The translations under genes were made by a program, and so were the position numbers. DNA of 64,000 nucleotides, taken from assembly GCA_023389315.1 (NCBI GenBank), contig JAEWEQ010000061.1, forward strand, positions 3,811 through 67,810. Direction: 5' to 3'. This document shows, in pieces, positions 1 to 64,000 of the stretch. The DNA comes from Actinomycetes bacterium (GTDB taxonomy: Bacteria > Actinomycetota > Actinomycetes > Actinomycetales > Actinomycetaceae). The notes under the pieces were generated by a model. It had not been told where the DNA came from. It saw only the letters and a program-made list of their open reading frames with translations, and searched no databases. The stretch's first letter is position 1. Every line of letters begins with the position of its first letter.

Positions 1-77
1 GGGAAGCATCACGTCTAGCGGCTCCTGCGGGCCTACAACCTCTTGACATTGGCGGTAAACGCTGGCGACTGAACGCA

Positions 78-1004
78 TTATGGTCGCTCCAATCCTTCAA
101 GGTAGGAACGCAGGTCGGCTCCCAGCTCAGGGTGCTCCAAGCCGAAGGCAACTTGCGCTTGTAACCATCCCAGCTTATCGCCGGTGTCGAAGCGCCGTCC
201 TTCAATTACCACCCCGTACACGCCACCGCCTTCTTCCCTTGGCACGTCAATCAGGCGCGCGAAGGCGTCGGTGAGCTGGATTTCTCCACCTCGTCCCGGT
301 GGGAGAGTCTCTAGGATCGTCCAGATCGCGGGATCGAAAACATAGCGGCCGACAGTGGCGTATTCGGAGAGGACTTCCGCCAGCGGGGGTTTTTCCACTA
401 CTTTGTCCAGCTGTAGTACGCGCCCCGGTGCCACACTTAGCCCTGTCAACAGTCGCCGGTCCACTTCGCTTACTTCCGCTGAACCGTAAGCAGTCGCTTG
501 TTCGGGAGTGACCTTCAGCAGTGCCACCACCGAGCCGCCCAGGCGCTCGCGCACCTCGATCATAGCTTTCAAGATCGGGTCTTCGGGGTGCATCAGATCA
601 TCGGGAAGGAGCACCGCGAAGGGGTTTTCCCCCACGTGCGGGCGGGCCTGGTAGACCGCATGCCCTAGACCTTTGGGGTGCCCTTGGCGGACGGTGTGAA
701 CGCGCGCCAAGTCGCGGTAGCGGTTGATGGATTCGAGCAGTTTGGTTTTACCGGAAGATTCCAGGGCAGTTTCCAGTTCCGGGCAGGCGTCGAAGTGGTC
801 GTCAACGGCGTGCTTGGAGGCCGACGTTATGATAAGCACATCGTTAAGGTTGGCGTCAGTTGCTTCCTCCACGGTGTATTCGATAGCGGGTTTGTCCACC
901 ACTGGGAGCATTTCTTTGGGGATAGATTTGGTGGCTGGCAGGAAACGGGTGCCGCGCCCAGCGGCGGGAATTACCGCGTGTCGCACCGTTTGGTTTTTGG
1001 TCAT
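78..1004 (-). CDS. galU: UTP--glucose-1-phosphate uridylyltransferase
   Basis: ORF 78..1079 trimmed in frame to the ATG at 1002-1004. The N-terminus MTKNQTVRHAVIPAAGRGTRFLPATKSIPKEMLPV is the GalU-type nucleotide-binding loop. Full-length resemblance to bacterial GalU. Confidence 0.9.
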   Translation of the reverse strand: MTKNQTVRHAVIPAAGRGTRFLPATKSIPKEMLPVVDKPAIEYTVEEATDANLNDVLIITSASKHAVDDHFDACPELETALESSGKTKLLESINRYRDLARVHTVRQGHPKGLGHAVYQARPHVGENPFAVLLPDDLMHPEDPILKAMIEVRERLGGSVVALLKVTPEQATAYGSAEVSEVDRRLLTGLSVAPGRVLQLDKVVEKPPLAEVLSEYATVGRYVFDPAIWTILETLPPGRGGEIQLTDAFARLIDVPREEGGGVYGVVIEGRRFDTGDKLGWLQAQVAFGLEHPELGADLRSYLEGLERP

Positions 1005-1088
1005 GATCCTAAGCCTAGCCCAGAAAGCGTGTGCTACTAAAAGCCCGGGGCGCAGGATTTTCCGCTTCCCACGTGCCACAATGGCCCC

Positions 1089-1685
1089 ATGACCTCGCCC
1101 TCCTCCCCCCTCCCCGCCGCCCCCTCCTCGGGAGCGTCCAAGGCACAGTGGCGCCAGTTTCTGCGCACTTCCATGCGCGAGGACGGTCCCGCCCTCGTCA
1201 GTGAAGTGGCCTTGGCAACGTTCTCGGGTCAGTTGCAGCCCGCGGCGAATGTGGTGTCATTTTGCCCGCTGCCCCATGAACTAAACGTCAGTATTTTCAA
1301 CGCCTTGGCGCGTGAGCGCGCCGCCCGCGTGTGGGTGCCGCTGGGGAATAAGGTGCCAGCGGGGGTGGCGGTCACTGATCTGCCGGTGGGGTTTCGCCCG
1401 CACGGTGAGCCACACGGTTGGCGCCGGGGCGAAGGATTGGGCCAACTGCAACCGGCGCTGGTACTGATACCGGCGCTGGCAGTAGATGGGCGCGGCGTGC
1501 GGCTGGGGCAAGGTGGCGGCTGGTATGACCGGGCGCTGAGTGAGTTGGCCGAGGACGTGCCGGTGGTGGGGTGCGTGCCGCAGTCCCGGTTCTTGCGCAC
1601 TACGGCACTTCCGGTGGAGCCACACGATATCCGGGTGCAGGCGGTGGCCACCGAAACCGGGTATTGGGAACTGCCGCTGGAGTAG
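1089..1685 (+). CDS. 5-formyltetrahydrofolate cyclo-ligase (MTHFS family)
   Basis: The block LVLIPALAVDGRGVRLGQGGGWYDRAL matches the conserved C-terminal motif of the 5-FTHF cyclo-ligase family. The gene is divergent from galU, as in mycobacteria. Confidence 0.8.
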   Translation: MTSPSSPLPAAPSSGASKAQWRQFLRTSMREDGPALVSEVALATFSGQLQPAANVVSFCPLPHELNVSIFNALARERAARVWVPLGNKVPAGVAVTDLPVGFRPHGEPHGWRRGEGLGQLQPALVLIPALAVDGRGVRLGQGGGWYDRALSELAEDVPVVGCVPQSRFLRTTALPVEPHDIRVQAVATETGYWELPLE

Positions 1686-1867
1686 GGGAAACCGCCGGGT
1701 GACCTGCCGGCACCGGCGCACTGCTGCAAAGCGGGCTAGTCGTGCTGCGCTGGTATGCCCCCAGAGCGCGCCACCGGGCTTAACCTACTTTTCCACAGAT
1801 CCTCGCTGTCCACTACCGACAATAGGTGGCCCGGCGCGTACTCGCACAGACCGCGCACACTGAGCGC

Positions 1868-2512
1868 ATGAATGCTTTACCTGACCTGCTCACGCGCCTG
1901 CGCCGCTTCCTCACCCGCCACAGTGTCACGGTCGCCACCGTTGCAGCCTTCGTTACCGCCCTCGCCCTCATTGGAGCGTGGCGGCCCAGCCCATCCACCG
2001 CGGTAGTATCGGTTAACCAACCGCTCACTGCCGGACAGATAATACTCAGCGACGACCTTGAGACCATAGCGTTCACTGGCAAAGTGCCAGACGACGCGGT
2101 GCGCGACCCCGGCGCGGCCGTGGGACAGCGACTGCGCGTGAAAGCACTACCCGGAGTGCCACTGCGAGCCGCCTATTTCTCTAACCTCTCCCAAACCGAA
2201 CCAGGTCGCCAGACCATGCTGTTGGAGGTAGAGCCGGCGCTAGCTGCGGTGTTGGCGCCCGGTGACCGGGTGGACGTATACCAAAATTGTGGCGCCGCCC
2301 CACTAACGCAAGACAGCGCCACCCCTTGCGCAGCCACTGTCCTCGCCCAAGGAGTAGAGGTAATGCAAGTGCAAAAAGACGGAGGATCGCAGTGGACCTC
2401 CCCACATTCGACAAACCTAACTATTAAAGCTGGCGCGGAACAGATTAAGGTTTTAGCCGGTGTGAGTGATACTAGATCACTCACCATCGCAAGAGTTGAA
2501 GACAATGAGTGA
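1868..2512 (+). CDS. SAF/CpaB-N-like domain membrane-anchored protein
   Basis: ORF 1826..2512 with the start moved to the in-frame ATG at 1868. It has an N-terminal TM helix (VTVATVAAFVTALALIGAW) followed by a beta-rich segment (VVSVNQPLTAGQIILSDDLE). This resembles SAF-domain proteins often found upstream of mscL in Actinobacteria. The family call is from memory only. Confidence 0.5.
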   Translation: MNALPDLLTRLRRFLTRHSVTVATVAAFVTALALIGAWRPSPSTAVVSVNQPLTAGQIILSDDLETIAFTGKVPDDAVRDPGAAVGQRLRVKALPGVPLRAAYFSNLSQTEPGRQTMLLEVEPALAAVLAPGDRVDVYQNCGAAPLTQDSATPCAATVLAQGVEVMQVQKDGGSQWTSPHSTNLTIKAGAEQIKVLAGVSDTRSLTIARVEDNE

Positions 2513-2541
2513 CCCTCAGTACCTAAAACCCGGAGGATACC

Positions 2542-2955
2542 TTGATCAAAGGCTTCAAAGAATTCATCTCCCGCGGCAATGCCATCGACCTGGCGGTCGG
2601 CATGGTCATGGGTGCGGCTTTCACCCTGGTGGTCACCTCGCTGGTTGACAAGGTAATCAACCCGCTGATCGGTGGCCTGATCGGTGGAAAGAACTTCGAT
2701 CACGTCATGGAGTTCACCATTGGCAGCGGCGAACAGGCCGCCGTGGTGCAGCCCGGCGCCGTCATCACCGCCGTGGTGAACTTCCTGCTGGTGGCGCTGG
2801 CACTGTACATCTTCGTGGTTACCCCGATGAACGCGTGGGCCAAGCGCACCGCCGTGGAAGAGACCGGACAGGAAGAAGCTCCCGCCGCTGACATCAAGCT
2901 GCTCACTGAGATCCGCGACCTGCTGGCCAAGCAGGACCACACCCCGCAGCTGTAG
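2542..2955 (+). CDS. mscL: large-conductance mechanosensitive channel
   Basis: TTG start at 2542, preceded by GGAGGA at 2532-2537. MIKGFKEFISRGNAIDLAVGMVMGAAF is the canonical MscL N-terminus/TM1. Length is 137 aa. Confidence 0.95.
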   Translation: MIKGFKEFISRGNAIDLAVGMVMGAAFTLVVTSLVDKVINPLIGGLIGGKNFDHVMEFTIGSGEQAAVVQPGAVITAVVNFLLVALALYIFVVTPMNAWAKRTAVEETGQEEAPAADIKLLTEIRDLLAKQDHTPQL

Positions 2956-2979
2956 TTCTCAGCGCATGAACAGACCACC

Positions 2980-3020
2980 GCAAAGGCCCCATGCTTCGGC
3001 ACGGGGCCTTCGCTTATCTG
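2980..3020 (+). terminator. hairpin terminator after mscL
   Basis: Arms GCAAAGGCCCC (2980-2990) and GGGGCCTTCGC (3003-3013) pair with one mismatch. The hairpin lies 25 nt after the mscL stop and is followed by TTATCT. Confidence 0.5.
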
Positions 3021-3023
3021 CGG

Positions 3024-3269
3024 CTACCAGTGCGGGGGGACTTCGGCGCGCAACTGCCGGTCGCGCGCACTCTCCCCTTTCGGTTCAACCTCCGGGCGGG
3101 GATCTACTTCCAGCTGGCGTACCTGGTCCCAAGCGGGCAGCCCACCGCGTTCCACCGCCTCAGCGTCCACCCGCGATAGGCGCACTGCGGCGCGCCGGCG
3201 CCCCCGGGACTTACCTGCGCCCGCCGCCGCCCCGTTCTCCGCCGGGCCGCTCACGGCTGGTGCGCTCAC
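3024..3269 (-). CDS. candidate small protein (81 codons), translationally coupled to upstream giant gene
   Basis: The GTG start at 3267-3269 overlaps the TGA stop (3266-3268) of the 1436-aa gene, a GTGA arrangement. Third-codon positions are mostly G/C. I recognise no homolog. Confidence 0.25.
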   Translation of the reverse strand: MSAPAVSGPAENGAAAGAGKSRGRRRAAVRLSRVDAEAVERGGLPAWDQVRQLEVDPRPEVEPKGESARDRQLRAEVPPHW

Positions 3270-6200
3270 TGTTGCGTGGTGCGGCGCGCTACGTTACGCA
3301 GCACCGCCTCCACCTGCGCACCGCGACGGGTCAAGCCCAGTTCAGTTTGCAACTGTTCCACCATCTGGCTTTCGTTCCGCTCCACCCCATCGGAGCGGAT
3401 CCAGCGGGCCATCTCATCAAGCTGGTCATCACTGTAGGCCGCCAGCGGCAAACCGGTGGCGATCTGCGGGCGAGGCCCGCGCACCTGCCCCGGATCCTGC
3501 CACACGCTCTCCCCGCGCACCTGTACTTCTTCACCGTGAATATCGGTATCACCGACACCGCGCTGCCAGCGCTGCGCTTCGGTCTCCAACGGAGCCGAAC
3601 CGTCCTCGTCCGACTCGCCTGCCTCACCATCGTCACTAGTTAGCGAGGGCGAGGGCGCCGACCCAGCGTCAGTGTCGTCGTCGTTGTCCACGTTCGCGTC
3701 CGTCTCACCGGAATCGGCCTCCCCCTGCGCGGGAGCGTCACTGGCTTCGCCAGCGGCGGGAGCGTCCTCGCTAATGGAATCGTAGTAGCGCTGCTCAATG
3801 GCGGCTGCCAACTGTGGATCCTGGGCGCAGCGTTCATCCACCGCATCCAGCACCAGCTCCACGATGTCGTCAGCTTCCTTCTGCGGGTCGATGAACACCG
3901 CCATGGAAAGCTCGGTGCGGGTCTTCCACCCCAAGGACTCCAACATGGCCGGCCAGTGGCGATCCCGGCGACGCAGGGAAGGTTCGGACACGTACTCGTC
4001 ATTGTCGGTCAAGATCGCCACCAGTAGTTCGCCGGGCAACTCCGGGTGTCCGATGGCCAGCGGGATACGCATGCCACCTTCCACCCCGACGTTGGCGATC
4101 ACGTTCAGGCCGGTGTTGAAAAGCCTGTCCGCCAAGTCGATCAGCAGCTGGTGGGGGCGGGCCTCCGTGGTGGGCCAAGTCCCTGCCGGCGCGTCATGGT
4201 CGTTGGCTTCGGCCTCCGCCAGCAGGTCCAGCAGCATTTGCGGGCCCGTGCCGGTGAAGCGGTCACGATCGAAGTCCCCCGGATGCACGCAAGAAACCAC
4301 CGTGACGTCACCGCGAGCGGTAGCCAATATCTGCGCCAAGATGTCCCCACCCTGGGAGGTAGAGATGGGCCCGAAGTTATGCATCGCGCGCCCGTGCGGG
4401 GTCTTAGCAAAGCCCACCGACAAGATCACGTGGTCGCGTTGGCTGCGGGAAAGCTCTCGGGGGGACACCACCGTGAAGGCCTCTGCCCGGTCAGCGGTGA
4501 AGAACTCCTCCAAGGCTGGGGATTGGTGCACCACGGCCCGCAACTGGTCTTTAATGTGCTGGGCGTGCAGTTCGTTTAGGCACGCCACCGCCAAGGACTC
4601 CTCCGGACGGGTGAGGGCGTGTTCCACCACCAGGTCAACTACCGCTTCAACTTCCGCCACGGTGGACTCCACTGCGGCCGCGCCGGGAGCGGGCATGCCG
4701 CGCCCATCGGCGTAGTGAATCGCCAGTTTGGAGCGCGACCGCGGGGCCGGTACCGCGGCCCCAGCGTGCGCCAGGCGGTAGGTGGAGAACAGGTTCCCGA
4801 TGTAGTCATTGACTCGCATCATGGTGGGAGTGATCTTAAAGGTGGGCAGCACCTGGTTGATGGCGCTGGCGATTTCGTCATCGCTGCCACTGTCGTAGGT
4901 GACTACCACTTGGCGTCCGCGAGCCAGTAGCGGCGCCAACTGGCCCCACAGCAGGGAGTCGGCGCGGTCCACTACCACCAGGTCGAAGCGCTCCCCCACC
5001 GGGGCGATCCGCGGCACCATGGTGGGCACCGTGATGGTGATGGGCAGCAGCTGGCGAACCAGCGGGCAGGAGCGGTAGAAGTCCAGTGCCTCCCCTTGTA
5101 GCGGTCCGCGTTCGGCGACTTGCTGCAGGCGTTGTAGCTTGCCTTGCAGTTTGCGTTCTTCGTCGTAGTGGCGGGCCCGCACGTCAGCCAGTTGGCGGCG
5201 CACCGCGTCGGCGGTGAGGGCGGCCAGGCTTTCCACGTGGGCGGCGTCGAGGGCGCGGAATTCGCGGATCAGTTCTTGCAGTGAGGACGGGTCGAACCCA
5301 CCCAGGCTGGGTTCTTCCGACAGCATTACGCCGAGGGCGGAGGCCCACCACGCCAGGTCTAGTTCCTTTTCCACCAGCGAGGTGGGTACATTGCGTTGAC
5401 GCAGGTCCTTAACCAGGGCGTCTAGCCCGAAACGGTGCAGGGTCTTTAGCACGTCAATGCGTTGGGGCAGGTGGGAGGCGCCCGCGTGGTCGTGGTTGAG
5501 GCGCTCCATGATGCGCGCCAACTCCGCCATGTCGAGCTTCGCCAGGTTCCCGTACGCGGTACCCAGGTGCGGGTTGAGCTTATTGAGGCTCTCTCGCACC
5601 CCTTGGGCGTGCTGGATCATTTCATCTAGGTTGACCGGTAGTTTCGGCCACCCACCGGCCTCGCAATGGCGGCGCCACACTTCGCGCTGTTTTTGGACGG
5701 TGCGCAGCTCTTCGTGTAGGTCCTCTACGTGGCGGCCGGGGCGCACTAGGTCTTTGGCCTGTTTGGTGAGGCGGTTGCGGGTGGCGCGTTTCATCTCCAC
5801 CCCGTTTTCGCGTCGCCACTGCTTCGAAGCGGTGGCGATCACCATGTCCGCGGGGGAACGTTCGAAGATAGCTGGCTGGAACACGTCCAAGGCTTCGCGA
5901 ACGCCCTCGAGCATGTGGAGTTGTTCTTCCCACTGCGCGAAGGTGTGGGCCGGATCCAACCCGGTTTGCCCGGCGGTGGTGGTCATCTGGATACGCAGCT
6001 TTTCCAGGTCAGAAGTAGCCAGCTTCTCCACCTGCGCCACCACCGGCCGCACCTGTTCGGGAGAGGATATCACCACTCCGAACCAGGGGTCTTGCATGCC
6101 CGAGCGGGAGAACATTCCCGCTTCGGACGCCAGTCGCAGCGCGGTCTTGGCTTCATCATCGCGGTCTTGGGAAAGCCGGGTCAAAGTCTGGGCGTTGAAG

Positions 6201-7576
6201 CGAATCTTGGTGCGCGGACCGGGGCGGGCGGTAGTGAGGTCGGTCAGTACCTGCAGTGCGTCGTAGGGGCTAACTCCCCACGGGTCGAAACGCTGGTGCA
6301 GTTTTTCAATGTGTGCCGACAGGGCCTGGCGTACTCGCCGCAGCTGGGTGCGGGTAACTTCAATTTGTTCACGGTCAGAAAACAGCCGGTTATCGTCCAG
6401 CGCCACGCTGACGGCATCCACCAAGCTGGCGTAGGAGCGGCTGGAGCCGTCCAGGCGGGCAGCCAGATGCGCCAGGCCGGCACCCTTGAGTTCTTTCCAC
6501 ACCGGGGTGCAGCGTTCCTTGGTGGAGCCAACGTATAGCACCCGCTTGTGGTTCTTCACAGCATCAGCCATGAGCGAGGCGATGGTGGCCGCCGGATTGG
6601 CTCCCCCACTCACATCTAGAGCCAGGTCGAAACCGTTGGCCACGGCCTCGATTTGATCCAACTGTTCTGGCAGTTGGTTCCCGATGCCGCGTTCGCGCCA
6701 CGGGTCGCGGTCTGCCGGGTCGGGGGCGGGAAGCTCGCGCTCTAGGGTTTTCACCGACTGTTCATCCCCGGCGAAAGCGCGCACCACTTTGGAGGCCAGC
6801 ATGGCGTTGATTTCGTCCAGGTCGGCGATCAGATCTTGCGCGGGGTGCAGGAACTGCCCCGCTTCTACCGTGTCGTTAACGTCGTAAGCGGGATCGATTT
6901 CGCGCAGCAGGCGGCGCACCCGGCCCAGCGCGGAAGCGGGGCTGAAGACCGATCCTTGGCGGGTGCTGTCCACAATGCTTTCTTCATCGAAACTGCGTCC
7001 GGCTTCTTCGAAGATTTGCCGCAGCCCGGGTGCCACCACAATGGCGTTGCCCAGTTGCACGAAGATGTCATCGCCGCGTTCGGTGAAGCGGATTTCGCGC
7101 AGCAGCACCGGGGTGATGGCGTTATCGGGCCCGGGGCCGTTGATGACGGTGCCGATCGCCAGGTGGGTGTCAGCGGCTTCCCCCGCGGTGGAAGACTGCA
7201 GGTGTTCCATCAGGGAGCGGGCGGTTTCGTGGGCGCGCACGCAAGCACGCGGTTCGCGCACCAGGGAGGTGAGCAGGGTGGGGCGCTGGGCGTAGAGCTG
7301 GGCGGTGCCGCCAGGGTGGGCGTAGGTCAGGTCCAGCCGGGGACAGTGTTCAGCGTCGAGGGCGGCGTCAGTGTATTCGCGTAGCTGATCGCGCCAGCGT
7401 CGAATGGTGGCAGTGAGTTGGTTTTCGGTGGCCGCATCGGTGCCACTTTGGGTGCTGGTAGCACCGGGGTCGGCGGCTGCCTGCGGGGTCGCTTTGGCGC
7501 CCTCGGCGGCGGAGTCGTCACGAGGCTGCTTTGAACGGGAGAAAAAACCTGATACCACGTTCACCAGCGTAGCCAC
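3266..7576 (-). CDS. DUF4011 / SF1 helicase-like (AAA_11-AAA_12) / REase-like / DUF3320-like giant protein, catalytic motifs apparently degenerate
   Basis: 1436-aa uninterrupted ORF with a GTG start. The block order matches the Upf1/DNA2-like SF1 family. FDLVVVDRADSL sits at motif II. SQRDHVILSVGFAKTPHGRAMHNFGPISTSQGGDILAQILATARGDVTVVS sits at motifs V-VI. LLVAILTDNDEYVSEPSLRRRDRHWPAMLESLGWKT resembles the MTES_1575-type nuclease core. The C-terminal LPLAAYSDDQLDEMARWIRSDGVERNESQMVEQLQTELGLTRRG resembles DUF3320. Confidence 0.7.
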   Translation of the reverse strand: MATLVNVVSGFFSRSKQPRDDSAAEGAKATPQAAADPGATSTQSGTDAATENQLTATIRRWRDQLREYTDAALDAEHCPRLDLTYAHPGGTAQLYAQRPTLLTSLVREPRACVRAHETARSLMEHLQSSTAGEAADTHLAIGTVINGPGPDNAITPVLLREIRFTERGDDIFVQLGNAIVVAPGLRQIFEEAGRSFDEESIVDSTRQGSVFSPASALGRVRRLLREIDPAYDVNDTVEAGQFLHPAQDLIADLDEINAMLASKVVRAFAGDEQSVKTLERELPAPDPADRDPWRERGIGNQLPEQLDQIEAVANGFDLALDVSGGANPAATIASLMADAVKNHKRVLYVGSTKERCTPVWKELKGAGLAHLAARLDGSSRSYASLVDAVSVALDDNRLFSDREQIEVTRTQLRRVRQALSAHIEKLHQRFDPWGVSPYDALQVLTDLTTARPGPRTKIRFNAQTLTRLSQDRDDEAKTALRLASEAGMFSRSGMQDPWFGVVISSPEQVRPVVAQVEKLATSDLEKLRIQMTTTAGQTGLDPAHTFAQWEEQLHMLEGVREALDVFQPAIFERSPADMVIATASKQWRRENGVEMKRATRNRLTKQAKDLVRPGRHVEDLHEELRTVQKQREVWRRHCEAGGWPKLPVNLDEMIQHAQGVRESLNKLNPHLGTAYGNLAKLDMAELARIMERLNHDHAGASHLPQRIDVLKTLHRFGLDALVKDLRQRNVPTSLVEKELDLAWWASALGVMLSEEPSLGGFDPSSLQELIREFRALDAAHVESLAALTADAVRRQLADVRARHYDEERKLQGKLQRLQQVAERGPLQGEALDFYRSCPLVRQLLPITITVPTMVPRIAPVGERFDLVVVDRADSLLWGQLAPLLARGRQVVVTYDSGSDDEIASAINQVLPTFKITPTMMRVNDYIGNLFSTYRLAHAGAAVPAPRSRSKLAIHYADGRGMPAPGAAAVESTVAEVEAVVDLVVEHALTRPEESLAVACLNELHAQHIKDQLRAVVHQSPALEEFFTADRAEAFTVVSPRELSRSQRDHVILSVGFAKTPHGRAMHNFGPISTSQGGDILAQILATARGDVTVVSCVHPGDFDRDRFTGTGPQMLLDLLAEAEANDHDAPAGTWPTTEARPHQLLIDLADRLFNTGLNVIANVGVEGGMRIPLAIGHPELPGELLVAILTDNDEYVSEPSLRRRDRHWPAMLESLGWKTRTELSMAVFIDPQKEADDIVELVLDAVDERCAQDPQLAAAIEQRYYDSISEDAPAAGEASDAPAQGEADSGETDANVDNDDDTDAGSAPSPSLTSDDGEAGESDEDGSAPLETEAQRWQRGVGDTDIHGEEVQVRGESVWQDPGQVRGPRPQIATGLPLAAYSDDQLDEMARWIRSDGVERNESQMVEQLQTELGLTRRGAQVEAVLRNVARRTTQQ

Positions 7577-7726
7577 CCGGGTGGTTAGTTGCGGTTAGGC
7601 GCGGCGGATGAGGGGGAATTTTGGTGGTTTCACAACCCCAACCAGGTTATCTCGACGTTAAGAGACTCGATTTTGAGATATCTGCGACGTTTGCCTGACT
7701 ACAGCGACCTAACTTCGGTATCGTAA

Positions 7727-9988
<2,262 letters not shown>

Positions 9989-10006
9989 CTAGACGGTTCG
10001 ACTAAC

Positions 10007-10046
10007 GAAGGGGGCCGGGACAGTGACAACTGTCCCGGCCCCCTTC
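10007..10046. terminator. bidirectional hairpin terminator between convergent icd and deacetylase genes
   Basis: Perfect 17-bp stem: GAAGGGGGCCGGGACAG (10007-10023) and CTGTCCCGGCCCCCTTC (10030-10046), with loop TGACAA. Confidence 0.7.
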
Positions 10047-10140
10047 GTGTGCGCTGGCCTGTTACCCCCCGAGTTGTTGGTGGAGCGCGGGTGACATTAT
10101 CGACCGCCCCGACCTACCAGGTGCCCGCACACCTGCGGCC

Positions 10141-11022
10141 TCACCCGCCGAAAGGCTGGCGCTGGCGGAAGTCGGCGGCCACGTCCTCGAAAGTGCACCA
10201 CTGCACCCCGGGGTAGCGGTCGATGTGGTCGAAGACGCGCTCCAACATCATCAGCACCTGCGGGCGTCCGGAAACGTCGGGGTGGATGGTGAAGGGGAAG
10301 ACCGCGTAGTCCATCTCGCGGTATACCCAGTCGAACTGGTCGGTCCACAGCTTCTCAATCACTTGCGGAGCGACGAAGCCGTGGGAGTTTGGGTACTTCT
10401 TGATGTACATCATGGGCGGGAGGTCATCGACGTACCAGTTCGCAGCAATCTCCACCAGGTCCACTTCTTTGCCATGCACCAGCGGCTTCATCCAGTCTTT
10501 GGCGGGCTTGTCGTAGTCCACGTTGGTCCATGAATCCCCCACCCGCGCGTAAAACGGGGTGAAGTCGTTGTAGGACTGGGAGTTGTCGTAGCTAAAGCCG
10601 TTATCAAGCAGCAGTTGCGCCGTGTAAGCACTCATCTCCCACCAGGGGGCAACGTAGCCCACCGGTTTCTTGCCGGTGAGTTTTTCCGACATCTCCATGC
10701 AGTAACCCAGCACGTCGGCTTCTTGCTGCTGGCTCATGGCGACCGGGTTCTCATGCGAATACCCGTGCAGCCCGATTTCGAAACCAGCGGCCACCACTTC
10801 TTCGGTTTGTTTGGGGAACGTCTCCATGGAGTGGCCGGGGATGAACCAGGTGGCGGGGAGGTTGCGTCGCTGCAGGAGTTTGCTCAGACGCGGCATCCCC
10901 ACTTCCCCGGCGAACACCCCGCGTTGGATGTCGTTGGGGGATTCTTGCCCTTCGTAGGAGCCGAGCCAACCGGCTACTGCGTCTACGTGTACGCCGATGC
11001 AGACCTTGATTTCTTTAGCCAT
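10141..11022 (-). CDS. polysaccharide deacetylase (CE4) family protein
   Basis: ORF 10141..11133 trimmed to the ATG at 11020-11022 ([18 protein letters not shown]). The motifs [12 protein letters not shown] and [10 protein letters not shown] are typical of the NodB/CE4 fold. Confidence 0.8.
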
Positions 11023-11164
11023 GATGTGCCTTTCTATGGATGCCAAAGCTACCGCGTTGCAGTCACTGGCATTGCGGGTTTTAAAGCGCGGTGCGGGTGG
11101 TGAGGGTAGGCCAGGTGGTGGCGCTACCGGCACGTACGGTGCACCGTATGGGGATTAGATGGTG

Positions 11165-11237
11165 TGCCCCCGAGACGATTCGAACGTCCGACACCCGCTT
11201 TAGGAGAGCGGTGCTCTATCCCCTGAGCTACGAGGGC
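11165..11237 (-). tRNA. tRNA-Arg (anticodon CCT)
   Basis: Hand-folded 73-nt cloverleaf. Acceptor stem GCCCUCG/CGGGGGC, D stem GCUC/GAGC, anticodon stem CCGCU/AGCGG with loop CUCCUAA, T stem GGACG/CGUCU with loop UUCGAAU, discriminator A. CCA is not encoded. Confidence 0.95.
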
Positions 11238-11356
11238 GTTAGGTGCCACTATCTTATCAGTTCTGCGGTGCCGGACTGACCGCCGCCCAAGGGGAAGAAA
11301 ACGGCCAGTCGGGTGGGGTGGGAGGCACCCGGTGGGGCACCGTCCTCGCAAATGTC

Positions 11357-11392
11357 AGCGGGCGGGCGCAGCTACTGCCACGCCCGCCCGCT
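11357..11392 (-). terminator. hairpin terminator after universal stress protein gene
   Basis: Perfect 12-bp stem: AGCGGGCGGGCG (11357-11368) and CGCCCGCCCGCT (11381-11392). On the minus strand it is followed by GACATTTGCG. Confidence 0.55.
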
Positions 11393-11416
11393 CACTATCT
11401 AACCAGCGTCAACGAA

Positions 11417-12340
11417 TCAGCGTCGTTCCCAACCCACCAGGGCTTCGGGTTCTTGCTGGCGGCGGGAGGGGACTACCATCACCGGGCAGGTGGAGTGCGA
11501 CAGAACGGTCTGCGAGGTCGAGCCCAGCAGCAGCCCCTGGAAACCACCGCGCCCCCGGTTACCCACTACCACCAGGTCCACCGCGGTGGAGAACTCCGTC
11601 AGCAGCGCCGCCGGCGAACCGTCCAGAACGTGGCGGGCAACTTTGACGTTGCGCTCCCCCACGGCTTCGTTGACGGCCGCATTCAAGCCTTCCAGCGTGT
11701 CCTTGGTGACGGCCTGGCGATCCACCGCTGCCGGCAACCAGGCCAGCATGCCGGTGCCCGAAGCAATCGGCACGGCTGAGACGGCGGTGAGCTCGGCTTC
11801 CCAAAGTTCAGCTTCGTAAACGGCCGCGCGCAGCGCCGCGGAAGCAATCTCGGAGCCATCCACACCCACCACGATGCGTTCAATCGGCGTGAAGGGAGAT
11901 CCGGAGGTGTGGCGCGGAACTACCACTACCGGGCACTTGGCGTGCGCGGGCAGAGCGGAGGAAACGGTCCCCAGCAGGCGGTCGGCAAAACCACCGCCGC
12001 CGCGCGATCCCACCACGATGAGGTCCACTTCTTCGGACATTTGCACCATCACGCCGGCGGCATCGCCGGGTTCAGTGGAGCCCGTTACTTTTACGTCTTG
12101 AGCTTTGACGCGCGCCACCGCTTCGTCCACTGCACCTTGTGCGCCTTGCTGCAGGGCTTCATCGTCGAGGACGGCGTATCCACCGTCGAGGGCGGCAGCG
12201 CTGTAGGAGGCGAGCGCATAGGTACACAGGATATGGACGCTACCGTGGTTGCGCTTGGCGTGCGCGGCGGCCCAATCTACTGCGTTTAGTGATTCTTCTG
12301 ATCCGTCTACACCCACGAGTATGACTTGTTGAGTTGTCAT
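11417..12340 (-). CDS. universal stress protein, tandem Usp domains
   Basis: Two Usp repeats: ILVGVDGSEESLNAVDWAA...VVGSRGGGGF and IVVGVDGSEIASAALRAA...VVGNRGRGGFQGLLLGSTS. ATG preceded by GGAGGA. Confidence 0.9.
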   Translation of the reverse strand: MTTQQVILVGVDGSEESLNAVDWAAAHAKRNHGSVHILCTYALASYSAAALDGGYAVLDDEALQQGAQGAVDEAVARVKAQDVKVTGSTEPGDAAGVMVQMSEEVDLIVVGSRGGGGFADRLLGTVSSALPAHAKCPVVVVPRHTSGSPFTPIERIVVGVDGSEIASAALRAAVYEAELWEAELTAVSAVPIASGTGMLAWLPAAVDRQAVTKDTLEGLNAAVNEAVGERNVKVARHVLDGSPAALLTEFSTAVDLVVVGNRGRGGFQGLLLGSTSQTVLSHSTCPVMVVPSRRQQEPEALVGWERR

Positions 12341-12427
12341 TTTTTCCTCCTCTACCGGCAGGTACTTCTATTCTGCCTGGGAAGCACTCGCAGCGTGGTT
12401 GAACGGCCGTCGAATTGCAAAATTAGC

Positions 12428-12471
12428 TTAGCGGCGGGGTAAAGACACTTAGGTCTTTACCCCGCCGCTAA
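12428..12471 (-). terminator. hairpin terminator after NlpC/P60 gene
   Basis: Perfect 19-bp stem: TTAGCGGCGGGGTAAAGAC (12428-12446) and its complement (12453-12471). On the minus strand it is followed by GCTAATTTTG. Confidence 0.7.
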
Positions 12472-12514
12472 AATGCTTTCGATCAGCGCCTAGAGTGGGC
12501 GCTTGAGGCGTGGT

Positions 12515-13249
12515 TTAGTAGCGCACGAAGTGGTAGTCGGAGCCGAAGATCGGAGCCTGCTCCACGGTGCGTCCGGGCTGCGGGGCGTGGATCATCTGGC
12601 CGTTGCCGACGTAGATGCCCACGTGACCGTAGGGGTACCACACGATGTCGCCCGGCTGCGCTTCTGCCGCCGATACGATGGTGCCGCCGCGGCCGATGTC
12701 ACCAGCGGTACGCGGCAGGGAGTATCCAGCTTGGCCGTATACGTACTGCACCAGGCCGGAGCAGTCGAAGCCAGCGGGAGAGGAGCCGCCCCAAACGTAG
12801 GGAACACCAATGTATTGGGCGGCGATGCCCACTACCCCACCAGCGGTGGCGGCGGGAGCGGGCTCAAAGCGTTGGAAACCACGCTCGGCGGCGCTATCGC
12901 GGTCTTCCAGGATAGTTTCCTCAACAGCCGGTGCAGCTTCAGCTTCTACCGCGAGTTCGTCGGCAGCAGCCCAAGCCACGTCGGTGGGAGCGGTGATAGC
13001 CGGGTTAACGGCGGGCTTTACCGTGCTCGGTTGGCTGAGGTTAGAGCTGGTGAGGGATTTGGCCGTAACGTCAATGGAAGCTTCCCCAGCTGCCTGAGCC
13101 ATGCCGGCGCCCAGGACGCTCAGAGCTAAACCGGTAACCGAAACGGCAGCAACGCCGGTGGCGGGTTTAATGTTTCCAGTTAATTCAGTTAGGGGGGTGC
13201 TCGGCCTACAAGCGCGGCGGTGACGCGCCTGGTACTTGGACTTGGTCAC
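12515..13249 (-). CDS. secreted NlpC/P60 (C40) peptidoglycan endopeptidase
   Basis: ORF trimmed to the GTG at 13247-13249, 7 nt downstream of AAGGAG. A signal-like segment (AAVSVTGLALSVLGAGMAQAAGEA) is present. The catalytic domain reads GVPYVWGGSSPAGFDCSGLVQYVY...GHVGIYVGNGQMIHAP. Confidence 0.9.
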   Translation of the reverse strand: MTKSKYQARHRRACRPSTPLTELTGNIKPATGVAAVSVTGLALSVLGAGMAQAAGEASIDVTAKSLTSSNLSQPSTVKPAVNPAITAPTDVAWAAADELAVEAEAAPAVEETILEDRDSAAERGFQRFEPAPAATAGGVVGIAAQYIGVPYVWGGSSPAGFDCSGLVQYVYGQAGYSLPRTAGDIGRGGTIVSAAEAQPGDIVWYPYGHVGIYVGNGQMIHAPQPGRTVEQAPIFGSDYHFVRY

Positions 13250-13261
13250 TTCTTCTCCTTG

Positions 13262-13440
13262 GTGCAAGCCTACGAGGTGAGCTGTCGGGTTAGAGCTGGA
13301 GACGCTCTGCCGCTTTCGCGGCTACACCCCAAGGGATTGCTCCCAACCTTGGGTCCCCCGCACCCCACCCACAGTTGTTTTCACGGCAGATCCAGTGGGG
13401 ATGGGGTCTCGGCTTCACCGGATCGGTTGAGCCTCGACGA
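13262..13440 (-). promoter_or_regulatory. ydaO/yuaA-type cyclic-di-AMP riboswitch (5' leader of NlpC/P60 gene)
   Basis: The minus-strand RNA contains GCGGGGGACCCAAGG, CUUGGGGUGUAGCC and CUAACCCGACAGCUCACCUCGUAGGC. These match the conserved GGGGACCCA, GGGGUGAAUC and CCGACAGCUAACCUCGUAAGC blocks of the ydaO motif. The leader ends just before the SD AAGGAG. The 5' boundary is approximate. Confidence 0.75.
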
Positions 13441-13520
13441 AGTTCAACCACAACCTACGATATACGACCAGCTACGTTATTGTCACGTATTGATAACGAG
13501 ATGTGTGACGGCCCACCCGA

Positions 13521-14216
13521 TCATTTCGAGCGCAGAACAAACAGGTGCTGCTCCGCCCACTCCGGCAATGCCAAGGGAAAGCCCTCGCTGGGCGAATCCA
13601 GGCAATCCACCAGCTCGGCGGTGCGCTGATCAAACTTGACGCAGATCACACTCCCGCGTCTCAAATTTGCACGCGCAAATCCCTCAATCAGGGTGCGGTT
13701 AGCTTGGATGGGCTCCCCGATGCGCGACAGCGTCAGGGACTGCACCACCACGTCCTCGCCGGACTCCTCCCGCAGGGTCGCCACCGAGATCTCTGCCTTA
13801 TCTAGCTTCCCCCGCCCCGGGATGGGGTTGCCGTAGGGGTCGCGGTCGGCGTCTTTGAGAATGTCTTCCAGACGCTGCTCCACCAGGTCGGACATCACGT
13901 GTTCCCAGCGGCAGGCTTCGTCGTTGACCAGTTCCCAATCCAGGCCAATGATGTCGACCAGCAGTAACTCCGCCAACCGGTGCTTGCGCACCACCTCAGT
14001 GGCGGTGTTGCGCCCCTCGTCGGTCAGTTCCAAGCGCCGATCGGAGGCCACCACTACTAGCCCGTCGCGTTCCATGCGGGCGATGGTTTGCGAAACGGTG
14101 GGGCCCGAGTGCCCAAGACGGTCCACGATGCGTGCCCGCATAGGGGTCACGCCGTCTTCTTCCATCTCGTAGATCGTCTTTAAGTACATCTCTGTGGTGT
14201 CAATCAGGTCCGTCAC
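13521..14216 (-). CDS. ideR: iron-dependent repressor, DtxR/IdeR family with C-terminal SH3-like domain
   Basis: Aligns without gaps over about the first 110 residues to M. tuberculosis IdeR as I recall it (DTTEMYL.TIY..EE.GVTP.RARI...GPTVSQT..RMERDGL...[15 protein letters not shown]...[10 protein letters not shown]). Met10, His79, Glu83, Cys102, Glu105 and His106 are present. GTG start after GGAAGGA. Confidence 0.9.
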
Positions 14217-14382
14217 GATCTGTCCTTCCGCTCACACGCACTCTATTGCTAACAATTACATAAATCGACGAATATTTACATCTATTTAGGGGGATCGGCT
14301 TCCTCCCGGGTTTTAAGAACGACCGGTTCCACCCAATGGGACGCGACCGCTTGTCACCAAGTCCAACAGTAACGTGGTTTTT

Positions 14383-15522
14383 ATGGCTGCTTCCCTTTCT
14401 ATCCCCACTTCCCTATTGCCGCGCGATGGCCGCTTCGGTGCCGGTCCTTCGAAGGTCCGCCAGGCCCAAACCCAGCGCCTGGTTGATTGTAATTCGCACC
14501 ACACTCGTGCGCTAATTATGGGAACCTCTCACCGGCAGGCCCCGGTGCGCCAGGTGGTGGCGGACATAAAGCAGATGCTTTCACAGCTGTTTTCCCTGCC
14601 GGATGACTACCGGGTGGTGTTGGGTAACGGGGGTGCCTCCGCGATGTGGGCGGTGGCGAGCACTAGCCTGATTGAGCGTCGCAGCGCCCACGCCGTGTTC
14701 GGCGAATTCGGGGGTAAGTTCGCGGACGAAACGAAGCGCGCACCGTTCCTTGATGACCCGGTGGTGTTCGCGGCTGAGCCTGGCCAGTTGGCCACGGTAT
14801 CTTATCGCGAGGACGTGGACGCCTACGCCTGGCCTCATCACGAAACTTCCACTGGGGTGGTTTCGCCCGTGCGGCGGGTGGCGGGCGCAGACGGGGCGCT
14901 GATGCTGGTGGATGCCACGTCCATAGCCGGTGGCGTGGAAGTGGACGTGAGCGAGACGGACCTTTACTACTTCGCTCCGCAAAAGTGTTTCGGCTCCGAC
15001 GGTGGCCTGTGGTTGGCGCTGGCCTCCCCCGCGGCGGTGGAGCGCGCCGCGCGTCTGCACAGCGATTCCCAACGCTGGATGCCTCAGATCTTGGACTTCA
15101 CCGTGGCAGTGGCGAACTCCGATAAGGATCAGACGTTCAACACTCCGGCGCTGGCGACCTTGCTGATGTTGCACGCGCAGTTGGAGTGGATGCTCGACAT
15201 TGGTGGGCTTGCGGCGTGTGCGGCGCGCAGCCGCGCGGCTTCCGACGTGGTTTACCAGTGGGCGCAGGCCCGGGATTTCGCGGTGCCGTTCGTGGCAGCA
15301 CCTGAGCAGCGTTCCCCGGTGGTGGCAACCATTGATTTCGAGGGTGCGGATGCTGCGGCGGTGGCTCGAGTGCTGCGCGAAAACGGGGTGGTGGATGTTG
15401 ACCCCTACCGCAAACTGGGCCGCAACCAGCTGCGCATTGCTACTTTCCCGTCGGTGGAGGTGGAGGACGTCCAGGCCCTGGTGGGCGCCATTGATTGGGT
15501 GGTGGACGCCCTCGCGAATTAG
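14383..15522 (+). CDS. serC: phosphoserine aminotransferase (actinobacterial type)
   Basis: The N-terminus LLPRDGRFGAGPSKVRQAQ matches the mycobacterial SerC N-terminus. The start is either the ATG at 14383 or the GTG at 14374. Length is about 380 aa. Confidence 0.88.
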   Translation: MAASLSIPTSLLPRDGRFGAGPSKVRQAQTQRLVDCNSHHTRALIMGTSHRQAPVRQVVADIKQMLSQLFSLPDDYRVVLGNGGASAMWAVASTSLIERRSAHAVFGEFGGKFADETKRAPFLDDPVVFAAEPGQLATVSYREDVDAYAWPHHETSTGVVSPVRRVAGADGALMLVDATSIAGGVEVDVSETDLYYFAPQKCFGSDGGLWLALASPAAVERAARLHSDSQRWMPQILDFTVAVANSDKDQTFNTPALATLLMLHAQLEWMLDIGGLAACAARSRAASDVVYQWAQARDFAVPFVAAPEQRSPVVATIDFEGADAAAVARVLRENGVVDVDPYRKLGRNQLRIATFPSVEVEDVQALVGAIDWVVDALAN

Positions 15523-15562
15523 CGAGGACGTGGCCCGCGGTGGGCGGGCAAACTCCCCGTAC

Positions 15563-16849
15563 CTAGTCGGTGCGCTGGGCGGCCCGCAGGTCGGCAGCGC
15601 GCTCGCGCGGCCCGTAGGTGGTGATGGGGTGGCGTGACAGTCGCGCCTTAATCCGCACGTCCCAGGTCTTGATCGCCCACAGCGCCGCCACTACCGACAC
15701 CGCCACGGAAATGATGCCGCCCGCCGCCAGTGACCAGCGCGCCCCGAAAGTATCCGCGATCCACCCGATGATGGGCGCACCAATGGGGTTGGCACCCAGG
15801 TACACCATCAGGTACAAGCTCATCACTCGTCCTCGCATCATCGGATCGGTGGAGATCTGGATGGCGGCGTTCGCGGCGGTGATCATGGAGATCATCACCA
15901 GGCCGGTGGGGATCGCCATGAGGGCGAAGCTCAAGTAAGTGGGGGCAAGCGCCAACGCCAGGTTGCACAGGCCAAACAGGAAGGCGGAGACCACGACCAG
16001 GCGCACACGCGGGAATTTACGCTGGGCGGCGATTAGTGCCCCGATCAGGGAGCCAATGGCCATCACGGAACCGAGGATGCCGTACTCGCCGGCGCCCTTG
16101 TGGAACACTTCGCGCGCCATCACGGCCGATGTCATTTGGAAGTTCATGCCGAAGGCTGACACCGTACCGACCACCACCATGATGACAATGATGTCGGTGC
16201 GGGCTTTGACGTAGCGGAAGCCTTCACGTAGCTGCCCGGGTTCGCGTTTGGCGTGCTCCATGGGGAACAGTTCGTGCACGCGCATCAGCGCCACCACCAC
16301 TACGGGGGCGAAGAATAGGGCGGTGTTCACCATGAATACCCAGCCGGGGCCGACGGCGGCGATCACCAGGCCGGAGATGGCCGGTCCCAGCAGGCGCGCC
16401 ACGTTGAAGGCGGCGGAGTTCAACGCCACCGCGTTGGGCAGGCAGGCGCTGGGGACCAGTTCAGAGACGAAAGTCTGGCGGGCGGGCGATTCAATGGTGG
16501 AGGAAATGCCGGAGATCAGGGCCAGCAGGTACACGTGCCACAGCTGCGCGGCATCGGTCAGTACCAGCACCCCCAGGATGAGGGCGGTGAGCACGTTGGT
16601 GACTTGCGTGGCTTGGATGACGCGGCGCAGGTTCATGCGGTCGGCGATCAGTCCCGCCCACGGGCTGAGGAACAGGATGGGTAGGAACTGCAGCGCGGTG
16701 GTGATGCCCAGCGCGGTGCCGGAGTCATCGGTGAGCACGGTCAGCACTAGCCAGTCTTGGGCGACTCGCTGCATCCACACCCCGGTGGCTGCTACCACGT
16801 TAGAGAAGAACCACAGGCGGTAGTTAAAGTGCTTGAACGACGTGAACAT
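15563..16849 (-). CDS. MFS transporter (EntS/MFS_3-like)
   Basis: ORF trimmed to the ATG at 16847-16849, downstream of GAGGGAGGA. It begins MFTSFKHFNYRLWFFSNVVAATGVWMQRVAQDWLVL, typical of the MFS_3 family, and has about 12 predicted TM helices. Confidence 0.85.
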   Translation of the reverse strand: MFTSFKHFNYRLWFFSNVVAATGVWMQRVAQDWLVLTVLTDDSGTALGITTALQFLPILFLSPWAGLIADRMNLRRVIQATQVTNVLTALILGVLVLTDAAQLWHVYLLALISGISSTIESPARQTFVSELVPSACLPNAVALNSAAFNVARLLGPAISGLVIAAVGPGWVFMVNTALFFAPVVVVALMRVHELFPMEHAKREPGQLREGFRYVKARTDIIVIMVVVGTVSAFGMNFQMTSAVMAREVFHKGAGEYGILGSVMAIGSLIGALIAAQRKFPRVRLVVVSAFLFGLCNLALALAPTYLSFALMAIPTGLVMISMITAANAAIQISTDPMMRGRVMSLYLMVYLGANPIGAPIIGWIADTFGARWSLAAGGIISVAVSVVAALWAIKTWDVRIKARLSRHPITTYGPRERAADLRAAQRTD

Positions 16850-17157
16850 AGATGACAACGAAAAATCCTCCCTCAGTTTCCATAATGGCACTTTGGCGCC
16901 GCGATTTCGCCTTCCGCTGGGCAAACGTGGCGAAGTGTACCTTTTGGCCTCGATTTGCGAGGACGTTCGGCGGATTTGGTACGTTCCCGGCGTGATCGCC
17001 GCCAACTAGTGGACATCGGCACCGTCTTACGCGCCGGGCCAGCGCGACCGCGGGCTTGTCGAGACGGGCTCTGCGCGTCTCAGTGCCAACGGTCCGGCCA
17101 CCCTGCCAGCGGCCGGGACGGCGCGACACCGTCGCCACTCGTCCTCGACCATGAAAC

Positions 17158-17185
17158 GGCGCCCCGGGGAAAATCCCGGGGCGCC
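17158..17185 (-). terminator. hairpin terminator after NCS2 permease gene
   Basis: Arms GGCGCCCCGGG (17158-17168) and CCCGGGGCGCC (17175-17185) with loop GAAAAT, located 20 nt below the permease stop. Confidence 0.55.
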
Positions 17186-17205
17186 AACGGACAGCGACGA
17201 AGAAC

Positions 17206-18636
17206 TCAGCCGAGCAGCAGGTGCTGCACCGGGCCGAGCACGAAGTAAATCATGAACAGTACCGACACGATCCACATCAGCGGGTGAATCTTGCGGGCCT
17301 TACCCTGCGCGGCCACAGCCACCACGTAGGCGATGAAGCCTGCGCCGATACCCACCGAAATGGAGTAGGAGAACGGCATAAACGCGATGGTGAGGAACGC
17401 CGGGATGGCGATTTCCGGGCGGTGCCAGTCGATCTCTGCCACCTGCATCATCATCAAAAAGCCCACGAACACCAGCGCGGTGGAAGCCGCCTCGGTGGGA
17501 ACCAGCTCGACTAGCGGGGAGAAGAAGATGGACAGCAGGAACATCACGCCGGTAACTACTGAAGCCAAGCCGGTGCGCGCCCCTTCACCCACACCTGCGG
17601 AAGATTCCACGTAGGAGGTGTTAGAAGAGGTGCCACCCAGGCCACCGGCGACCGCCGCGAGGGAGTCGAGCAGCAGGATCTGGCGGGACTTAGGGGGAGT
17701 ACCGTCCTCGTCCAACAGGCCACCTTCGGCGCCGATCGCCACCATGGTGCCCATGGTGTCGAAGAAGTCAGCCAGCATCAGGGAGAACACCAGCAGCACC
17801 ACGGCCAGCACCCCGAGCTTGCCGAAGGCACCGAAGAAGTCCACCTGGCCCAGGGAGGAAAAGTCCGGTAGGGAAACCGGGGAGCCTTCTAGCTCGGGCA
17901 CGGTCACGCCCCAACCGGTGGGGTTTTCTTCGGACTTGGGAGCCAGTTTGGCGAAGAACTGGATGACGATGGCCAACACGGTGGACGACACGATGCCCAC
18001 CAAGATGGCGCCGCGCACCTTGCGCACGTGCAAGATGATGGTCAAGAACAGGCCGAAGACGAATACTAGCGCCGGCCAGCCGTCTAGGGAGCCGTTAATG
18101 CCCAGCTGCACCGGGGTGCCACCGGGGCGGATGATGCCGGCATTCACCAGGCCCACGAAGGCGATAAACAGGCCGATACCCACGGAGATTGCGGTCTTCA
18201 GCTGGTCGGGGACGGCGTTGAAGACGGCTTCGCGGAAACCGGTGAGCACCAAGATGGTGATCAGCACACCTTCCCACACGATTAAGCCCATGGCTTCTTG
18301 GAAGGTGAGTTGGGAGCCCACTACCAGGGTGAAAGCCACCATGGCGTTTAGGCCCATGCCGGCGGCCAGTGCCATCGGGAAGTTCGCCACCACGCCCATC
18401 AAGATGGTCATCACGCCCGCGATGAGGGCGGTGGCGGCGGCGATAGCCGGCAGGGAAATTGATTTGTCGGCGGGCAAAGCCGCCGACAAGATAGCTGGAT
18501 TGAGTACGAGGATGTAGGCCATCGCGAAGAAGGTTACGAGTCCGCCTCGCACTTCACGTCCTACGGTTGAGCCACGCTCGGTGATATGGAAAAACGCGTC
18601 TAGCGACGATCGCACTTTAGTGTCGTTGGTGGTCAC
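17206..18636 (-). CDS. NCS2 family purine permease (adenine/guanine/hypoxanthine type)
   Basis: LDAFFHITERGSTVGREVRGGLVTFFAMAYILVLNP is the signature N-terminus of AzgA/PbuG-type permeases. The start is uncertain: GTG at 18634-18636 is preferred, GTG at 18715-18717 is possible. Confidence 0.88.
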   Translation of the reverse strand: MTTNDTKVRSSLDAFFHITERGSTVGREVRGGLVTFFAMAYILVLNPAILSAALPADKSISLPAIAAATALIAGVMTILMGVVANFPMALAAGMGLNAMVAFTLVVGSQLTFQEAMGLIVWEGVLITILVLTGFREAVFNAVPDQLKTAISVGIGLFIAFVGLVNAGIIRPGGTPVQLGINGSLDGWPALVFVFGLFLTIILHVRKVRGAILVGIVSSTVLAIVIQFFAKLAPKSEENPTGWGVTVPELEGSPVSLPDFSSLGQVDFFGAFGKLGVLAVVLLVFSLMLADFFDTMGTMVAIGAEGGLLDEDGTPPKSRQILLLDSLAAVAGGLGGTSSNTSYVESSAGVGEGARTGLASVVTGVMFLLSIFFSPLVELVPTEAASTALVFVGFLMMMQVAEIDWHRPEIAIPAFLTIAFMPFSYSISVGIGAGFIAYVVAVAAQGKARKIHPLMWIVSVLFMIYFVLGPVQHLLLG

Positions 18637-18723
18637 GCAATGATAGTTGCAAATCTGCGCCCAGTTTCCAAACCTGTTTTCCAATATGCGGGCACCAGGT
18701 GAGCTGTACCACAGCACAAAATG

Positions 18724-18765
18724 GCCGAGGACAGTGGGCCTGGTAAGGCACCCACCGTCCTCGGC
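18724..18765 (-). terminator. hairpin terminator after repeat-containing membrane protein gene
   Basis: 15-bp stem with one mismatch: GCCGAGGACAGTGGG (18724-18738) and CCCACCGTCCTCGGC (18751-18765). On the minus strand it is followed by CATTTTGTG. Confidence 0.55.
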
Positions 18766-18789
18766 AATGAATTGCGGTTGGGAACGCGC

Positions 18790-20340
18790 CTAGATTTCCG
18801 GCAGCATCCCGGCGTTGGCGGGATCCACCCACTGGAAGTCGAGGCCGTCTAAGCGGAAGCGTGCATCCACGTAGGCCAGTGTCATCAAGCTGCCTTGGAA
18901 GGTCGTGGAGATAACCGTGATCAAGGCGATCAAAACGGGGAAGATGAGCAGTACCAGCACCACTCCCGGCTCTGAATGTGAGGTCGCGGCGAGCATTAGG
19001 GTTCCTATGGTGACGATGATGGCCGTGATTACGAACGCGATCCCCACTACCATCCCGATGATGAACAGGGCTCCCAGTGCGCGCCAGAAGTTCTGCTTCA
19101 GTAGCTCCACGGCGCGCTTAACGCAGTCGATGGTGCGGCGGTTTTCCAGTACTGCCACGATGCCGGACATGGCTGCCACCAGGGTCAGCGGAGTAACGAG
19201 GATTGCTGCTACTAGGGAGTAGATGGAAGACCCCAGGTCACCGAGCAGGAATCCTGGAGATTGAATGATCGCATAGAGGAGCGAGAAGAAAGCTCCTAGA
19301 ACGAATAGTCGACCGAAGGAGGCGAAAAACTCGGCAACACAGCGCCGCACCGAGGGGGTTCGACCGGCGGCGGCTGCGACTACTAGGGGTGAGAAGAAGG
19401 CAGGGAGCCACACTGCCGCAAAACCTTGTACTGCGTAGGGCAAGATCTCGGTAAACACCGGGAAACTATCCAGCGAGGGCGGTTCATCGAGGCCACCACT
19501 GGCCAACGGCATGGCCACGAAGACGCCGATGGCTAGGGCGCCTAGTACGAATGCGGGGATCATTACGGTGCAGGCCGCCAAGAGCAGCTTCATGGGTGCG
19601 TAACGCACCATCGCGAAAGTGCCAGACAGCAGATCACCGAAGCTTAGGGGACGCAGCGGGATGATGCCGGGCTGGGCGTAGGTGTACTGGCCTGAGCGCG
19701 GGTCGAGGCCGGGCAGATAGCCGTTATTTGGGGTCGGGTTGTTCGCGCGCGCCGGGACGGGTTGGCCGTAGGTTGGCTGGCCGTAGTTTTGCTGGCCGTA
19801 GTTTTGCTGGCCGTAGCCGTTGTGCTGGTTCTGCGCGGGCTGTCCGTAGGCGTTGTAATGGTTCTGCGCGGGCTGCCCATACCCTGGATGGGTGTAGCCC
19901 GGCTGGATATATCCCGGCTGCCCAGCCCCGTAAGCACTCGCATCCCCTGCGCCGGCTTCTCCTTGGTAGGGCGTGTCGCTAGGTTTCCAAGCATCGTCGC
20001 TGGCGGGCTGCTGCGGGGCGGAGAACTGCGGGTCGCTGGCGGGCTGCTGCGGGGCAGAGAACTGCGGGTCGCTGGCGGGCTGCTGCAGGCTTGCGAACCC
20101 CTGACCGCTGGCGGACTGTTGCGGGGCGGAGAACTGCGGCTCACTGCTGGGCTGCTGCGGAGCGGAAAACTGCGGCTCACTGCTGGGCTGTTGCGGAGCG
20201 GAGAACTGCGGGTCGCTGCCAGCTTGCTGACCGCCCTCGAGATGCGGTTCGGGCGCGCGGTATTGCTCGGCCGCGGGTTGACAGGCCCCCTCCGACTGCG
20301 GGCGCGGCTGGTCTCCAGATGGAGGCGGTGGCATCGTCAT
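18790..20340 (-). CDS. multipass membrane protein with long Pro/Gln/Tyr-rich repetitive N-terminal tail
   Basis: 516-aa ORF. The first ~200 aa or so (roughly 40% of the protein) is low complexity, with (S/D)PQFSAPQQP(S/A)S x6 followed by Y/G/Q-rich runs. The C-terminal half has about 6 TM helices. The layout resembles the GDPD-membrane/DUF975-type domain, a weak family call. Confidence 0.7.
   Translation of the reverse strand: MTMPPPPSGDQPRPQSEGACQPAAEQYRAPEPHLEGGQQAGSDPQFSAPQQPSSEPQFSAPQQPSSEPQFSAPQQSASGQGFASLQQPASDPQFSAPQQPASDPQFSAPQQPASDDAWKPSDTPYQGEAGAGDASAYGAGQPGYIQPGYTHPGYGQPAQNHYNAYGQPAQNQHNGYGQQNYGQQNYGQPTYGQPVPARANNPTPNNGYLPGLDPRSGQYTYAQPGIIPLRPLSFGDLLSGTFAMVRYAPMKLLLAACTVMIPAFVLGALAIGVFVAMPLASGGLDEPPSLDSFPVFTEILPYAVQGFAAVWLPAFFSPLVVAAAAGRTPSVRRCVAEFFASFGRLFVLGAFFSLLYAIIQSPGFLLGDLGSSIYSLVAAILVTPLTLVAAMSGIVAVLENRRTIDCVKRAVELLKQNFWRALGALFIIGMVVGIAFVITAIIVTIGTLMLAATSHSEPGVVLVLLIFPVLIALITVISTTFQGSLMTLAYVDARFRLDGLDFQWVDPANAGMLPEI
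19996..20247. repeat. in-frame 36-bp tandem repeat, about 7 units (coding)
   Basis: Unit starts GTCGCTGGCGGGCTGCTGCGG... recur at 19996, 20032, 20068, 20104, 20140, 20176 and 20212. Each unit encodes the 12-aa repeat xPQFSAPQQPxS on the minus strand. Confidence 0.85.
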
Positions 20341-20524
20341 CGACGGTTTCTACTTTCTTAAATTGAAAACCTTTTTCACGGTTATACTACGCACAGGATG
20401 CCAAAAACAAGCAAGCATTTTGTCATCTTCCGCTATGCACCCAGCCAATCCGCCGCCAGAACGCGCACGGATGCAGGTGGCCCGCGCGCCACGTCCTCGC
20501 GAAGATGCATGGTCGACGCGAAGA

Positions 20525-20680
20525 GCTTTGTGCACTCGCTTTGTGCACCGACTTGGCGCGTCAACTTTCCACATCACCTTCGCGCACCACCCTTGCGCAC
20601 CACCTTTGCGCGCCACCTTTTCACACCATTTTTCCAAGCCGCCTGTGTGCACAATCCTTGCGCGTCGCCTTTGGCCTCCC
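20525..20680. repeat. degenerate tandem array, 12 units with exact 13-bp period (consensus cCTTTGCGCACCA), non-coding
   Basis: Units read off at 13-nt steps from 20525: gctttgtgcactc, gctttgtgcaccg, acttggcgcgtca, actttccacatca, ccttcgcgcacca, cccttgcgcacca, cctttgcgcgcca, ccttttcacacca, tttttccaagccg, cctgtgtgcacaa, tccttgcgcgtcg, cctttggcctccc. Most columns are conserved in 8-11 of 12 units. Confidence 0.8.
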
Positions 20681-20697
20681 CTACCCCCCGTGGGTAT

Positions 20698-20730
20698 AAA
20701 CCTTGTACGGTTCCGCACCGTACAAGGTTT
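20698..20730. other. perfect 13-bp-stem hairpin (possible RNA 3' end or protein-binding palindrome)
   Basis: Arms AAACCTTGTACGG (20698-20710) and CCGTACAAGGTTT (20718-20730) with loop TTCCGCA. There is no U-tract on either side. Confidence 0.5.
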
Positions 20731-21033
20731 ACAAGGGCACCTCACTACCTGGAGCTGAACGCGAGCGGAAACGATTCAAGAGGAAGTGACCCAAGAGGAA
20801 GCGACACAGACGGCAGGCCGCGCCCACAGGCACGGCGCCAGGCAGCAAATACGCAGGCCACAGGGAGACGAAAACGCCGGGGCGGCGGGGCCGCAAAGGT
20901 GCGGCGGCCAAAATGCAGAACGTGTGACGCGGGGCCTCGCGCAGGGTATTGAACTGCGCGGGCAGCAGGGCTACCATTTCAAACAACAGAAGTAAGGCAA
21001 ACCTAAGTAGATTGATAGTTTAGAAAGCTCGAC

Positions 21034-22356
21034 ATGGACACCACCCTGCCTCCGGATGCCAATACCGAGATCCCACCGCTTGCCGAGGGTGACAGCCCGC
21101 TGCCGGGAACCGGCCAAGGCAAGAAAAAGGCCGACGCCACCTTGCCCGCGAGCGCCCAAGCCCCCTTGTTGTACACAGTGATGATGCTGGCACTGATGGG
21201 CCAGATGCTGCTCAGCCCCCTCATCGCACCGCTTTCACGCGAAATGGGGCTTCGCGAGTGGCATATCGGGCTGACCATCTCCCTGGCGGCCATCATGTTC
21301 GCGCTCACTTCCGGCCCGTGGGGGCGAGCTTCGCAACGCTTCGGGGTGCGCCCTGTTCTGACCGCTGCGATGGGGATGGGGGCGATCGCCCTCGCCGCAT
21401 TTGCCTTGCTCGCCCACTTCGGTATGAAAGGCGTGTGGGTCGGCACCGGCCTGCTGCTGGGCGTGATACTCACCCGCGGCGTTATCTACGGGGGCGCGAT
21501 CGCGGCCCTGAACCCCACGGTACAAACCCACCTGGTGACCCACACCGTGACGGAGGCCCAGCGCCTGAAAGCAGTGGGCGGCATGGGTGCGGTAACCGGC
21601 CTGTCCTCCGTGGTGGGGGCGATGATCGGTGGCGCCTTGGCAGCCATCGGCGGGCTAATGCTGCCTCTGACCGTCATGCCGGTGCTGATGCTGCTGGCGA
21701 TCGGGATGCTGCTGTGGCGTTTCCAGCACAGCAAACCGCTGGCCGAGATGGAAAAACCCGCGAAACTGTCCTACTTTGACCCGCGCGTATTCCCCTTCCT
21801 AGTGGTCGGCCTGGCCCTGTTTACCGCCTTCGCTGCGCTGGGGACGCTGTTTGGATTCATCGTGCAGGACCGCTTCGGTATGAGCGCGACTGCGGCCGCG
21901 TCGTTCACCGCCCTCTACATGGTGGTGCTGTCAATCTTCCTGATCCTGGCACAAGCGGTGGCAGCGCCGAAACTGGGCTGGTCGTCAGTGGTGCTGATGC
22001 GCCGCGGAGTGCTATTCGCCCTGGCCGGTACGGTGCTGCTGCTGTTCGCCTCTAGCCACTGGACCTTAACGTTGGCGACCATCCTGTTTGGCTTCGGCGC
22101 GGGCCTGATAATGCCCGGATACAACGCGGGACCCACGATCCACATGTCCGCCCGCGAACAAGGCAGCCTGGCGGGCCTAATTCACGCCAATAACGGGATG
22201 GCCTACGCCATCGCACCGGTCACTTTCACCGCCCTCTACGGGTGGGATCCGCGCTACCCGCTAGCGGTGGCGGCGCTGCTCTTGGCGGCGGCAATGCTGT
22301 TTGGCTACCTGCATCCGAAGTTGCGCGAACTGGCGGCGGTGAACCGCGCGAATTAA
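21034..22356 (+). CDS. MFS transporter
   Basis: 440-aa ORF with about 12 hydrophobic helices. A loop motif GPWGRASQRFGVRPVL follows TM2, which is the MFS signature position. Confidence 0.85.
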   Translation: MDTTLPPDANTEIPPLAEGDSPLPGTGQGKKKADATLPASAQAPLLYTVMMLALMGQMLLSPLIAPLSREMGLREWHIGLTISLAAIMFALTSGPWGRASQRFGVRPVLTAAMGMGAIALAAFALLAHFGMKGVWVGTGLLLGVILTRGVIYGGAIAALNPTVQTHLVTHTVTEAQRLKAVGGMGAVTGLSSVVGAMIGGALAAIGGLMLPLTVMPVLMLLAIGMLLWRFQHSKPLAEMEKPAKLSYFDPRVFPFLVVGLALFTAFAALGTLFGFIVQDRFGMSATAAASFTALYMVVLSIFLILAQAVAAPKLGWSSVVLMRRGVLFALAGTVLLLFASSHWTLTLATILFGFGAGLIMPGYNAGPTIHMSAREQGSLAGLIHANNGMAYAIAPVTFTALYGWDPRYPLAVAALLLAAAMLFGYLHPKLRELAAVNRAN

Positions 22357-22393
22357 CCACATCGATTAAAAACGCTCAGCGGGTTTAGCAAGC

Positions 22394-23518
22394 TCACTGC
22401 GTGAGGATTTCCAGATCGAACTCGTTAATGCGCGGCGGCGTCACCGGCCAGTCGCTGCCTTGACGTTCCACATCCGTTTCCGAATGCGCGCCACACGAAT
22501 CCGCCAGGGAAACCACGGAAGCATCGTTAGTGGACCATTCGTTGGTGCACACCCCGAACTTATCCCCCAGCGGACCATCGATCTTCACCAGGAAGCCACA
22601 AGAAGCGCAGGTGGAAGGAACTTTGCGAGCCTGCACGCGGCCCTTCCCGCGTTTGCTCCACCGCGCGAGGGCGTCATTCACGCCCTGGTCAGAAAGCACC
22701 CGCACCCGTGAAAGCGGACCACTATCGCCGTTTTCGCTCACCTCCCGGATCGGCACCAGCCGCTCATCGTTAGCGCGGTACGGGAGTACGTCAGCGGGGT
22801 TAACGTCACTGGGTTCGAGGCGCTCTTCCCACGGCACCCACTCGGGTGCCAACAGCGCGCCCGGGCCGGGCAGCAGGTCGATCTCACACACCGTGGTGTG
22901 CTTTTGGCGCGGTGCGCGCGCCACCGTGATGGCCCAGTGCCACCCCACGTAGCCCGGTTTCAGGCAGGCGAAGAAGTGGGTTAGTAGGCGCTCGCCATCC
23001 ACCCGCGAACCTACCGAGTCCCCCACTTCTTCCAGGGGTACGACTTCGGCGATAATGTCGCGGATCTCGTCCACCGCTGCCAAAAGTACCTTGTCGGCGC
23101 GGGGCTTGGAGTCGCGCGGTTTAGAATCGCGGGGTTTCGAGTCGCGCGTTCTGGCTTCGCGTGCCTCGCAGTCACGGGGTTTCGAGTCGCGCGTTTTGGT
23201 TTTGCGGGACTTGGTATTGCGCGCTTTGGCGCCGCCGTCCTCGCCATCGCGGGTTTCAGCGCCGGCTTTGTCGGCGTCGGTTTCGCCGCTATCGTCGCTC
23301 GACTGGGCGTCAGGGTGTTTGGCGCCGCCGTCCTCGCCGCCGCGGGGCTCCTCCACGCGGGGCTCATCACCACCGTCCTCGCGGGGCTCCTTTTCCGAAG
23401 GCTCACCCTCACGCGATTGTGCGGGTGACACCTCGCCAGCGGCCACCGCGCTGCCAGCGTCAGTTTCTACGTCCTCGCCAATATTCTCGGCCAGGTTTTC
23501 CAGGGAAGTTTCAGGCAT
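22394..23518 (-). CDS. DUF3027 domain-containing protein with acidic/basic repeat N-terminus
   Basis: The C-terminal Cys-rich block CASCGFLVKIDGPLGDKFGVCTNEWSTNDASVVSLADSCGAHSE is typical of DUF3027 proteins, which pair with a csp gene in Actinobacteria. The N-terminus contains SKPRD x3-4 repeats. Confidence 0.7.
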   Translation of the reverse strand: MPETSLENLAENIGEDVETDAGSAVAAGEVSPAQSREGEPSEKEPREDGGDEPRVEEPRGGEDGGAKHPDAQSSDDSGETDADKAGAETRDGEDGGAKARNTKSRKTKTRDSKPRDCEAREARTRDSKPRDSKPRDSKPRADKVLLAAVDEIRDIIAEVVPLEEVGDSVGSRVDGERLLTHFFACLKPGYVGWHWAITVARAPRQKHTTVCEIDLLPGPGALLAPEWVPWEERLEPSDVNPADVLPYRANDERLVPIREVSENGDSGPLSRVRVLSDQGVNDALARWSKRGKGRVQARKVPSTCASCGFLVKIDGPLGDKFGVCTNEWSTNDASVVSLADSCGAHSETDVERQGSDWPVTPPRINEFDLEILTQ

Positions 23519-23523
23519 CTTTC

Positions 23524-23901
23524 TTAAGCATCAAAATCGTCAGCTACCGCCCGCAATAACTGCGCAATCTTCGCGGAATTCTCCGGGTATCGCCCGGCGC
23601 GCAAAGTTGCCGAAGAAGCGTCCAGTAGCTTAATCAAGTCTTCAACCAGCCCCACCATTTCCGGTGCGCGACGCCGGCGCAATTTACGCAAAGACGGGGC
23701 CTCGGGCACCACCGTCACCGTCAGCGCCTGCGGACCCTTGCGGCCGTCCGCCACCGAATACTTCACGCGGGTTCCCGGTCGCGGGTTGGCGGCGTCGGCA
23801 GGTAACGCCGAGGCGTGGAGGAACACTGAGCTCCCGTCATCTCCATCGATGAAGCCGAAACCTTTCTCGGCATCGTAAAACTTCACCTTCCCGGTAGGCA
23901 C
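23524..23901 (-). CDS. cold-shock domain protein with C-terminal extension (CspB-like)
   Basis: ORF 23524..24117 trimmed to the GTG at 23899-23901, 6 nt after AAGGAG. GKVKFYDAEKGFGFIDGDDGSSVFLHASAL contains the RNP1-like KGFGFI motif. Confidence 0.9.
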   Translation of the reverse strand: MPTGKVKFYDAEKGFGFIDGDDGSSVFLHASALPADAANPRPGTRVKYSVADGRKGPQALTVTVVPEAPSLRKLRRRRAPEMVGLVEDLIKLLDASSATLRAGRYPENSAKIAQLLRAVADDFDA

Positions 23902-24062
23902 AGCATTCTCCTTCAACAAATAGTAGGGACGGCCCTGCAGATATGAGCCGTTACGTCTTATGATATGTCCATAACGATAGTTACCGCTACGAGGGAGCAC
24001 TACGCTGCGCGCCCCATACCCGCGGGGCTGCGTGAAAGCGTGCTGGCACCGAGAGCTGGAGG

Positions 24063-25622
24063 ATGCAGTTGGACACCGGTTGGCTAGGAGGCGGCGCCGC
24101 GCTGCTGGTCGCTGCAATAGTGGGCTGGTGGTGGATCGCCCGCAGCCGCAAAGCCGCCGCTGGCCGCGATCCCAATTCGATTGCCGAGGACGGTGCCGAC
24201 GTTACCGCGAACCCGGCAGTTGGCAACCCTGACCCACGCGAAGAAGTACCCGGCCAGTCCGGTAAGTCCCACCAGGTGCGCGGCGTGGGCGAACCCGACC
24301 CGGCAGAGGCAGCGCCCACCGACGCGCCGGCCAACCTGCCCGACACCGCTGCAGCTGCGAAGTCCGGCTCCGCGCACTCGGGTGCGCTGGGCGAATCCGC
24401 AGCCGCTACCCCTCGGTCCCCTAAATCTGACGGCGACGCCAGCGCCGGAAACGACAGCCCTGCGCCCGACGGAACCGAAACGGCCGAATCCGGCGAACCC
24501 GCCCCCAGCGGACCCGGCGAACCCGCCGGACCCGCCGCCGATGACCCCGGACCCGACGCTGACGGACCCGCCGCGGACACCGTCCTCGTGAAAGCCACTC
24601 CCCTAACCAGCGAAGATGTTGCCCGCTCCCTCGCGCAGGCCCGAGCCGACCTGTGGGCTAGCCGATGGCTACTTGGAAACCAAGTCTGCGAAGATATGGA
24701 AACCGCCATCGCTCAGGCGCAGCAGGCTCTGGACAGCGGATATTTGGCGACCGGCCAACCCGCGCGAGCGGCCTTAGGGCTGCGCCCCTACCTGGCGGAA
24801 GTTGAACGCACTGGCGAGGCTCTCAACCCACTGCGGCGCGCCAGTTTCGCCGCTGCCGCGAATGCTGAACTGGGAACCAGTGAGTCCGCCGACGGCCAAG
24901 ATCTAGAAAAAGTCAGCGTCAACCCGGCTGGCGGCTTGGCGCAACTAGCGCAAGAAGTACGTGACGGGCTCCAGCAAGCGCGCCTGGAAGTGGCGCGCCT
25001 AGCACCCACCGCCGGCAGCACGATCTCCACTCAACTGCGCAATTGGCTCTCCCAAGCCAACATCGCTGCCGTCACGGTAAGCCGCGAAATCGCCGCCCCC
25101 GGGCCCGCCCCTTTGAGCGCCCGCCACTTGCAGGAACTAGAAGCCAAACTGCTGGGCGCAATTTGGCGCCGACGCCTGATTGCCCTCGTGGCGCAATACC
25201 GCCGCGCCCACGACTGGGCGCAAACCACCACCGACGCTCGTACCTGGTTTGAGTTGGCACAGTTAGCTACCGAAATCACCGGACTGCAGGCCGACCTGCT
25301 GCTCCGAGAAGCCACCATTAGCGAGGACGATCTGGCCACCTTGGCGCGGGTACGTACCCTCACTGCCACCAGCGAGGGCGCCGAGCAGCTGGCGCACCAA
25401 CGCACCTCTGCCGCGGTGGTGCGCCAGTGTGAGGACTTGTGGCAGCGTTGGCGCGGACAGTTCACCGCCGCCGCCGAGAGCGCAGCACCTCAGGCAGCCA
25501 GTAAGGAAGCAGCGGTGCAGACTGCCGAAGAAACCGAGCCAGTGCAAACCGCCGAAGAAACCGAGCCAGTGCAAACCGCCGACACGGATGCGCCCGAGGA
25601 AGCAGACACCGCCCTACCATAG
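24063..25622 (+). CDS. hypothetical membrane-anchored protein (TM + acidic disordered spacer + helical domain)
   Basis: 519-aa ORF with good GC3 bias and an N-terminal TM helix (LGGGAALLVAAIVGWWWIA). I recognise no family. It competes with minus-strand ORF 23987..24709, which I judge spurious. Confidence 0.5.
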   Translation: MQLDTGWLGGGAALLVAAIVGWWWIARSRKAAAGRDPNSIAEDGADVTANPAVGNPDPREEVPGQSGKSHQVRGVGEPDPAEAAPTDAPANLPDTAAAAKSGSAHSGALGESAAATPRSPKSDGDASAGNDSPAPDGTETAESGEPAPSGPGEPAGPAADDPGPDADGPAADTVLVKATPLTSEDVARSLAQARADLWASRWLLGNQVCEDMETAIAQAQQALDSGYLATGQPARAALGLRPYLAEVERTGEALNPLRRASFAAAANAELGTSESADGQDLEKVSVNPAGGLAQLAQEVRDGLQQARLEVARLAPTAGSTISTQLRNWLSQANIAAVTVSREIAAPGPAPLSARHLQELEAKLLGAIWRRRLIALVAQYRRAHDWAQTTTDARTWFELAQLATEITGLQADLLLREATISEDDLATLARVRTLTATSEGAEQLAHQRTSAAVVRQCEDLWQRWRGQFTAAAESAAPQAASKEAAVQTAEETEPVQTAEETEPVQTADTDAPEEADTALP

Positions 25623-25683
25623 GCAAGCTGTCCGCACAGCCCTTAGAATCTAAACACGAATAGACCCCGGTAGGAGGTTCCCG

Positions 25684-27750
25684 GTGAGCTACTTGCGTCG
25701 ACTACCAAAATCCTCAGCCTTAGCAGCGCTGACTGTCTCGGCGGCCCTGCTGTTGCCATCCGCCCTGGCCCATGCGGCAAACCCGATTACGGTGGAGGAC
25801 CAGCTGGAGGACACCAAACAGATCCTCTCCCCCTCCGACGCTGACCATATCAACGCCGAAATCGACAAGGTACGCGAAAGTGGCGTGAACTTATACGTGG
25901 TGTTGGTTGACAACTTCGATGGGACCAGCAGTGCGGACCAGTGGTGCATAGACACCGGGGAGAAATCGAAACTCGCCTCCAACGCGGTGATCTTCGCTAT
26001 CGCAGGAACTGAACGCAGCTACGCCATTTGCTCTGGCCCGGACTCGGCAGTGCCGCAGGGGACGCTGACCGCGGCGGCCAGTAGTGCTGCCCAGGCGATG
26101 CGCGGGGAGGAAGTTTCCGGACCCGTTTTGACCGACGCGGTCATCCGGCTGCGCGAGCGCCTGACTGACAATGCCGCGCAGGCCCCCGCCCCGGGAAGCA
26201 ATAGTGACAAAACTGGGACCCAAAATCCCAGCAGTAGTGACAACTCCCCTTTGCTGTTGCTCACAGCGTTGCCGATTTTGCTCTTAATGGGCGGCGTTAT
26301 GTTGCTGCTCTACGTGATCGCCAGGGCCCGAAAGTTGCGCTCCAAGCATCCCCAGATGCTTTCCCAAAACGCTCCCGCCCCAAACTTGGAGCAGTTGCGT
26401 TCGCAAGCATCGGTCGCCTTAATGAATACCGAGGACGCAGTGCACGCAGCCGGTGACGATCTGGCCTTCGCGCGCGCCCAGTTCGGGCAAATCGCCACTG
26501 AATCTTTCGCCAAGGCCCACGAAGAAGCCGACCAGTTAGTGCGCCGCGCCTTCGAACTGCAATCGCAGATGGATTCGGCCACCGCGCAGCCGGCGCAGCA
26601 GCAGCAAATGGCGCAGGAAATCTTGCAGCTGTGCGACCAAGCCCAGCAGCTACTGGCCTCCCACTCCGAAGAGTTCACCCGGTTGCGCAACGTGGAAGCC
26701 AACGCTCCGGCCGCCATTAGCGACTTGCGGGAACGAGTGCGGGAGGCGCGGCAAATGATTGAACGCACCCGCTCCGAAATTGAGGGCCTGAAACTGACTT
26801 TCTCGGAAGAGTCTTTGCGTTCCATCCTGGACAATCCGCAGGCTGCCGGCCAGCTGCTGGATGCGGCGGAAAGTAACTTGGATGCGGCACAAACCGCCCT
26901 CGACACTGACCGGGCGGAAGCCACCCACCGCATTGGAATTGCCCAGCGTGCCTTCGGGCAAGCGATGGTGCACATCGAAGAAGTCATGTCCGCCTCCAAC
27001 GACCTGGCGAAATCGGAAGAGCGCCTGGCACAAGCTATCGGGTCGATTTCTTCCGACATCAAGGACGTCGATCGCCTAGCCGGTCGTGACCAGGCGTTCG
27101 GTCCGCTGGTGGAAGACGCGGAAGCGGCCATTAGCTACGCACACCAAGCGCGCCGCGGTCAAAGTGATCCGCTGGAAGCGCTCTCAAAGCTGCGCACCGC
27201 GGAAGACGCCCTCGACAGCGCGTTGGCGCCGCTGCGCGAAGCCAGTGAACGCAAGAACCGGCAGTTAGAGCGCCTGCGCACTGATTTCGAACTCACTGAT
27301 GACGCGCTACGCCGCGCCAAAGCGTACTTGGCGACCCACCGCGGGGTGGCTTCCGAAGCCGCCCGCCAGTTCTTCCGCCGCGCCGAGGAACAACGCCAAG
27401 AAGCCCACGGGATTTACCAAACCGACGCTACCGGCGCCATTGAACTGCTGCGGGTAGCGAAACTCAACGCGGAAAAGGCCATTAGCCTCACCGACGATGA
27501 TTCGCGTCGGGGCCAGCAGGCCTACCAGCAGGCGAACACCGGTGGCATTGACCCGTGGTCGCTGGTGCTGGGCGGGATTTTGCTGGGCGACCGCGGCGGG
27601 CGCTCCCACAGTGACTGGAACTTAGGCGGATTCGGCGGCGGATTCGGCGGCGGTGGTTTCGGTGGCAGCTTCGGTGGAGGTTCAGCAGGGACCTTCGGTG
27701 GCAGCTTCGGTGGGGGCGGCTGGTCCTCCGGCGGCTCGGGTAAATTCTGA
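25684..27750 (+). CDS. TPM domain-containing protein with TM, long coiled coil and Gly-rich tail
   Basis: GTG start after GGTAGGAGG. It has a signal peptide, then a TPM-like module (LSPSDADHINAEIDKVRESGVNLYVVLVDNFDG...AVIFAIAGTERSYAICSG), a TM helix (LLLLTALPILLLMGGVMLLLYVI), a helical region of about 350 aa, and the tail GGFGGGFGGGGFGGSFGGG. Confidence 0.72.
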   Translation: MSYLRRLPKSSALAALTVSAALLLPSALAHAANPITVEDQLEDTKQILSPSDADHINAEIDKVRESGVNLYVVLVDNFDGTSSADQWCIDTGEKSKLASNAVIFAIAGTERSYAICSGPDSAVPQGTLTAAASSAAQAMRGEEVSGPVLTDAVIRLRERLTDNAAQAPAPGSNSDKTGTQNPSSSDNSPLLLLTALPILLLMGGVMLLLYVIARARKLRSKHPQMLSQNAPAPNLEQLRSQASVALMNTEDAVHAAGDDLAFARAQFGQIATESFAKAHEEADQLVRRAFELQSQMDSATAQPAQQQQMAQEILQLCDQAQQLLASHSEEFTRLRNVEANAPAAISDLRERVREARQMIERTRSEIEGLKLTFSEESLRSILDNPQAAGQLLDAAESNLDAAQTALDTDRAEATHRIGIAQRAFGQAMVHIEEVMSASNDLAKSEERLAQAIGSISSDIKDVDRLAGRDQAFGPLVEDAEAAISYAHQARRGQSDPLEALSKLRTAEDALDSALAPLREASERKNRQLERLRTDFELTDDALRRAKAYLATHRGVASEAARQFFRRAEEQRQEAHGIYQTDATGAIELLRVAKLNAEKAISLTDDDSRRGQQAYQQANTGGIDPWSLVLGGILLGDRGGRSHSDWNLGGFGGGFGGGGFGGSFGGGSAGTFGGSFGGGGWSSGGSGKF

Positions 27751-27869
27751 CTTTATTTGTGGCCACAACCACCAAGGCTCGGTAAAATATAAAGGTAGCT
27801 TCGCGAAGACTAAAGGGCGAGGAAATCCCCTCCACTACGGTCTTACGCGCAGGATGAAAGGACATCTCA

Positions 27870-28583
27870 ATGGCAGAGAAGCAAACCATTTTGGGACGCA
27901 TCACCCAACTGGCACGCGCCAACCTCTACGCGCTGATTGAGCGCGCCGAAGATCCCCAGAAGATGCTTGACCAGCTAGTGCGCGACTACACCAACTCCAT
28001 CGCGGAGGCGGAAGAAGCCGTCGCCCAGACCGTTGGTAACTTGCGTCTGGCGGAGAAGGATTACGAGGGCGATGTGGCCGCGGCCAAGGAGTGGGGCGAA
28101 AAAGCCGCTGCCGCTTCGAAGAAGGCTGACGAAGTTCGCGCCGCCGGCAACGAGGATGAAGCCCAGCGTTGGGACAACCTCGCCAAGGTGGCTCTGGGTA
28201 AGCAGATTGAAGCTGAACGCGCCGCTGAAGAAGCCAAGCCGATGCTGGAATCCCAGCGTCAGGTGGTCGACAAGCTCAAGGACGGTCTCAACCAGTCCCG
28301 CGCTAAGCTCGACACCTTGAAGACCAAGCGTGACCAGCTGATTGCTCGCCAGCGCACCGCGGAAGCCCAAACCAAGCTGCAGGACGCGGTCTCTTCCATC
28401 AACGTGATGGACCCGTCCTCGGAATTGGCTCGCTTCGAAGACAAGGTTCGCCGCCAAGAAGCGATGGCTCAGGGCCGCGCGGAACTGGCCGCAGATTCCT
28501 TCGAGAACCAGTTCGCGGAGTTGGAAACTTCCGGCACCGACAGTGAGATTGAGCTGCGCCTGGCCAAGCTCAAGGAGAAGTAA
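27870..28583 (+). CDS. pspA: PspA/IM30 family protein
   Basis: MAEKQTILGRITQLARANLYALIERAEDPQKMLDQLVRDY is the canonical PspA/IM30 N-terminus. The 237-aa protein is coiled coil throughout. Confidence 0.9.
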   Translation: MAEKQTILGRITQLARANLYALIERAEDPQKMLDQLVRDYTNSIAEAEEAVAQTVGNLRLAEKDYEGDVAAAKEWGEKAAAASKKADEVRAAGNEDEAQRWDNLAKVALGKQIEAERAAEEAKPMLESQRQVVDKLKDGLNQSRAKLDTLKTKRDQLIARQRTAEAQTKLQDAVSSINVMDPSSELARFEDKVRRQEAMAQGRAELAADSFENQFAELETSGTDSEIELRLAKLKEK

Positions 28584-28605
28584 ACCAACCTCCCCAAATT
28601 TTGAA

Positions 28606-28650
28606 CTAGCGGGTGCAGAGCCAAAATGCTCTGCACCCGCTAGGCTGTTT
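28606..28650 (+). terminator. intrinsic terminator after pspA
   Basis: Perfect 16-bp stem: CTAGCGGGTGCAGAGC (28606-28621) and its complement (28628-28643), with loop CAAAAT, followed by GCTGTTTGG. Confidence 0.75.
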
Positions 28651-28653
28651 GGT

Positions 28654-29214
28654 ATGGCACAAATAACTTATTTGGTAATTGATGGTGAAAATATAGACGC
28701 CACTTTAGGCGTGTCTGTACTCGACCATAAACCGCTACCCGAAGAACGCCCCCGCTGGGACCGCGTACTGTCACAAGCTGACGAATTGTGGGACCAAGAA
28801 GCCAAAGGCCTGTTCTTCCTCAACGCTTCCTCCGGACACCTACCCATGGGGTTCGTGCAGGCGCTAGTGGCGATGCACTACTCCCCCATCCCCCTGTCGG
28901 GACCGTCCAGCGTGAAGGTCGTCGATGAAGGCATCGTGCGGATGCTGGAAGCCATCATTGAGCGCGGCGAGGGCGACGTGATCCTCGCCAGCCACGACGG
29001 CGATTTCGTACCCCAGATTGAGCAGTTGCTGCAAAACGGGCACCGCGTCGCCATGATGGTCTTCCCCGAGTTCCTCTCCACTCAGTTCCAAGAACTGGAA
29101 GCCGACGGGTTGGAAGTTATCGACTTAGAGCACGACGTCAACGCCTTCCAAGTTCCGCTGCCGCGTCTGCAAATCATCGAGCTGGACGAGTTCGACCCGG
29201 TTCGCTACCTCTGA
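28654..29214 (+). CDS. NYN (LabA-like/PIN-like) domain protein
   Basis: ORF trimmed to the ATG at 28654. ITYLVIDGENIDATLG resembles the N-terminal acidic strand of NYN domains, and ILASHDGDFVPQIEQL resembles the later DGD motif. Family call is by eye. Confidence 0.55.
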   Translation: MAQITYLVIDGENIDATLGVSVLDHKPLPEERPRWDRVLSQADELWDQEAKGLFFLNASSGHLPMGFVQALVAMHYSPIPLSGPSSVKVVDEGIVRMLEAIIERGEGDVILASHDGDFVPQIEQLLQNGHRVAMMVFPEFLSTQFQELEADGLEVIDLEHDVNAFQVPLPRLQIIELDEFDPVRYL

Positions 29215-29288
29215 CACCCCTGCGATCCCGCCCACGCTTCGCCGCTGCCCGCCACCTGGCCAGGCCGGCGGTTGCGCGTGGGCGGGTT

Positions 29289-29825
29289 TTAATTTCCGAG
29301 GACGGGTGCCAGCTGCTTAATCATGCGGGTATTGCCCAAGGTGTTCGGCTTTACCGAAGCCAGATCCAGGAATTGTTTCACCCCATCATCGTGGGAGGCC
29401 AGCATCTGGGCGTAGACATCCACCCCCACCGCCATGCCTTCGATCGGTTCAAATCCGTGGCGAGCAAAGAAATCGACCTCAAACGTCAGGCAAAACACCC
29501 GCTGAAGTTCCAGCTGCCGCGCCCGGCTGAGCAGCGACGTCAGCAGCCGCGAGCCCACGCCGCACCCCCGCGCGCGGGGCGATACCGCCAAGGTGCGGAC
29601 CTCCCCAATGTCATCCCACAACACGTGCAGTGCGCCGCACCCGATGATGGTGGTGTCATCCTCCACCGCTACCAGGAACTCTTGCACGTCCTCGAAATAG
29701 GTAATAAGTTGCTTCTTCACCAAGATCCCCCGCTCCGCGTAGGGCTTGGTCAAGTCCGCGATGGCGCGCACATCCGCGGGCTTGGCGGCGCGGATACTCA
29801 CCCTGCCGCGCGCAGCGTCAACCAT
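29289..29825 (-). CDS. GNAT family N-acetyltransferase (short ArgA-like)
   Basis: The acetyl-CoA binding block is LAVSPRARGCGVGSRLLTSLLSRAR. The 178-aa size and the layout ...GILVKKQLITYFEDVQEFLVA... resemble the mycobacterial short N-acetylglutamate synthase. Confidence 0.75.
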   Translation of the reverse strand: MVDAARGRVSIRAAKPADVRAIADLTKPYAERGILVKKQLITYFEDVQEFLVAVEDDTTIIGCGALHVLWDDIGEVRTLAVSPRARGCGVGSRLLTSLLSRARQLELQRVFCLTFEVDFFARHGFEPIEGMAVGVDVYAQMLASHDDGVKQFLDLASVKPNTLGNTRMIKQLAPVLGN

Positions 29826-29834
29826 GGGGGTGCC

Positions 29835-30815
29835 TTACTTTTGTCGCGGCCGCATGCCGCAGGTACGCACTCGCTCCAACACCCGCCGTGCCGTGCGGTC
29901 ATCGATAATCAGGTCGGTCACCACTCCGGCGCGTAGCGCCCCGATCAACGGGATGGCTTTGGCTTCCCCCGCTACCACGCACAGGCGGCGCGGGATCTTC
30001 TTCAAAAGTTCCGGACTGGGGCCGGACGCGCGACGGTTGATGTCCATGTCTTCGTAGGACCCGTCCTCGCGAATCAAAACCGTGCAAATGTCGCCCACTA
30101 CCCCGTCGTTGCGCACCTGCTCAATATCTTCCGGATCCAGGTAGCCGCCGGAGTAAACGTGGGAGGGTAGCTCCCCTTCGAAGGCACCCACGCCGAAAAC
30201 CGCGATGTCGGCTTGCGAGATCAGCTGGAGTACCGACTTCACGGAGCGTTCGCGCCACAACGCTTTCTTGGTGTCCTCGTAGTCGAAGAAAGCGGGGACG
30301 GGGAAGTGCACCATGGTGGCGCCGAGGGCGTCTGCGGCCTGCGAAATGGTGGTGTCAATGTAGCGCACCCCGGTGCCGTGGGCCGAAGCCGCGCCGTTTA
30401 ACTGCACCACGGTGGTGTCGGATACTCCTACGGGGGGAATATGGCGGGTGACTTCCGCGGTGGTGTTACCCCAGGCGATCCCGATAGTGGTGCCGGGTTT
30501 GATCATGTCCAGTAGGCGTTCGGCAGCGACTTTAGCTACGTTATCGAGGCGGTTCACCCCGGTGTCGAAGTCCCGCACCCGCACCACCGTGGAGCGGATA
30601 TTGAAGATGCGGTTGAGTTCTCCCGCCAGGGTGCCGCGTTCGCCGGGGGCCGCAGCCACAGAGATGCGGACCAGCCCAGTTTCACGTGCGTAGGCAAGCA
30701 GTCGCGAAACAGAGGAGCGAGACACCCCCAGGTGGCGAGCGATGGTTTCCATCGTTTCGCCCTGGAGGTAGTACATAGAGGCGGCTTCGTGCGCGTCGTT
30801 ATCCCGTATGGTCAC
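29835..30815 (-). CDS. SorC family sugar-binding transcriptional regulator
   Basis: N-terminal HTH (MYYLQGETMETIARHLGVSRSSVSRLLAYARETGLVRI) followed by a sugar-phosphate binding domain (IGIAWGNTT...VVQLNGA). Divergent from glpK. Confidence 0.85.
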   Translation of the reverse strand: MTIRDNDAHEAASMYYLQGETMETIARHLGVSRSSVSRLLAYARETGLVRISVAAAPGERGTLAGELNRIFNIRSTVVRVRDFDTGVNRLDNVAKVAAERLLDMIKPGTTIGIAWGNTTAEVTRHIPPVGVSDTTVVQLNGAASAHGTGVRYIDTTISQAADALGATMVHFPVPAFFDYEDTKKALWRERSVKSVLQLISQADIAVFGVGAFEGELPSHVYSGGYLDPEDIEQVRNDGVVGDICTVLIREDGSYEDMDINRRASGPSPELLKKIPRRLCVVAGEAKAIPLIGALRAGVVTDLIIDDRTARRVLERVRTCGMRPRQK

Positions 30816-31023
30816 AGTTCATAGTGTGCCATGCACGCCCGTTCAATTCATCTTAGTCGGCGCTCAACAATGCAAGCTAGCCCACAAAATAGATATTGAA
30901 CCGGTAAGCTGGTCGTGATGTTTGCGCCATCCAGCGCACCCTGCATCTGGGCACCGAACACCAACAAATAACCAGCCCGGGGACTCCACCAGGGACACTC
31001 ACACAAGGAAGTGGAAGGAAAAT

Positions 31024-32550
<1,527 letters not shown>

Positions 32551-32656
32551 ATAGCAGCCGGTCTGACCGCAGCCACTAATCCCATCCGCTGCTGACGCCC
32601 TCAGGCATTAGCAGGCAGGCGCGTGCGGTTGCTGGTAGGCACGGATCGCGACAACC

Positions 32657-32696
32657 CCCCGGGGTGGTTCCACTGGAGCCACCCCGGGGCTCATTT
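32657..32696 (+). terminator. hairpin terminator after glpK
   Basis: Arms CCCCGGGGTGG (32657-32667) and CCACCCCGGGG (32679-32689), with additional inner TCCA/TGGA pairing, followed by CTCATTTG. Confidence 0.6.
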
Positions 32697-32712
32697 GCGC
32701 GCAGGATGTCCG

Positions 32713-32804
32713 GCCCGGTTGCGGTGGGGCGGCGCTGACCAGCGTTTGTGGCCCCGGGTATATCCGCCCGGTTGCGGTGCGGCGGCGCTGACCAGCGTTT
32801 GTGG
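32713..32804. repeat. 39-bp direct duplication (1 mismatch), copies 53 bp apart start to start
   Basis: GCCCGGTTGCGGTGGGGCGGCGCTGACCAGCGTTTGTGG occurs at 32713-32751. The same sequence with one G-to-C change occurs at 32766-32804. Confidence 0.85.
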
Positions 32805-33276
32805 AGGGCATCGTCGAGTCCGACACCTGCGAGCGGGGCGCAGATTCCAGCCCGCGCCCCCGTTCTACCTCGCGTTCACCCTCGCCGGCGGAAGCTGTTT
32901 TCCGGGTCGCCACCTACCCAACGACCTGCATTTTCAGCACGAGAACGTGACGTTATTGACCTTGTCACCCCCGCCCCCGCCCTCGCAAAAGGAAAAGCAC
33001 ACCGCGTCAGAAAACTCGGGCGACCCCCGCTGACTGTTACCAAAGGCCCAAATTTGGCCCCAAAACTGTTGGGCACGCGGCGCTTTATTGCACGGATTCC
33101 CAAGGGGTAACAAGCGCCTTGGAAATCGGGATAAGTCGGGGCAAGCGCCGTTTTTGAGCCATAGGCTTTAGATAAGCACGTGCACGAATGTGCACCCCCA
33201 CTTGCACCACAGCGCTGCGCTGTGTCGCCGTTCACTAACGGCGGCGCACGCATCTGGACACGAAGCAGGAGCAGTG

Positions 33277-34869
33277 ATGAAGAAACTACAAACCGATGTA
33301 GTTGTCATCGGCGGTGGAGCCACCGGCGTAGGTGTACTCCGCGACCTAGTAATGCGTGGCTTTGACGCCATCCTCTTAGAACGAGCCGACCTCGGCCAAG
33401 GCACCACCGGCCGCTACCACGGCCTCCTCCACTCCGGGGGACGCTACGTGGTCTCCGACCCCCGATCCGCCACCGAGTGCGCAGAAGAAAACGAGATCAT
33501 CACCAACCTCCACCCCGACGCGGTGGAAGACACCGGGGGCCTATTCGTAGTCACCCCCGAAGATGACCCCGCTTTTGGCGACGAGTTCCTCAAAGGCGCG
33601 CACGCCACCGGCGTGTGGACAGAAGAAATCTCCCCCGCCGAAGCCCTGCAACTGGAACCGCGCCTGAACCCCGGCATCAAACGCGCCTTCAAGGTGCTGG
33701 ATAAAACCGTGGACGGTTGGGCCATGCTTTGGGGCGCGGTGCGCTCGGCGAAAGCCCACGGCGGGCAGGTACTGACCTATCACCGCGTCGACGACATCGT
33801 GGTGGAAAATGGGCGAGTGGTGGCCGTCAAAGCCCACGGCACGAAGACCGGTGAGGACGTCCTCGTCGAATGTCGCTTCGCCATCAACGCTGGCGGCCCC
33901 TGGTCCGGACAGATCGCCGCCCTCGCCGGCGCCCACGACGTGGACGTGGTACCCGGCCGCGGCATCATGATCGCCATGAACCACCGCCTAGTGAACCGCG
34001 TGGTGAACCGCTGCATTTACCCCGCCGACGGTGACATTATCGTGCCGGTACACACCGTTTGCATTATCGGCACCACCGACGTGAAGGTCGACGACCCTGA
34101 CCACTTGGAAATCCCCCGCAACGAAGTGCAGCAAATGCTGGACGCCGGCGAAGCCCTCATTCCTGGCTTCCGTCAAGCGCGCGCCGTGCACGCCTGGGCG
34201 GGGGCCCGCCCACTGGTCAAAGACAAGCGCGTGTCGGCCACCGACACCCGCCACATGTCTCGCGGCATGTCGATCATCGACCACCAGGCGCGCGACGAAA
34301 TCAGCGGCCTACTCACCATCGCCGGCGGTAAGCTCACCACCTACCGCCTGATGGCCAAGAACACGGTGGACGTCATGTGTGACCAGATGGGTGAGCAACG
34401 CCGCTGCCGCACCACTGAAGAAATCATGCCCGGCACCGAGCGCGGCCATAACTACACCGTCACCCACCGCTTGCACGAGCGAGAAGAAGATCGCTTCGAT
34501 TCCCAGATCGTATGTGAGTGTGAGCTGATGAACCGGCGCATGTTTACCCAGTTGCTGGATGCCCAACCCAACGCCACCTTCGACGACCTGCGCCGTCAAC
34601 TGCGCCTGGGCATGGGCCCGTGCCAGGGTGGCTTCTGCTCCCTGCGCGCCGCCGGCATCACCCAGCAGATCGGGCGCGGCACTTCCGCTGAAGCCACCGA
34701 GCTGATGCGCCTGTTCCTGAAGAACCGTTGGATTGGCCTGTGGCCCATCCTCTACGGGCGTCAAGTGCAGCAAACCGCGTTGGATGACTGGATTTTCCAA
34801 GGCATCCTGGACATTGAGCACGTTCCCGTCACCGACGATAAAGACGTTAAGAGTAAGGCGGTCCGATGA
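33277..34869 (+). CDS. glpA: anaerobic glycerol-3-phosphate dehydrogenase subunit A
   Basis: ORF trimmed to the ATG at 33277 after AGGAGCAG. FAD fold DVVVIGGGATGVG. The C-terminal BFD-like [2Fe-2S] region reads CECELM...CQGGFC. ATGA overlap with glpB. Confidence 0.9.
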   Translation: MKKLQTDVVVIGGGATGVGVLRDLVMRGFDAILLERADLGQGTTGRYHGLLHSGGRYVVSDPRSATECAEENEIITNLHPDAVEDTGGLFVVTPEDDPAFGDEFLKGAHATGVWTEEISPAEALQLEPRLNPGIKRAFKVLDKTVDGWAMLWGAVRSAKAHGGQVLTYHRVDDIVVENGRVVAVKAHGTKTGEDVLVECRFAINAGGPWSGQIAALAGAHDVDVVPGRGIMIAMNHRLVNRVVNRCIYPADGDIIVPVHTVCIIGTTDVKVDDPDHLEIPRNEVQQMLDAGEALIPGFRQARAVHAWAGARPLVKDKRVSATDTRHMSRGMSIIDHQARDEISGLLTIAGGKLTTYRLMAKNTVDVMCDQMGEQRRCRTTEEIMPGTERGHNYTVTHRLHEREEDRFDSQIVCECELMNRRMFTQLLDAQPNATFDDLRRQLRLGMGPCQGGFCSLRAAGITQQIGRGTSAEATELMRLFLKNRWIGLWPILYGRQVQQTALDDWIFQGILDIEHVPVTDDKDVKSKAVR

Positions 34870-36134
34870 AATCCACGGTAGTTATTGGCGCCGGCATCGC
34901 CGGCCTCACCGCAGCGCTGCGCCTGCACGAGCTGGGCCACCGCGTCACCTTGATCAGTAAAGGTATCGGCGGGCTACAACTAAGCCAAGGCACCATCGAC
35001 GTCCTCGGCTATCAGCCCGACCGGGTGCGCCGCCCCCTGGACACCATTTCCAAGGGCGAGTACGAAACCGACAGTCCCGAAGGCAAGCACCCTTATGCAG
35101 TGACCGGCGCGGATCCGGTTCGCCGCGGGGTGGAATACCTGGCGCAGCTACTGGGTGAGGAATATTTGGTTGGCAACGTGGAAGAAAACGTGCTGCTACC
35201 CACCGCGGTGGGAGCCATGCGCCCCACCTGCCTGGCGCAGCCGTCTATGATGAACGGCGATTGTGCGCGCGGCAACCGGTTCCTGATTGTGGGGATCCGC
35301 CAGCTGAAGGACTTCTACCCGCAGCTGGTGGCCGACAACCTGGAGCGCACCACCTTGGAGTGGGGCACCAGCCCGAAAGCGCGTGCCACCATGATTGATT
35401 TCGAGGTGCGTCCCGGTGAAGTTGACTCCTCCGCCCTGGTTTTCGCCCGCGCCTTAGAGGACGAGGACGTGTTGCAGGCTTTCGCCCGCACCATCCGCCC
35501 CCACGTCAAAGCCGGTGAAACCGTGGGTCTACCCGCCGTGCTGGGAGTTAATGGGTCGGGCGTGTGGCGCCGTTTCCAGGAGATCTTGGGACACCCGGTG
35601 TTCGAGATCCCACTGCCCCCGCCCTCGGTCCCCGGTATGCGACTGAACCAGGCGCTCACCCAAAAGGTGAAGGATGCGCGCATCCGCTTCATGCTGGGCA
35701 CAGAGGTGACCGGCGTGGACACTGACGGCAACCACGTTACCCACGTGATTGCCGCAACCGCGGGCCGCGACCGCCACATTGAAGCGGACTACGTGGTGCT
35801 GGCCGGTGGCGGTTTCGAATCGGGCGCCTTAACGATGGACTCCTACGGGAAGGTTTATGAGCGGGCCCTGGATCTGCCGGTTACCGGCGGGGAGCTGCCT
35901 GACCTGATCCACGGTGACTACTGGGGGGATCAGCAAGCCCTGTTCCGCGTCGGTGTGGCCGTCGATGAACAGATGCGGCCGCTGAATCGCGGCGGCAACG
36001 TGGTCTACGACAATGTGCGTGTGATCGGTGGCGCGGTCGCCGGAGCCATGCGCTGGCAAGAGAAATCCGGGGAAGGTATCGCCTTGGGAACCATGATCGC
36101 GGCAACAGACTCAATCGGAGGTAATCATGAGTGA
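34866..36134 (+). CDS. glpB: anaerobic glycerol-3-phosphate dehydrogenase subunit B
   Basis: MKSTVVIGAGIAGLTAALRLHELGHRVTLISKGIGGLQLSQGTIDVLGY matches the GlpB N-terminus. The gene is sandwiched between glpA and glpC with overlapping stops and starts. Confidence 0.85.
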   Translation: MKSTVVIGAGIAGLTAALRLHELGHRVTLISKGIGGLQLSQGTIDVLGYQPDRVRRPLDTISKGEYETDSPEGKHPYAVTGADPVRRGVEYLAQLLGEEYLVGNVEENVLLPTAVGAMRPTCLAQPSMMNGDCARGNRFLIVGIRQLKDFYPQLVADNLERTTLEWGTSPKARATMIDFEVRPGEVDSSALVFARALEDEDVLQAFARTIRPHVKAGETVGLPAVLGVNGSGVWRRFQEILGHPVFEIPLPPPSVPGMRLNQALTQKVKDARIRFMLGTEVTGVDTDGNHVTHVIAATAGRDRHIEADYVVLAGGGFESGALTMDSYGKVYERALDLPVTGGELPDLIHGDYWGDQQALFRVGVAVDEQMRPLNRGGNVVYDNVRVIGGAVAGAMRWQEKSGEGIALGTMIAATDSIGGNHE

Positions 36135-37422
36135 CGCTTTAGAGTACGCGCGCCAGAACCTCGCTCGCGCGACCCTAGATAACTGCGTTAAATGCACCAT
36201 CTGTGAAACCCAGTGCCCGGTGGCGCGAGTGACCCCACTGTTCCCCGGCCCGAAGTTCGTCGGCCCGCAAGCTGAACGCTTCCGCCACGGCAAGTCAGTG
36301 GACCACTCCTTGGATTACTGCTCCGGCTGCGGTATCTGCACCATGGTGTGTCCGCAAGGGGTGAAGATCGCGGAGATCAACGCCCAGGCCCGCGCGGTAA
36401 TGAAAGCCCAAAAGGGTGTGCCGGTACGTGACCGCCTAATCACCCAGACTACGCTGATGGGTAAGGCGATGACCCCGATGGCGCCGATCGCTAATACCGC
36501 ACTGGGTATTAAGCCGCTGCGCATGGTGATTGACGCGGTGATGGGGATCGATAAGGATGCGCCCATGCCGCGCGCCCAGTCGCAGACCCTGCGCGGGTGG
36601 TTGAAGAAGCGTCCCGCCCCCGCTAAGCCTGCCACCCGCGGCACGGTGGTGTTCTTCCACGGGTGTGCCGGTGGCTACTTCGAGGTGCAAACCTCTAAGC
36701 ACACTATTGAAGTGCTAGAGCACATCGGCTACGAAGTCCTGGTCCCCCCGCAGGGGTGCTGTGGTTTGGCGGAGCAGTCCAACGGGTTGTTTGATGGCGC
36801 CACGAAGAAGGTTTTGAAACTGTGTGATGACCTGCTGGCGGCCGGTGAGGACCTGACGGTGGTGTCGTCCTCGGGATCGTGCGCTGGCATGCTCAAGCAT
36901 GAGGCGCACGAGATCATGGGACTGTCCGACCCGCGCTTGAAGAAGGTGGGGACCCGCACGGTGGAGACGTCGGAGTTCTTGCTGGACCTGTACTACCGGG
37001 GCGAGCTGCCCACTGATTTCCGCCGCCTGGACATCACTATCCCCTACCACCAGCCGTGCCAGGTGAAGAGCCAAGGCATGGGCATGCCGGCAGTGGAGTT
37101 GATGGAATTGGTGCCGGGCGTGACGGTGGTGGAGTCGGGCCAACCGTGTTGTGGTATCGCCGGTACCTACGGGCTCAAGAGCGAAAAGCGCGACATCGCC
37201 GAAGCCGTCGGTAAGCCGCTGTTTGAGATGATTCAGCGCACCAACCCTGAGCTGGCGGCCTGTGATACGGAAACTTGCCGTTGGCAGATTTCCAAGGGGT
37301 CTGGCGCGAAGATGATTCACCCGATTTCGCTGCTGCACTGGGCGTACGGTCTCAGCGATGATCTGATGGAAGCGGCCCTGGATGCGAACGAGGACGTGGA
37401 GGAAGTAGCCACCAGAAGGTAG
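36127..37422 (+). CDS. glpC: anaerobic glycerol-3-phosphate dehydrogenase subunit C
   Basis: Two 4Fe-4S motifs (CVKCTICETQCP and CSGCGICTMVCP) plus CCG domains (GCCG, PCCG). Confidence 0.9.
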   Translation: MSDALEYARQNLARATLDNCVKCTICETQCPVARVTPLFPGPKFVGPQAERFRHGKSVDHSLDYCSGCGICTMVCPQGVKIAEINAQARAVMKAQKGVPVRDRLITQTTLMGKAMTPMAPIANTALGIKPLRMVIDAVMGIDKDAPMPRAQSQTLRGWLKKRPAPAKPATRGTVVFFHGCAGGYFEVQTSKHTIEVLEHIGYEVLVPPQGCCGLAEQSNGLFDGATKKVLKLCDDLLAAGEDLTVVSSSGSCAGMLKHEAHEIMGLSDPRLKKVGTRTVETSEFLLDLYYRGELPTDFRRLDITIPYHQPCQVKSQGMGMPAVELMELVPGVTVVESGQPCCGIAGTYGLKSEKRDIAEAVGKPLFEMIQRTNPELAACDTETCRWQISKGSGAKMIHPISLLHWAYGLSDDLMEAALDANEDVEEVATRR

Positions 37423-37517
37423 TTCGCACCGGGCACCGGTAGTTCGTCAGAACCGCCGGTAGTGGGCGCAGGCACCAGTACCAGGCCCCGGGCACCAGTA
37501 CTGGGCACCAATTAGAA

Positions 37518-37560
37518 AGGTCGGCCACCTAGTCGAAAGACCAGGTGGCCGACCTCTTTG
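37518..37560 (+). terminator. intrinsic terminator after glpC
   Basis: Perfect 13-bp stem: AGGTCGGCCACCT (37518-37530) and AGGTGGCCGACCT (37543-37555), followed by CTTTG. Confidence 0.7.
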
Positions 37561-37766
37561 CCACCCAAATGCGAGGGCTCCTAGCGCCGAAAAACCGCTG
37601 GAGAGAGAGGCAACTAGAGGGCCGCTCCGCCTTGGGGGCAAGTCTGTGGTTGTGAATCTACGGGCCGCGACCATGCAAGGTCAGGTGGGCCGGTGCTGGC
37701 GGTGAGCCTGTCAGCTAGTGACAAACTGTGTCGCCACGCTACCGCCCCCCCCCCCGTCAAGCGGGG

Positions 37767-38417
37767 TTAGTCCTCCCGTCCCGGCTGTTTGCCGTAATCA
37801 GCCATACCGGCTTTAGCGTTTTCCATCTGCTCTTGCGACAGCAAAGCAATCGGGGCGCCGGTTCCCATGGCACGCAGGTGGATTTCACACACGTACTCCA
37901 AAATCGGCAGCATATTCACCGCTTTAGTGGCGCTCGGACCAATGGTGATGGCCCCGTGGTTCTTCATCAAAGCACCGGTACGGTCGCGCAGCGCTTCGGT
38001 TACGAACTTCGCCAAATCATCGGAACCGAACCCGGCGTAGGGAGCCACCCGGATGGGGCCACCGAACATCGCGCAATAGTAGTGCGAAGTGGGGATCTCG
38101 TCGACCACCAGGCCCAGGGCGGTGGAGGCGGGAGCATGATTGTGGGTGATGGCCTTGGCGTCGGTGGCGTGGTAAACACTCAGGTGCAAAGGTAATTCCG
38201 AGGACGGTTTCAACTGTCCTTCCACGTGGTTACCGTCCATGTCGTAGACCACCACGTCCTCGGCGGTCATAGTTTCGTAAGGCACGCCGGAGGGGGAAAT
38301 GGCCACCAGGTCGCCCTCGCGAATGGAGACGTTGCCGGCGGTGCCGACGATCAACCCTTCGCGCTGCATGAACAGGCAGGTATCTACGATCTCTTGACGT
38401 TGCTCAGGTAGTAACAT
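37767..38417 (-). CDS. class II aldolase/adducin-fold protein (FucA/AraD/OtnC-like)
   Basis: GNVSIREGDLVAISPSG and the His cluster (AITHNHAPASTAL ... HYYCAMFGG) are typical of the class II aldolase fold. 216 aa. Confidence 0.85.
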   Translation of the reverse strand: MLLPEQRQEIVDTCLFMQREGLIVGTAGNVSIREGDLVAISPSGVPYETMTAEDVVVYDMDGNHVEGQLKPSSELPLHLSVYHATDAKAITHNHAPASTALGLVVDEIPTSHYYCAMFGGPIRVAPYAGFGSDDLAKFVTEALRDRTGALMKNHGAITIGPSATKAVNMLPILEYVCEIHLRAMGTGAPIALLSQEQMENAKAGMADYGKQPGRED

Positions 38418-38426
38418 GACTGCTCC

Positions 38427-39464
38427 TTATTTCTTTTCATCCCACACTTGTGGGTTAGCTAAATGGGTGGGGCGCTGCCCGCGCAAGAATGCGGCAATGT
38501 CGGCCGCCCCGATGCGGGCCGCCAAGCGGGAGGCTTCCTTCGAAGCGCCCGCCAAGTGCGGGGTGAAGGTCACGCGCGGGGCACTCATCAGACGGTGGTC
38601 GGCCGGGAGGGGTTCTTCGGGGAGGCAATCGAAAGCGGCGGCGAATAAGTGGCCACTTTCGAGGGCGTCACACACCGCGTCGTAATCCACCAAGGAACCG
38701 CGAGCGCAGTTCACCAGGATCGAATTCGCCGGCAGCTTGGCAATCGCTTCGGCATTAATCAGGTGCTGGTTTTCCGCGGTGGCACGCGCATGGAGGGTGA
38801 GGATGTCGCTACCGGCTAACAGTTCGTCCAGGTCCTGCACGAAGCGAATATTTTCCGCACCGCTGCGGTCCTTCGCCCACGGGTCGTATACCAGTACTTC
38901 ACCGCCGAAGGACGCCATAATGTTGGCTACCTTCGCTCCTACCGCGCCGTAGCCTATCACTCCCACAGTGGAGGAACCGATTTCGGGCCCGACGTTGTCG
39001 AAGATGTAGTAGTCCGAGCGCCACTGTCCGCCCACCACTTCTTGGTGACGTTGGGGGATTTGGCGGGCGGCCGCCAGGATCATCCCCACGGTGTGTTCGG
39101 CGGTGGCGGTGGCGTTGCGCCCCGGAGTGTAGGACACCAAGATCCCGCGGGCGGTGGCTGCGTCGATGTTGACGTTCACCGGTCCGCCGCGGCAAATGGT
39201 GATCAGCCGCAGGTCGGGGCAGGCGTCCATGACTTTCTCGGTGAAAGGGAAAGTGTGGGAGAACGCGACTTCGCAGCCTTGCAGGGCGGCGATCAGTTCG
39301 TCCTCGTCCCCTAACGCTTCTTTAACTTCGGCCACGTCGTGGAAGGGTGGCACCGGCCAGGTGGAAGCCAGGTGCGCCATTTCCACGTCCGGTGCTTGCG
39401 CGGTGAGGGCTTCGCGCATGACGTCGTCGGTGAGGAAACCGTCGGAGGCTAGTAGTACTCGCAT
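38427..39464 (-). CDS. D-isomer-specific 2-hydroxyacid dehydrogenase family protein
   Basis: NAD fold VGVIGYGAVGAKVA, catalytic region LVNCARGSLVD, and a late His in FTPHLAGAS. Confidence 0.85.
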   Translation of the reverse strand: MRVLLASDGFLTDDVMREALTAQAPDVEMAHLASTWPVPPFHDVAEVKEALGDEDELIAALQGCEVAFSHTFPFTEKVMDACPDLRLITICRGGPVNVNIDAATARGILVSYTPGRNATATAEHTVGMILAAARQIPQRHQEVVGGQWRSDYYIFDNVGPEIGSSTVGVIGYGAVGAKVANIMASFGGEVLVYDPWAKDRSGAENIRFVQDLDELLAGSDILTLHARATAENQHLINAEAIAKLPANSILVNCARGSLVDYDAVCDALESGHLFAAAFDCLPEEPLPADHRLMSAPRVTFTPHLAGASKEASRLAARIGAADIAAFLRGQRPTHLANPQVWDEKK

Positions 39465-39477
39465 GGGCTGATTACTC

Positions 39478-40989
39478 CTACTGGGTTACGGCTTTGCGTA
39501 GTTCACGCATCTGCTTCCACACCGGTTGGATGGCTTCGCGGGTAGCGATGAAGATCCGGTGGGTGAGGTCGTAGATTTCCCGGTTCTCGGGGTTCGGTTC
39601 GAAGGTCGCCATGGAGGTACCCAACGCTTGGGCCGCTTCCTGAATGGTGGGGAAACGCCCAGCGGATACCAGGGCGAGGACAGCCGCCCCACGCGCCCCC
39701 GCTTCGGGAGCGTCTTGGCGGATCACGCGTTTGCCGGTGGCGTCGGCCAGGATTTCGCACAGCAGGTCGGAGCGGAAACCACCACCGGAAACCACCAGGT
39801 CAGTTTCCACTTCCAGGGCGTTCACGCATTCAACCAGGGAGAAGGCCACGCCCTCGTAAACTGACCGCAGGATGTCTTCGCGCGCCGAGGTCAGCGACAT
39901 GCCCTGCCAAGAAGCCGAAGCGTTGGTGTCCAAGAAGGGGGCGCGTTCCCCTCCAGGGGAAGCGTAGGGCAGGTAAATTACGCCGCGCGAACCCGGTTTG
40001 GCTTTGCGGGCTTGGGCTTCGATGGCAGACCAGTCTTCGTCCTCCAAACCCAGGGTGCGCCGGATCCAATCCAGGTTGGGGGTGCCGGTCATGGGCGCCA
40101 TGAACTCCAGCACCTGGGTGCCGTTACCGGTGGCGAGCACCATCGACAGGTCAGATTTACGCTCTGCCACTGACGGCAGCAGGGTGCCGACGAAACCCGT
40201 GGTTCCCAGAATCAGCCAGGTGGCGTTGTCTTCGATGGCTCCCAGGCCCATACCGGTGACGGCCACGTCGATCATGCCCACCCCGACGGGTGTGCCAGCG
40301 GGGATGCCGGTGCGCTGGGCCGCTTCTTCACTCAGCGGGCTGGCCGGTCCGTCGGCGTGGCGGATTTCGGGCAGCAGCCGCAGGGTGTCTTCCAGTCCGA
40401 GGTCGGTGGCCAGGTCGGCACAGAAGCCGGAGGCGTCACGCACGTCCAGGAAGGAGCGGGAGGCTTCGGTGTAGTCGGTGGCGCGCACGCCGGTGAGTTT
40501 GAAGCGGATCCAGTCTTTACAGTTCAGGTGGGTGGCGGCGCGCTCGACCGCTTCGGGTTGGGTTTCTTTGAGTTCTTCGATGAGGACGGGGAATAGCCCA
40601 CCGAAAACGGTGGTGCCGGTGACGTCTAGGACTTTGCGGCCGCGCCCGTCCACTTCCCAGGCGTTGACGCGGTCGGCGGCGCGACCGTCGAGCCAGTTGG
40701 CGGCGGGCCGGGTGGGTTTGCCTTCGGTGTCGATCAGCCAGGCGCCGTCTCCTTGGCCGGTTAGACCGATTCCCACCACATTGGTATCAGGTAGTTGAGC
40801 TCTTACCTGAGTGAGGCAGTCTGCGACTGCTTCCCAGATTAGCTCCATGTCTTGTTCGGCTTCTCCATTGTCCCCATACTGTACGGGTACGGATGCGTGG
40901 TGGGTGGCTTGGATCTGTCCATCCAGGTTGAAGGCAACGGCTTTTACCGCGGTAGTACCGCCATCGATACCGATAACGATGTCGCTCAC
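39478..40989 (-). CDS. FGGY family carbohydrate kinase
   Basis: The N-terminus IVIGIDGGTTAVKAVAF and the C-terminal GGGFRSDLLCEILADATGKRV are FGGY signatures. GTG start after GAGGAG. Confidence 0.85.
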   Translation of the reverse strand: MSDIVIGIDGGTTAVKAVAFNLDGQIQATHHASVPVQYGDNGEAEQDMELIWEAVADCLTQVRAQLPDTNVVGIGLTGQGDGAWLIDTEGKPTRPAANWLDGRAADRVNAWEVDGRGRKVLDVTGTTVFGGLFPVLIEELKETQPEAVERAATHLNCKDWIRFKLTGVRATDYTEASRSFLDVRDASGFCADLATDLGLEDTLRLLPEIRHADGPASPLSEEAAQRTGIPAGTPVGVGMIDVAVTGMGLGAIEDNATWLILGTTGFVGTLLPSVAERKSDLSMVLATGNGTQVLEFMAPMTGTPNLDWIRRTLGLEDEDWSAIEAQARKAKPGSRGVIYLPYASPGGERAPFLDTNASASWQGMSLTSAREDILRSVYEGVAFSLVECVNALEVETDLVVSGGGFRSDLLCEILADATGKRVIRQDAPEAGARGAAVLALVSAGRFPTIQEAAQALGTSMATFEPNPENREIYDLTHRIFIATREAIQPVWKQMRELRKAVTQ

Positions 40990-41234
40990 GTTTACTCCTC
41001 ATCGAGTGTGATTAGTGTGCGGTCCGGAAGTTGACCGGTGGCGCGGGCGCCGGAATGGTTGGTCGTGGTGGTGCGCGAGGGCGGGAGATAGTGGGCGTTG
41101 ACCACCCTCTTTTATCCTAAGACTAATTCCAGCTTTTCTCAAGCATTATGCAAAAGTCTAGTTGTTTTTCTCAGTACTGTCGCAAATTATTGGTTTAGGT
41201 TCCATCCACAACGACTGTCACAGATACTAATAGC

Positions 41235-42020
41235 ATGAGCGAAATCCCAGATCGCGCCACTCCTGCTGAACGCCAACGACAAATTGTGGACGCCGTAATC
41301 GCGGGCGGCGCATTGCGTATCGACGACATCGCTGAGCGCATGAAAGTCTCCCCCGTTACCATCTACCGTGATGTCCAGGTCCTGGAGGAAAGCGGTGTGG
41401 TGGAGCGCGCTAAGGGGCATGTGCGACTGCGAGCATCCTCCACTGTGGAACTCCCGCCGCAGATTCGACGCACGCGCGCGCCGGAAGAAAAATCCGTCGT
41501 CACCGCCGCCGCCATGCATCTGGTTAACCCCGGTGATGCGATCTTGCTGGATGACTCCTCTACTCTGCTGCCGATGCTGCCGCTACTTAAAGACATCACG
41601 CCACTTACCATCATCACCAACTCCCTCACAGTGGCCGACAGTATCCGCGATTGGGGGGACCACCAGCTAGTGCTAATTGGGGGGCGTTACCGGCAGTGGG
41701 CGCACGCTTTTTACGGCACGCTAGCAGTGTCTCAAGTTAAGGAACTGCGCGCGGACGCCTGTTTTATGTCTGACGCCGCGGTGTGGGGCGGATCGATCTA
41801 CAACCCGATGGATTACGTGATCGACATGAAGCGCGCCATGTTAGAGCAGGCCACGCAGCGCACCCTGCTGATCGACAGCTCTAAGTTCGCGCGCCACGCC
41901 TGGCAAAAGACCGCGCCGCTGAGTGTATTCGACACCATCATTGTGGACCAGGCCGTGACCGAGGCCCAGCACGAGATACTGCTGGATTCGGGGGCGGAAG
42001 TCATCGTCGCCCGCGGGTAG
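41235..42020 (+). CDS. DeoR/GlpR family transcriptional regulator
   Basis: HTH RQRQIVDAVIAGGALRIDDIAERMKVSPVTIYRDVQVLEESG followed by a DeoR C-terminal sugar-phosphate sensor domain. Divergent from the kinase operon across an AT-rich 245-bp region. Confidence 0.9.
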   Translation: MSEIPDRATPAERQRQIVDAVIAGGALRIDDIAERMKVSPVTIYRDVQVLEESGVVERAKGHVRLRASSTVELPPQIRRTRAPEEKSVVTAAAMHLVNPGDAILLDDSSTLLPMLPLLKDITPLTIITNSLTVADSIRDWGDHQLVLIGGRYRQWAHAFYGTLAVSQVKELRADACFMSDAAVWGGSIYNPMDYVIDMKRAMLEQATQRTLLIDSSKFARHAWQKTAPLSVFDTIIVDQAVTEAQHEILLDSGAEVIVARG

Positions 42021-42162
42021 GGAGCGCGCCCTGCTGGGTGGCTGCCCGCAGGGCGACAGACGCTGGATGCGCTAACGGCAGGAATCGAGGTGCGGGCGGC
42101 CTGCATGGCGGCCGCAGCCGCTAACGTGAGCCCGGCCTCGGCGTCAGCACCGGGCGCGCCCA

Positions 42163-42948
42163 CTACGCCACCGGGGTGGCGCCGCCGTCCAGTCGCAAAC
42201 TAGTGCCCGTGATATAGGCTGCCGGCGCGGACGCCAAGAAAGCTATCGCCGCACCCATCTCCGCTGGCTTTCCCAACCGGCGCACCGGAATGGTGTTTTC
42301 AAACTTGGCGCGCACCGCCTCGGCCGTGCTGCCCTCACGCTCCGCCTGATCCGCATCCAACTGGTCGATACGCGGGGTGGCGATGCGACCGGGGTGGACC
42401 AGGTTAACGGTGACACCGTCGGGCCCAACTTCAGTGGCCAACGCCTTCAAGTAACCGGCCAGCGCCTGCCGCCCCAAGGTGGAAAGTACCAACTGTTCGC
42501 TGGGCGTAATCACTGCGGTGGAGCCGATGGCGATGATGCGCCCCCAACCGCGCTCACGCATGCCAGGTAGCGTGGCGCCCACCATCTGCACGTGCGGGGT
42601 CAGCAGGCGACGCACCGCGCCCTCCACGTCCTCGCCGCTAACAGCGCTGGGTAGGCCGGGTTTGGGGCCGGGGCCGTTTAGTACCAAAATGTCGATCGCG
42701 CCCAGCTCTTTTACGCAAGTGGCGAGGGCGGACTCCACTGTTTGCGCATCTTCAACGTCCATAGGCGCGGCGATGGCGGTTCCCCCACTGGCGCGGATTT
42801 CATCGACCACCGGCTGACAGCGTTCGCGAGTGCGGCCGGTGACGCACACTTTCACGCCCTCAGCACCCAACGCCAGGGCAGCGCCGCGCCCCAAACCGGA
42901 GGTGGAGGCGGCTACAAACGCCACCCGGTTAGCGATTCCTAAGTCCAT
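42163..42948 (-). CDS. SDR family oxidoreductase
   Basis: ORF trimmed to the ATG at 42946-42948 after GGGGGAG. TSGLGRGAA is a glycine-rich cofactor motif, and the fold is classical SDR (NGPG, IIAIGS). Confidence 0.88.
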   Translation of the reverse strand: MDLGIANRVAFVAASTSGLGRGAALALGAEGVKVCVTGRTRERCQPVVDEIRASGGTAIAAPMDVEDAQTVESALATCVKELGAIDILVLNGPGPKPGLPSAVSGEDVEGAVRRLLTPHVQMVGATLPGMRERGWGRIIAIGSTAVITPSEQLVLSTLGRQALAGYLKALATEVGPDGVTVNLVHPGRIATPRIDQLDADQAEREGSTAEAVRAKFENTIPVRRLGKPAEMGAAIAFLASAPAAYITGTSLRLDGGATPVA

Positions 42949-42999
42949 CTGCTCCCCCTTCAACAGGTTTGAAGTGGCCGGCGCTGGACTATTTGCGTA

Positions 43000-43689
43000 T
43001 CACTGCCGGAAGGCTGTGTCCAACTTCTTTGCCGGGCCAGCTACCAAAACGGTTTGACCTTTACGTACCACGGTATCAGCAACCGCCGACAACCAATTGC
43101 CTTCTTCGTCGCGCACCCCGATGATGGTGATCCCCAGGCGGGAGCGGATCGCCAGTTGCGACAGCGGCACCCCGGTGTACTTTTCCGGCATCACGGTGGT
43201 GGCCATGGCGAAACCGTGGCCCAGGTCGAAGTAGTCCGAAAGGGAGCGGGTCAGCAGGTGCGCGGCCCGCACCCCCATGTCCTTTTCCGGATGGAAAATG
43301 TGTTTGATGCCCATTTGTGCGAGGATTTCACCTTGCTGCTCGGTGGAAGCCTTCGCCCAGATCTCGGGGCCGTCGAGTTTAAGTAAGGCCGAGGCCACCA
43401 GGATGGAGGCCGCCAGGTCAGCTCCGATGGCGACCACCGCGTTGGGGAACTCATCGACCCCCAGCTGCCGCAGGGTTTCCACGTCGGAGGCATCGGCGCG
43501 CACCACCTGGGTGAGTTTGCCGTTCATGGACTGCACCGTGGCTTCGTGGTTGTCGATGCCCAGCACCTCCACCCCGGAGGCGATGAGTTCTTCAGCCATG
43601 GCGCGCCCGAAGCGCCCCAAGCCGATGATGACCACGCCACCGTTGTCAGGGTTGATGTGGGGATGGAGGGAAAACGTGAGCCTAGCCAA
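43000..43689 (-). CDS. trkA: potassium uptake protein, TrkA/KtrA family (RCK)
   Basis: The Rossmann motif VVIIGLGRFGRAMAEEL is followed by a TrkA-C domain. There is an 8-nt overlap with the upstream trkH stop. Confidence 0.9.
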   Translation of the reverse strand: MARLTFSLHPHINPDNGGVVIIGLGRFGRAMAEELIASGVEVLGIDNHEATVQSMNGKLTQVVRADASDVETLRQLGVDEFPNAVVAIGADLAASILVASALLKLDGPEIWAKASTEQQGEILAQMGIKHIFHPEKDMGVRAAHLLTRSLSDYFDLGHGFAMATTVMPEKYTGVPLSQLAIRSRLGITIIGVRDEEGNWLSAVADTVVRKGQTVLVAGPAKKLDTAFRQ

Positions 43690-45109
43690 TGAGGGGCCTT
43701 TCTTTGGGGAGTTCGAAACGTGGCATTTGCGGGTTGATGGCCAGGGCGGTGGCGACCGTTATGGGTCCCACACGTCCGAAGAACATCAACAGGGTCAGCA
43801 TGATCTGCACGCTGATGGGAAGGGTCGGGGTGATGCCGGTGGATAGTCCGACTGTCCCCAAAGCGGAGGTAACTTCAAACAGGGAGCGGTCCATGCCGTG
43901 CTCGGTAAGCAGCATCATCACCCCGGTGCATACCACCACGATAGTGAACGCCAGTACCAACACGGTGGTGGCTTGGCGGTGCACCGAGCGGCCGATACGT
44001 GAGCCGAGGACGTTCACTGCCCGCCCGGCTTTCACTTCGGTTAACACCATGAAGAACAGCACCAGCGCGGTAGTTACCTTCATACCGCCGGCGGTCCCAG
44101 CGGGGCCACCTCCGATGAACATAAGGAAGTCAGTGACCAGCAAGGTGACGTCCGATTGGGCTCCGATATCCATGGCGTTGAAACCGGCGGTGCGAGGTGA
44201 AACAGCGGTGAAGAAAGACAGCAGCAGTTTGCCTGGCACTGACAGGGAAGCCATAGTGGCTTGGTTGTTCCACTCCAAGATAGCGATGGCGGCCCACCCA
44301 CCCAGTAGCAAAGCTGCGGTACCGAACAGCACCATGCGGGTGTTGAGGGAGAAATACATCAGGGTTTTGCCGCGGGCCTTCAGGGCGCGTCGAAACTCGA
44401 TTAACACGGGGAAGCCCAAACCGCCGATGATGATGAGGAAGCTGATGGGGAGGATCATCAGCGGGTCGGTGGCGAAACTCATCAGCGAGTCAGTGTAGAG
44501 GGAAAAGCCGGCGTTGTTGAAGGCCGACACCGCGAAAAACACTCCGTGCCCGAGGGCGTGGGAGAATGACTCTCCTTTGCGCCAGAACAAGTCCAACACC
44601 ATGGGGATAGCGAAGAGCGCCTGGATCCCCAGGGAGTACATCACGATGCGGCGCACCACTGCGGCAATTTCGCGCGGCGACACCAGCCCCGCGACGGAGG
44701 CCACCACGATGCGTTGGCGCAGGTTCAGCCGGTCGGCGATCAGCAGTGCCATCAACGCACCCAGCGTCATGGTTCCTAAGCCACCGATCTCCATCAAGAT
44801 GGCTAAGACCACGTGCCCGAAGGTAGTCCAGTAGGTCTGGGTATCAACCACGATCAGGCCGGTCACGCAGGAAGCGGAAGTGGCGGTGAAGAATGCTGCG
44901 CTAAGGGGCGCACCGCCCTCGAGCGCCGGTCCCGCCAGACGCGCGGGACTGCCGCCTGGCCAAGCTGGTGCCCCGGTGCGGGCGATGGGGAGCATCAAAA
45001 GTAGCGTCCCCAGCATTATGACTCCCGCCAGTGCGAGGGCGGAGGCGCGCGCTGGTTGCGAAAGCAACCCGGGGCGGGTGCGCGAAGGCCCGCGAGAAAA
45101 TAGGCCCAC
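43682..45109 (-). CDS. trkH: potassium transporter TrkH/KtrB family
   Basis: 475-aa polytopic protein with repeated selectivity-filter-like motifs (TATSASCVTGL, SAFNNAGFS, SPRTAGFN, SALGTVGLSTG). Confidence 0.9.
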   Translation of the reverse strand: MGLFSRGPSRTRPGLLSQPARASALALAGVIMLGTLLLMLPIARTGAPAWPGGSPARLAGPALEGGAPLSAAFFTATSASCVTGLIVVDTQTYWTTFGHVVLAILMEIGGLGTMTLGALMALLIADRLNLRQRIVVASVAGLVSPREIAAVVRRIVMYSLGIQALFAIPMVLDLFWRKGESFSHALGHGVFFAVSAFNNAGFSLYTDSLMSFATDPLMILPISFLIIIGGLGFPVLIEFRRALKARGKTLMYFSLNTRMVLFGTAALLLGGWAAIAILEWNNQATMASLSVPGKLLLSFFTAVSPRTAGFNAMDIGAQSDVTLLVTDFLMFIGGGPAGTAGGMKVTTALVLFFMVLTEVKAGRAVNVLGSRIGRSVHRQATTVLVLAFTIVVVCTGVMMLLTEHGMDRSLFEVTSALGTVGLSTGITPTLPISVQIMLTLLMFFGRVGPITVATALAINPQMPRFELPKERPLIG

Positions 45110-45118
45110 AGGCGGGTA

Positions 45119-46663
45119 CTATCCGAGTCGCTTTACGAGGGGGAAGGTGATGGTTTCGCGAATCCCCTGACCGGTTAGGGCCATCAGTAGGCGATCCAAT
45201 CCCATACCCATGCCGCCTGTGGGGGGCATGCCCTGTTCCATGGCTTCGAGGAAGTCCTCATCCAGAACCATGGCTTCAGGGTCGCCCTTGGCGGCGGCCA
45301 GGGCTTGCATTTCGAAACGCTCACGCTGGATCACCGGGTCGATCAGTTCCGAATACGCGGTAGCCAGTTCGAAGCCGCGCACGTACAGGTCCCACTTCTC
45401 GACGCGTCCGGGCAGGGACCGGTGGGCGCGCACCAGCGGGGAGGTATCCACGGGGAAGTCGCGCACGAAGGTGGGTTCCCACAGGTGGTCGCCGACCAGT
45501 TCTTCGAAAATCAACTCCACGATCTTGCCATCGAGGGCGTGGTCGGGGACGTCAATATCGTGCTGTCCGGCCAGTGCCAGCAGACGCTCGCGCGGGGTGG
45601 AGGGGTCCACGTCCTCGCCCACCGCTTGCGAAACTGCCTCATAAAGGCTGATGGATTTCCACTCCCCCGACAGGTCGTAGGTGGAGCCGTCGGCCAGGGT
45701 CACCACTTCGGTGCCGAGGGCGTCGCGGGCAGCCTTTTGCACGAACTCGCGGGTGCGACGGGCCATGGAATCGTAGGTGCCGTAAGCTTCGTAGGCTTCC
45801 AGCATGGTGAACTCCGGGGAGTGGGAGGAGTCAGCGCCTTCGTTACGGAAGTTGCGGTTGATTTCGAAGACCTTTTCAATGCCGCCCACCACTGCGCGTT
45901 TGAGGAACAACTCCGGGGCAATACGCAGGTATAGCTCGGTGTCGTAGGCGTTCATGTGGGTTTGGAAGGGGCGAGCAGCAGCGCCACCGTGGATGTTTTG
46001 CAACATCGGGGTTTCGATCTCAATGAACCCGGCGTCGTCGAAATATTCGCGCAGGGAACGCACCACCTTGGCGCGCATACGCACCATGTCTCGGGCGGCA
46101 GGGCGCACGATCATGTCCAGGTGACGGCGGCGGATGCGCGATTCTTCCGACAGCGTCATCTCTTCACCGTCTTCGGTGGTGAAGGTCTTGGGCAGGGGGC
46201 GCAGGGCTTTGCCGGCCAGTTGCCAGGCGGGCACGTCTTCGCCGGCAGTGGCGAGGACGGACAGTTCCCCGCGGCGCGAGCGCAGCGGGTGGCCGTGCAC
46301 GAACAGGTGGTCGCCCAGGTCGACGTCTGCTTTGAAGTCCTTGAGGCTGTCGATGCCAATATCCTTAGCGGAGAGCATGATTTGTAGGCGGTTTCCGGCG
46401 CCGTCTTGGATCACCGTGAACACGAGTTTGCCCGATCCACGGATGAACATCACGCGGCCAGCTAGGCCCACTACGTCCTCGGACTGCTGATCGGTTTCCA
46501 AGTGGTCGTACTGGCTGCGAACCTGTTCGATACTGGAAGTGATCGGCAGTTGCGCCGGATAAGGGTCGCGTCCGGCGGCGAGCAGGCGGTCGCGTTTTTC
46601 GCGACGCACGCGCACTTGTTCGGGAGCGTTAGGGGTTTCGTTCACGGTTGTTTGAGATTCCAC
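45119..46663 (-). CDS. lysS: lysine--tRNA ligase (class II)
   Basis: GTG start at 46661-46663. It has an OB-fold N-domain and class II motifs (FRNEGADSSHSPEFTMLE, GMGLDRLLMALTG). Confidence 0.95.
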   Translation of the reverse strand: MESQTTVNETPNAPEQVRVRREKRDRLLAAGRDPYPAQLPITSSIEQVRSQYDHLETDQQSEDVVGLAGRVMFIRGSGKLVFTVIQDGAGNRLQIMLSAKDIGIDSLKDFKADVDLGDHLFVHGHPLRSRRGELSVLATAGEDVPAWQLAGKALRPLPKTFTTEDGEEMTLSEESRIRRRHLDMIVRPAARDMVRMRAKVVRSLREYFDDAGFIEIETPMLQNIHGGAAARPFQTHMNAYDTELYLRIAPELFLKRAVVGGIEKVFEINRNFRNEGADSSHSPEFTMLEAYEAYGTYDSMARRTREFVQKAARDALGTEVVTLADGSTYDLSGEWKSISLYEAVSQAVGEDVDPSTPRERLLALAGQHDIDVPDHALDGKIVELIFEELVGDHLWEPTFVRDFPVDTSPLVRAHRSLPGRVEKWDLYVRGFELATAYSELIDPVIQRERFEMQALAAAKGDPEAMVLDEDFLEAMEQGMPPTGGMGMGLDRLLMALTGQGIRETITFPLVKRLG

Positions 46664-46768
46664 GCCTCTATCGTAGCGTTAGCGGCGGCGCCGACGCATT
46701 CAGCGCGGGTGTGAGGGTGGCTACCGCCGGGACGCTGCCCGCACTGCCTGCGGCGCCTGCGCGGGCGA

Positions 46769-47461
46769 CTACTCGTCGATAACGCGCGCCAACGCCCGAT
46801 CGACGTCGTGAGAGCAACTCACCCACGGCCCCACTTCCAGCTCCCCCCAATGGTCAATGCGGGCGTGGGCTGCCACCTGGCGCACCACGTCCTCGCCCGT
46901 AGTATCGGCGCCGGTAAGGACCACCTGGTCAGCGTAGAGCAGGTCGTCGACCAGCACTTCACTGACGGTGGCGTCCGAGTCATCGGACCAGTCGGGAGAT
47001 TCCACCAGGCGACAGGTGTGCATCCACTGGCTCACATCGAAATCGTCGCTGGCCCCTACCAGTAGTTGCAGCGCCACTTGCGTATCGACCGCGGTGATCG
47101 CCCTCGCCAATCGGAAATGGCGCAGCGGGCTGGCGGGCATTTCGATGGCTTGTTGGAGGCGCACGCTGGCGCTGGCCAGTTCGATGCCGCCAGGAATGAT
47201 GACGAGGACGGGGCCGCCGCTGGGCAGGTCGGCCAGCAGGTTGGCGACTAGTTCCACCGTGGCGCAGGTGAGGCAGCTGATTTCGCGGATTTGGCGGTAG
47301 GTTTCCTCGCTGCCGGCGCGCGTGATGGTGATTTCGTAGGTTTCCCAATCGGTTTCGAAATCGAGTGCGATGGTGGTCAGGTTGGACACGCCGTGGGTGG
47401 CCCATTGAAAGCAGCTGCGGGCGATGAGGTCGTGGGCGCTCGCGATTAGCAGTGGTCGCAT
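46769..47461 (-). CDS. COG0523 (CobW/ZigA)-like protein lacking a recognisable P-loop; function uncertain
   Basis: 230-aa ORF whose block order resembles G3E COG0523 proteins. ISCLTCAT sits where GCICC lies, VLVIIPGGIELASASV where IETSGLADP lies, ARAITAVDT where the VVTVVDA strand lies, and YADQVVLTGAD where ADVILLNKTD lies. The Walker A position reads LLIASAHDLIAR, and there is no CobW_C domain. Confidence 0.4.
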   Translation of the reverse strand: MRPLLIASAHDLIARSCFQWATHGVSNLTTIALDFETDWETYEITITRAGSEETYRQIREISCLTCATVELVANLLADLPSGGPVLVIIPGGIELASASVRLQQAIEMPASPLRHFRLARAITAVDTQVALQLLVGASDDFDVSQWMHTCRLVESPDWSDDSDATVSEVLVDDLLYADQVVLTGADTTGEDVVRQVAAHARIDHWGELEVGPWVSCSHDVDRALARVIDE

Positions 47462-47522
47462 GTTTCCCCATTCTAGGTGGTGTGGGCGGCAGGTCGGGAG
47501 ATGTCCACAACCCGAGCACTGT

Positions 47523-47537
47523 TGATAACCATTATCA
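47523..47537. promoter_or_regulatory. Fur/Zur-family operator-like palindrome
   Basis: TGATAACCATTATCA is a 6-3-6 inverted repeat and an AT-rich island in GC-rich DNA. It matches the actinobacterial Zur box TGAAAATGATTTTCA at 11 of 15 positions. It lies 62 bp from the COG0523-like start and 71 bp from the rpmG start. Confidence 0.5.
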
Positions 47538-47607
47538 TTAAGTGTATCGTGTGGAAACGCAAGTCACCCCACGCAGGGTGTGAAATGAAAGACTGAGGAA
47601 GACACCG

Positions 47608-47778
47608 ATGGCCAGTAAACACGCGGATATCCGCCCCGTAATCAAACTCGTTTCCACCGCCGGAACCGGATACACCTACGTCACGCGCAAAAACCGGCGC
47701 AACACTCCGGACCGCCTGGTGATCCGCAAATACGACCCGGTGGTACGCCGGCACGTGGAGTTCAAAGAAAGCCGCTGA
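47608..47778 (+). CDS. rpmG: 50S ribosomal protein L33, Cys-less (C-minus) form
   Basis: Hand translation gives [56 protein letters not shown] (56 aa). This is the L33 fold sequence without the CxxC pairs. It is too short for the supplied ORF track. Confidence 0.9.
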
Positions 47779-47809
47779 GCCGTTTACCAGTTAGATAGGA
47801 AGGCAGAAA

Positions 47810-47932
47810 ATGAAGGTTCGAGCATCATTGCGCGCGCTGAAAGAAAAAGACGGGTCAATGGTGGTTCGCCGCCGCGGGAAGACCTACGTGATTAACAAAC
47901 GTAACCCGCGCTTCAAAGCCCGCCAAGGCTAG
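47810..47932 (+). CDS. rpmJ: 50S ribosomal protein L36, Cys-less (YkgO-type) form
   Basis: Hand translation gives [40 protein letters not shown] (40 aa), with AGGAAGG upstream. It resembles the E. coli YkgO-type L36 and lacks the zinc-ribbon Cys/His residues. Confidence 0.9.
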
Positions 47933-48078
47933 GGGCGGCGCGCACTGGCGCCGCGAAGCGGCCTCACAGGGCGGCGCGCAGAGGCGGCGCGCAGAGGCGG
48001 CGCGTAGCGCCCTCACAGGGCGACGAGATGCGGGGCGGCACTCATAGGGTCGCCCGCTCCCCTAACACCCAGAAAACG

Positions 48079-48116
48079 ACCGGTTCGAACTGACAGGAGA
48101 GGCAGTTCGAACCGGT
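48079..48116. terminator. bidirectional hairpin terminator between rpmJ and panD
   Basis: Perfect 14-bp stem: ACCGGTTCGAACTG (48079-48092) and CAGTTCGAACCGGT (48103-48116). It is flanked by AAAACG on the left and TTTCT on the right. Confidence 0.7.
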
Positions 48117-48155
48117 TTCTACGTGTACAGGGCACCGTCCTCGCAAACCGCGGGT

Positions 48156-48683
48156 TCAGCGCGCGGGCGACTGCAACGGACCGGGGCCGCCGGTGGCGTC
48201 TTCCAAACCCTGCGGCACCGCGCCCAGGTCCGCTCCCCGATCAATGATGCGGTTGTTCTCATCCACCAGCACCACGCGCGGACGGTAGGAACGAGCCACC
48301 GCATCGGGCACCGCGGCGTAACACATTATGATCACCACGTCGCCCTTGCTCACCAGGTGTGCGGCCGCACCATTTAGCTGTACCACGCCCGAGCCCGCCG
48401 GGCCGGCAATGGTGTAGGTGGTCAAGCGCGAACCATTGGTGACGTTGACGACGTCAACTTGTTGGCCATCTAAAATATCGGCCGCAGCTAACAACTGTGC
48501 GTCCACCGTGATAGACCCAACGTAGTGCAAATCGGCGCCCGTCACAGTGGCGCGGTGGATCTTGCCCGTCACCATGGTGCGCAGCAATCCGGGGACCACC
48601 GCAGAAACAGCGTCCCCAGGAACCGCGACGGAACCGTTATCCCCCGCCACGGGCTGGCCACTCATCGCATGAGAGTGCGTCAT
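48156..48683 (-). CDS. panD: aspartate 1-decarboxylase
   Basis: [29 protein letters not shown] contains the conserved processing site G-S. The ORF start at 48683 overlaps the panC stop (ATGA) and would add about 35 residues. An internal start near LLRTM is also possible. Confidence 0.9.
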
Positions 48684-49600
48684 CGGATATGCACCTCAGT
48701 GTTGTCAATCAGTCTGGTAGTTCCCACCTTAGCGGCTACCGCCAGCACCGCATCCGCGGGGCCTTGCGTCACCGGTGTGAAATCTACCGGATCGACCAGC
48801 GCCACGTAGTCCAGCTCCACACCTGGCTCCGAGACGATCATCTGGCGCACCGCGTCCACCACCTGGGCGGCGTCCGCGCCTTCGGGCGCCAACTGCGCGC
48901 CGTGACGCAAAGCTCGCGACAGCACGAGGGCGTGGGAACGCTCCGACGCGGAAAGGTAAGCGTTGCGTGAAGAAAGTGCCAAACCGTCCTCGGCGCGCAC
49001 AATATCCACACCAACGATCTGGATGGGCATGTCCAAGTCACGCACCATCTGGCGGATGATTGCCAACTGCTGGGCATCCTTGCGTCCGAAGAGCGCCACC
49101 TGGGGGCGGACCAGGTTGAAAACCTTATTGACCACCAGGCAAACGCCGGCGAAGTGCGTGGGGCGGGTGGCGCCTTCCAAAACCTTCGCAGTGGGGCCCG
49201 GATCGATGCGCACGCGCGCCTCGCCGTGAGGGTAGACCTCCTCCACCGCGGGGGCGTACACCAAATCCGCCCCCACGGTTGACAGGGCGTGGACGTCAGC
49301 GTCCAAGGTGCGCGGGTAAGCGTCGAAATCCTCGCCGGGGGCGAACTGGGTGGGGTTTACGAAAATCGTCACCACCACGTGGTCACCGTGTTTGCGGGCC
49401 TGGCGCACCAGCTCCAAGTGCCCCGCGTGGAGTGCGCCCATGGTCATCACCAGGGCGCGTTTGCCTGGAAGCTGCTCCAAGGCAGCGGTCAGATCGGCGC
49501 GAGTATGAACCACTTTCGGGGTGTGCGGTGCGGTCACGATAGAAGCCTTCCCGGTTAAAACAGTCGATAGCAGATCCCCACCTGGCTGGCGCGCGGCCAA
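48680..49600 (-). CDS. panC: pantoate--beta-alanine ligase
   Basis: [19 protein letters not shown] is the HxGH nucleotidyltransferase motif, and [19 protein letters not shown] is the PanC signature. The exact start is uncertain. Confidence 0.92.
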
Positions 49601-49773
49601 CCCTGGAGGTAAGGTTCGCCTCGGTTTGTTGCCAAACCTCCTCCCCTATTGTGCGTGGAAGCAGGGGGTAAGCGCGACTTTCAAGGGCCGATTATGGCGT
49701 ATCCCGCACGGCCAAGGTTAAGGCGCATTCCGCGCGACGTGCAGGTCATGGCTTACCGCGTAAGGCCAGGAGG

Positions 49774-50682
49774 CTACGGCTTATCGCGCAGGGCTAGGAG
49801 CACCGCGTCCAGCTGACGCTGACTGAGCCGACCGGCCTCGTGCGCCAAAAGCGCAGTGGCTTGCGCGAGCGCCAAATACGTGTCGGCAACCTCGCGCGAA
49901 CCAAAATACGGCGGGCAGGCCGCGGGACTTTGCTGCAACGACTGCAACTGCGTCAGGTGACGACGCAAAGTCCCCGTATCCGCGCGCACCACCGGACCAG
50001 TGAGGGCACTGGGATCTTCCGCTAGCGCATTCTCTAAAGACGCCTGCGCTAGGGGACGCAAAAACGCTCCCGAATCCTCCACCCCCGCTAACTCCAGGGC
50101 GCTGCGCGCCTGGATGAGGACGGTGAAGATGTGGTTCGCACCGTGCGTGAGAGCAGCGTGATAGAGCTGGCGCTGACCGTCCTCGATCGGCACCGGCTGG
50201 GCTTGCAACTCGTAAATCAAGGCCTGCGCGATCGGCATCGCCACCGCGCTGGCGGTAACCGCCACCGGGCAGTCCACCAGGCGCTGCAAGTCCAGGCTAT
50301 AGCCCGAAAATGTCATCGCCGGGTGGATGGCGATGGTGAGGGCCCCAGCGCGGGCTGCCGGTTCGAGCACGTCCAGGCCGTGAGAGCCGCTGGCGTGCAG
50401 CACGATCTGACCCGGACGCCAACGACCCAGCTTCGCCAGTGAATCCACCACCGGGCCAACGGCATCATCGGGAGTGGTTACCGCCACCAGGTCGGCGTCG
50501 GGAAGTTCATCGGCCGCCACCATCGGAGTGTCTGGCAGTTGCCAGGAGAGGGCGTCGCGAACTTGTTCTTTGCTCGAGGACGTGGTGGCCACGATGGTGT
50601 GGCCGACGTTCTTCCACCCCATGGCGAGGGCGCGCCCCACCCGTCCGGGGCCGATGATGGCGATGCGCAGGCGGTTACTCAT
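49774..50682 (-). CDS. Rossmann-like and DUF2520 domain protein
   Basis: ORF 49774..50976 trimmed to the ATG at 50680-50682 (MSNRLRIAIIGPGRVGRALAMGW). The longer form would be a Pro-rich read-through overlapping the upstream gene. It occupies the position upstream of panC, as in mycobacteria. Confidence 0.7.
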   Translation of the reverse strand: MSNRLRIAIIGPGRVGRALAMGWKNVGHTIVATTSSSKEQVRDALSWQLPDTPMVAADELPDADLVAVTTPDDAVGPVVDSLAKLGRWRPGQIVLHASGSHGLDVLEPAARAGALTIAIHPAMTFSGYSLDLQRLVDCPVAVTASAVAMPIAQALIYELQAQPVPIEDGQRQLYHAALTHGANHIFTVLIQARSALELAGVEDSGAFLRPLAQASLENALAEDPSALTGPVVRADTGTLRRHLTQLQSLQQSPAACPPYFGSREVADTYLALAQATALLAHEAGRLSQRQLDAVLLALRDKP

Positions 50683-52636
50683 GGGGCTGCTCCGGGGAAT
50701 TTGGGGCGGGGTCAGCCAGTGCGGCGGGGTCAGGCTGCGGGATGGGGGCGGCCTGCGGGGTGGGGGCGGCCTGCGGGGCAGGCTGCGAGACGGGATTAGG
50801 CTGCGGGGCGGGGCCAGACAACCTGGCTGACGCACCCGGTGCACCCGCGGCCGCGGATTGCGGCGTAAGTGCCGACGGCGGAGCTTGTCCAACTTCCGGA
50901 CCGTCCTCGAACAACTCCCGCCCAGAAGCCTCCAACGCCGCGGTGGCGCGTTCGAACCACACGTCCTCGCGCTCACGCACCTGCGCCTGACGGCAACGCA
51001 CCATCAACTGCTCCACCAGGTCCCCGGCGAGGGACGCATCCATATTGGACAGGTAGCTCTCTACCGGAGAGCCACTAGCCATATGCAGCTGTAAGTCCGC
51101 CAACCACATGCGCTTTTGGATGGGACCACGTGCGACCCGGTGCGACTGCACCCGCGGTAAAGCACACACCACCAGCGCCCGGCGAATCCGTCCTCGCCGA
51201 ATCATCGCCACCTGGTCGGTGATGAAAATGGCGTCGCGCTTCCAACCCAGCGGAGAGAAAATGCGGGCGCGCCGCGGGTTCGCAAGGAACCCACCGTCAG
51301 TGGTGTAGCCATCGATGCCGGCGATCAGCTTCTCCACCGGGTCAGGGCAACCCAGGTTGGGGAAAATCAACCACAGGGCCCGCAGCATGGCGTCGCGGTC
51401 CCCCACCGGCAGCAAAATGTTGGTTTCTTCATTGGAATCTTCCAAGGAAGGCCCCACTCCAGCTTGCGAAATCGTCACCCGATACCAGCCGGGGAAACGC
51501 CACAGCCACGGCTGGCTGATAGTCACCGCCTGGACGCGGCGCACCGGAATAGTTTGAGAACGCGTGGACATCAGGCCCGCCCGGATACGGATCCCCTCCG
51601 GCGTCAGGTTCGCCACGAAGTTGTAGTTCTGTGAGAACTCCTTCCACGGCAACGCCAACATCGCCACCGCCGCAGTCCCGAAACCAAACACGGCGCCAAA
51701 GGACAGCGACCCGGCCCAGCTGGAGGAAAGCAGCAGACCCGCGACACCCACCGCGATCACCACCAGCCCAATGGCACTGGAAATCATCACGCCCAGGTTA
51801 AACAGCACTGAGCGCAGCAGTTGGCGAGTGGGGACGGCGAAAATTTGCGTTCCCGAATCCGCTTCGGTGGCCAGCAGCGCATCCACCCGAGAAGCGGCGC
51901 GCGAGAGGTGGCCGGCGGGAGCGGCAGGCGGTTGCGCTTCGGAGTGTGCGGCTTGCACCCCCGGGTGGCCCACGGGCGTGGCCGGGTGCGAGTGGCCAGC
52001 GGGTTCAGACTCATCCCCCACGGCGAGGACGGGTGGGGTCGTTCCAGCGCCGGCGCCGGGATCGCCCTCGGCCGGCAACTCCCCCTTCTCCACCGCGCGC
52101 GCCCGGTTAGCCTGGCTCAGAATCTCCCTGCGCAACGACTCCAAATTCGAACTGCTCAGCAACCCCAAAACCACGTTCGAACCTGCACCGCCAGCAACTT
52201 CGATAGTTACCGAACCGAGTTTGAAAAGGCGCCCAATCAGACCGTGAGTGATATTCACCGACTGTATGCGGGTGAGGCGGGCGTGGCGTTGCGAACGGAA
52301 GATGATGCCTCGGCGATGCCACACGGCCTCGTCAGTAATGGCATACTCCTCACGGCGCCACGCGAAGAACGTAAACAAACCGACCACCACCGCTGCCCCC
52401 AGGGCAATCGCAGCGACGATCAAAATGACCCAGCGCAGCTCAGAGATAGGGAGGGTGCCGTCCTCGAAAATCTCTAACAGCGAATCCAGGTTCTTAAAGA
52501 ACACGAACGCCAAAATCATGCCCATCACACCCAGGCCGCGTGACAGCGGAGTCAGAGGGTGCATTCGGCGCCACGCCTGCGGTGGCACGCCGCTAGCGGA
52601 AGCCTCCAGGCGGGGGGATTTTGCTGGTTTACTCAC
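50675..52636 (-). CDS. membrane protein with repeated bacterial PH (bPH_2, YdbT-like) domains and Pro/Ala-rich tail
   Basis: 653 aa. It has TM hairpins, each followed by segments such as YAITDEAVWHRRGIIFRSQRHARLTRIQSVNITHGLIGRLFKLGSVTIEVAG, which is a bPH_2-like pattern. The family call is by eye. Confidence 0.6.
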   Translation of the reverse strand: MSKPAKSPRLEASASGVPPQAWRRMHPLTPLSRGLGVMGMILAFVFFKNLDSLLEIFEDGTLPISELRWVILIVAAIALGAAVVVGLFTFFAWRREEYAITDEAVWHRRGIIFRSQRHARLTRIQSVNITHGLIGRLFKLGSVTIEVAGGAGSNVVLGLLSSSNLESLRREILSQANRARAVEKGELPAEGDPGAGAGTTPPVLAVGDESEPAGHSHPATPVGHPGVQAAHSEAQPPAAPAGHLSRAASRVDALLATEADSGTQIFAVPTRQLLRSVLFNLGVMISSAIGLVVIAVGVAGLLLSSSWAGSLSFGAVFGFGTAAVAMLALPWKEFSQNYNFVANLTPEGIRIRAGLMSTRSQTIPVRRVQAVTISQPWLWRFPGWYRVTISQAGVGPSLEDSNEETNILLPVGDRDAMLRALWLIFPNLGCPDPVEKLIAGIDGYTTDGGFLANPRRARIFSPLGWKRDAIFITDQVAMIRRGRIRRALVVCALPRVQSHRVARGPIQKRMWLADLQLHMASGSPVESYLSNMDASLAGDLVEQLMVRCRQAQVREREDVWFERATAALEASGRELFEDGPEVGQAPPSALTPQSAAAGAPGASARLSGPAPQPNPVSQPAPQAAPTPQAAPIPQPDPAALADPAPNSPEQPHE

Positions 52637-52638
52637 GA

Positions 52639-53190
52639 CTACAACCCCGCCAAGTCCACATCCCCGCGGGCAGCCAAATCATCGCGCAACTGCGCTGCAT
52701 CCGCGGCGGGCAAGCCGGGGATGGTGGCGGCAGTGGCACCCGAAGCGGTATTCAAGGTCACCGTCGCCAATCCCACCATGCGCTCGATCGGCCCCTCTTG
52801 CACATCCACGTACTGCAGGCGGCCGTACGGGATCACGGTCAGGGAGCGGAACATGATGCCGCGGCGGATCAGTAGCTCTGACTCCGTGCGCGCATAGGCG
52901 AACGCCCGCACTCGCCGCACCTGGATGAACGCCCACCACAGGTAGTACGCCAGCATTAGGGCTGCCACCACGGCCGGCAGGTAGCTGGGGACATTGAGGT
53001 TCGCGACCAGGAAATACGCCCCCACGGTCAGCGCGGGGATGAGGATTAACGCGCGCAACCCGATCCCCACCAGCCGCACGGTGGCGAGTTTGGGGGAGAT
53101 TGATTCGAATTGGGCACCCGCGGGAGCGAACGGCTCGGGACGCTCGGGCCCGCGGTAAGTCGGCGTTGGTACCGCAACGGTGTCAGACAT
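52639..53190 (-). CDS. membrane protein with single bPH_2 (YdbS-like) domain
   Basis: 183 aa. It has two TM helices followed by YARTESELLIRRGIMFRSLTVIPYGRLQYVDVQEGPIERMVGLATVTLNTASG. The stop lies 2 nt from the start of the next gene. Confidence 0.6.
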   Translation of the reverse strand: MSDTVAVPTPTYRGPERPEPFAPAGAQFESISPKLATVRLVGIGLRALILIPALTVGAYFLVANLNVPSYLPAVVAALMLAYYLWWAFIQVRRVRAFAYARTESELLIRRGIMFRSLTVIPYGRLQYVDVQEGPIERMVGLATVTLNTASGATAATIPGLPAADAAQLRDDLAARGDVDLAGL

Positions 53191-53479
53191 GGAGGTTCCT
53201 ATTCACGGTCGAAATTAGTCACGGAATTACTTTAGGTTCCACCGCATATTGTCCCATATTGGCTGGCGCTGCCCCACCCCGCGTCGCGACAAAGCGGTGC
53301 ATGGTGCGAAGGCGGGACGGGGCGAATAGCCCGCGCAGACGGTCAGCCGGCAAATGATACAGGCCGCGAGGACGGAGCGGACCGGGCGACGAGTACGGAG
53401 GCGAACGTCCTCGCGAAGGACGCTAGGCCGTGCAGCCAATTCCCAGACAACTCCCAGTCCCACGGTGTTTGATAGGAAT

Positions 53480-54187
53480 ATGAACCAAGATCCCACGCCC
53501 GAAGCGCGCCTGCTGGTGGTTGACGATGAGCCGAATATCCTAGACCTGTTGGCATCTTCCCTGCGCTTCGCCGGATTCGAAGTGTCCACCGCCGCGGACG
53601 GTAAGTCCGCCTTCCACCTGGCCACCACCGAATACCCCGACCTGATCGTCCTCGACGTGATGCTGCCCGACATGGACGGCTTCACTGTCACGCGCCGCCT
53701 ACGCGACGCCGGGGTGCGCATACCGGTACTATTCCTCACCGCGCGCGACGACATGCGCGACAAAATTCAAGGCCTCACCGTGGGTGGCGACGACTACGTA
53801 ACTAAACCCTTCGGGTTGGAAGAAGTAGTTGCTCGGATTCGCGCGATTTTGCGCCGCACCGTGGGAGAAAGCGGCGACGACGGGGTGTTGCGGATCGCCG
53901 ACCTGGAGTTGGACGAGGACGCTCACGAAGTTCGCCGCGCCGGCCACGAAATCGACCTGTCCCCCACCGAATTCAAACTACTGCGCTACCTGATGATCAA
54001 CGAAGGGCGCGTGGTTTCGAAAATGCAGATTCTTGACCACGTGTGGGAATACGACTGGGATGGGGAAGCCGCCATCGTCGAGTCCTATATTTCCTACCTG
54101 CGGCGCAAACTCGCTGTCCCCGGATCCTCCGAGAACCTGATTCACACTCGCCGCGGCGTGGGGTACATGCTTCGAGCCGGAGGGTAA
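53480..54187 (+). CDS. OmpR/PhoB family response regulator (PhoP-like)
   Basis: ORF trimmed to the ATG at 53480. Receiver domain LLVVDDEPNILDLL...DLIVLDVMLPDMDG...VLFLTARD...GGDDYVTKPF, followed by a winged-helix domain ending RRGVGYML. Confidence 0.92.
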   Translation: MNQDPTPEARLLVVDDEPNILDLLASSLRFAGFEVSTAADGKSAFHLATTEYPDLIVLDVMLPDMDGFTVTRRLRDAGVRIPVLFLTARDDMRDKIQGLTVGGDDYVTKPFGLEEVVARIRAILRRTVGESGDDGVLRIADLELDEDAHEVRRAGHEIDLSPTEFKLLRYLMINEGRVVSKMQILDHVWEYDWDGEAAIVESYISYLRRKLAVPGSSENLIHTRRGVGYMLRAGG

Positions 54188-54194
54188 AACCTTC

Positions 54195-55760
54195 GTGGCC
54201 TCCGCCAAGACCGCAGAAAAAACCGCTCTCCGGATCGAAAAAGCCGAACGATCCGGAAAGTTTTCGCTGCAACGACTGTGGGAACGCCTCACCCTACGGG
54301 TGCGGCTAGTGGCACTATTTACGCTGGTATTAACGGTAGGTTTCCTAGTTTCAGGCGCCGCCATGCTCGGCATTTTGCAAGCACACCTGGTGAGCCAAGT
54401 CGACCGGGAACTAGAAAACTCCGCTACCTCCATGGCGGTGGAATCGGTACGCGCCATTATGGCGAACCGATCCACCAAGTTCCCCTCCAACTACTACCTG
54501 CGCCTGACCATGGTTGACGGCACCTCCCTGGTGTCGGTAAACGATGAAACCGCTATGCGATTCGGCTTGCCTGAACCAGGGGCAGTGGTGGATGAGCAGA
54601 TGGCACTGCCTATCACCACTACCCGCCCGGCGTCGATTAAGTCTTCAATTCCGGGCTCCTACTGGCGGGCCATGGCGGTGCCGATCTCGGTTGACCACAA
54701 ACTGCACGCAGTGGCGACCATCGCTTTGCCACTGCGGTCAGTGGCCGAAACGGTGGCTAACACCGCCCGGTACTTTGCTTTGCTGGGCATCTTGGTTATC
54801 ACCGTTGGCGCCATCACCTCAGATTATTTGGTGCGCCGAGCCCTGATCCCACTGGCGCGTATCGAGGAGGTAGCGGGCAAGATCGCCGCCGGTGACATCA
54901 CTCAACGTATTGATCCGCTGCCCACCACCACCGAAGTGGGCTCCCTCTCCGCCAGCTTGAACCAGATGCTCAGCCAGATTGAACAGTCTTTCGCGCAGCG
55001 GGATGAGTCCCAAAGCCGGGTGCGTCGTTTCGTGTCCGACGCTTCCCACGAGTTACGCACGCCGCTGGCGGCGATTCGCGGCTACGGGGAGTTGTACCGC
55101 ATGGGGGCGGTCCCACCCGAAAAAGTCGCTGACGCTATGGCACGCATCGAATCTGAATCCAGCCGCATGGGTGCGTTGGTTGAGGATCTGCTGACTTTGG
55201 CGCGGCTAGACGAAGCCCAAGGTTTGAAACCGGTGCCGGTTGATTTAGTGGAACAGGGCACCAACGCGGCCTTTGACTGCACGGCTTTGGACCCCACCCG
55301 GGTGGTGCAGTTAATTTCCTTAGATGGCGAGGACGCTCCCGCTTCCCTGGTAGTGGAAGCTGACCGTAACCAGTTGACCCAAGTATTTACGAACTTGATC
55401 GGCAACGTAGTTCGCTACACGCCGAAAGGATCCCCGGTGGAGATCGCGTTGGGCCAAGTGGGCGATAACGCGGTAGTGGAGATTCGCGACCACGGGCCGG
55501 GTATTTCTTCGCAAGAATCCAGTAAAGTGTTCCGTCGTTTCTATCGCACCGACACTTCCCGCTCGCGCGCCTCAGGTGGGTCCGGCTTGGGCTTGGCGAT
55601 CGTGTCTTCCATCGTCAGTTTGCATTCGGGGTCGATCTCTTTGGGGCACACGGACGGAGGCGGCCTGACGGTGCGGATCGAACTGCCCTTGACCCAAGAT
55701 GGGGTAAGCCAGGAGCGCAATGGGCGCGGCGGGCCCACTGATTCGAAAACTGCCCGCTAA
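54195..55760 (+). CDS. sensor histidine kinase (TM-sensor-TM-HAMP-HisKA-HATPase)
   Basis: H-box FVSDASHELRTPLAAIRGY, N-box NLIGNVVRYTP, G-boxes RDHGPGI and GGSGLGLAIV. GTG start 8 nt after the response regulator stop. Confidence 0.9.
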   Translation: MASAKTAEKTALRIEKAERSGKFSLQRLWERLTLRVRLVALFTLVLTVGFLVSGAAMLGILQAHLVSQVDRELENSATSMAVESVRAIMANRSTKFPSNYYLRLTMVDGTSLVSVNDETAMRFGLPEPGAVVDEQMALPITTTRPASIKSSIPGSYWRAMAVPISVDHKLHAVATIALPLRSVAETVANTARYFALLGILVITVGAITSDYLVRRALIPLARIEEVAGKIAAGDITQRIDPLPTTTEVGSLSASLNQMLSQIEQSFAQRDESQSRVRRFVSDASHELRTPLAAIRGYGELYRMGAVPPEKVADAMARIESESSRMGALVEDLLTLARLDEAQGLKPVPVDLVEQGTNAAFDCTALDPTRVVQLISLDGEDAPASLVVEADRNQLTQVFTNLIGNVVRYTPKGSPVEIALGQVGDNAVVEIRDHGPGISSQESSKVFRRFYRTDTSRSRASGGSGLGLAIVSSIVSLHSGSISLGHTDGGGLTVRIELPLTQDGVSQERNGRGGPTDSKTAR

Positions 55761-55778
55761 TGAGTCTAGCATGGGCGA

Positions 55779-57020
55779 GTGGATCGAAACTCCTATGCCT
55801 TTGCAGAACCTGCGCCGGTCATCCCCAGCTGGATGATCTCTACCTTCGTCACGGCCGCCCAAGATTTGGGGGCGACCTGTGAGCGCGCGCAACTGGAGGA
55901 GTTAGCGAACGACCTCGTGCGTCATTGGGCAAACCCGAAACGTTGTTTCCACGACTGTGCTTTCCTGCGCGCGGCGATTGCCCGCATTGACGAGTTCTCC
56001 CCCGCTTCCCACAATCCTGCCGCCCTGCATTTGGCGCTGTGGTTCTACGGGGTGGGTCTGGCGTATCCGCTCGACCCCAACGATGAATTCGCAGTCACCG
56101 CCAGTGCCGAACGCTGCTGCGAGGTGATTGTGCGCTCCCTGGCGCCTCTGGGGGTACCACAAACCCAATGTGAGCACGTGTGTCATTTGGCGCAAGCGGC
56201 CATCACCCGCAGTGTCGCGCCTGGGGATTTGGATACCGCGGTGCTGGTGGATGCGGTGTTGTCGCAATTCGCTTCCAAACCGCAGGATTATAAGCAGTTG
56301 TGCGCGGCGTTGCGCCGGGAGTTGGCAGATATTCCCGAGGGCGATTACTTGCGTTACCGGCGCTCGTACTTGAGTGAGTTATTGTCACGTCCGCAGATTT
56401 TCCGCTCCCCCTTGGCGATGGTTTGGGAGGGGCAGGCACGGCAGAACATCGAAGGCGAGTTGGCTTCGGTGCAGGCCCGCTTGGAGGATTTGGGTGAGCA
56501 GGAGCTGCCACCGCCGGTTTCCTTGCGACGCGATTTCCTCACGCCCACCGCTGGCACTCTTTCTCACGAGGACGGGGCGGCAGTGCCCAGTAGTGCCGTC
56601 GCTGGCGAAGTGGCGCGTGAAGTGAGCGGTGATGTGGAATCGGCCGCGCGCAGTGGTGTGGCTTCTGAGCCTGCTGCGAGCGCACCTCAGTTGGGTGCAG
56701 CGGGCGCGGAGCGGGATCTTCCGTCGGAAAATGCTTCCGCGGGAAGTTCGGCTGCGGGGAGTCCGGCCGCGAGTAATCCCGCCTCTGGAAGTCCGGCCGC
56801 TGAGAGTCTGGCCGCGGGTGAACCCGTCCCTGGAAGTCCGGCTGCGGGAAGTTCGGCTGCGGGGAGTCCGGCCGCGAGTGAACTCGCCCCGGAAATGTCT
56901 TCCCTGGAGATGATCCCTGACCTGCTGGCACCGGTGAAGAAGGACGCCCCGCGACGGTTGTCAGCTAAGGAACAGGCGCGGGCGGCACGCGGACCGAAAC
57001 CACCCGCCGGTAGTAACTAG
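55779..57020 (+). CDS. hypothetical protein, N-terminal domain faintly HD-superfamily (COG4339)-like, C-terminal A/S/G/P repeat tail
   Basis: 413-aa ORF. WANPKRCFHDCAFLRAAI and LHLALWFYGVGLAY are reminiscent of the R.YH...H and AAWFHD blocks of COG4339 proteins, but without the HD dyad. The tail reads SAAGSPAASNPASGSPAAESLAAGEPVPGSPAAGSSAAGSPAAS. Confidence 0.35.
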   Translation: MDRNSYAFAEPAPVIPSWMISTFVTAAQDLGATCERAQLEELANDLVRHWANPKRCFHDCAFLRAAIARIDEFSPASHNPAALHLALWFYGVGLAYPLDPNDEFAVTASAERCCEVIVRSLAPLGVPQTQCEHVCHLAQAAITRSVAPGDLDTAVLVDAVLSQFASKPQDYKQLCAALRRELADIPEGDYLRYRRSYLSELLSRPQIFRSPLAMVWEGQARQNIEGELASVQARLEDLGEQELPPPVSLRRDFLTPTAGTLSHEDGAAVPSSAVAGEVAREVSGDVESAARSGVASEPAASAPQLGAAGAERDLPSENASAGSSAAGSPAASNPASGSPAAESLAAGEPVPGSPAAGSSAAGSPAASELAPEMSSLEMIPDLLAPVKKDAPRRLSAKEQARAARGPKPPAGSN

Positions 57021-57213
57021 CCGCCGCACCTCAGCGCCTGGCGGCTCGGCGCTGCCACCCAGTGAACCTCCATCGGAGGTTTTCCACACACCACCGTTAT
57101 CCCCAGCTCTCCCTGGCGCGGACGCCACCGAGTGCAGGCTCCGACGCATATTGGTTTCACGGGAGGCAACCGCCAACCCGACATAGACTCAACCGATGCT
57201 AAGGGAGCTAAAG

Positions 57214-57507
57214 ATGTCTGTTTTCCACGTTGATTCCGATGAAGTAGCGCGCTGCTCGGCACTGGTGCGCGCCAGCGCACAGAACCTACGCGCCGAAGTT
57301 GACGCCATGATGTCCAACCTAAATGCGCTCGAAGCCTCCTGGTCCGGCATGGCTTCGAACCAGTTCACCGCCACCGCCACGCAATGGCGCGGCATGCAGG
57401 TGCAGCTAGAGCAGGCTTTGGATGACATATCGGTGGCGCTGCAGACCGCGGCCACCACCTACAGTGATGCGGAAACCCAAGCCACCGCGATGTTCAGCGG
57501 ACGGTAG
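57214..57507 (+). CDS. WXG100 family (Esx-like) protein
   Basis: ORF trimmed to the ATG at 57214 after AAGGGAG. It is 97 aa with a helix-turn-helix hairpin and a central W-S-G (LEASWSGMASNQF). The C-terminal TYSDAE fits the YxxxD/E secretion motif. Confidence 0.8.
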   Translation: MSVFHVDSDEVARCSALVRASAQNLRAEVDAMMSNLNALEASWSGMASNQFTATATQWRGMQVQLEQALDDISVALQTAATTYSDAETQATAMFSGR

Positions 57508-57547
57508 AGCGCGAAGCCGGGCGAAGCTGCGCTCGCGATCCACCCTA

Positions 57548-57612
57548 GCCAACTGCGCACCCGTCCTCGGTAGCGGGAAACATAGCTGCGCCAACTGCGC
57601 ACCCGTCCTCGG
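57548..57612. repeat. perfect 23-bp direct repeat x2 (42-bp period)
   Basis: GCCAACTGCGCACCCGTCCTCGG occurs at 57548-57570 and again at 57590-57612. Confidence 0.85.
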
Positions 57613-57621
57613 CAATAAAGA

Positions 57622-57655
57622 TTGGGGCCAAGAGGAGTTACCCTCTTGGCCCCAA
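57622..57655. terminator. bidirectional hairpin terminator (esx-like gene / groEL)
   Basis: Perfect 14-bp stem: TTGGGGCCAAGAGG (57622-57635) and CCTCTTGGCCCCAA (57642-57655). On the minus strand it is followed by TCTTTATTGCC. It lies 22 nt beyond the groEL stop. Confidence 0.7.
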
Positions 57656-57676
57656 AACTTGGGTCTACCGGCAGGT

Positions 57677-59371
<1,695 letters not shown>

Positions 59372-59413
59372 TCACGTCCCGCGTGCCGAAGCCTCATAGC
59401 GAAACCTGGTCTT

Positions 59414-59440
59414 TTATCACTCTCAGGTATCGAGTGCTAA
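59414..59440 (-). promoter_or_regulatory. CIRCE operator 1 (HrcA site) in groEL leader
   Basis: TTATCACTC-N9-GAGTGCTAA compared with the consensus TTAGCACTC-N9-GAGTGCTAA: one mismatch and exact 9-nt spacing. Confidence 0.8.
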
Positions 59441-59448
59441 CTCATAGT

Positions 59449-59475
59449 TTGGCACTCACAGGCACAGAGTGCAAG
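59449..59475 (-). promoter_or_regulatory. CIRCE operator 2 (HrcA site) in groEL leader
   Basis: TTGGCACTC-N9-GAGTGCAAG. The core GCACTC/GAGTGC inverted repeat is kept with exact 9-nt spacing, and the outer positions diverge. Confidence 0.72.
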
Positions 59476-59558
59476 ATGAGTTGGTGCCGCTGCGGATAAC
59501 CCCACAGCGGCACCAGTTAAGACGCTTGTAACTGAGAAACGCTCACTCCACGCAAAGA

Positions 59559-60161
59559 TCAGCGCTGGAAGTCATCGCGCAGCACCACGATTACGTCTTT
59601 ATCACCAACGGCGTCAGTGTTTTCTTGCTGCGCATCGATTTTCAACTCTTTAGCGACCTCTTTGGCGGCCTTGTCATGCCCGGCACCGAAATACACGATC
59701 GACTTGTCACCAAGCCAACCATCGGCGTTATCGGTGTCCACATTTAGGAAACCAATACCCTTCAGGCGGTCCGCTGCTTCGGCGGCGAGGCCGTTCACCT
59801 CGGTGCCGTTTAGCACCATCACTTGGGCTTTGGTGAAGTCCAGGTCCACGGTAGAGGCGGCCGAGTCCTCAGTGGAAGTGGGGGTGGCACTTGCTTCCGA
59901 AGTAGCCGCTTGGGTTGGCTGCTCAGCGGCAGTTGTGGTCTGCGTGGTCACCGCAGCCGTAGTGGTGGAGGTGGTGGGAGTGGTATCACGCTGTCCGGCG
60001 TAGAAGGTGGCCGCACCCCAAGCCAGGAGCGGAGCCAAAACCAGCACCACTAGGAAAGGCAGAACCGATTTCCACTGGGAGGGCTTTTCACGGTGCACTC
60101 CACCGGGGGCATCCTTGCCTAACTCATCAAATTCGTCTTCAGGATATTCGTGTGCGCTCAC
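59559..60161 (-). CDS. LytR_C (LytR cell-envelope-related C-terminal) domain protein with TM anchor and Thr-rich linker
   Basis: [33 protein letters not shown]...[20 protein letters not shown] is the LytR_C pattern. TM helix [21 protein letters not shown]. The GTG at 60159-60161 is the preferred start, and ORF start 60200 is possible. Confidence 0.7.
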
Positions 60162-60231
60162 GAGGCCAGCGTACACGCCTGCCCCCGGCAAGCAGCGCAC
60201 ACCACGCCGAAAGACGCGCTACAGTGACGCT

Positions 60232-60906
60232 ATGACTACCCCGGCTTTAAGCGAAATAATTGACCCCGGCTGGGCCCGTGTCCTGGCCCCGGTGGAAAAC
60301 CAAATCCACGAACTCGGGAACATGCTCAGGGAAGCGAACCGCCTGCAAGAAGGCTACCTTCCGGCCGGCACCGACGTGCTGCGGGCTTTCACCTACCCGT
60401 TTTCTGAAGTCAAAGTACTGCTAATCGGCCAAGACCCCTACCCCACTCCCGGCCACGCTATGGGGCTGAGTTTCTCCGTCAATCCCGGGGTGGCACTGCC
60501 CCGATCGCTGGTGAATATCTACCGCGAACTCACCACCGACCTGGGCGTGCCCCAGCCCAGTAGCGGAGACCTGCGGCCGTGGGCGGAAGCCGGGGTGTGT
60601 TTGCTGAACCGAGTCCTCACGGTGCGCCCCGGGGCGCCCGGTTCTCACCGCGGGCGCGGTTGGGAAACGGTGACGGAAACTGCCATCACCGCCCTCGTGA
60701 AACGCCAACAACCGTTGGTGGCGATCCTGTGGGGACGCGACGCGCGCAACCTCAAACCACTGTTGGGGGATACGCCGGTGGTGGAATCTGCCCACCCCTC
60801 TCCCCTGTCGGCCAGCCGCGGGTTCTTCGGGTCGCGCCCGTTCTCGCGCGCCAACGCGCTGTTGGAAGCCCAAGGTAGTACCGGGGTGGATTGGAGGCTG
60901 CCGTGA
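60232..60906 (+). CDS. ung: uracil-DNA glycosylase (family 1)
   Basis: ORF trimmed to the ATG at 60232. The water-activating loop [22 protein letters not shown] and the HPSPLSA leucine-loop motif are present. Confidence 0.93.
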
Positions 60907-61892
60907 TGATGGCACGGCGCAGCGCCTGCGAGTGGGGTACGTATGTGGCGATCGGGGATTCTGCGTCCGAGGGACTGTGGGATCTGGACACGCAGGGGAA
61001 CTTGTGGGGGTGGACCGACCGGTTGGCCTACCAACTGGCGCAGCGCCGCCCCGCGAGCGACGCGAGCACAGCAAGCGCCACGCCTGGCGATGCCGCGCCC
61101 GCCGTTTCTGAGCCAGGGGTTTCAGGGCCGTCGGATTCTGAGCCGGCGGGTTCCGAGCCGGCGGTTTCGGAGCCCGCGGTTGGCGTGCCAAGGTCGGCCC
61201 CGCCCTCGCCAAGTGGCGAACGCCAGCCTCTGCACTACGCGAACTTGGCGATCCGCGGTCAAGTGATGTCGCAGATTCTGGACACGCAACTGCCGCGCGC
61301 GATTCAGCTGGGTGCCGACCTGGTTTCCATCACCGCGGGCGGCAACGACATGCTACGGCCTAACGTGTCGATTGCCCGCCTCACTGCCCGCCTGTCCAGC
61401 GCGGTACGCGACCTGCGCCGGCGCGGCATTGACGTGCTGCTGGTGACCAGTTCTGACCCGGCGGGCTCGCCCATCATCGAGGCCACCCGCCCGCGCGTGA
61501 GTGCTTTCAACGCATCGTTGTGGTCGATCGCCCAGCGCTACGACTGCGCGGTGATAGACCAGTGGGGGCTGCCGGCGCTGCGCACCTGGCCGGCGTGGAG
61601 TGAAGACCGCCTCCACCTGTCCCCTGCCGGCCACGCCCTGGTGGCCGAAGCCGCACTGCTGGCGCTGGGATTCGAAGTCGACCGCGAAGCCGTGTACCGC
61701 GTGCCCCGGGGCTGGGAAGACCGGGTGGCGACGCGCCCCTCCGACCGGGTGTGGCTACAACGCCACGCTATCCCTTGGGCGCGGCGCCATTTGCGAGGAC
61801 GTTCCTCCGGCGACGGGCGCACCGCCAAACGACCTCAGCCCACCGCCGTGGACCTAGTGGTAGGTCCGCCAGCGGTGGACTGGGAGGTGTGA
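60906..61892 (+). CDS. SGNH/GDSL hydrolase family protein
   Basis: Block I YVAIGDSASEG, block III ITAGGNDMLRP, and block V region DRLHLSPAGHALVA. The start is either the ATG at 60906 (overlaps the ung TGA by 1 nt) or the GTG at 60903. Confidence 0.8.
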   Translation: MMARRSACEWGTYVAIGDSASEGLWDLDTQGNLWGWTDRLAYQLAQRRPASDASTASATPGDAAPAVSEPGVSGPSDSEPAGSEPAVSEPAVGVPRSAPPSPSGERQPLHYANLAIRGQVMSQILDTQLPRAIQLGADLVSITAGGNDMLRPNVSIARLTARLSSAVRDLRRRGIDVLLVTSSDPAGSPIIEATRPRVSAFNASLWSIAQRYDCAVIDQWGLPALRTWPAWSEDRLHLSPAGHALVAEAALLALGFEVDREAVYRVPRGWEDRVATRPSDRVWLQRHAIPWARRHLRGRSSGDGRTAKRPQPTAVDLVVGPPAVDWEV

Positions 61893-62000
61893 GGGATGGT
61901 GCCGCCCCGTCTCAAGAGGTGGGCACCCGCAGTAGGCGGGCGGCCCGTCTCAGGTGGCAGGCAACCGTGGTGAGCGGCCTGCCTTAGGAATCCCTTAGCC

Positions 62001-63212
62001 TTACGAGGCGGGCAGCGCCCAGGCACGTGAAGGTTCGAAGTTCACTCGCACCCACTGCCCTTCAGACTTAATCAGGCGCGGATCAGGGTCGGATTCGATC
62101 ACCACAATAGTGCCGAACTCGCTTTCCACTTCATACTCCACGTGGTCACCGAAGAAGACGCAAGACAGCACCTTACAGACATCCCCAGCGGGCTGTACGG
62201 CCTTGTCTTCAGCGTCCACCAGACGCATGGACTCGGGACGCACCAACACCACCGTTTCCACGCCCTCACTAACATCGGGATGCGTGGGAATGCGTTTTTC
62301 TTGCCCGAGGACGTTCACCAACGCGACGCGCTCATCCGCCGCCTCAGCGCCCGCGTCTGCCTGCACCACGTCGCAGGGCAGGAAGTTGGCGCGCCCGATG
62401 AAGTCAGCCACGAATACGGTAGCGGGATGGCGGTAGATCTCCTCCGGGGTGTCAATCTGCTCGATACGCCCGTTGTTCATCACCAGCACCCGGTCCGACA
62501 GGGTCATCGCTTCCGCCTGGTCGTGCGTGACATACAAGGAAGTGATACCCAAGCGGCGCTGCATTTGGCGAAGCTCAATACGCATACGCTCACGCAGCTT
62601 AGCGTCAAGGTTAGAAAGCGGTTCGTCAAACAGCAGCACCTTCGGCTGCATCACGGTGGCGCGGGCCAGCGCGACGCGCTGTTGCTGGCCGCCAGAAAGT
62701 TGCGCCGGGGAGCGGTCCTGCAAACCAGTTAAGCTCATTGACGCCAGCGCGGTGTCCACCGCTTCAGCCATCTGCGCTTTCGACAGTTTCTTGATACGCA
62801 GACCGTACTCAATGTTTTCACGCACCGTCAGGTGCGGGAACAGGGCGTAGGACTGGAACACCATGGTCATGGGGCGCTTATCGGGCGTGAGGGAAACCAT
62901 GTCCTTACCGTCCAGTTCGATAACCCCAGAAGAGGGGGTCTCAAAACCGGCAACCATCCGCAGCGTAGTCGTCTTACCGCAGCCGGAAGGGCCCAGCAGG
63001 GTGAGGAACTCACCGGGGGCGATATCGATATTGACGTTATCAACCGCCCGGAACGGCTCCCCGCTGGTGGGGAATTCTTTCACCACATCGCGCAGTACCA
63101 CATGACCGATGGGCGCCGAGGACGATCCGCGGTTGGTATCGCCCTGGTTACCGCGCGAGTTAGCGGGCGCCGAAATGTCTTTAGGGTTCATTTTTTCTGC
63201 AGACATTGACAA
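62001..63212 (-). CDS. ABC transporter ATP-binding protein (PotA/FbpC/MalK-type importer ATPase)
   Basis: Walker A LLGPSGCGKTTTL, signature LSGGQQQRVALARA, Walker B VLLFDEPLSNLD, and a C-terminal TOBE-like regulatory domain. Confidence 0.9.
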   Translation of the reverse strand: MSMSAEKMNPKDISAPANSRGNQGDTNRGSSSAPIGHVVLRDVVKEFPTSGEPFRAVDNVNIDIAPGEFLTLLGPSGCGKTTTLRMVAGFETPSSGVIELDGKDMVSLTPDKRPMTMVFQSYALFPHLTVRENIEYGLRIKKLSKAQMAEAVDTALASMSLTGLQDRSPAQLSGGQQQRVALARATVMQPKVLLFDEPLSNLDAKLRERMRIELRQMQRRLGITSLYVTHDQAEAMTLSDRVLVMNNGRIEQIDTPEEIYRHPATVFVADFIGRANFLPCDVVQADAGAEAADERVALVNVLGQEKRIPTHPDVSEGVETVVLVRPESMRLVDAEDKAVQPAGDVCKVLSCVFFGDHVEYEVESEFGTIVVIESDPDPRLIKSEGQWVRVNFEPSRAWALPAS

Positions 63213-64000
63213 TCACTTCCTTGAAAACTTACCAGTGAGCTTGGACCAGCCATCACCCAAGATCAACTGGATGATTGCAATAACGAGAAGGACAATGACG
63301 AACAGCGCCATTGAGAAAGCGAAGGCGTTGCCGTAACGGCCCGCATCGACCTCGGCCAAAATCTTCTTAGTCATGATCTGCACGTCAGGCGTGGCCAAGA
63401 AGATCACCGGCGACAAGGTAGTCATGGAACGGGCGAAAGCGTAGACCAGGCCGGTAGCTAGAGCCGGTTTGATCAACGGCAACGTCACCCGGCGGAAGGT
63501 GGTGAAAGAATCCGCACCCAGGGAGGCAGACGCTTCCTCGATGGAAGGTGAAATCTGCTGCAAGGTTGCTACCGCGGTGCGCTGTCCGGAGGGAACAGAG
63601 CGGATGATGTAGACCATTACGATCGCTATCGCACCGCCGAAGATGGCGGCCCCGCCACCCAAAGCCGGCAGGAACATGCGGTTGCCAATGATCAGCGGAT
63701 TGTTGAAGGTAATGGCGTAGCCGATACCAACCACCGTGCCGGGCACGGCCAAACCGAGCATGCCCAGGAAGTCCAGCAACCCGCCGCCGCGGCGCAGCTT
63801 ACGCACCACCAGCCAGGCGATAACCATTGACAAGAACGCAGCAATGGGGGTTGCCACCAAAGCCATGATGGTGGTGTCCAGGATAGCTTCGTTTCCAATA
63901 CCGGATAGCACGTAACGGTAGTTGTCCAGGGTCCAGGTGTTGTCCACTCCCAGGATGTTCACGAACGACCCGATAATCACGGTGGCGTACAAGATGATGA
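63213..64000 (-). CDS. ABC transporter permease (partial, continues past window end)
   Basis: The reading frame stays open to the window edge, with no stop in frame between 63993 and 63998. The EAA-like loop IEEASASLGADSFTTFRRVTLPLIKPAL is typical of the binding-protein-dependent permease fold. The stop abuts the ATPase gene start. Confidence 0.8.
   Translation of the reverse strand, partial: IILYATVIIGSFVNILGVDNTWTLDNYRYVLSGIGNEAILDTTIMALVATPIAAFLSMVIAWLVVRKLRRGGGLLDFLGMLGLAVPGTVVGIGYAITFNNPLIIGNRMFLPALGGGAAIFGGAIAIVMVYIIRSVPSGQRTAVATLQQISPSIEEASASLGADSFTTFRRVTLPLIKPALATGLVYAFARSMTTLSPVIFLATPDVQIMTKKILAEVDAGRYGNAFAFSMALFVIVLLVIAIIQLILGDGWSKLTGKFSRK

What the first reader, a model, noticed from the sequence alone, without database searches (positions are those of the whole stretch)
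3266..7576. Giant SF1 helicase/nuclease-family protein in which every catalytic motif I can place looks substituted
The block order matches DUF4011 - AAA_11/AAA_12 (Upf1/DNA2-like SF1) - MTES_1575-type REase - DUF3320 proteins, but the catalytic positions read differently by eye. The Walker A slot is DVSGGANPAATIASL (nt 6578-6613), where GPPGTGKS/T is expected. Motif II is FDLVVVDRADSL, where DEASQ is expected. Motif III is VVVTYDSGSDD, where GDxKQLPP is expected. Motif VI is GGDILAQILATARG, where GERRLNVAxTRAR is expected. The nuclease core is RIPLAIGHP...AILTDNDEYV rather than a D...ExDG core. The non-catalytic scaffold, including the DUF3320-like tail, is well kept. An acidic D/E/S/G linker (about nt 3640-3790) is inserted. 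The gene sits in a core mscL/icd context, not in an island. This looks like a conserved pseudo-enzyme (scaffold or sensor) derived from a family often linked to defence or repair.
Basis: partly seen in the sequence, partly recalled or inferred. Interest (0 to 1): 0.7.

Follow-up and report, generated by a model that had tools for sequence, protein, structure and literature searches.

The report
Conserved dead helicase-nuclease with micro-protein partner
This 1,436-residue actinobacterial protein keeps the full fold of a helicase-nuclease but has lost every catalytic residue, yet it is kept under strong selection beside mscL across many families of one order, next to a small partner gene that nobody had annotated.

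Summary
ORF 3266-7576 (-) aligns over about 80% of its length with orthologues from Intrasporangium and Terrabacter that have canonical motifs. At each aligned slot the catalytic residues are replaced: Walker A, Walker B, motifs III, IV, V and VI, and the nuclease D...ExD core.

All 45 closest database homologues and all 77 readable genome loci share this state. They span Actinomycetaceae, Cellulomonadaceae, Promicromonosporaceae, Georgenia, Occultella and others.

An AlphaFold model (pLDDT 90) keeps the Upf1-like SF1B fold and a Vsr-like nuclease fold. dN/dS is 0.08 overall and 0.012 in the former nuclease domain, which has gained its own near-invariant motif (IPLAIGHP...LTDD). The gene lies beside mscL in 61 of 66 loci, and the active orthologue occupies the same position. 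It is therefore a core gene, not an island gene.

New findings:
- An overlapping 81-codon downstream ORF (3024-3269) ends in ...RDRQLRAEVPPHW. In active orthologues this tail is the helicase's own C-terminus.
- The wider family shows graded decay. The ATPase was lost first and the nuclease later.

The DUF3320 label for the tail is not supported by any HMM. The biological role is unknown. My best inference is a non-catalytic scaffold that works with the small tail protein.

The parts
3266..7576 (-). Large ORF of 1436 aa (probable true start GTG at 7558): catalytically dead DUF4011 / SF1B-helicase / Vsr-like-nuclease homologue, pI 5.1
6677..7426 (-). N-terminal DUF4011-like domain (aa 51-300). 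It keeps the invariant AHPGG motif (nt 7307-7321) but has lost the GGRNTLL motif of active orthologues.
   Evidence: Alignment; DUF4011 HMM hits 19 of 35 clade members but not the query itself
6572..6616 (-). Walker A (motif I) slot: DVSGGANPAATIASL in place of KGPPGTGKSQTIANL. Still strand-loop-helix in the model.
5057..6316 (-). Helical insert of about 420 aa between motifs I and II (aa 421-840), with the WGVSxYDALQ and ELDLAWWAS motifs shared with active orthologues. dN/dS 0.034. Matches the ProA and Hhe profiles.
4952..4987 (-). Walker B (motif II) slot: FDLVVVDRADSL in place of FDVVIFDEASQV
4877..4909 (-). Motif III slot: VVVTYDSGSDD in place of VVVAGDERQLPP
4310..4450 (-). Domain 2A. Motif V slot SRSQRDHVILS (in place of VQGDERDAIILS), the conserved GFAKTPHGRxxHxFG loop, and motif VI slot GGDILAQILATARG (in place of GGERRLNVAITRAR, so the arginine finger is lost).
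3857..4135 (-). MTES_1575 (Vsr-like REase) domain, aa 1148-1240. Catalytic D changed to P (RIPLAIGHP, nt 4043-4069) and E changed to L (AILTDN, nt 3989-4018). It is the most constrained part of the protein (dN/dS 0.012), with pI 4.5.
3572..3778 (-). Acidic D/E/S/G-rich disordered linker (aa 1267-1335), within a wider linker of net charge -25
   Evidence: dN/dS 0.32; pLDDT about 50
3269..3454 (-). C-terminal three-helix domain (aa 1375-1436; pLDDT >95). It occupies the position of the wHTH/DUF3320 domains of MTES_1575-type proteins, but no HMM detects it.
   Evidence: PMC3710099
3024..3269 (-). Small ORF of 81 aa (pI 9.9) whose GTG start overlaps the large ORF's stop (CAGTGAGC). It has a basic patch (RGRRRAAVRLSR) and the C-terminal motif SARDRQLRAEVPPHW. 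It is homologous to the C-terminal tail of active orthologues.

Best explanation
**What it is.** The gene encodes a non-catalytic descendant of a chromosomal helicase-nuclease. The parent architecture was a DUF4011 N-terminal domain, a Upf1-like SF1B helicase, and a Vsr-like (MTES_1575) nuclease.

**Shown here.**
- It is the positional orthologue of motif-complete enzymes in Dermatophilaceae/Intrasporangiaceae.
- Every residue needed to bind or hydrolyse ATP (motifs I, II, III, VI), the helicase motifs IV and V, and both metal-binding acidic residues of the nuclease are replaced. This holds across a clade covering many families.
- The two-RecA-domain fold, the roughly 420-residue helical insert and the nuclease fold are all kept.
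- The protein is under strong purifying selection, strongest on the former nuclease domain, which carries a new near-invariant sequence (IPLAIGHP...LTDD...RxRDR).
- The adjacent small basic ORF is the detached C-terminal tail of the ancestral protein (basic patch, then a D-x-D-x-G-W-G element present in most family members but only vestigial in this window's ORF, where AWD takes the place of GWG, then ...RLxRDVPPHW).

**Inferred.**
- The protein neither hydrolyses ATP nor cuts DNA. It acts as a rigid binding platform.
- The remodelled, now acidic, former nuclease domain is the main interaction surface.
- The micro-protein, made by translational coupling, reassembles with the large protein. Its PPHW end tethers the complex to a cellular partner that is not yet identified.
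- Whether the final ligand is protein or nucleic acid is open. The acidic shift of the former DNA-binding domains makes protein more likely.
For: - **Homology and split.** In one search, hits P0001-P0045 carry only PF18741. Most hits from P0046 onward carry DUF4011 + AAA_11 + AAA_12 + MTES_1575 at about 30% identity over about 80% of the query.
- **Motif tables.** (77 of 77 readable genome loci are degenerate; 29 active against 113 degenerate sequences).
- **Walker A.** No Walker A anywhere in the protein.
- **Fold.** pLDDT 90.2, pTM 0.77. Foldseek finds Aquarius, IGHMBP2, Upf1, Sen1, Dna2 and nsp13 at probability 1.0. The PDB profile search aligns the P-loop slot to GPPGTGKT of IGHMBP2. The nuclease domain matches Vsr-like folds 3r3p and 3hrl with TM 0.70-0.75.
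- **Selection.** dN/dS 0.076 at dS 0.84; nuclease domain 0.012, domain 2A 0.033, insert 0.034.
- **Tree.** One split separates the all-dead clade from the active sequences.
- **Synteny.** mscL is adjacent in 61 of 66 loci. The neighbourhood is the same around the active I. calvum gene and the degenerate genes.
- **Small ORF.** Found downstream or fused in 58 of 72 loci, and in 4 more on re-inspection. Its tail is homologous to the C-termini of active proteins. dN/dS is 0.08-0.21. There are 931 unannotated relatives.
- **Charge.** The nuclease domain shifts from about 0 to -7 (query -11), domain 1A-N from +1 to -4, and domain 2A from -3 to -7.
- **Graded decay.** Among the 150 best representatives, many keep PPGTGxTQ without the lysine yet keep an intact nuclease core. 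Examples are Arthrobacter and Brachybacterium.
Against: - There is no biochemical evidence. Loss of activity is inferred from sequence and a predicted structure.
- No binding partner was identified, and the interaction between the small ORF and the large protein was not modelled (no multimer prediction was available).
- The small ORF is missing within 6 kb in the Schaalia/Pauljensenia-like loci, so it cannot be universally required.
- The new conserved His/Asp constellation in the former nuclease domain could in principle be a different active site.
- The helicase nucleic-acid groove could still bind ssDNA or RNA.
Confidence: 0.72

Rival explanations
1. RecC-like reader. The dead SF1B core still threads single-stranded DNA or RNA through the retained 1A/2A/1B groove and recognises a sequence or structure without using ATP. 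The rest of the protein is an adaptor.
For: The helicase fold, the insert and the motif Va-like TPHGRxxHxFG loop are all retained and constrained. RecC is an established precedent for a dead helicase plus dead nuclease used as a DNA reader (my own knowledge of RecBCD structures).
Against: The motif Ia, IV and V slots that contact nucleic acid in Upf1-like helicases are poorly conserved in the clade. Net charge of domains 1A-N and 2A and of the nuclease domain moves towards acidic. Whole-protein pI is 5.1.
Confidence: 0.2
2. Cryptic enzyme. The protein is still catalytic through non-canonical residues, for example a remodelled His/Asp site in the Vsr-like domain or an unusual nucleotide pocket.
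For: The former nuclease site carries a near-invariant new constellation (P, GHP, LTDD, RxRDR) and has the lowest dN/dS in the protein (0.012). Vsr itself uses His residues (my own knowledge).
Against: Both canonical metal ligands (the beta-2 Asp and beta-3 Glu) are replaced by Pro and Leu. The second Asp of LTDD is Asn in the query and in several lineages. The P-loop slot is variable across the clade (20-80% column conservation) and no arginine finger remains.
Confidence: 0.06
3. Defence-system component. It is a non-catalytic sensor, decoy or regulator of an anti-phage system related to Hhe, ProA or PDC-S37.
For: The closest named profiles are anti-phage proteins: ProA at 238 bits, PDC-S37 at 242 bits, Hhe at 130 bits. 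In the literature searched, DUF4011 appears mainly in anti-phage-defence and mobile-element papers.
Against: Scores are far below the family cut-offs (1500 and 2000). The chromosomal position beside mscL is fixed in 61 of 66 loci across families. No defence island or effector partner is seen in the operon, and the phylogeny fits vertical inheritance.
Confidence: 0.08
4. Decaying relic. The gene is a pseudogene in slow decay with no function.
For: All catalytic motifs are lost, and branches in the degenerate clade are long.
Against: Intact ORFs of 1300-1700 aa occur in more than 100 species. dN/dS is 0.076 with dS 0.84. New invariant motifs have appeared. The predicted fold has high confidence.
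Confidence: 0.01

Closest known systems
Motif-complete chromosomal orthologues in Dermatophilaceae/Intrasporangiaceae (e.g. Intrasporangium calvum P0052, annotated 'AAA domain-containing protein' or 'DNA helicase')
   Same: Same locus next to mscL/SAF/5-FTHF cyclo-ligase. Same domain order (DUF4011, SF1B with a large helical insert, MTES_1575). About 30% identity over about 80% of the length. Same PPH[WY] tail sequence.
   Different: They keep GPPGTGKS, DEASQ, GDERQLPP, RRLNVAITRAR and the ID...ETDG core. The tail is fused to the protein rather than a separate ORF. Most lack the three-helix C-terminal domain.
Anti-phage single-protein helicase-nucleases Hhe, ProA and PDC-S37 (NCBIfam NF042953, NF058533; PADLOC PDLC02194, PDLC05009)
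   Same: Shared ancestry of the helical insert, domain 2A and the Vsr-like nuclease.
   Different: Scores are 5- to 15-fold below the family cut-offs. There are no catalytic motifs. The gene is a core chromosomal gene rather than island-borne. The N-terminus and tail do not match those profiles.
MTES_1575-type proteins of Anantharaman et al. 2013 (SF-I helicase + novel Vsr REase + 2 wHTH overlapping DUF3320; PMC3710099)
   Same: The REase domain passes the Pfam threshold. It is followed by a helical domain of about 65 aa in the position of the wHTH/DUF3320 domains.
   Different: No HEPN or transglutaminase domains. The REase catalytic residues are lost. The tail domain is not recognised by the DUF3320 HMM.
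RecC of RecBCD (dead SF1 helicase plus dead nuclease-like domain used as the Chi reader and scaffold)
   Same: Same principle: helicase and nuclease folds kept without catalytic motifs and used non-enzymatically (my own knowledge).
   Different: Not homologous at family level (SF1A UvrD-like against SF1B Upf1-like). No RecB or RecD partners lie in the operon. The partner here is an 81-aa tail protein.
Other described pseudohelicases (yeast Utp25, PMC9539457; Deinococcus radiodurans PriA, PMC4504706)
   Same: Helicase fold with degenerate ATPase motifs, retained for a non-unwinding role.
   Different: They belong to different superfamilies (SF2). Neither combines a dead helicase with a dead nuclease and a split tail.

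Membership tests
Upf1-like SF1B helicases (Pfam AAA_11/AAA_12) | Two RecA-like domains with the Upf1/IGHMBP2/Dna2-type fold | tested here: met
   AlphaFold model pLDDT 90.2. Foldseek hits Aquarius, IGHMBP2, Upf1, Sen1 and Dna2 at probability 1.0, E 1e-8 to 1e-5.
Upf1-like SF1B helicases (Pfam AAA_11/AAA_12) | Walker A GxxxxGK[ST] | tested here: not met
   The slot reads SGGANPAA. There is no GK[ST] anywhere in the protein. It is absent from all 45 close homologues at the aligned slot.
Upf1-like SF1B helicases (Pfam AAA_11/AAA_12) | Walker B DExx, motif III GDxxQLPP, motif VI arginine finger | tested here: not met
   DRADS, YDSGSDDE and GGDILAQILATARG at the aligned slots. The same loss is seen in 77 readable genome loci.
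Upf1-like SF1B helicases (Pfam AAA_11/AAA_12) | Significant match to the AAA_11 or AAA_12 HMMs | tested here: not met
   No hit at E <= 10 for the whole protein or its segments. Of the 35 sequences scanned, AAA_11 and AAA_12 each matched only one, presumably the single motif-complete sequence, P0046.
REase_MTES_1575 (PF18741, Vsr-like restriction endonuclease fold) | HMM match above the gathering threshold | tested here: met
   48.2 bits against 38.2, aa 1148-1240. 35 of 35 clade members match.
REase_MTES_1575 (PF18741, Vsr-like restriction endonuclease fold) | Catalytic acidic residues (beta-2 Asp; beta-3 Glu-x-Asp) | tested here: not met
   ID changed to IP and ETDG changed to LTDN or LTDD in the whole clade.
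REase_MTES_1575 (PF18741, Vsr-like restriction endonuclease fold) | Vsr/PD-(D/E)xK-like fold | tested here: met
   Model pLDDT >90 for the domain. The best structural matches are I-Bth0305I (3r3p, TM 0.70) and NGO0050 (3hrl, TM 0.75), although E-values are weak at 0.03-0.2.
DUF4011 (PF13195) | HMM match in the N-terminal region | tested here: inconclusive
   No hit in the query. However, 19 of 35 clade members hit (best E 2e-6), and the region aligns with DUF4011-bearing orthologues through the invariant AHPGG block. The GGRNTLL motif of the active forms is lost.
DUF3320 (PF11784) / wHTH tail | HMM match in the C-terminal tail | tested here: not met
   No Pfam or NCBIfam hit for the tail at E <= 10. 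DUF3320 is not among the families shown for 35 members, nor in the precomputed Pfam lists. Only position, size and helical content agree.
Hhe / ProA / PDC-S37 anti-phage proteins | Score above the curated equivalog cut-off | tested here: not met
   ProA 238.5 bits against 1500. Hhe 130.2 bits against 2000.
Hhe / ProA / PDC-S37 anti-phage proteins | Variable, island-like genomic context | tested here: not met
   mscL is adjacent in 61 of 66 loci. The galU / 5-FTHF-CL / SAF / mscL neighbourhood is conserved.
Hhe / ProA / PDC-S37 anti-phage proteins | Protection against phage | not testable with these tools
   Requires phage challenge of deletion or expression strains.
Pseudoenzyme (conserved, catalytically inert homologue of an enzyme) | Loss of catalytic residues together with purifying selection and a retained fold | tested here: met
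Pseudoenzyme (conserved, catalytically inert homologue of an enzyme) | Measured absence of activity | not testable with these tools
   Requires ATPase, helicase and nuclease assays on purified protein.

The most novel reading that the evidence does not exclude
An anti-phage-type helicase-nuclease was taken over for a housekeeping role across a large part of the order. It lost first its ATPase and then its nuclease, while keeping its N-terminal domain, helical insert and a C-terminal ...RLxRDVPPHW peptide. That peptide, now often made as a separate translationally coupled micro-protein, would be a previously unrecognised docking motif that links the dead enzyme to a core actinobacterial machine. 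The remodelled former nuclease site (IPLAIGHP/LTDD) would be a new ligand-binding pocket.
Probability: 0.3. Interest if true: 0.72.

Novelty: new variant of a known kind. Interest (0 to 1): 0.58.

Why it matters
- **A natural series.** Positional orthologues at one locus form a clean series: fully active, then ATPase-dead with the nuclease intact, then fully dead. This is rare material for studying how large nucleic-acid enzymes become non-enzymatic proteins.
- **A conserved unknown.** The gene is large and conserved in Actinomycetaceae (which include human-associated Actinomyces, Schaalia, Gleimia and Mobiluncus) and in Cellulomonas-like bacteria, yet it has no known role.
- **Misleading annotation.** Current labels include 'prevent-host-death family protein', 'DNA helicase' and 'AAA family ATPase'.
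- **An unannotated partner.** The PPHW-tailed micro-protein family has 931 unannotated relatives and gives an experimental handle for finding the interaction partner.
- **A caution for defence prediction.** Weak homology to Hhe, ProA or PDC-S37 profiles should not be read as evidence of a defence function.

Tried and rejected
- **Pfam on the query.** Scans of the whole protein and of N-terminal, middle and tail segments at E <= 10 gave only MTES_1575. Direct domain calls for DUF4011, AAA_11/12 and DUF3320 therefore fail, and homology had to be shown through intermediate sequences.
- **NCBIfam on the tail and N-terminus.** No hits, so the DUF3320 label could not be confirmed.
- **Catalytic motifs elsewhere in the protein.** None found. 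The few [AG]xxxxGK[ST] matches in relatives (AAAVNGKS, ALAADGKS) align about 16 residues after the P-loop, where some active proteins have ALAAEGKS in addition to their real P-loop.
- **Pseudogene reading.** Rejected by dN/dS.
- **Defence-island reading.** Rejected by synteny.
- **Antisense ORF 2966-3643 (+), 225 aa.** Treated as spurious. It has no family hit and overlaps the conserved tail domain and the small ORF on the other strand.
- **Promoter and terminator scan.** Nothing informative.
- **Literature.** Searches for ProA, Hhe mechanism, DUF4011 and MTES_1575 found nothing on actinobacterial core homologues or on dead members.
- **Small-ORF profile search.** It found only unannotated small proteins and no other protein family carrying the tail among the 120 listed.
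- **Limits of the tools.** Model coordinates are not exposed, so pocket geometry and surface charge could not be inspected. No multimer prediction was possible.
Full report
**1. What is at the coordinates**

The window holds one long ORF at 3266-7576 on the minus strand: 1436 codons with a GTG start. Close homologues begin at VVSGFF, which points to the GTG at 7558 as the real start.

Pfam finds only REase_MTES_1575 (aa 1148-1240, 48.2 bits against a cut-off of 38.2). No AAA_11, AAA_12, DUF4011 or DUF3320 hit appears, even at E <= 10 on separate segments.

NCBIfam and PADLOC give partial, far sub-threshold matches to anti-phage helicase-nucleases:
- ProA, 238 bits against a cut-off of 1500.
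- Hhe, 130 bits against a cut-off of 2000.
- PDC-S37, 242 bits.

Run on segments, the helical middle part and the 2A/nuclease part both match ProA and Hhe. The N-terminus and the tail do not.

**2. Homologues fall into two classes**

A search of 5.8 billion proteins returned 344 relatives.
- The 45 closest (99% down to 32% identity) come from Actinomycetaceae, Gleimia, Cellulomonas, Cellulosimicrobium, Luteimicrobium, Bogoriella and Georgenia. Where any Pfam domain is on record for them, it is PF18741, apart from a DUF4011 hit in two.
- The listed hits from P0046 onward come from Intrasporangium, Terrabacter, Phycicoccus, Pedococcus, Nostocoides and Humibacillus, at about 30% identity over about 80% of the query. 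Most of them carry DUF4011 + AAA_11 + AAA_12 + AAA_30 + AAA_19 + MTES_1575.

None of the first 45 has a P-loop at the aligned slot. Five contain a formal [AG]xxxxGK[ST] match, but it aligns about 16 residues after the P-loop, at a position where some active proteins also read ALAAEGKS. P0046 and nearly all hits from P0048 onward have GPPGTGKS.

**3.

In a 75-sequence MAFFT alignment the query strings fall exactly in the catalytic slots of the active orthologues.

| Slot | Query | Active orthologue |
|---|---|---|
| Motif I | DVSGGANPAATIASL | KGPPGTGKSQTIANL |
| Motif II | FDLVVVDRADSL | FDVVIFDEASQV |
| Motif III | VVVTYDSGSDDE | VVVAGDERQLPP |
| Motif IV | MRVNDYIG | HYRSRDERLI |
| Motif V | SRSQRDHVILS | VQGDERDAIILS |
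| Motif VI | GGDILAQILATARG | GGERRLNVAITRAR |
| Nuclease | RIPLAIGHP...AILTDN | RIDLAIEDP...AVETDG |

A profile search of PDB sequences independently aligns the P-loop slot with GPPGTGKT of IGHMBP2, and also hits Upf1 and Dna2.

One scan of one genome per species found 586 relatives. I extracted the large ORF from the best 80 loci. In three of them (L050, L060, L082) my script picked the wrong ORF, so 77 were readable. All 77 are degenerate at every slot. They add Schaalia, Pauljensenia, Actinomyces, Trueperella, Varibaculum, Mobiluncus, Actinotalea, Oerskovia, Promicromonospora, Isoptericola, Myceligenerans, Occultella, Sanguibacter, Flavimobilis and Beutenbergiaceae.

**4. The fold is kept**

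An AlphaFold2 model of aa 60-1259, built from 64 homologues, has mean pLDDT 90.2 and pTM 0.77.
- The Walker A slot is still strand, loop, helix.
- The motif II and III slots still follow beta strands.
- Foldseek against the PDB returns Aquarius, IGHMBP2, Sen1/SETX, Upf1, Dna2 and nsp13 at probability 1.0. These are the Upf1-like SF1B helicases.

A second model of aa 1140-1436 shows three parts:
- A confident nuclease-like domain. Its best structural matches are the Vsr-like I-Bth0305I domain (3r3p, TM 0.70) and the DUF559-like NGO0050 (3hrl, TM 0.75). The E-values are weak.
- A disordered acidic linker (pLDDT about 50).
- A confident three-helix C-terminal domain (pLDDT >95).

**5. It is under selection, and not where one would expect**

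Codon alignments with the 88%- and 80%-identical homologues give dN/dS of 0.076 (dS 0.84) and 0.081.

| Region | dN/dS (88%-identical homologue) |
|---|---|
| Former nuclease domain | 0.012 |
| Domain 2A | 0.033 |
| 420-residue helical insert | 0.034 |
| Acidic linker | 0.32 |

Across 113 degenerate and 29 active sequences, the former helicase motif slots are poorly conserved in the degenerate clade. The P-loop consensus there is DAPPGSDVAG, with 20-90% column identity.

The former nuclease site has instead acquired its own near-invariant sequence: R-I-P-L-A-I-G-H-P ... L-V-A-V-L-T-D-D ... R-x-R-D-R.

The former nucleic-acid-binding domains also become more acidic:
- Nuclease domain: net charge about 0 to -7 (query -11).
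- Domain 1A-N: +1 to -4.
- Domain 2A: -3 to -7.

The whole protein has pI 5.1.

**6. It is a core gene and a positional orthologue of the active enzymes**

The window order is galU-like, 5-FTHF cyclo-ligase, SAF/RcpC protein, mscL, then the large gene on the other strand, then icd.

The same order (large gene, small ORF, then mscL, SAF and 5-FTHF cyclo-ligase on the opposite strand) surrounds the degenerate genes of Bogoriella, Cellulomonas, Gleimia and two close relatives. It also surrounds the motif-complete gene of Intrasporangium calvum.

Among loci with at least 2.5 kb downstream, 61 of 66 have mscL next to the gene. A neighbour-joining tree on 1226 columns shows one split between the all-dead clade and the active sequences. 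P0047, which is partly decayed, sits as sister to the active sequences.

**7.

Directly after the large ORF lies an 81-codon ORF at 3024-3269 (-). Its GTG overlaps the stop codon (CAGTGAGC). It has a basic patch (RGRRRAAVRLSR) and ends in SARDRQLRAEVPPHW. Its pI is 9.9.

- An ORF with the same tail lies downstream of, or is fused in frame to, the large gene in 58 of 72 loci. Four more were found on re-inspection.
- It is absent within 6 kb only in the Schaalia/Pauljensenia-like group.
- In the active orthologues the same sequence is the C-terminus of the helicase itself: RRRRRVFRKG ... DDTDxGWGE ... RDxWLxEQRPPH[YW].
- The window's own ORF keeps the basic patch and the PPHW end, but the acidic GWG block is only vestigial (AWD).
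- The small ORF is under purifying selection (dN/dS 0.08-0.21 over 58 codons).
- It belongs to a family of at least 931 small proteins. None of the 120 listed has a Pfam domain, and apart from one UniRef label ('Transcriptional regulator') none has an informative name.

**8. The wider family shows graded decay**

An exhaustive HMMER search of 1.84 billion representatives found 7009 relatives, 819 of them at E <= 1e-30. Among the 125 near-full-length sequences (>1100 aa) in the top 150:
- Only about a dozen are fully canonical.
- Many keep PPGTGxTQ with the lysine replaced, have lost DE, and keep an intact ID...E[ST]DG nuclease core and the PPHW tail.
- The query's clade has lost everything.

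Named examples of the middle state are Arthrobacter (annotated 'AAA family ATPase'), a Dermatophilaceae MAG and Brachybacterium. The most persistent features of the family are the N-terminal AHPGG domain, the helical insert, the 2A scaffold and the PPHW tail. The catalytic centres are not among them.

**9. Interpretation**

Shown:
- Homology to active enzymes.
- Complete, clade-wide loss of catalytic residues.
- Fold retention and purifying selection.
- Orthologous core position.
- A detached, conserved tail ORF.

Inferred:
- The protein is a non-catalytic binding platform.
- The remodelled acidic former nuclease domain is the key surface.
- The basic, PPHW-ended micro-protein reassembles with it and links it to an unknown partner.

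The main mechanistic rival is an ATP-independent nucleic-acid reader of the RecC type. Cryptic catalysis, a defence role and pseudogene status are less likely or excluded.

**10. Comparison with what is known**

By descent, the protein belongs to the DUF4011 / Upf1-like SF1B / MTES_1575 Vsr-REase lineage. Anantharaman et al. 2013 described that REase and noted wHTH domains overlapping DUF3320 after it (PMC3710099).

It fails the defining catalytic features of both enzyme families, and it fails the thresholds and context expected of Hhe and ProA. In function it resembles known pseudohelicases such as RecC, Utp25 and D. radiodurans PriA.

I found no paper describing this actinobacterial clade, its decay series or the tail protein.

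**11.

- The Walker A slot is at nt 6572-6616.
- The acidic linker is at nt 3572-3778. It is a variable disordered linker, not a clade-specific insertion.
- 'DUF3320-like tail' is unconfirmed. No HMM hit was found in the query, and DUF3320 is not among the families shown for 35 relatives. Position, size and helical content are compatible with a wHTH/DUF3320-type domain.

Noticed in passing
window 3024-3269 (-): Unannotated 81-codon ORF overlapping the stop of the large gene. It has a basic patch and a conserved C-terminal ...RDRQLRAEVPPHW. It is homologous to the C-terminal tail of active orthologues and belongs to a family of at least 931 small proteins; none of the 120 listed has a Pfam domain.
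   Followed up: yes
window 7558-7576 (-): The listed GTG start at 7576 is probably 6 codons too far upstream. Close homologues all begin at VVSGFFSRS, which corresponds to the GTG at 7558. An N-terminal FFSR peptide is conserved in Actinomycetaceae members (consensus MxxxFFSR in alignment A4).
   Followed up: partly
window 2966-3643 (+): A 225-aa ORF runs antisense to the tail domain and the small ORF. It has no family hit and a proline/arginine-rich composition typical of an antisense frame in high-GC DNA. It is most likely not a gene.
   Followed up: partly
P0047 (JGI metagenome); P0307 (Arthrobacter), P0322 (Dermatophilaceae MAG), P0303 (Brachybacterium): Intermediate family members have lost the Walker A lysine and Walker B DE (e.g. 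PPGTGATQ or PPGTGQTQ) but keep an intact nuclease ID...E[ST]DG core. Some are annotated 'AAA family ATPase' although they lack the catalytic lysine.
   Followed up: partly
P0004, P0007, P0010, P0012, P0013, P0019, P0030: Many clade members are named 'prevent-host-death family protein' in NCBI and UniRef. No Phd-like domain was detected here in the query or in any relative, so the name looks like a propagated misannotation.
   Followed up: partly
L009-L014, L025, L039 (labelled Schaalia, Pauljensenia, uncultured Actinomyces MAGs, a 'Trueperella pyogenes' MAG and 'Xylanimonas cellulosilytica'): These loci keep the dead large gene next to mscL but have no PPHW-tailed ORF within 6 kb. Their large proteins end in acidic tails instead. 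In L054 the small ORF lies upstream of the large gene.
   Followed up: partly
window 78-2955 and L002-L004, L085, L086: A conserved actinobacterial neighbourhood surrounds the gene: galU-like, 5-FTHF cyclo-ligase, SAF/RcpC protein and mscL, with moeA, an acetyltransferase and in one locus GlpR nearby, and a Zn-ribbon protein in Bogoriella. The large gene appears to have been inserted between mscL and a variable upstream region (icd only in the window's closest relatives and Gleimia).
   Followed up: partly
L004 4773-5480 (Gleimia europaea): A GmrSD_C-domain gene, a type IV restriction-like defence domain, sits between icd and the Usp gene. This is the only defence-type gene seen near any of the loci.
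   Followed up: no
L001 2023-2594 (Intrasporangium calvum): A PhdYeFM antitoxin / ParE toxin pair lies about 5.4 kb upstream of the active orthologue. This is probably coincidental and unrelated to the 'prevent-host-death' misnaming.
   Followed up: no

What the first reader, a model, noticed from the sequence alone, without database searches (positions are those of the whole stretch)
20525..20680. Twelve-unit degenerate tandem array with a strict 13-bp period in a 690-bp divergent intergenic region
Reading 13 nt at a time from 20525 gives 12 consecutive units with the consensus cCTTTGCGCACCA. Most columns are conserved in 8-11 of 12 units. A 13-bp period is not a multiple of 3, so the array is not a coding repeat. 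This also explains the three long overlapping ORFs here, which have odd His/Pro/Ala-rich translations. It lies between the divergent starts of the repeat-tail membrane protein (20340, minus strand) and an MFS transporter (21034, plus strand). It has no spacers, so it is not CRISPR, and no transposase is nearby. Possible roles include an iteron-like array for a DNA-binding protein, where a 13-bp phasing would spiral sites around the helix. It could also be a structured repeat RNA or a hypervariable minisatellite modulating the two promoters.
Basis: seen in the sequence. Interest (0 to 1): 0.65.

Follow-up and report, generated by a model that had tools for sequence, protein, structure and literature searches.

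The report
Young 13-bp minisatellite between divergent genes
The 13-bp repeat array is real and non-coding, but it is a young, species-specific minisatellite that gains, loses and swaps units between strains and is missing from the nearest related species, so it is most likely an ordinary product of replication slippage rather than a regulatory device.

Summary
Positions 20525-20680 read as 12 units of 13 bp (consensus CCTTTGCGCACCA). Lag-13 autocorrelation is 0.615, against a best-lag maximum of 0.47 in 2000 shuffles. The array sits in a 693-bp spacer between a membrane-protein gene (minus strand) and an MFS transporter gene (plus strand). The organism is an uncultured Actinomycetaceae-like bacterium, found mostly in chicken-gut metagenomes.

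The array is not coding and matches no Rfam family. On its own it folds about as well as shuffled sequence.

Comparative data decide the case:
- A sister taxon has the same divergent gene pair but only a 286-bp spacer. It keeps both promoter-proximal blocks and has no array.
- Of 17 conspecific sequences, 15 carry 12 units and two carry 11, each through a different clean 13-bp loss.
- Two core haplotypes differ at 11-17% of sites, against 2-3% in the flanks. This is best read as whole-unit gain and loss.
- Point polymorphisms fall in well-conserved motif columns as well as weak ones.

Best explanation: a lineage-specific minisatellite (VNTR) made and remodelled by slipped-strand mispairing or unequal exchange, with no sequence-specific function. 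The iteron, operator and structured-RNA readings found no support. Transcription and protein binding could not be tested. Interest is low.

The parts
20525..20680 (.). Twelve-unit, 13-bp-period degenerate tandem array, consensus CCTTTGCGCACCA. It is pyrimidine-rich on the plus strand (C 63, T 43, G 29, A 21).
   Evidence: Unit table and autocorrelation. The repeat finder families are spaced 13 bp apart. GC skew is about -0.4.
20577..20628 (.). Homogeneous core (units 4-7), where the unit losses and haplotype differences concentrate.
   Evidence: Tandem Repeats Finder reports period 13, 3.9 copies, 84% matches. L002 lacks unit 5. X13 lacks 13 nt at 20613. The variant haplotype differs at 9-13 sites within 20574-20631.
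20458..20671 (.). Approximate extent of DNA left of the anchor that the sister taxon L024 lacks. It comprises a 67-bp non-periodic stretch plus the array.
   Evidence: Alignment of the window spacer with the L024 spacer. The boundaries are approximate and inferred from short anchors at 20446-20457 and 20672-20691.
20672..20691 (.). Short block shared with the sister taxon (17 of 20 identical). It overlaps the last array unit and marks the ancestral right edge.
   Evidence: alignment: ACGGGGGGTAGGGGAGGCCA in the window against ACGTGGGGTAGGGCAGGGCA in L024.
20697..20731 (.). Perfect 15-bp inverted repeat with a 5-nt gap, immediately right of the array. It is adjacent to the array, not part of it, and is absent from L024.
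   Evidence: the repeat finder pair I1. Single-base polymorphisms break the pairing in X3 (20703) and X4 (20723). It is not aligned in L024.
20341..20440 (-). Promoter-proximal block of the membrane-protein gene, conserved in the sister taxon. It includes a -10-like TAGTAT (ATACTA on the plus strand, about 20384-20389).
   Evidence: alignment, columns about 600-697. The -10 assignment is by eye.
20940..21033 (+). Promoter-proximal block of the MFS gene, conserved in the sister taxon. The candidate promoter is TTGAAC-17 nt-TACCAT at 20949-20977; L024 has TTGAAC-17 nt-TAAGAT.
   Evidence: alignment, columns 1-100. The promoter assignment is by eye. The consensus scan found none at its stricter threshold.
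18790..20340 (-). Flanking gene for a membrane protein with a repetitive N-terminal tail.
   Evidence: ORF list. Weak match to GPDPase_memb. Homologues in conspecific strains are 418-497 aa long, against 516 aa in the window.
21034..22356 (+). Flanking gene for an MFS transporter.
   Evidence: Pfam MFS_1, E = 4.4e-31. Homologues listed.

Best explanation
The array is a lineage-specific minisatellite (a VNTR-type tandem repeat).

Origin (inferred): a 13-bp unit in the dispensable middle of a divergent promoter spacer was multiplied in place by slipped-strand mispairing or unequal exchange. This probably went through a 52-bp, four-unit higher-order block.

Current state (shown by strain comparison):
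- The outer units are decaying by point mutation.
- The four or five nearly identical central units still gain, lose and exchange whole units between strains.

Function (inferred): the array has no sequence-specific function. Its only likely effect is to lengthen the spacer between two promoters, which work without it in the sister taxon.
For: 1. Absent from the sister taxon. L024 has the same divergent MFS and membrane-protein gene pair. Its MFS N-terminus is 85% identical in amino acids and its membrane domain 67% identical. Its spacer is only 286 bp. It keeps both promoter-proximal blocks but has no array and no tandem repeat.
2. Unit number varies by clean 13-bp steps. L002 lacks exactly unit 5. 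X13 lacks 13 nt at 20613. The other 15 conspecific sequences have 12 units.
3. The core evolves faster than the flanks. Window against L025 shows 11.5% difference in the 78-bp core, against 2.2% and 2.8% in the left and right flanks. The X9 minor haplotype has 13 differences within 20574-20631, and X7, X10 and X12 share a closely similar variant with 9 differences there. One unit carries 4-5 changes at once, which fits unit replacement rather than independent point mutations.
4. Point polymorphisms fall in well-conserved columns as well as weak ones. Sites include 20533, 20545, 20582, 20610 and 20611, in columns 6, 8 and 9. The motif is therefore not visibly protected.
5. Structure typical of a satellite. 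There is a homogeneous centre with degenerate edges, and the lag-52 autocorrelation (0.654) exceeds the lag-13 value (0.615).
6. The neighbourhood is repeat-prone. The adjacent gene has a 36-bp coding repeat of 6.2 copies. One strain has a 141-bp deletion in that repeat region, and homologue lengths run from 418 to 497 aa in conspecific strains, against 516 aa in the window.
7. No support for a function. There is no Rfam match and no excess RNA folding of the array alone. The motif is not arrayed anywhere else in the window or in loci from relatives. A two-unit pattern scan of metagenome and viral collections found no homologous array.
Against: - Fifteen of 17 sequences keep exactly 12 units. 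The variant haplotype also appears to have compensated a gain with a loss. This could hint at selection on length, or it could reflect low slippage rates and shared ancestry.
- Each unit carries a palindromic hexamer (TGCGCA or GTGCAC), as a dimeric DNA-binding protein would like.
- The 52-bp super-period is close to five helical turns.
- Transcription and protein binding were not testable. The only RNA run is too sparse to say anything.
- Only one outgroup locus was available.
Confidence: 0.7

Rival explanations
1. The array is an operator or nucleoprotein platform. On this reading, twelve palindrome-cored sites spaced 13 bp apart are bound cooperatively by an unidentified dimeric DNA-binding protein. 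The complex would regulate or insulate the two divergent promoters, in the way iteron or ParR/omega-type repeat arrays work.
For: - Each unit contains TGCGCA or GTGCAC, and columns 2-5 and 9 are the most informative.
- The phase is strict over 156 bp.
- The 52-bp super-period is about five helical turns.
- The array lies between divergent genes.
- Unit number is 12 in most strains.
Against: - The sister taxon runs the same gene pair without the array.
- Polymorphisms fall in well-conserved columns, and whole units are swapped.
- No regulator, replication or partition gene is adjacent.
- The motif does not recur as an array elsewhere in the window or in relatives.
- A 13-bp spacing is out of helical phase for known direct-repeat binders, which use about 10-11 or 20-22 bp (established knowledge).
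Confidence: 0.12
2. The array is a contingency-type repeat. On this reading, changes in unit number alter the distance or topology between the two promoters and so tune expression of the membrane protein or the MFS transporter between strains.
For: - Alleles with 11 and 12 units exist.
- The location is between divergent genes.
Against: - The array is not between a -35 and a -10 element, nor between a promoter and its gene. The conserved promoter blocks lie 85 bp and 260 bp outside the array, and the candidate -10 and -35 elements within them are about 136 and 269 bp away (by eye).
- The units are too degenerate for frequent slippage, and most strains share one length.
Confidence: 0.07
3. The array is transcribed and acts as RNA. 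On this reading, a C-rich, G-poor repeat on the plus strand is part of a small RNA or a long MFS leader. It could be a Rho-loading (rut-like) tract with pyrimidine-C dimers every 13 nt, or a sponge with an anti-Shine-Dalgarno-like motif (CACCACCUUU).
For: - The plus strand of the array is C-rich and G-poor, with GC skew about -0.4.
- A perfect 15-bp hairpin follows the array directly.
- The 226-nt stretch that includes this hairpin folds with z = -6.9.
- The unit junction resembles the 3' end of 16S rRNA (by eye).
Against: - The fold signal comes from the hairpin. The array alone gives z = -2.2 and -0.95.
- There is no Rfam match.
- No promoter-like site was found upstream on the plus strand.
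- The hairpin has only a 3-T tail, and its pairing is broken by polymorphisms in two strains.
- The element is absent from the sister taxon.
- There are no RNA data.
Confidence: 0.06

Closest known systems
Bacterial intergenic VNTR or minisatellite loci (for example the MIRU and ETR loci of Mycobacterium used for MLVA typing)
   Same: - Head-to-tail non-coding repeats in an intergenic spacer.
- Whole-unit copy-number differences between strains.
- A homogeneous centre with degenerate edges.
- No array (or an unexpanded site) in the related species.
- Generation by slippage or unequal exchange.
   Different: - The unit is short (13 bp, against about 50-100 bp for MIRU) and rather degenerate.
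- Variation in number is modest, at 11 or 12 units.
- It is a single locus rather than a dispersed family in the 64 kb examined.
Plasmid or phage iterons and centromere-like repeat arrays (Rep-binding iterons, R1 parC/ParR 11-bp repeats, omega-protein 7-bp heptads)
   Same: An uninterrupted array of short direct repeats with a strict phase, located upstream of promoters.
   Different: - No rep or par gene lies nearby.
- The period is 13 bp.
- The motif is not conserved between strains.
- The array is chromosomal and species-specific, and it is dispensable in the sister taxon.
Phase-variable promoter repeats of contingency loci (Neisseria, Haemophilus, Mycoplasma)
   Same: A tandem repeat in a promoter region whose unit number differs between strains.
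   Different: - Contingency repeats are perfect short units placed within the core promoter or the 5' coding region.
- Here the units are degenerate.
- The array lies well outside both conserved promoter blocks.

Membership tests
Bacterial VNTR / minisatellite | Head-to-tail copies with a constant period, more than chance would give | tested here: met
   Twelve units in strict 13-bp register. Lag-13 autocorrelation is 0.615, against a shuffle maximum of 0.47.
Bacterial VNTR / minisatellite | Unit number differs between strains by whole units | tested here: met
   L002 lacks unit 5. X13 lacks 13 nt at 20613. The other 15 sequences have 12 units.
Bacterial VNTR / minisatellite | Array evolves by unit turnover, with the core more variable than the flanks | tested here: met
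   The core differs by 11.5% against 2.2-2.8% in the flanks. The variant haplotype has 9-13 clustered differences.
Bacterial VNTR / minisatellite | Array absent or unexpanded at the orthologous site of a related species | tested here: met
   L024 has the same gene pair, a 286-bp spacer and no repeat. Only one outgroup was available.
Iterons (replication origin) | Adjacent gene for a Rep initiator that binds the repeats | tested here: not met
   The neighbours are a xanthine/uracil permease, a membrane protein, an MFS transporter, a DUF3027 protein and a cold-shock-domain protein.
Iterons (replication origin) | Repeat sequence conserved among relatives that carry the element | tested here: not met
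   Units are replaced and mutated between conspecific strains, and the array is absent from the sister taxon.
Iterons (replication origin) | Specific binding by the initiator protein | not testable with these tools
   This needs a binding experiment.
CRISPR array | Repeats of about 24-40 bp separated by unique spacers of similar length, usually with cas genes | tested here: not met
   The units are 13 bp and abut each other with no spacers. None of the adjacent genes is a cas gene.
Described RNA families (Rfam 15) | Match to a covariance model at or near its gathering score | tested here: not met
   There is no hit in the spacer at gathering threshold. Only two chance-level hits appear at E up to 10, at E = 1.6 and 4.3.
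Phase-variable promoter repeat (contingency locus) | Repeat tract lies within the core promoter or the 5' coding region, so that unit number sets expression | tested here: not met
   The conserved promoter-proximal blocks are 20341-20440 and 20940-21033. The array at 20525-20680 lies between them, 85 bp from one and 260 bp from the other. The promoter elements themselves were assigned by eye.
OmpR/PhoB-type direct-repeat operators | Direct repeats at about 10-11 bp, one helical turn apart | tested here: not met
   The period is 13 bp with no power at lags 10-11, where autocorrelation is 0.27-0.34.

The most novel reading that the evidence does not exclude
The array is a species-specific nucleoprotein platform. 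On this reading, twelve palindrome-cored 13-bp sites, organised in three 52-bp (five-turn) super-units, are coated cooperatively by an unidentified dimeric protein that wraps the DNA. The complex insulates or co-regulates the two divergent membrane-protein genes. The preferred number of 12 units would then be kept by selection.
Probability: 0.07. Interest if true: 0.5.

Novelty: new member of a known kind. Interest (0 to 1): 0.15.

Why it matters
It matters little biologically. It is one more example of a short-unit intergenic tandem repeat, born and remodelled by slippage in a repeat-prone stretch of genome.

Practical value:
- The locus, together with the neighbouring coding repeat, could serve as a strain-typing marker for this uncultured chicken-gut Actinomycetaceae lineage.
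- It is a documented case in which a strikingly regular array is shown, by comparison with a sister taxon and with many strains, not to be under motif-level constraint.
- The four spurious ORFs across it should not be annotated as genes.

Tried and rejected
- Rfam, at gathering threshold over the whole window and at E up to 10 over the spacer: nothing relevant.
- RNA folding: the array alone is not more stable than shuffles. The apparent signal of the longer stretch comes from the adjacent 15-bp palindrome.
- Sigma-70-type promoter scan of the spacer: zero sites at the tool's threshold.
- Pfam on three of the four ORFs crossing the array (the three of 131-184 aa): no family. Coding was rejected, also because of frame-breaking indels between strains.
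- Pattern scan for two adjacent units in metagenome contigs: 18 loci. These are mostly two-unit matches with no further periodicity, or unrelated short arrays of 3-5 units in other high-GC bacteria (L014, L020, L017/L019). None is homologous.
- The same pattern scan in viral contigs: 0 hits.
- Genome-collection search with the MFS protein: one locus at 72% identity in a different gene context, next to a gene I read by eye as TetR-like (not scanned), and with no array. The MFS homologues at 70-75% identity also sit in other contexts.
- RNA evidence: the only RNA-labelled run holds a few read-sized contigs scattered over 20 kb and is uninformative. The second RNA query returned one run of unknown type.
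- Literature search for 13-bp tandem or direct repeats: nothing relevant.
- A large imperfect hairpin pairing the pyrimidine-rich array with the purine-rich segment to its right: rejected, because the short complementary pairs are not collinear about one centre.
- MITE or foreign insertion: no terminal inverted repeats or second copy were seen. This cannot be excluded without the whole genome.

Full report
**Observation.** The sequence from 20525 to 20680 reads as twelve consecutive 13-nt units with the computed consensus CCTTTGCGCACCA. Ten of the 13 columns are conserved in 8-11 of 12 units. Individual units match the consensus at 6 to 12 of 13 positions. The best units are the four central ones (20577-20628).

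Positional autocorrelation is 0.615 at lag 13, 0.615 at lag 26, 0.564 at lag 39 and 0.654 at lag 52. It is about 0.2-0.35 at all other lags. In 2000 dinucleotide-preserving shuffles, the best value over lags 4-40 averaged 0.375 (sd 0.021) and never exceeded 0.47. The periodicity is therefore real.

Tandem Repeats Finder sees only the homogeneous core, at period 13 with 3.9 copies and at period 26 with 3.0 copies. This shows how degenerate the outer units are.

**Setting.** The array lies in a 693-bp spacer (20341-21033). On one side is the start of a 516-aa membrane protein on the minus strand, with a weak match to GPDPase_memb. On the other is the start of an MFS transporter on the plus strand. 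Beyond these lie a xanthine/uracil permease gene and a DUF3027 gene.

**Not coding.** Four ORFs of 64-184 aa cross the array. The three of 131-184 aa that were scanned have no Pfam match. Strains differ by 1-nt and 2-nt indels at 20358, 20479, 20686 and 20879, which would break any reading frame.

**Not a described RNA.** There is no Rfam match in the spacer at gathering threshold. Only two chance-level matches appear at E up to 10. The array alone folds with z = -2.2 on the plus strand and -0.95 on the minus strand. The stronger z = -6.9 for 20515-20740 comes from a perfect 15-bp inverted repeat at 20697-20731, just right of the array.

**Source organism.** The MFS protein's closest named relatives are Actinomycetaceae. 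Runs that hold the spacer are mostly chicken-gut metagenomes, with some air, dust, gut and faeces metagenomes and a few runs under coded organism names. The organism is therefore an uncultured or little-studied Actinomycetaceae-like bacterium.

**Comparison with a sister taxon.** Searching with the membrane domain of the left-hand gene found four near-identical proteins (95-99%) and one at 67% identity. The contig carrying the 67% protein (L024) has the same divergent arrangement. Its partial MFS gene is 85% identical in amino acids to the window's.

The L024 spacer is only 286 bp and contains no tandem repeat. Aligned with the window, two parts are conserved:
- About 95 bp next to the MFS start (window 20940-21033). 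This includes a candidate promoter, TTGAAC-17 nt-TACCAT in the window and TTGAAC-17 nt-TAAGAT in L024.
- About 100 bp next to the membrane-protein start (20341-20440). This includes a -10-like TAGTAT in the window and TAATAT in L024.

The promoter assignments are by eye. The array, the palindrome and a T-poor purine-rich segment (about 20735-20940) have no counterpart in L024.

One short anchor, 17 of 20 identical, matches window 20672-20691. It overlaps the twelfth unit, so that unit is partly ancestral flank.

The array is therefore a lineage-specific addition to the dispensable middle of the spacer. The same two genes and their promoter-proximal sequences exist without it.

**Comparison among strains.** Three assembled contigs (L002, L025, L026) and Logan contigs of 13 runs cover the array core. 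One run (X9) holds two haplotypes. With the window, that makes 17 conspecific sequences spanning the core.

Fifteen of them have 12 units. Two have 11 units through different, clean 13-bp losses:
- L002 lacks exactly unit 5.
- X13 lacks 13 nt at 20613.

There are two core haplotypes:
- The window type is seen in X1-X4, X8, the X9 major variant, X14, X25 and L026.
- The variant type is seen in X7, X10, X12 and the X9 minor variant, with L025 similar.

The two types differ at 9-13 positions within 20574-20631. Against L025, the 78-bp core differs by 11.5%, while the flanks differ by 2.2% and 2.8%. Unit 7 alone changes at four to five positions at once, and toward the consensus.

The pattern is most simply read as one unit gained upstream and unit 7 lost. 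This is whole-unit turnover rather than many point mutations, and it is an inference.

Isolated point polymorphisms fall in strongly conserved columns (2, 6, 8, 9, 12) as well as weak ones. There is no visible protection of the motif.

**Array architecture.** The unit-by-unit identity matrix shows a four-unit super-period. Units 2, 6 and 10 resemble each other. So do units 3 and 7, and units 1, 5 and 9. Lag 52 gives the highest autocorrelation. A homogeneous centre, decayed edges and a higher-order period are the usual signature of arrays that grow by block duplication and unequal exchange.

The neighbourhood is repeat-prone in general:
- The adjacent gene carries a 36-bp coding repeat of 6.2 copies.
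- One strain has a 141-bp deletion there.
- Homologues in conspecific strains range from 418 to 497 aa, against 516 aa in the window.

**Search for a wider family.**
- The 13-mer with up to two mismatches occurs four times in the array and seven times as scattered single copies elsewhere in the window, five of them inside long ORFs.
- A two-unit degenerate pattern is absent from the loci of the more distant relatives L001, L003, L004, L005 and L024.
- It found nothing in viral contigs.
- In JGI metagenome contigs it found 18 loci. These are mostly two-unit matches with no further periodicity, or short unrelated arrays of 3-5 units in other high-GC bacteria.
- No homologous array exists in what could be searched.

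**Explanation.** The best-supported reading is a young minisatellite (VNTR). It was generated in place by slipped-strand mispairing or unequal exchange, is still turning over in its homogeneous core, and is decaying at its edges. It has no sequence-specific function (confidence about 0.7).

Shown:
- The periodicity.
- Non-coding status.
- Absence from the sister taxon.
- Whole-unit losses.
- Excess core divergence.
- No motif protection.

Inferred:
- The slippage mechanism.
- The gain-plus-loss history of the variant haplotype.
- Neutrality.

**Rivals.**
- *Operator or nucleoprotein platform (0.12).* It draws on the palindromic TGCGCA or GTGCAC core in each unit, the strict phase, the 52-bp (about five-turn) super-period and the predominance of 12 units. 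Against it are the array's dispensability in the sister taxon, its strain-level remodelling, the lack of an adjacent regulator or replication gene, and the out-of-phase 13-bp spacing.
- *Contingency-type modulator of the promoters (0.07).* It is disfavoured because the array lies 85 bp and 260 bp outside the conserved promoter blocks and most strains share one length.
- *RNA role (0.06).* This would be a C-rich rut-like tract or an anti-Shine-Dalgarno-like sponge ending at the hairpin. It rests only on composition (GC skew about -0.4) and the neighbouring hairpin. There is no upstream promoter-like site and no usable RNA data.

**Comparison with known kinds.** The array passes every feature tested for a bacterial VNTR or minisatellite. 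It fails the tested defining features of iterons, CRISPR arrays, Rfam families, OmpR/PhoB-type operators and contingency promoter repeats (see the membership table). It is a new member of a known kind.

**Verdict.** Its interpretation is partly supported: the element is a minisatellite, but it is not hypervariable, and there is no evidence for promoter modulation, iteron function or a structured RNA. Interest is low (0.15). The main practical uses are as a strain-typing marker and as a warning not to annotate the overlapping ORFs.

Noticed in passing
window 19996-20218 (within gene 18790-20340, minus strand): The N-terminal tail of the membrane protein is a 36-bp coding repeat of 6.2 copies that varies between strains. 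One strain has a 141-bp deletion (20154 to 20296). Homologues with 95-99% identical membrane domains are 418-497 aa long, against 516 aa in the window.
   Followed up: partly
window 20697-20731: A perfect 15-bp inverted repeat (TAAACCTTGTACGGT / ACCGTACAAGGTTTA, 5-nt gap) lies directly right of the array, preceded by GGGTATAAAC. It is absent from the sister taxon. Its pairing is broken by single substitutions in two strains (20703 in X3, 20723 in X4). It could be an operator or a weak terminator, but this is unresolved.
   Followed up: partly
window 20750-20900: This segment of the spacer is almost free of T on the plus strand (AT skew up to 0.93). It contains a 15-bp direct repeat of 1.9 copies (20777-20805). 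It is also missing from the sister taxon's spacer.
   Followed up: no
window 20990-21012: A block between the candidate MFS -10 element and the ATG is conserved in the sister taxon (ACTTAGGnTnnCCTTACTT on the minus strand). By eye it resembles a DtxR/IdeR-type operator, at about 14 of 19 positions. A gene with an Fe_dep_repress domain lies about 6 kb away (seen in L025 at 11856-12551). This was not tested.
   Followed up: no
window 21124-21133: Most other strains carry about 48 extra nucleotides here, in the N-terminal tail of the MFS transporter. The closest homologue is 456 aa, against 440 aa in the window.
   Followed up: partly
window 47934-48033: A second non-coding tandem array, with a different sequence, lies just downstream of a short ORF that looks like ribosomal protein L36. 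Tandem Repeats Finder reports period 13 (GGCGGCGCGCAGA, 5.7 copies) and period 23 (3.7 copies).
   Followed up: no
window 13251-13398 (minus strand) and 11164-11237 (minus strand): A c-di-AMP riboswitch (ydaO-type, 64 bits) and a tRNA-Arg(CCT) gene.
   Followed up: no
window 20416 (run X14): A dust-metagenome contig matches the window from 20416 rightward through the array. To the left it continues into 188 nt of unrelated sequence. This suggests a rearrangement or insertion between the membrane-gene promoter and the array in that strain, or a chimeric contig.
   Followed up: no
L014 6200-6285; L020 2100-2158; L017 1580-1660: Short intergenic arrays of 3-5 units with 13-bp periods occur in unrelated high-GC metagenome contigs. 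The units are CCTCGCGCACCAC-like and CTTCGCGCACCAG-like. They resemble the unit here at up to 12 of 13 positions but sit in different contexts, so they are probably independent.
   Followed up: partly
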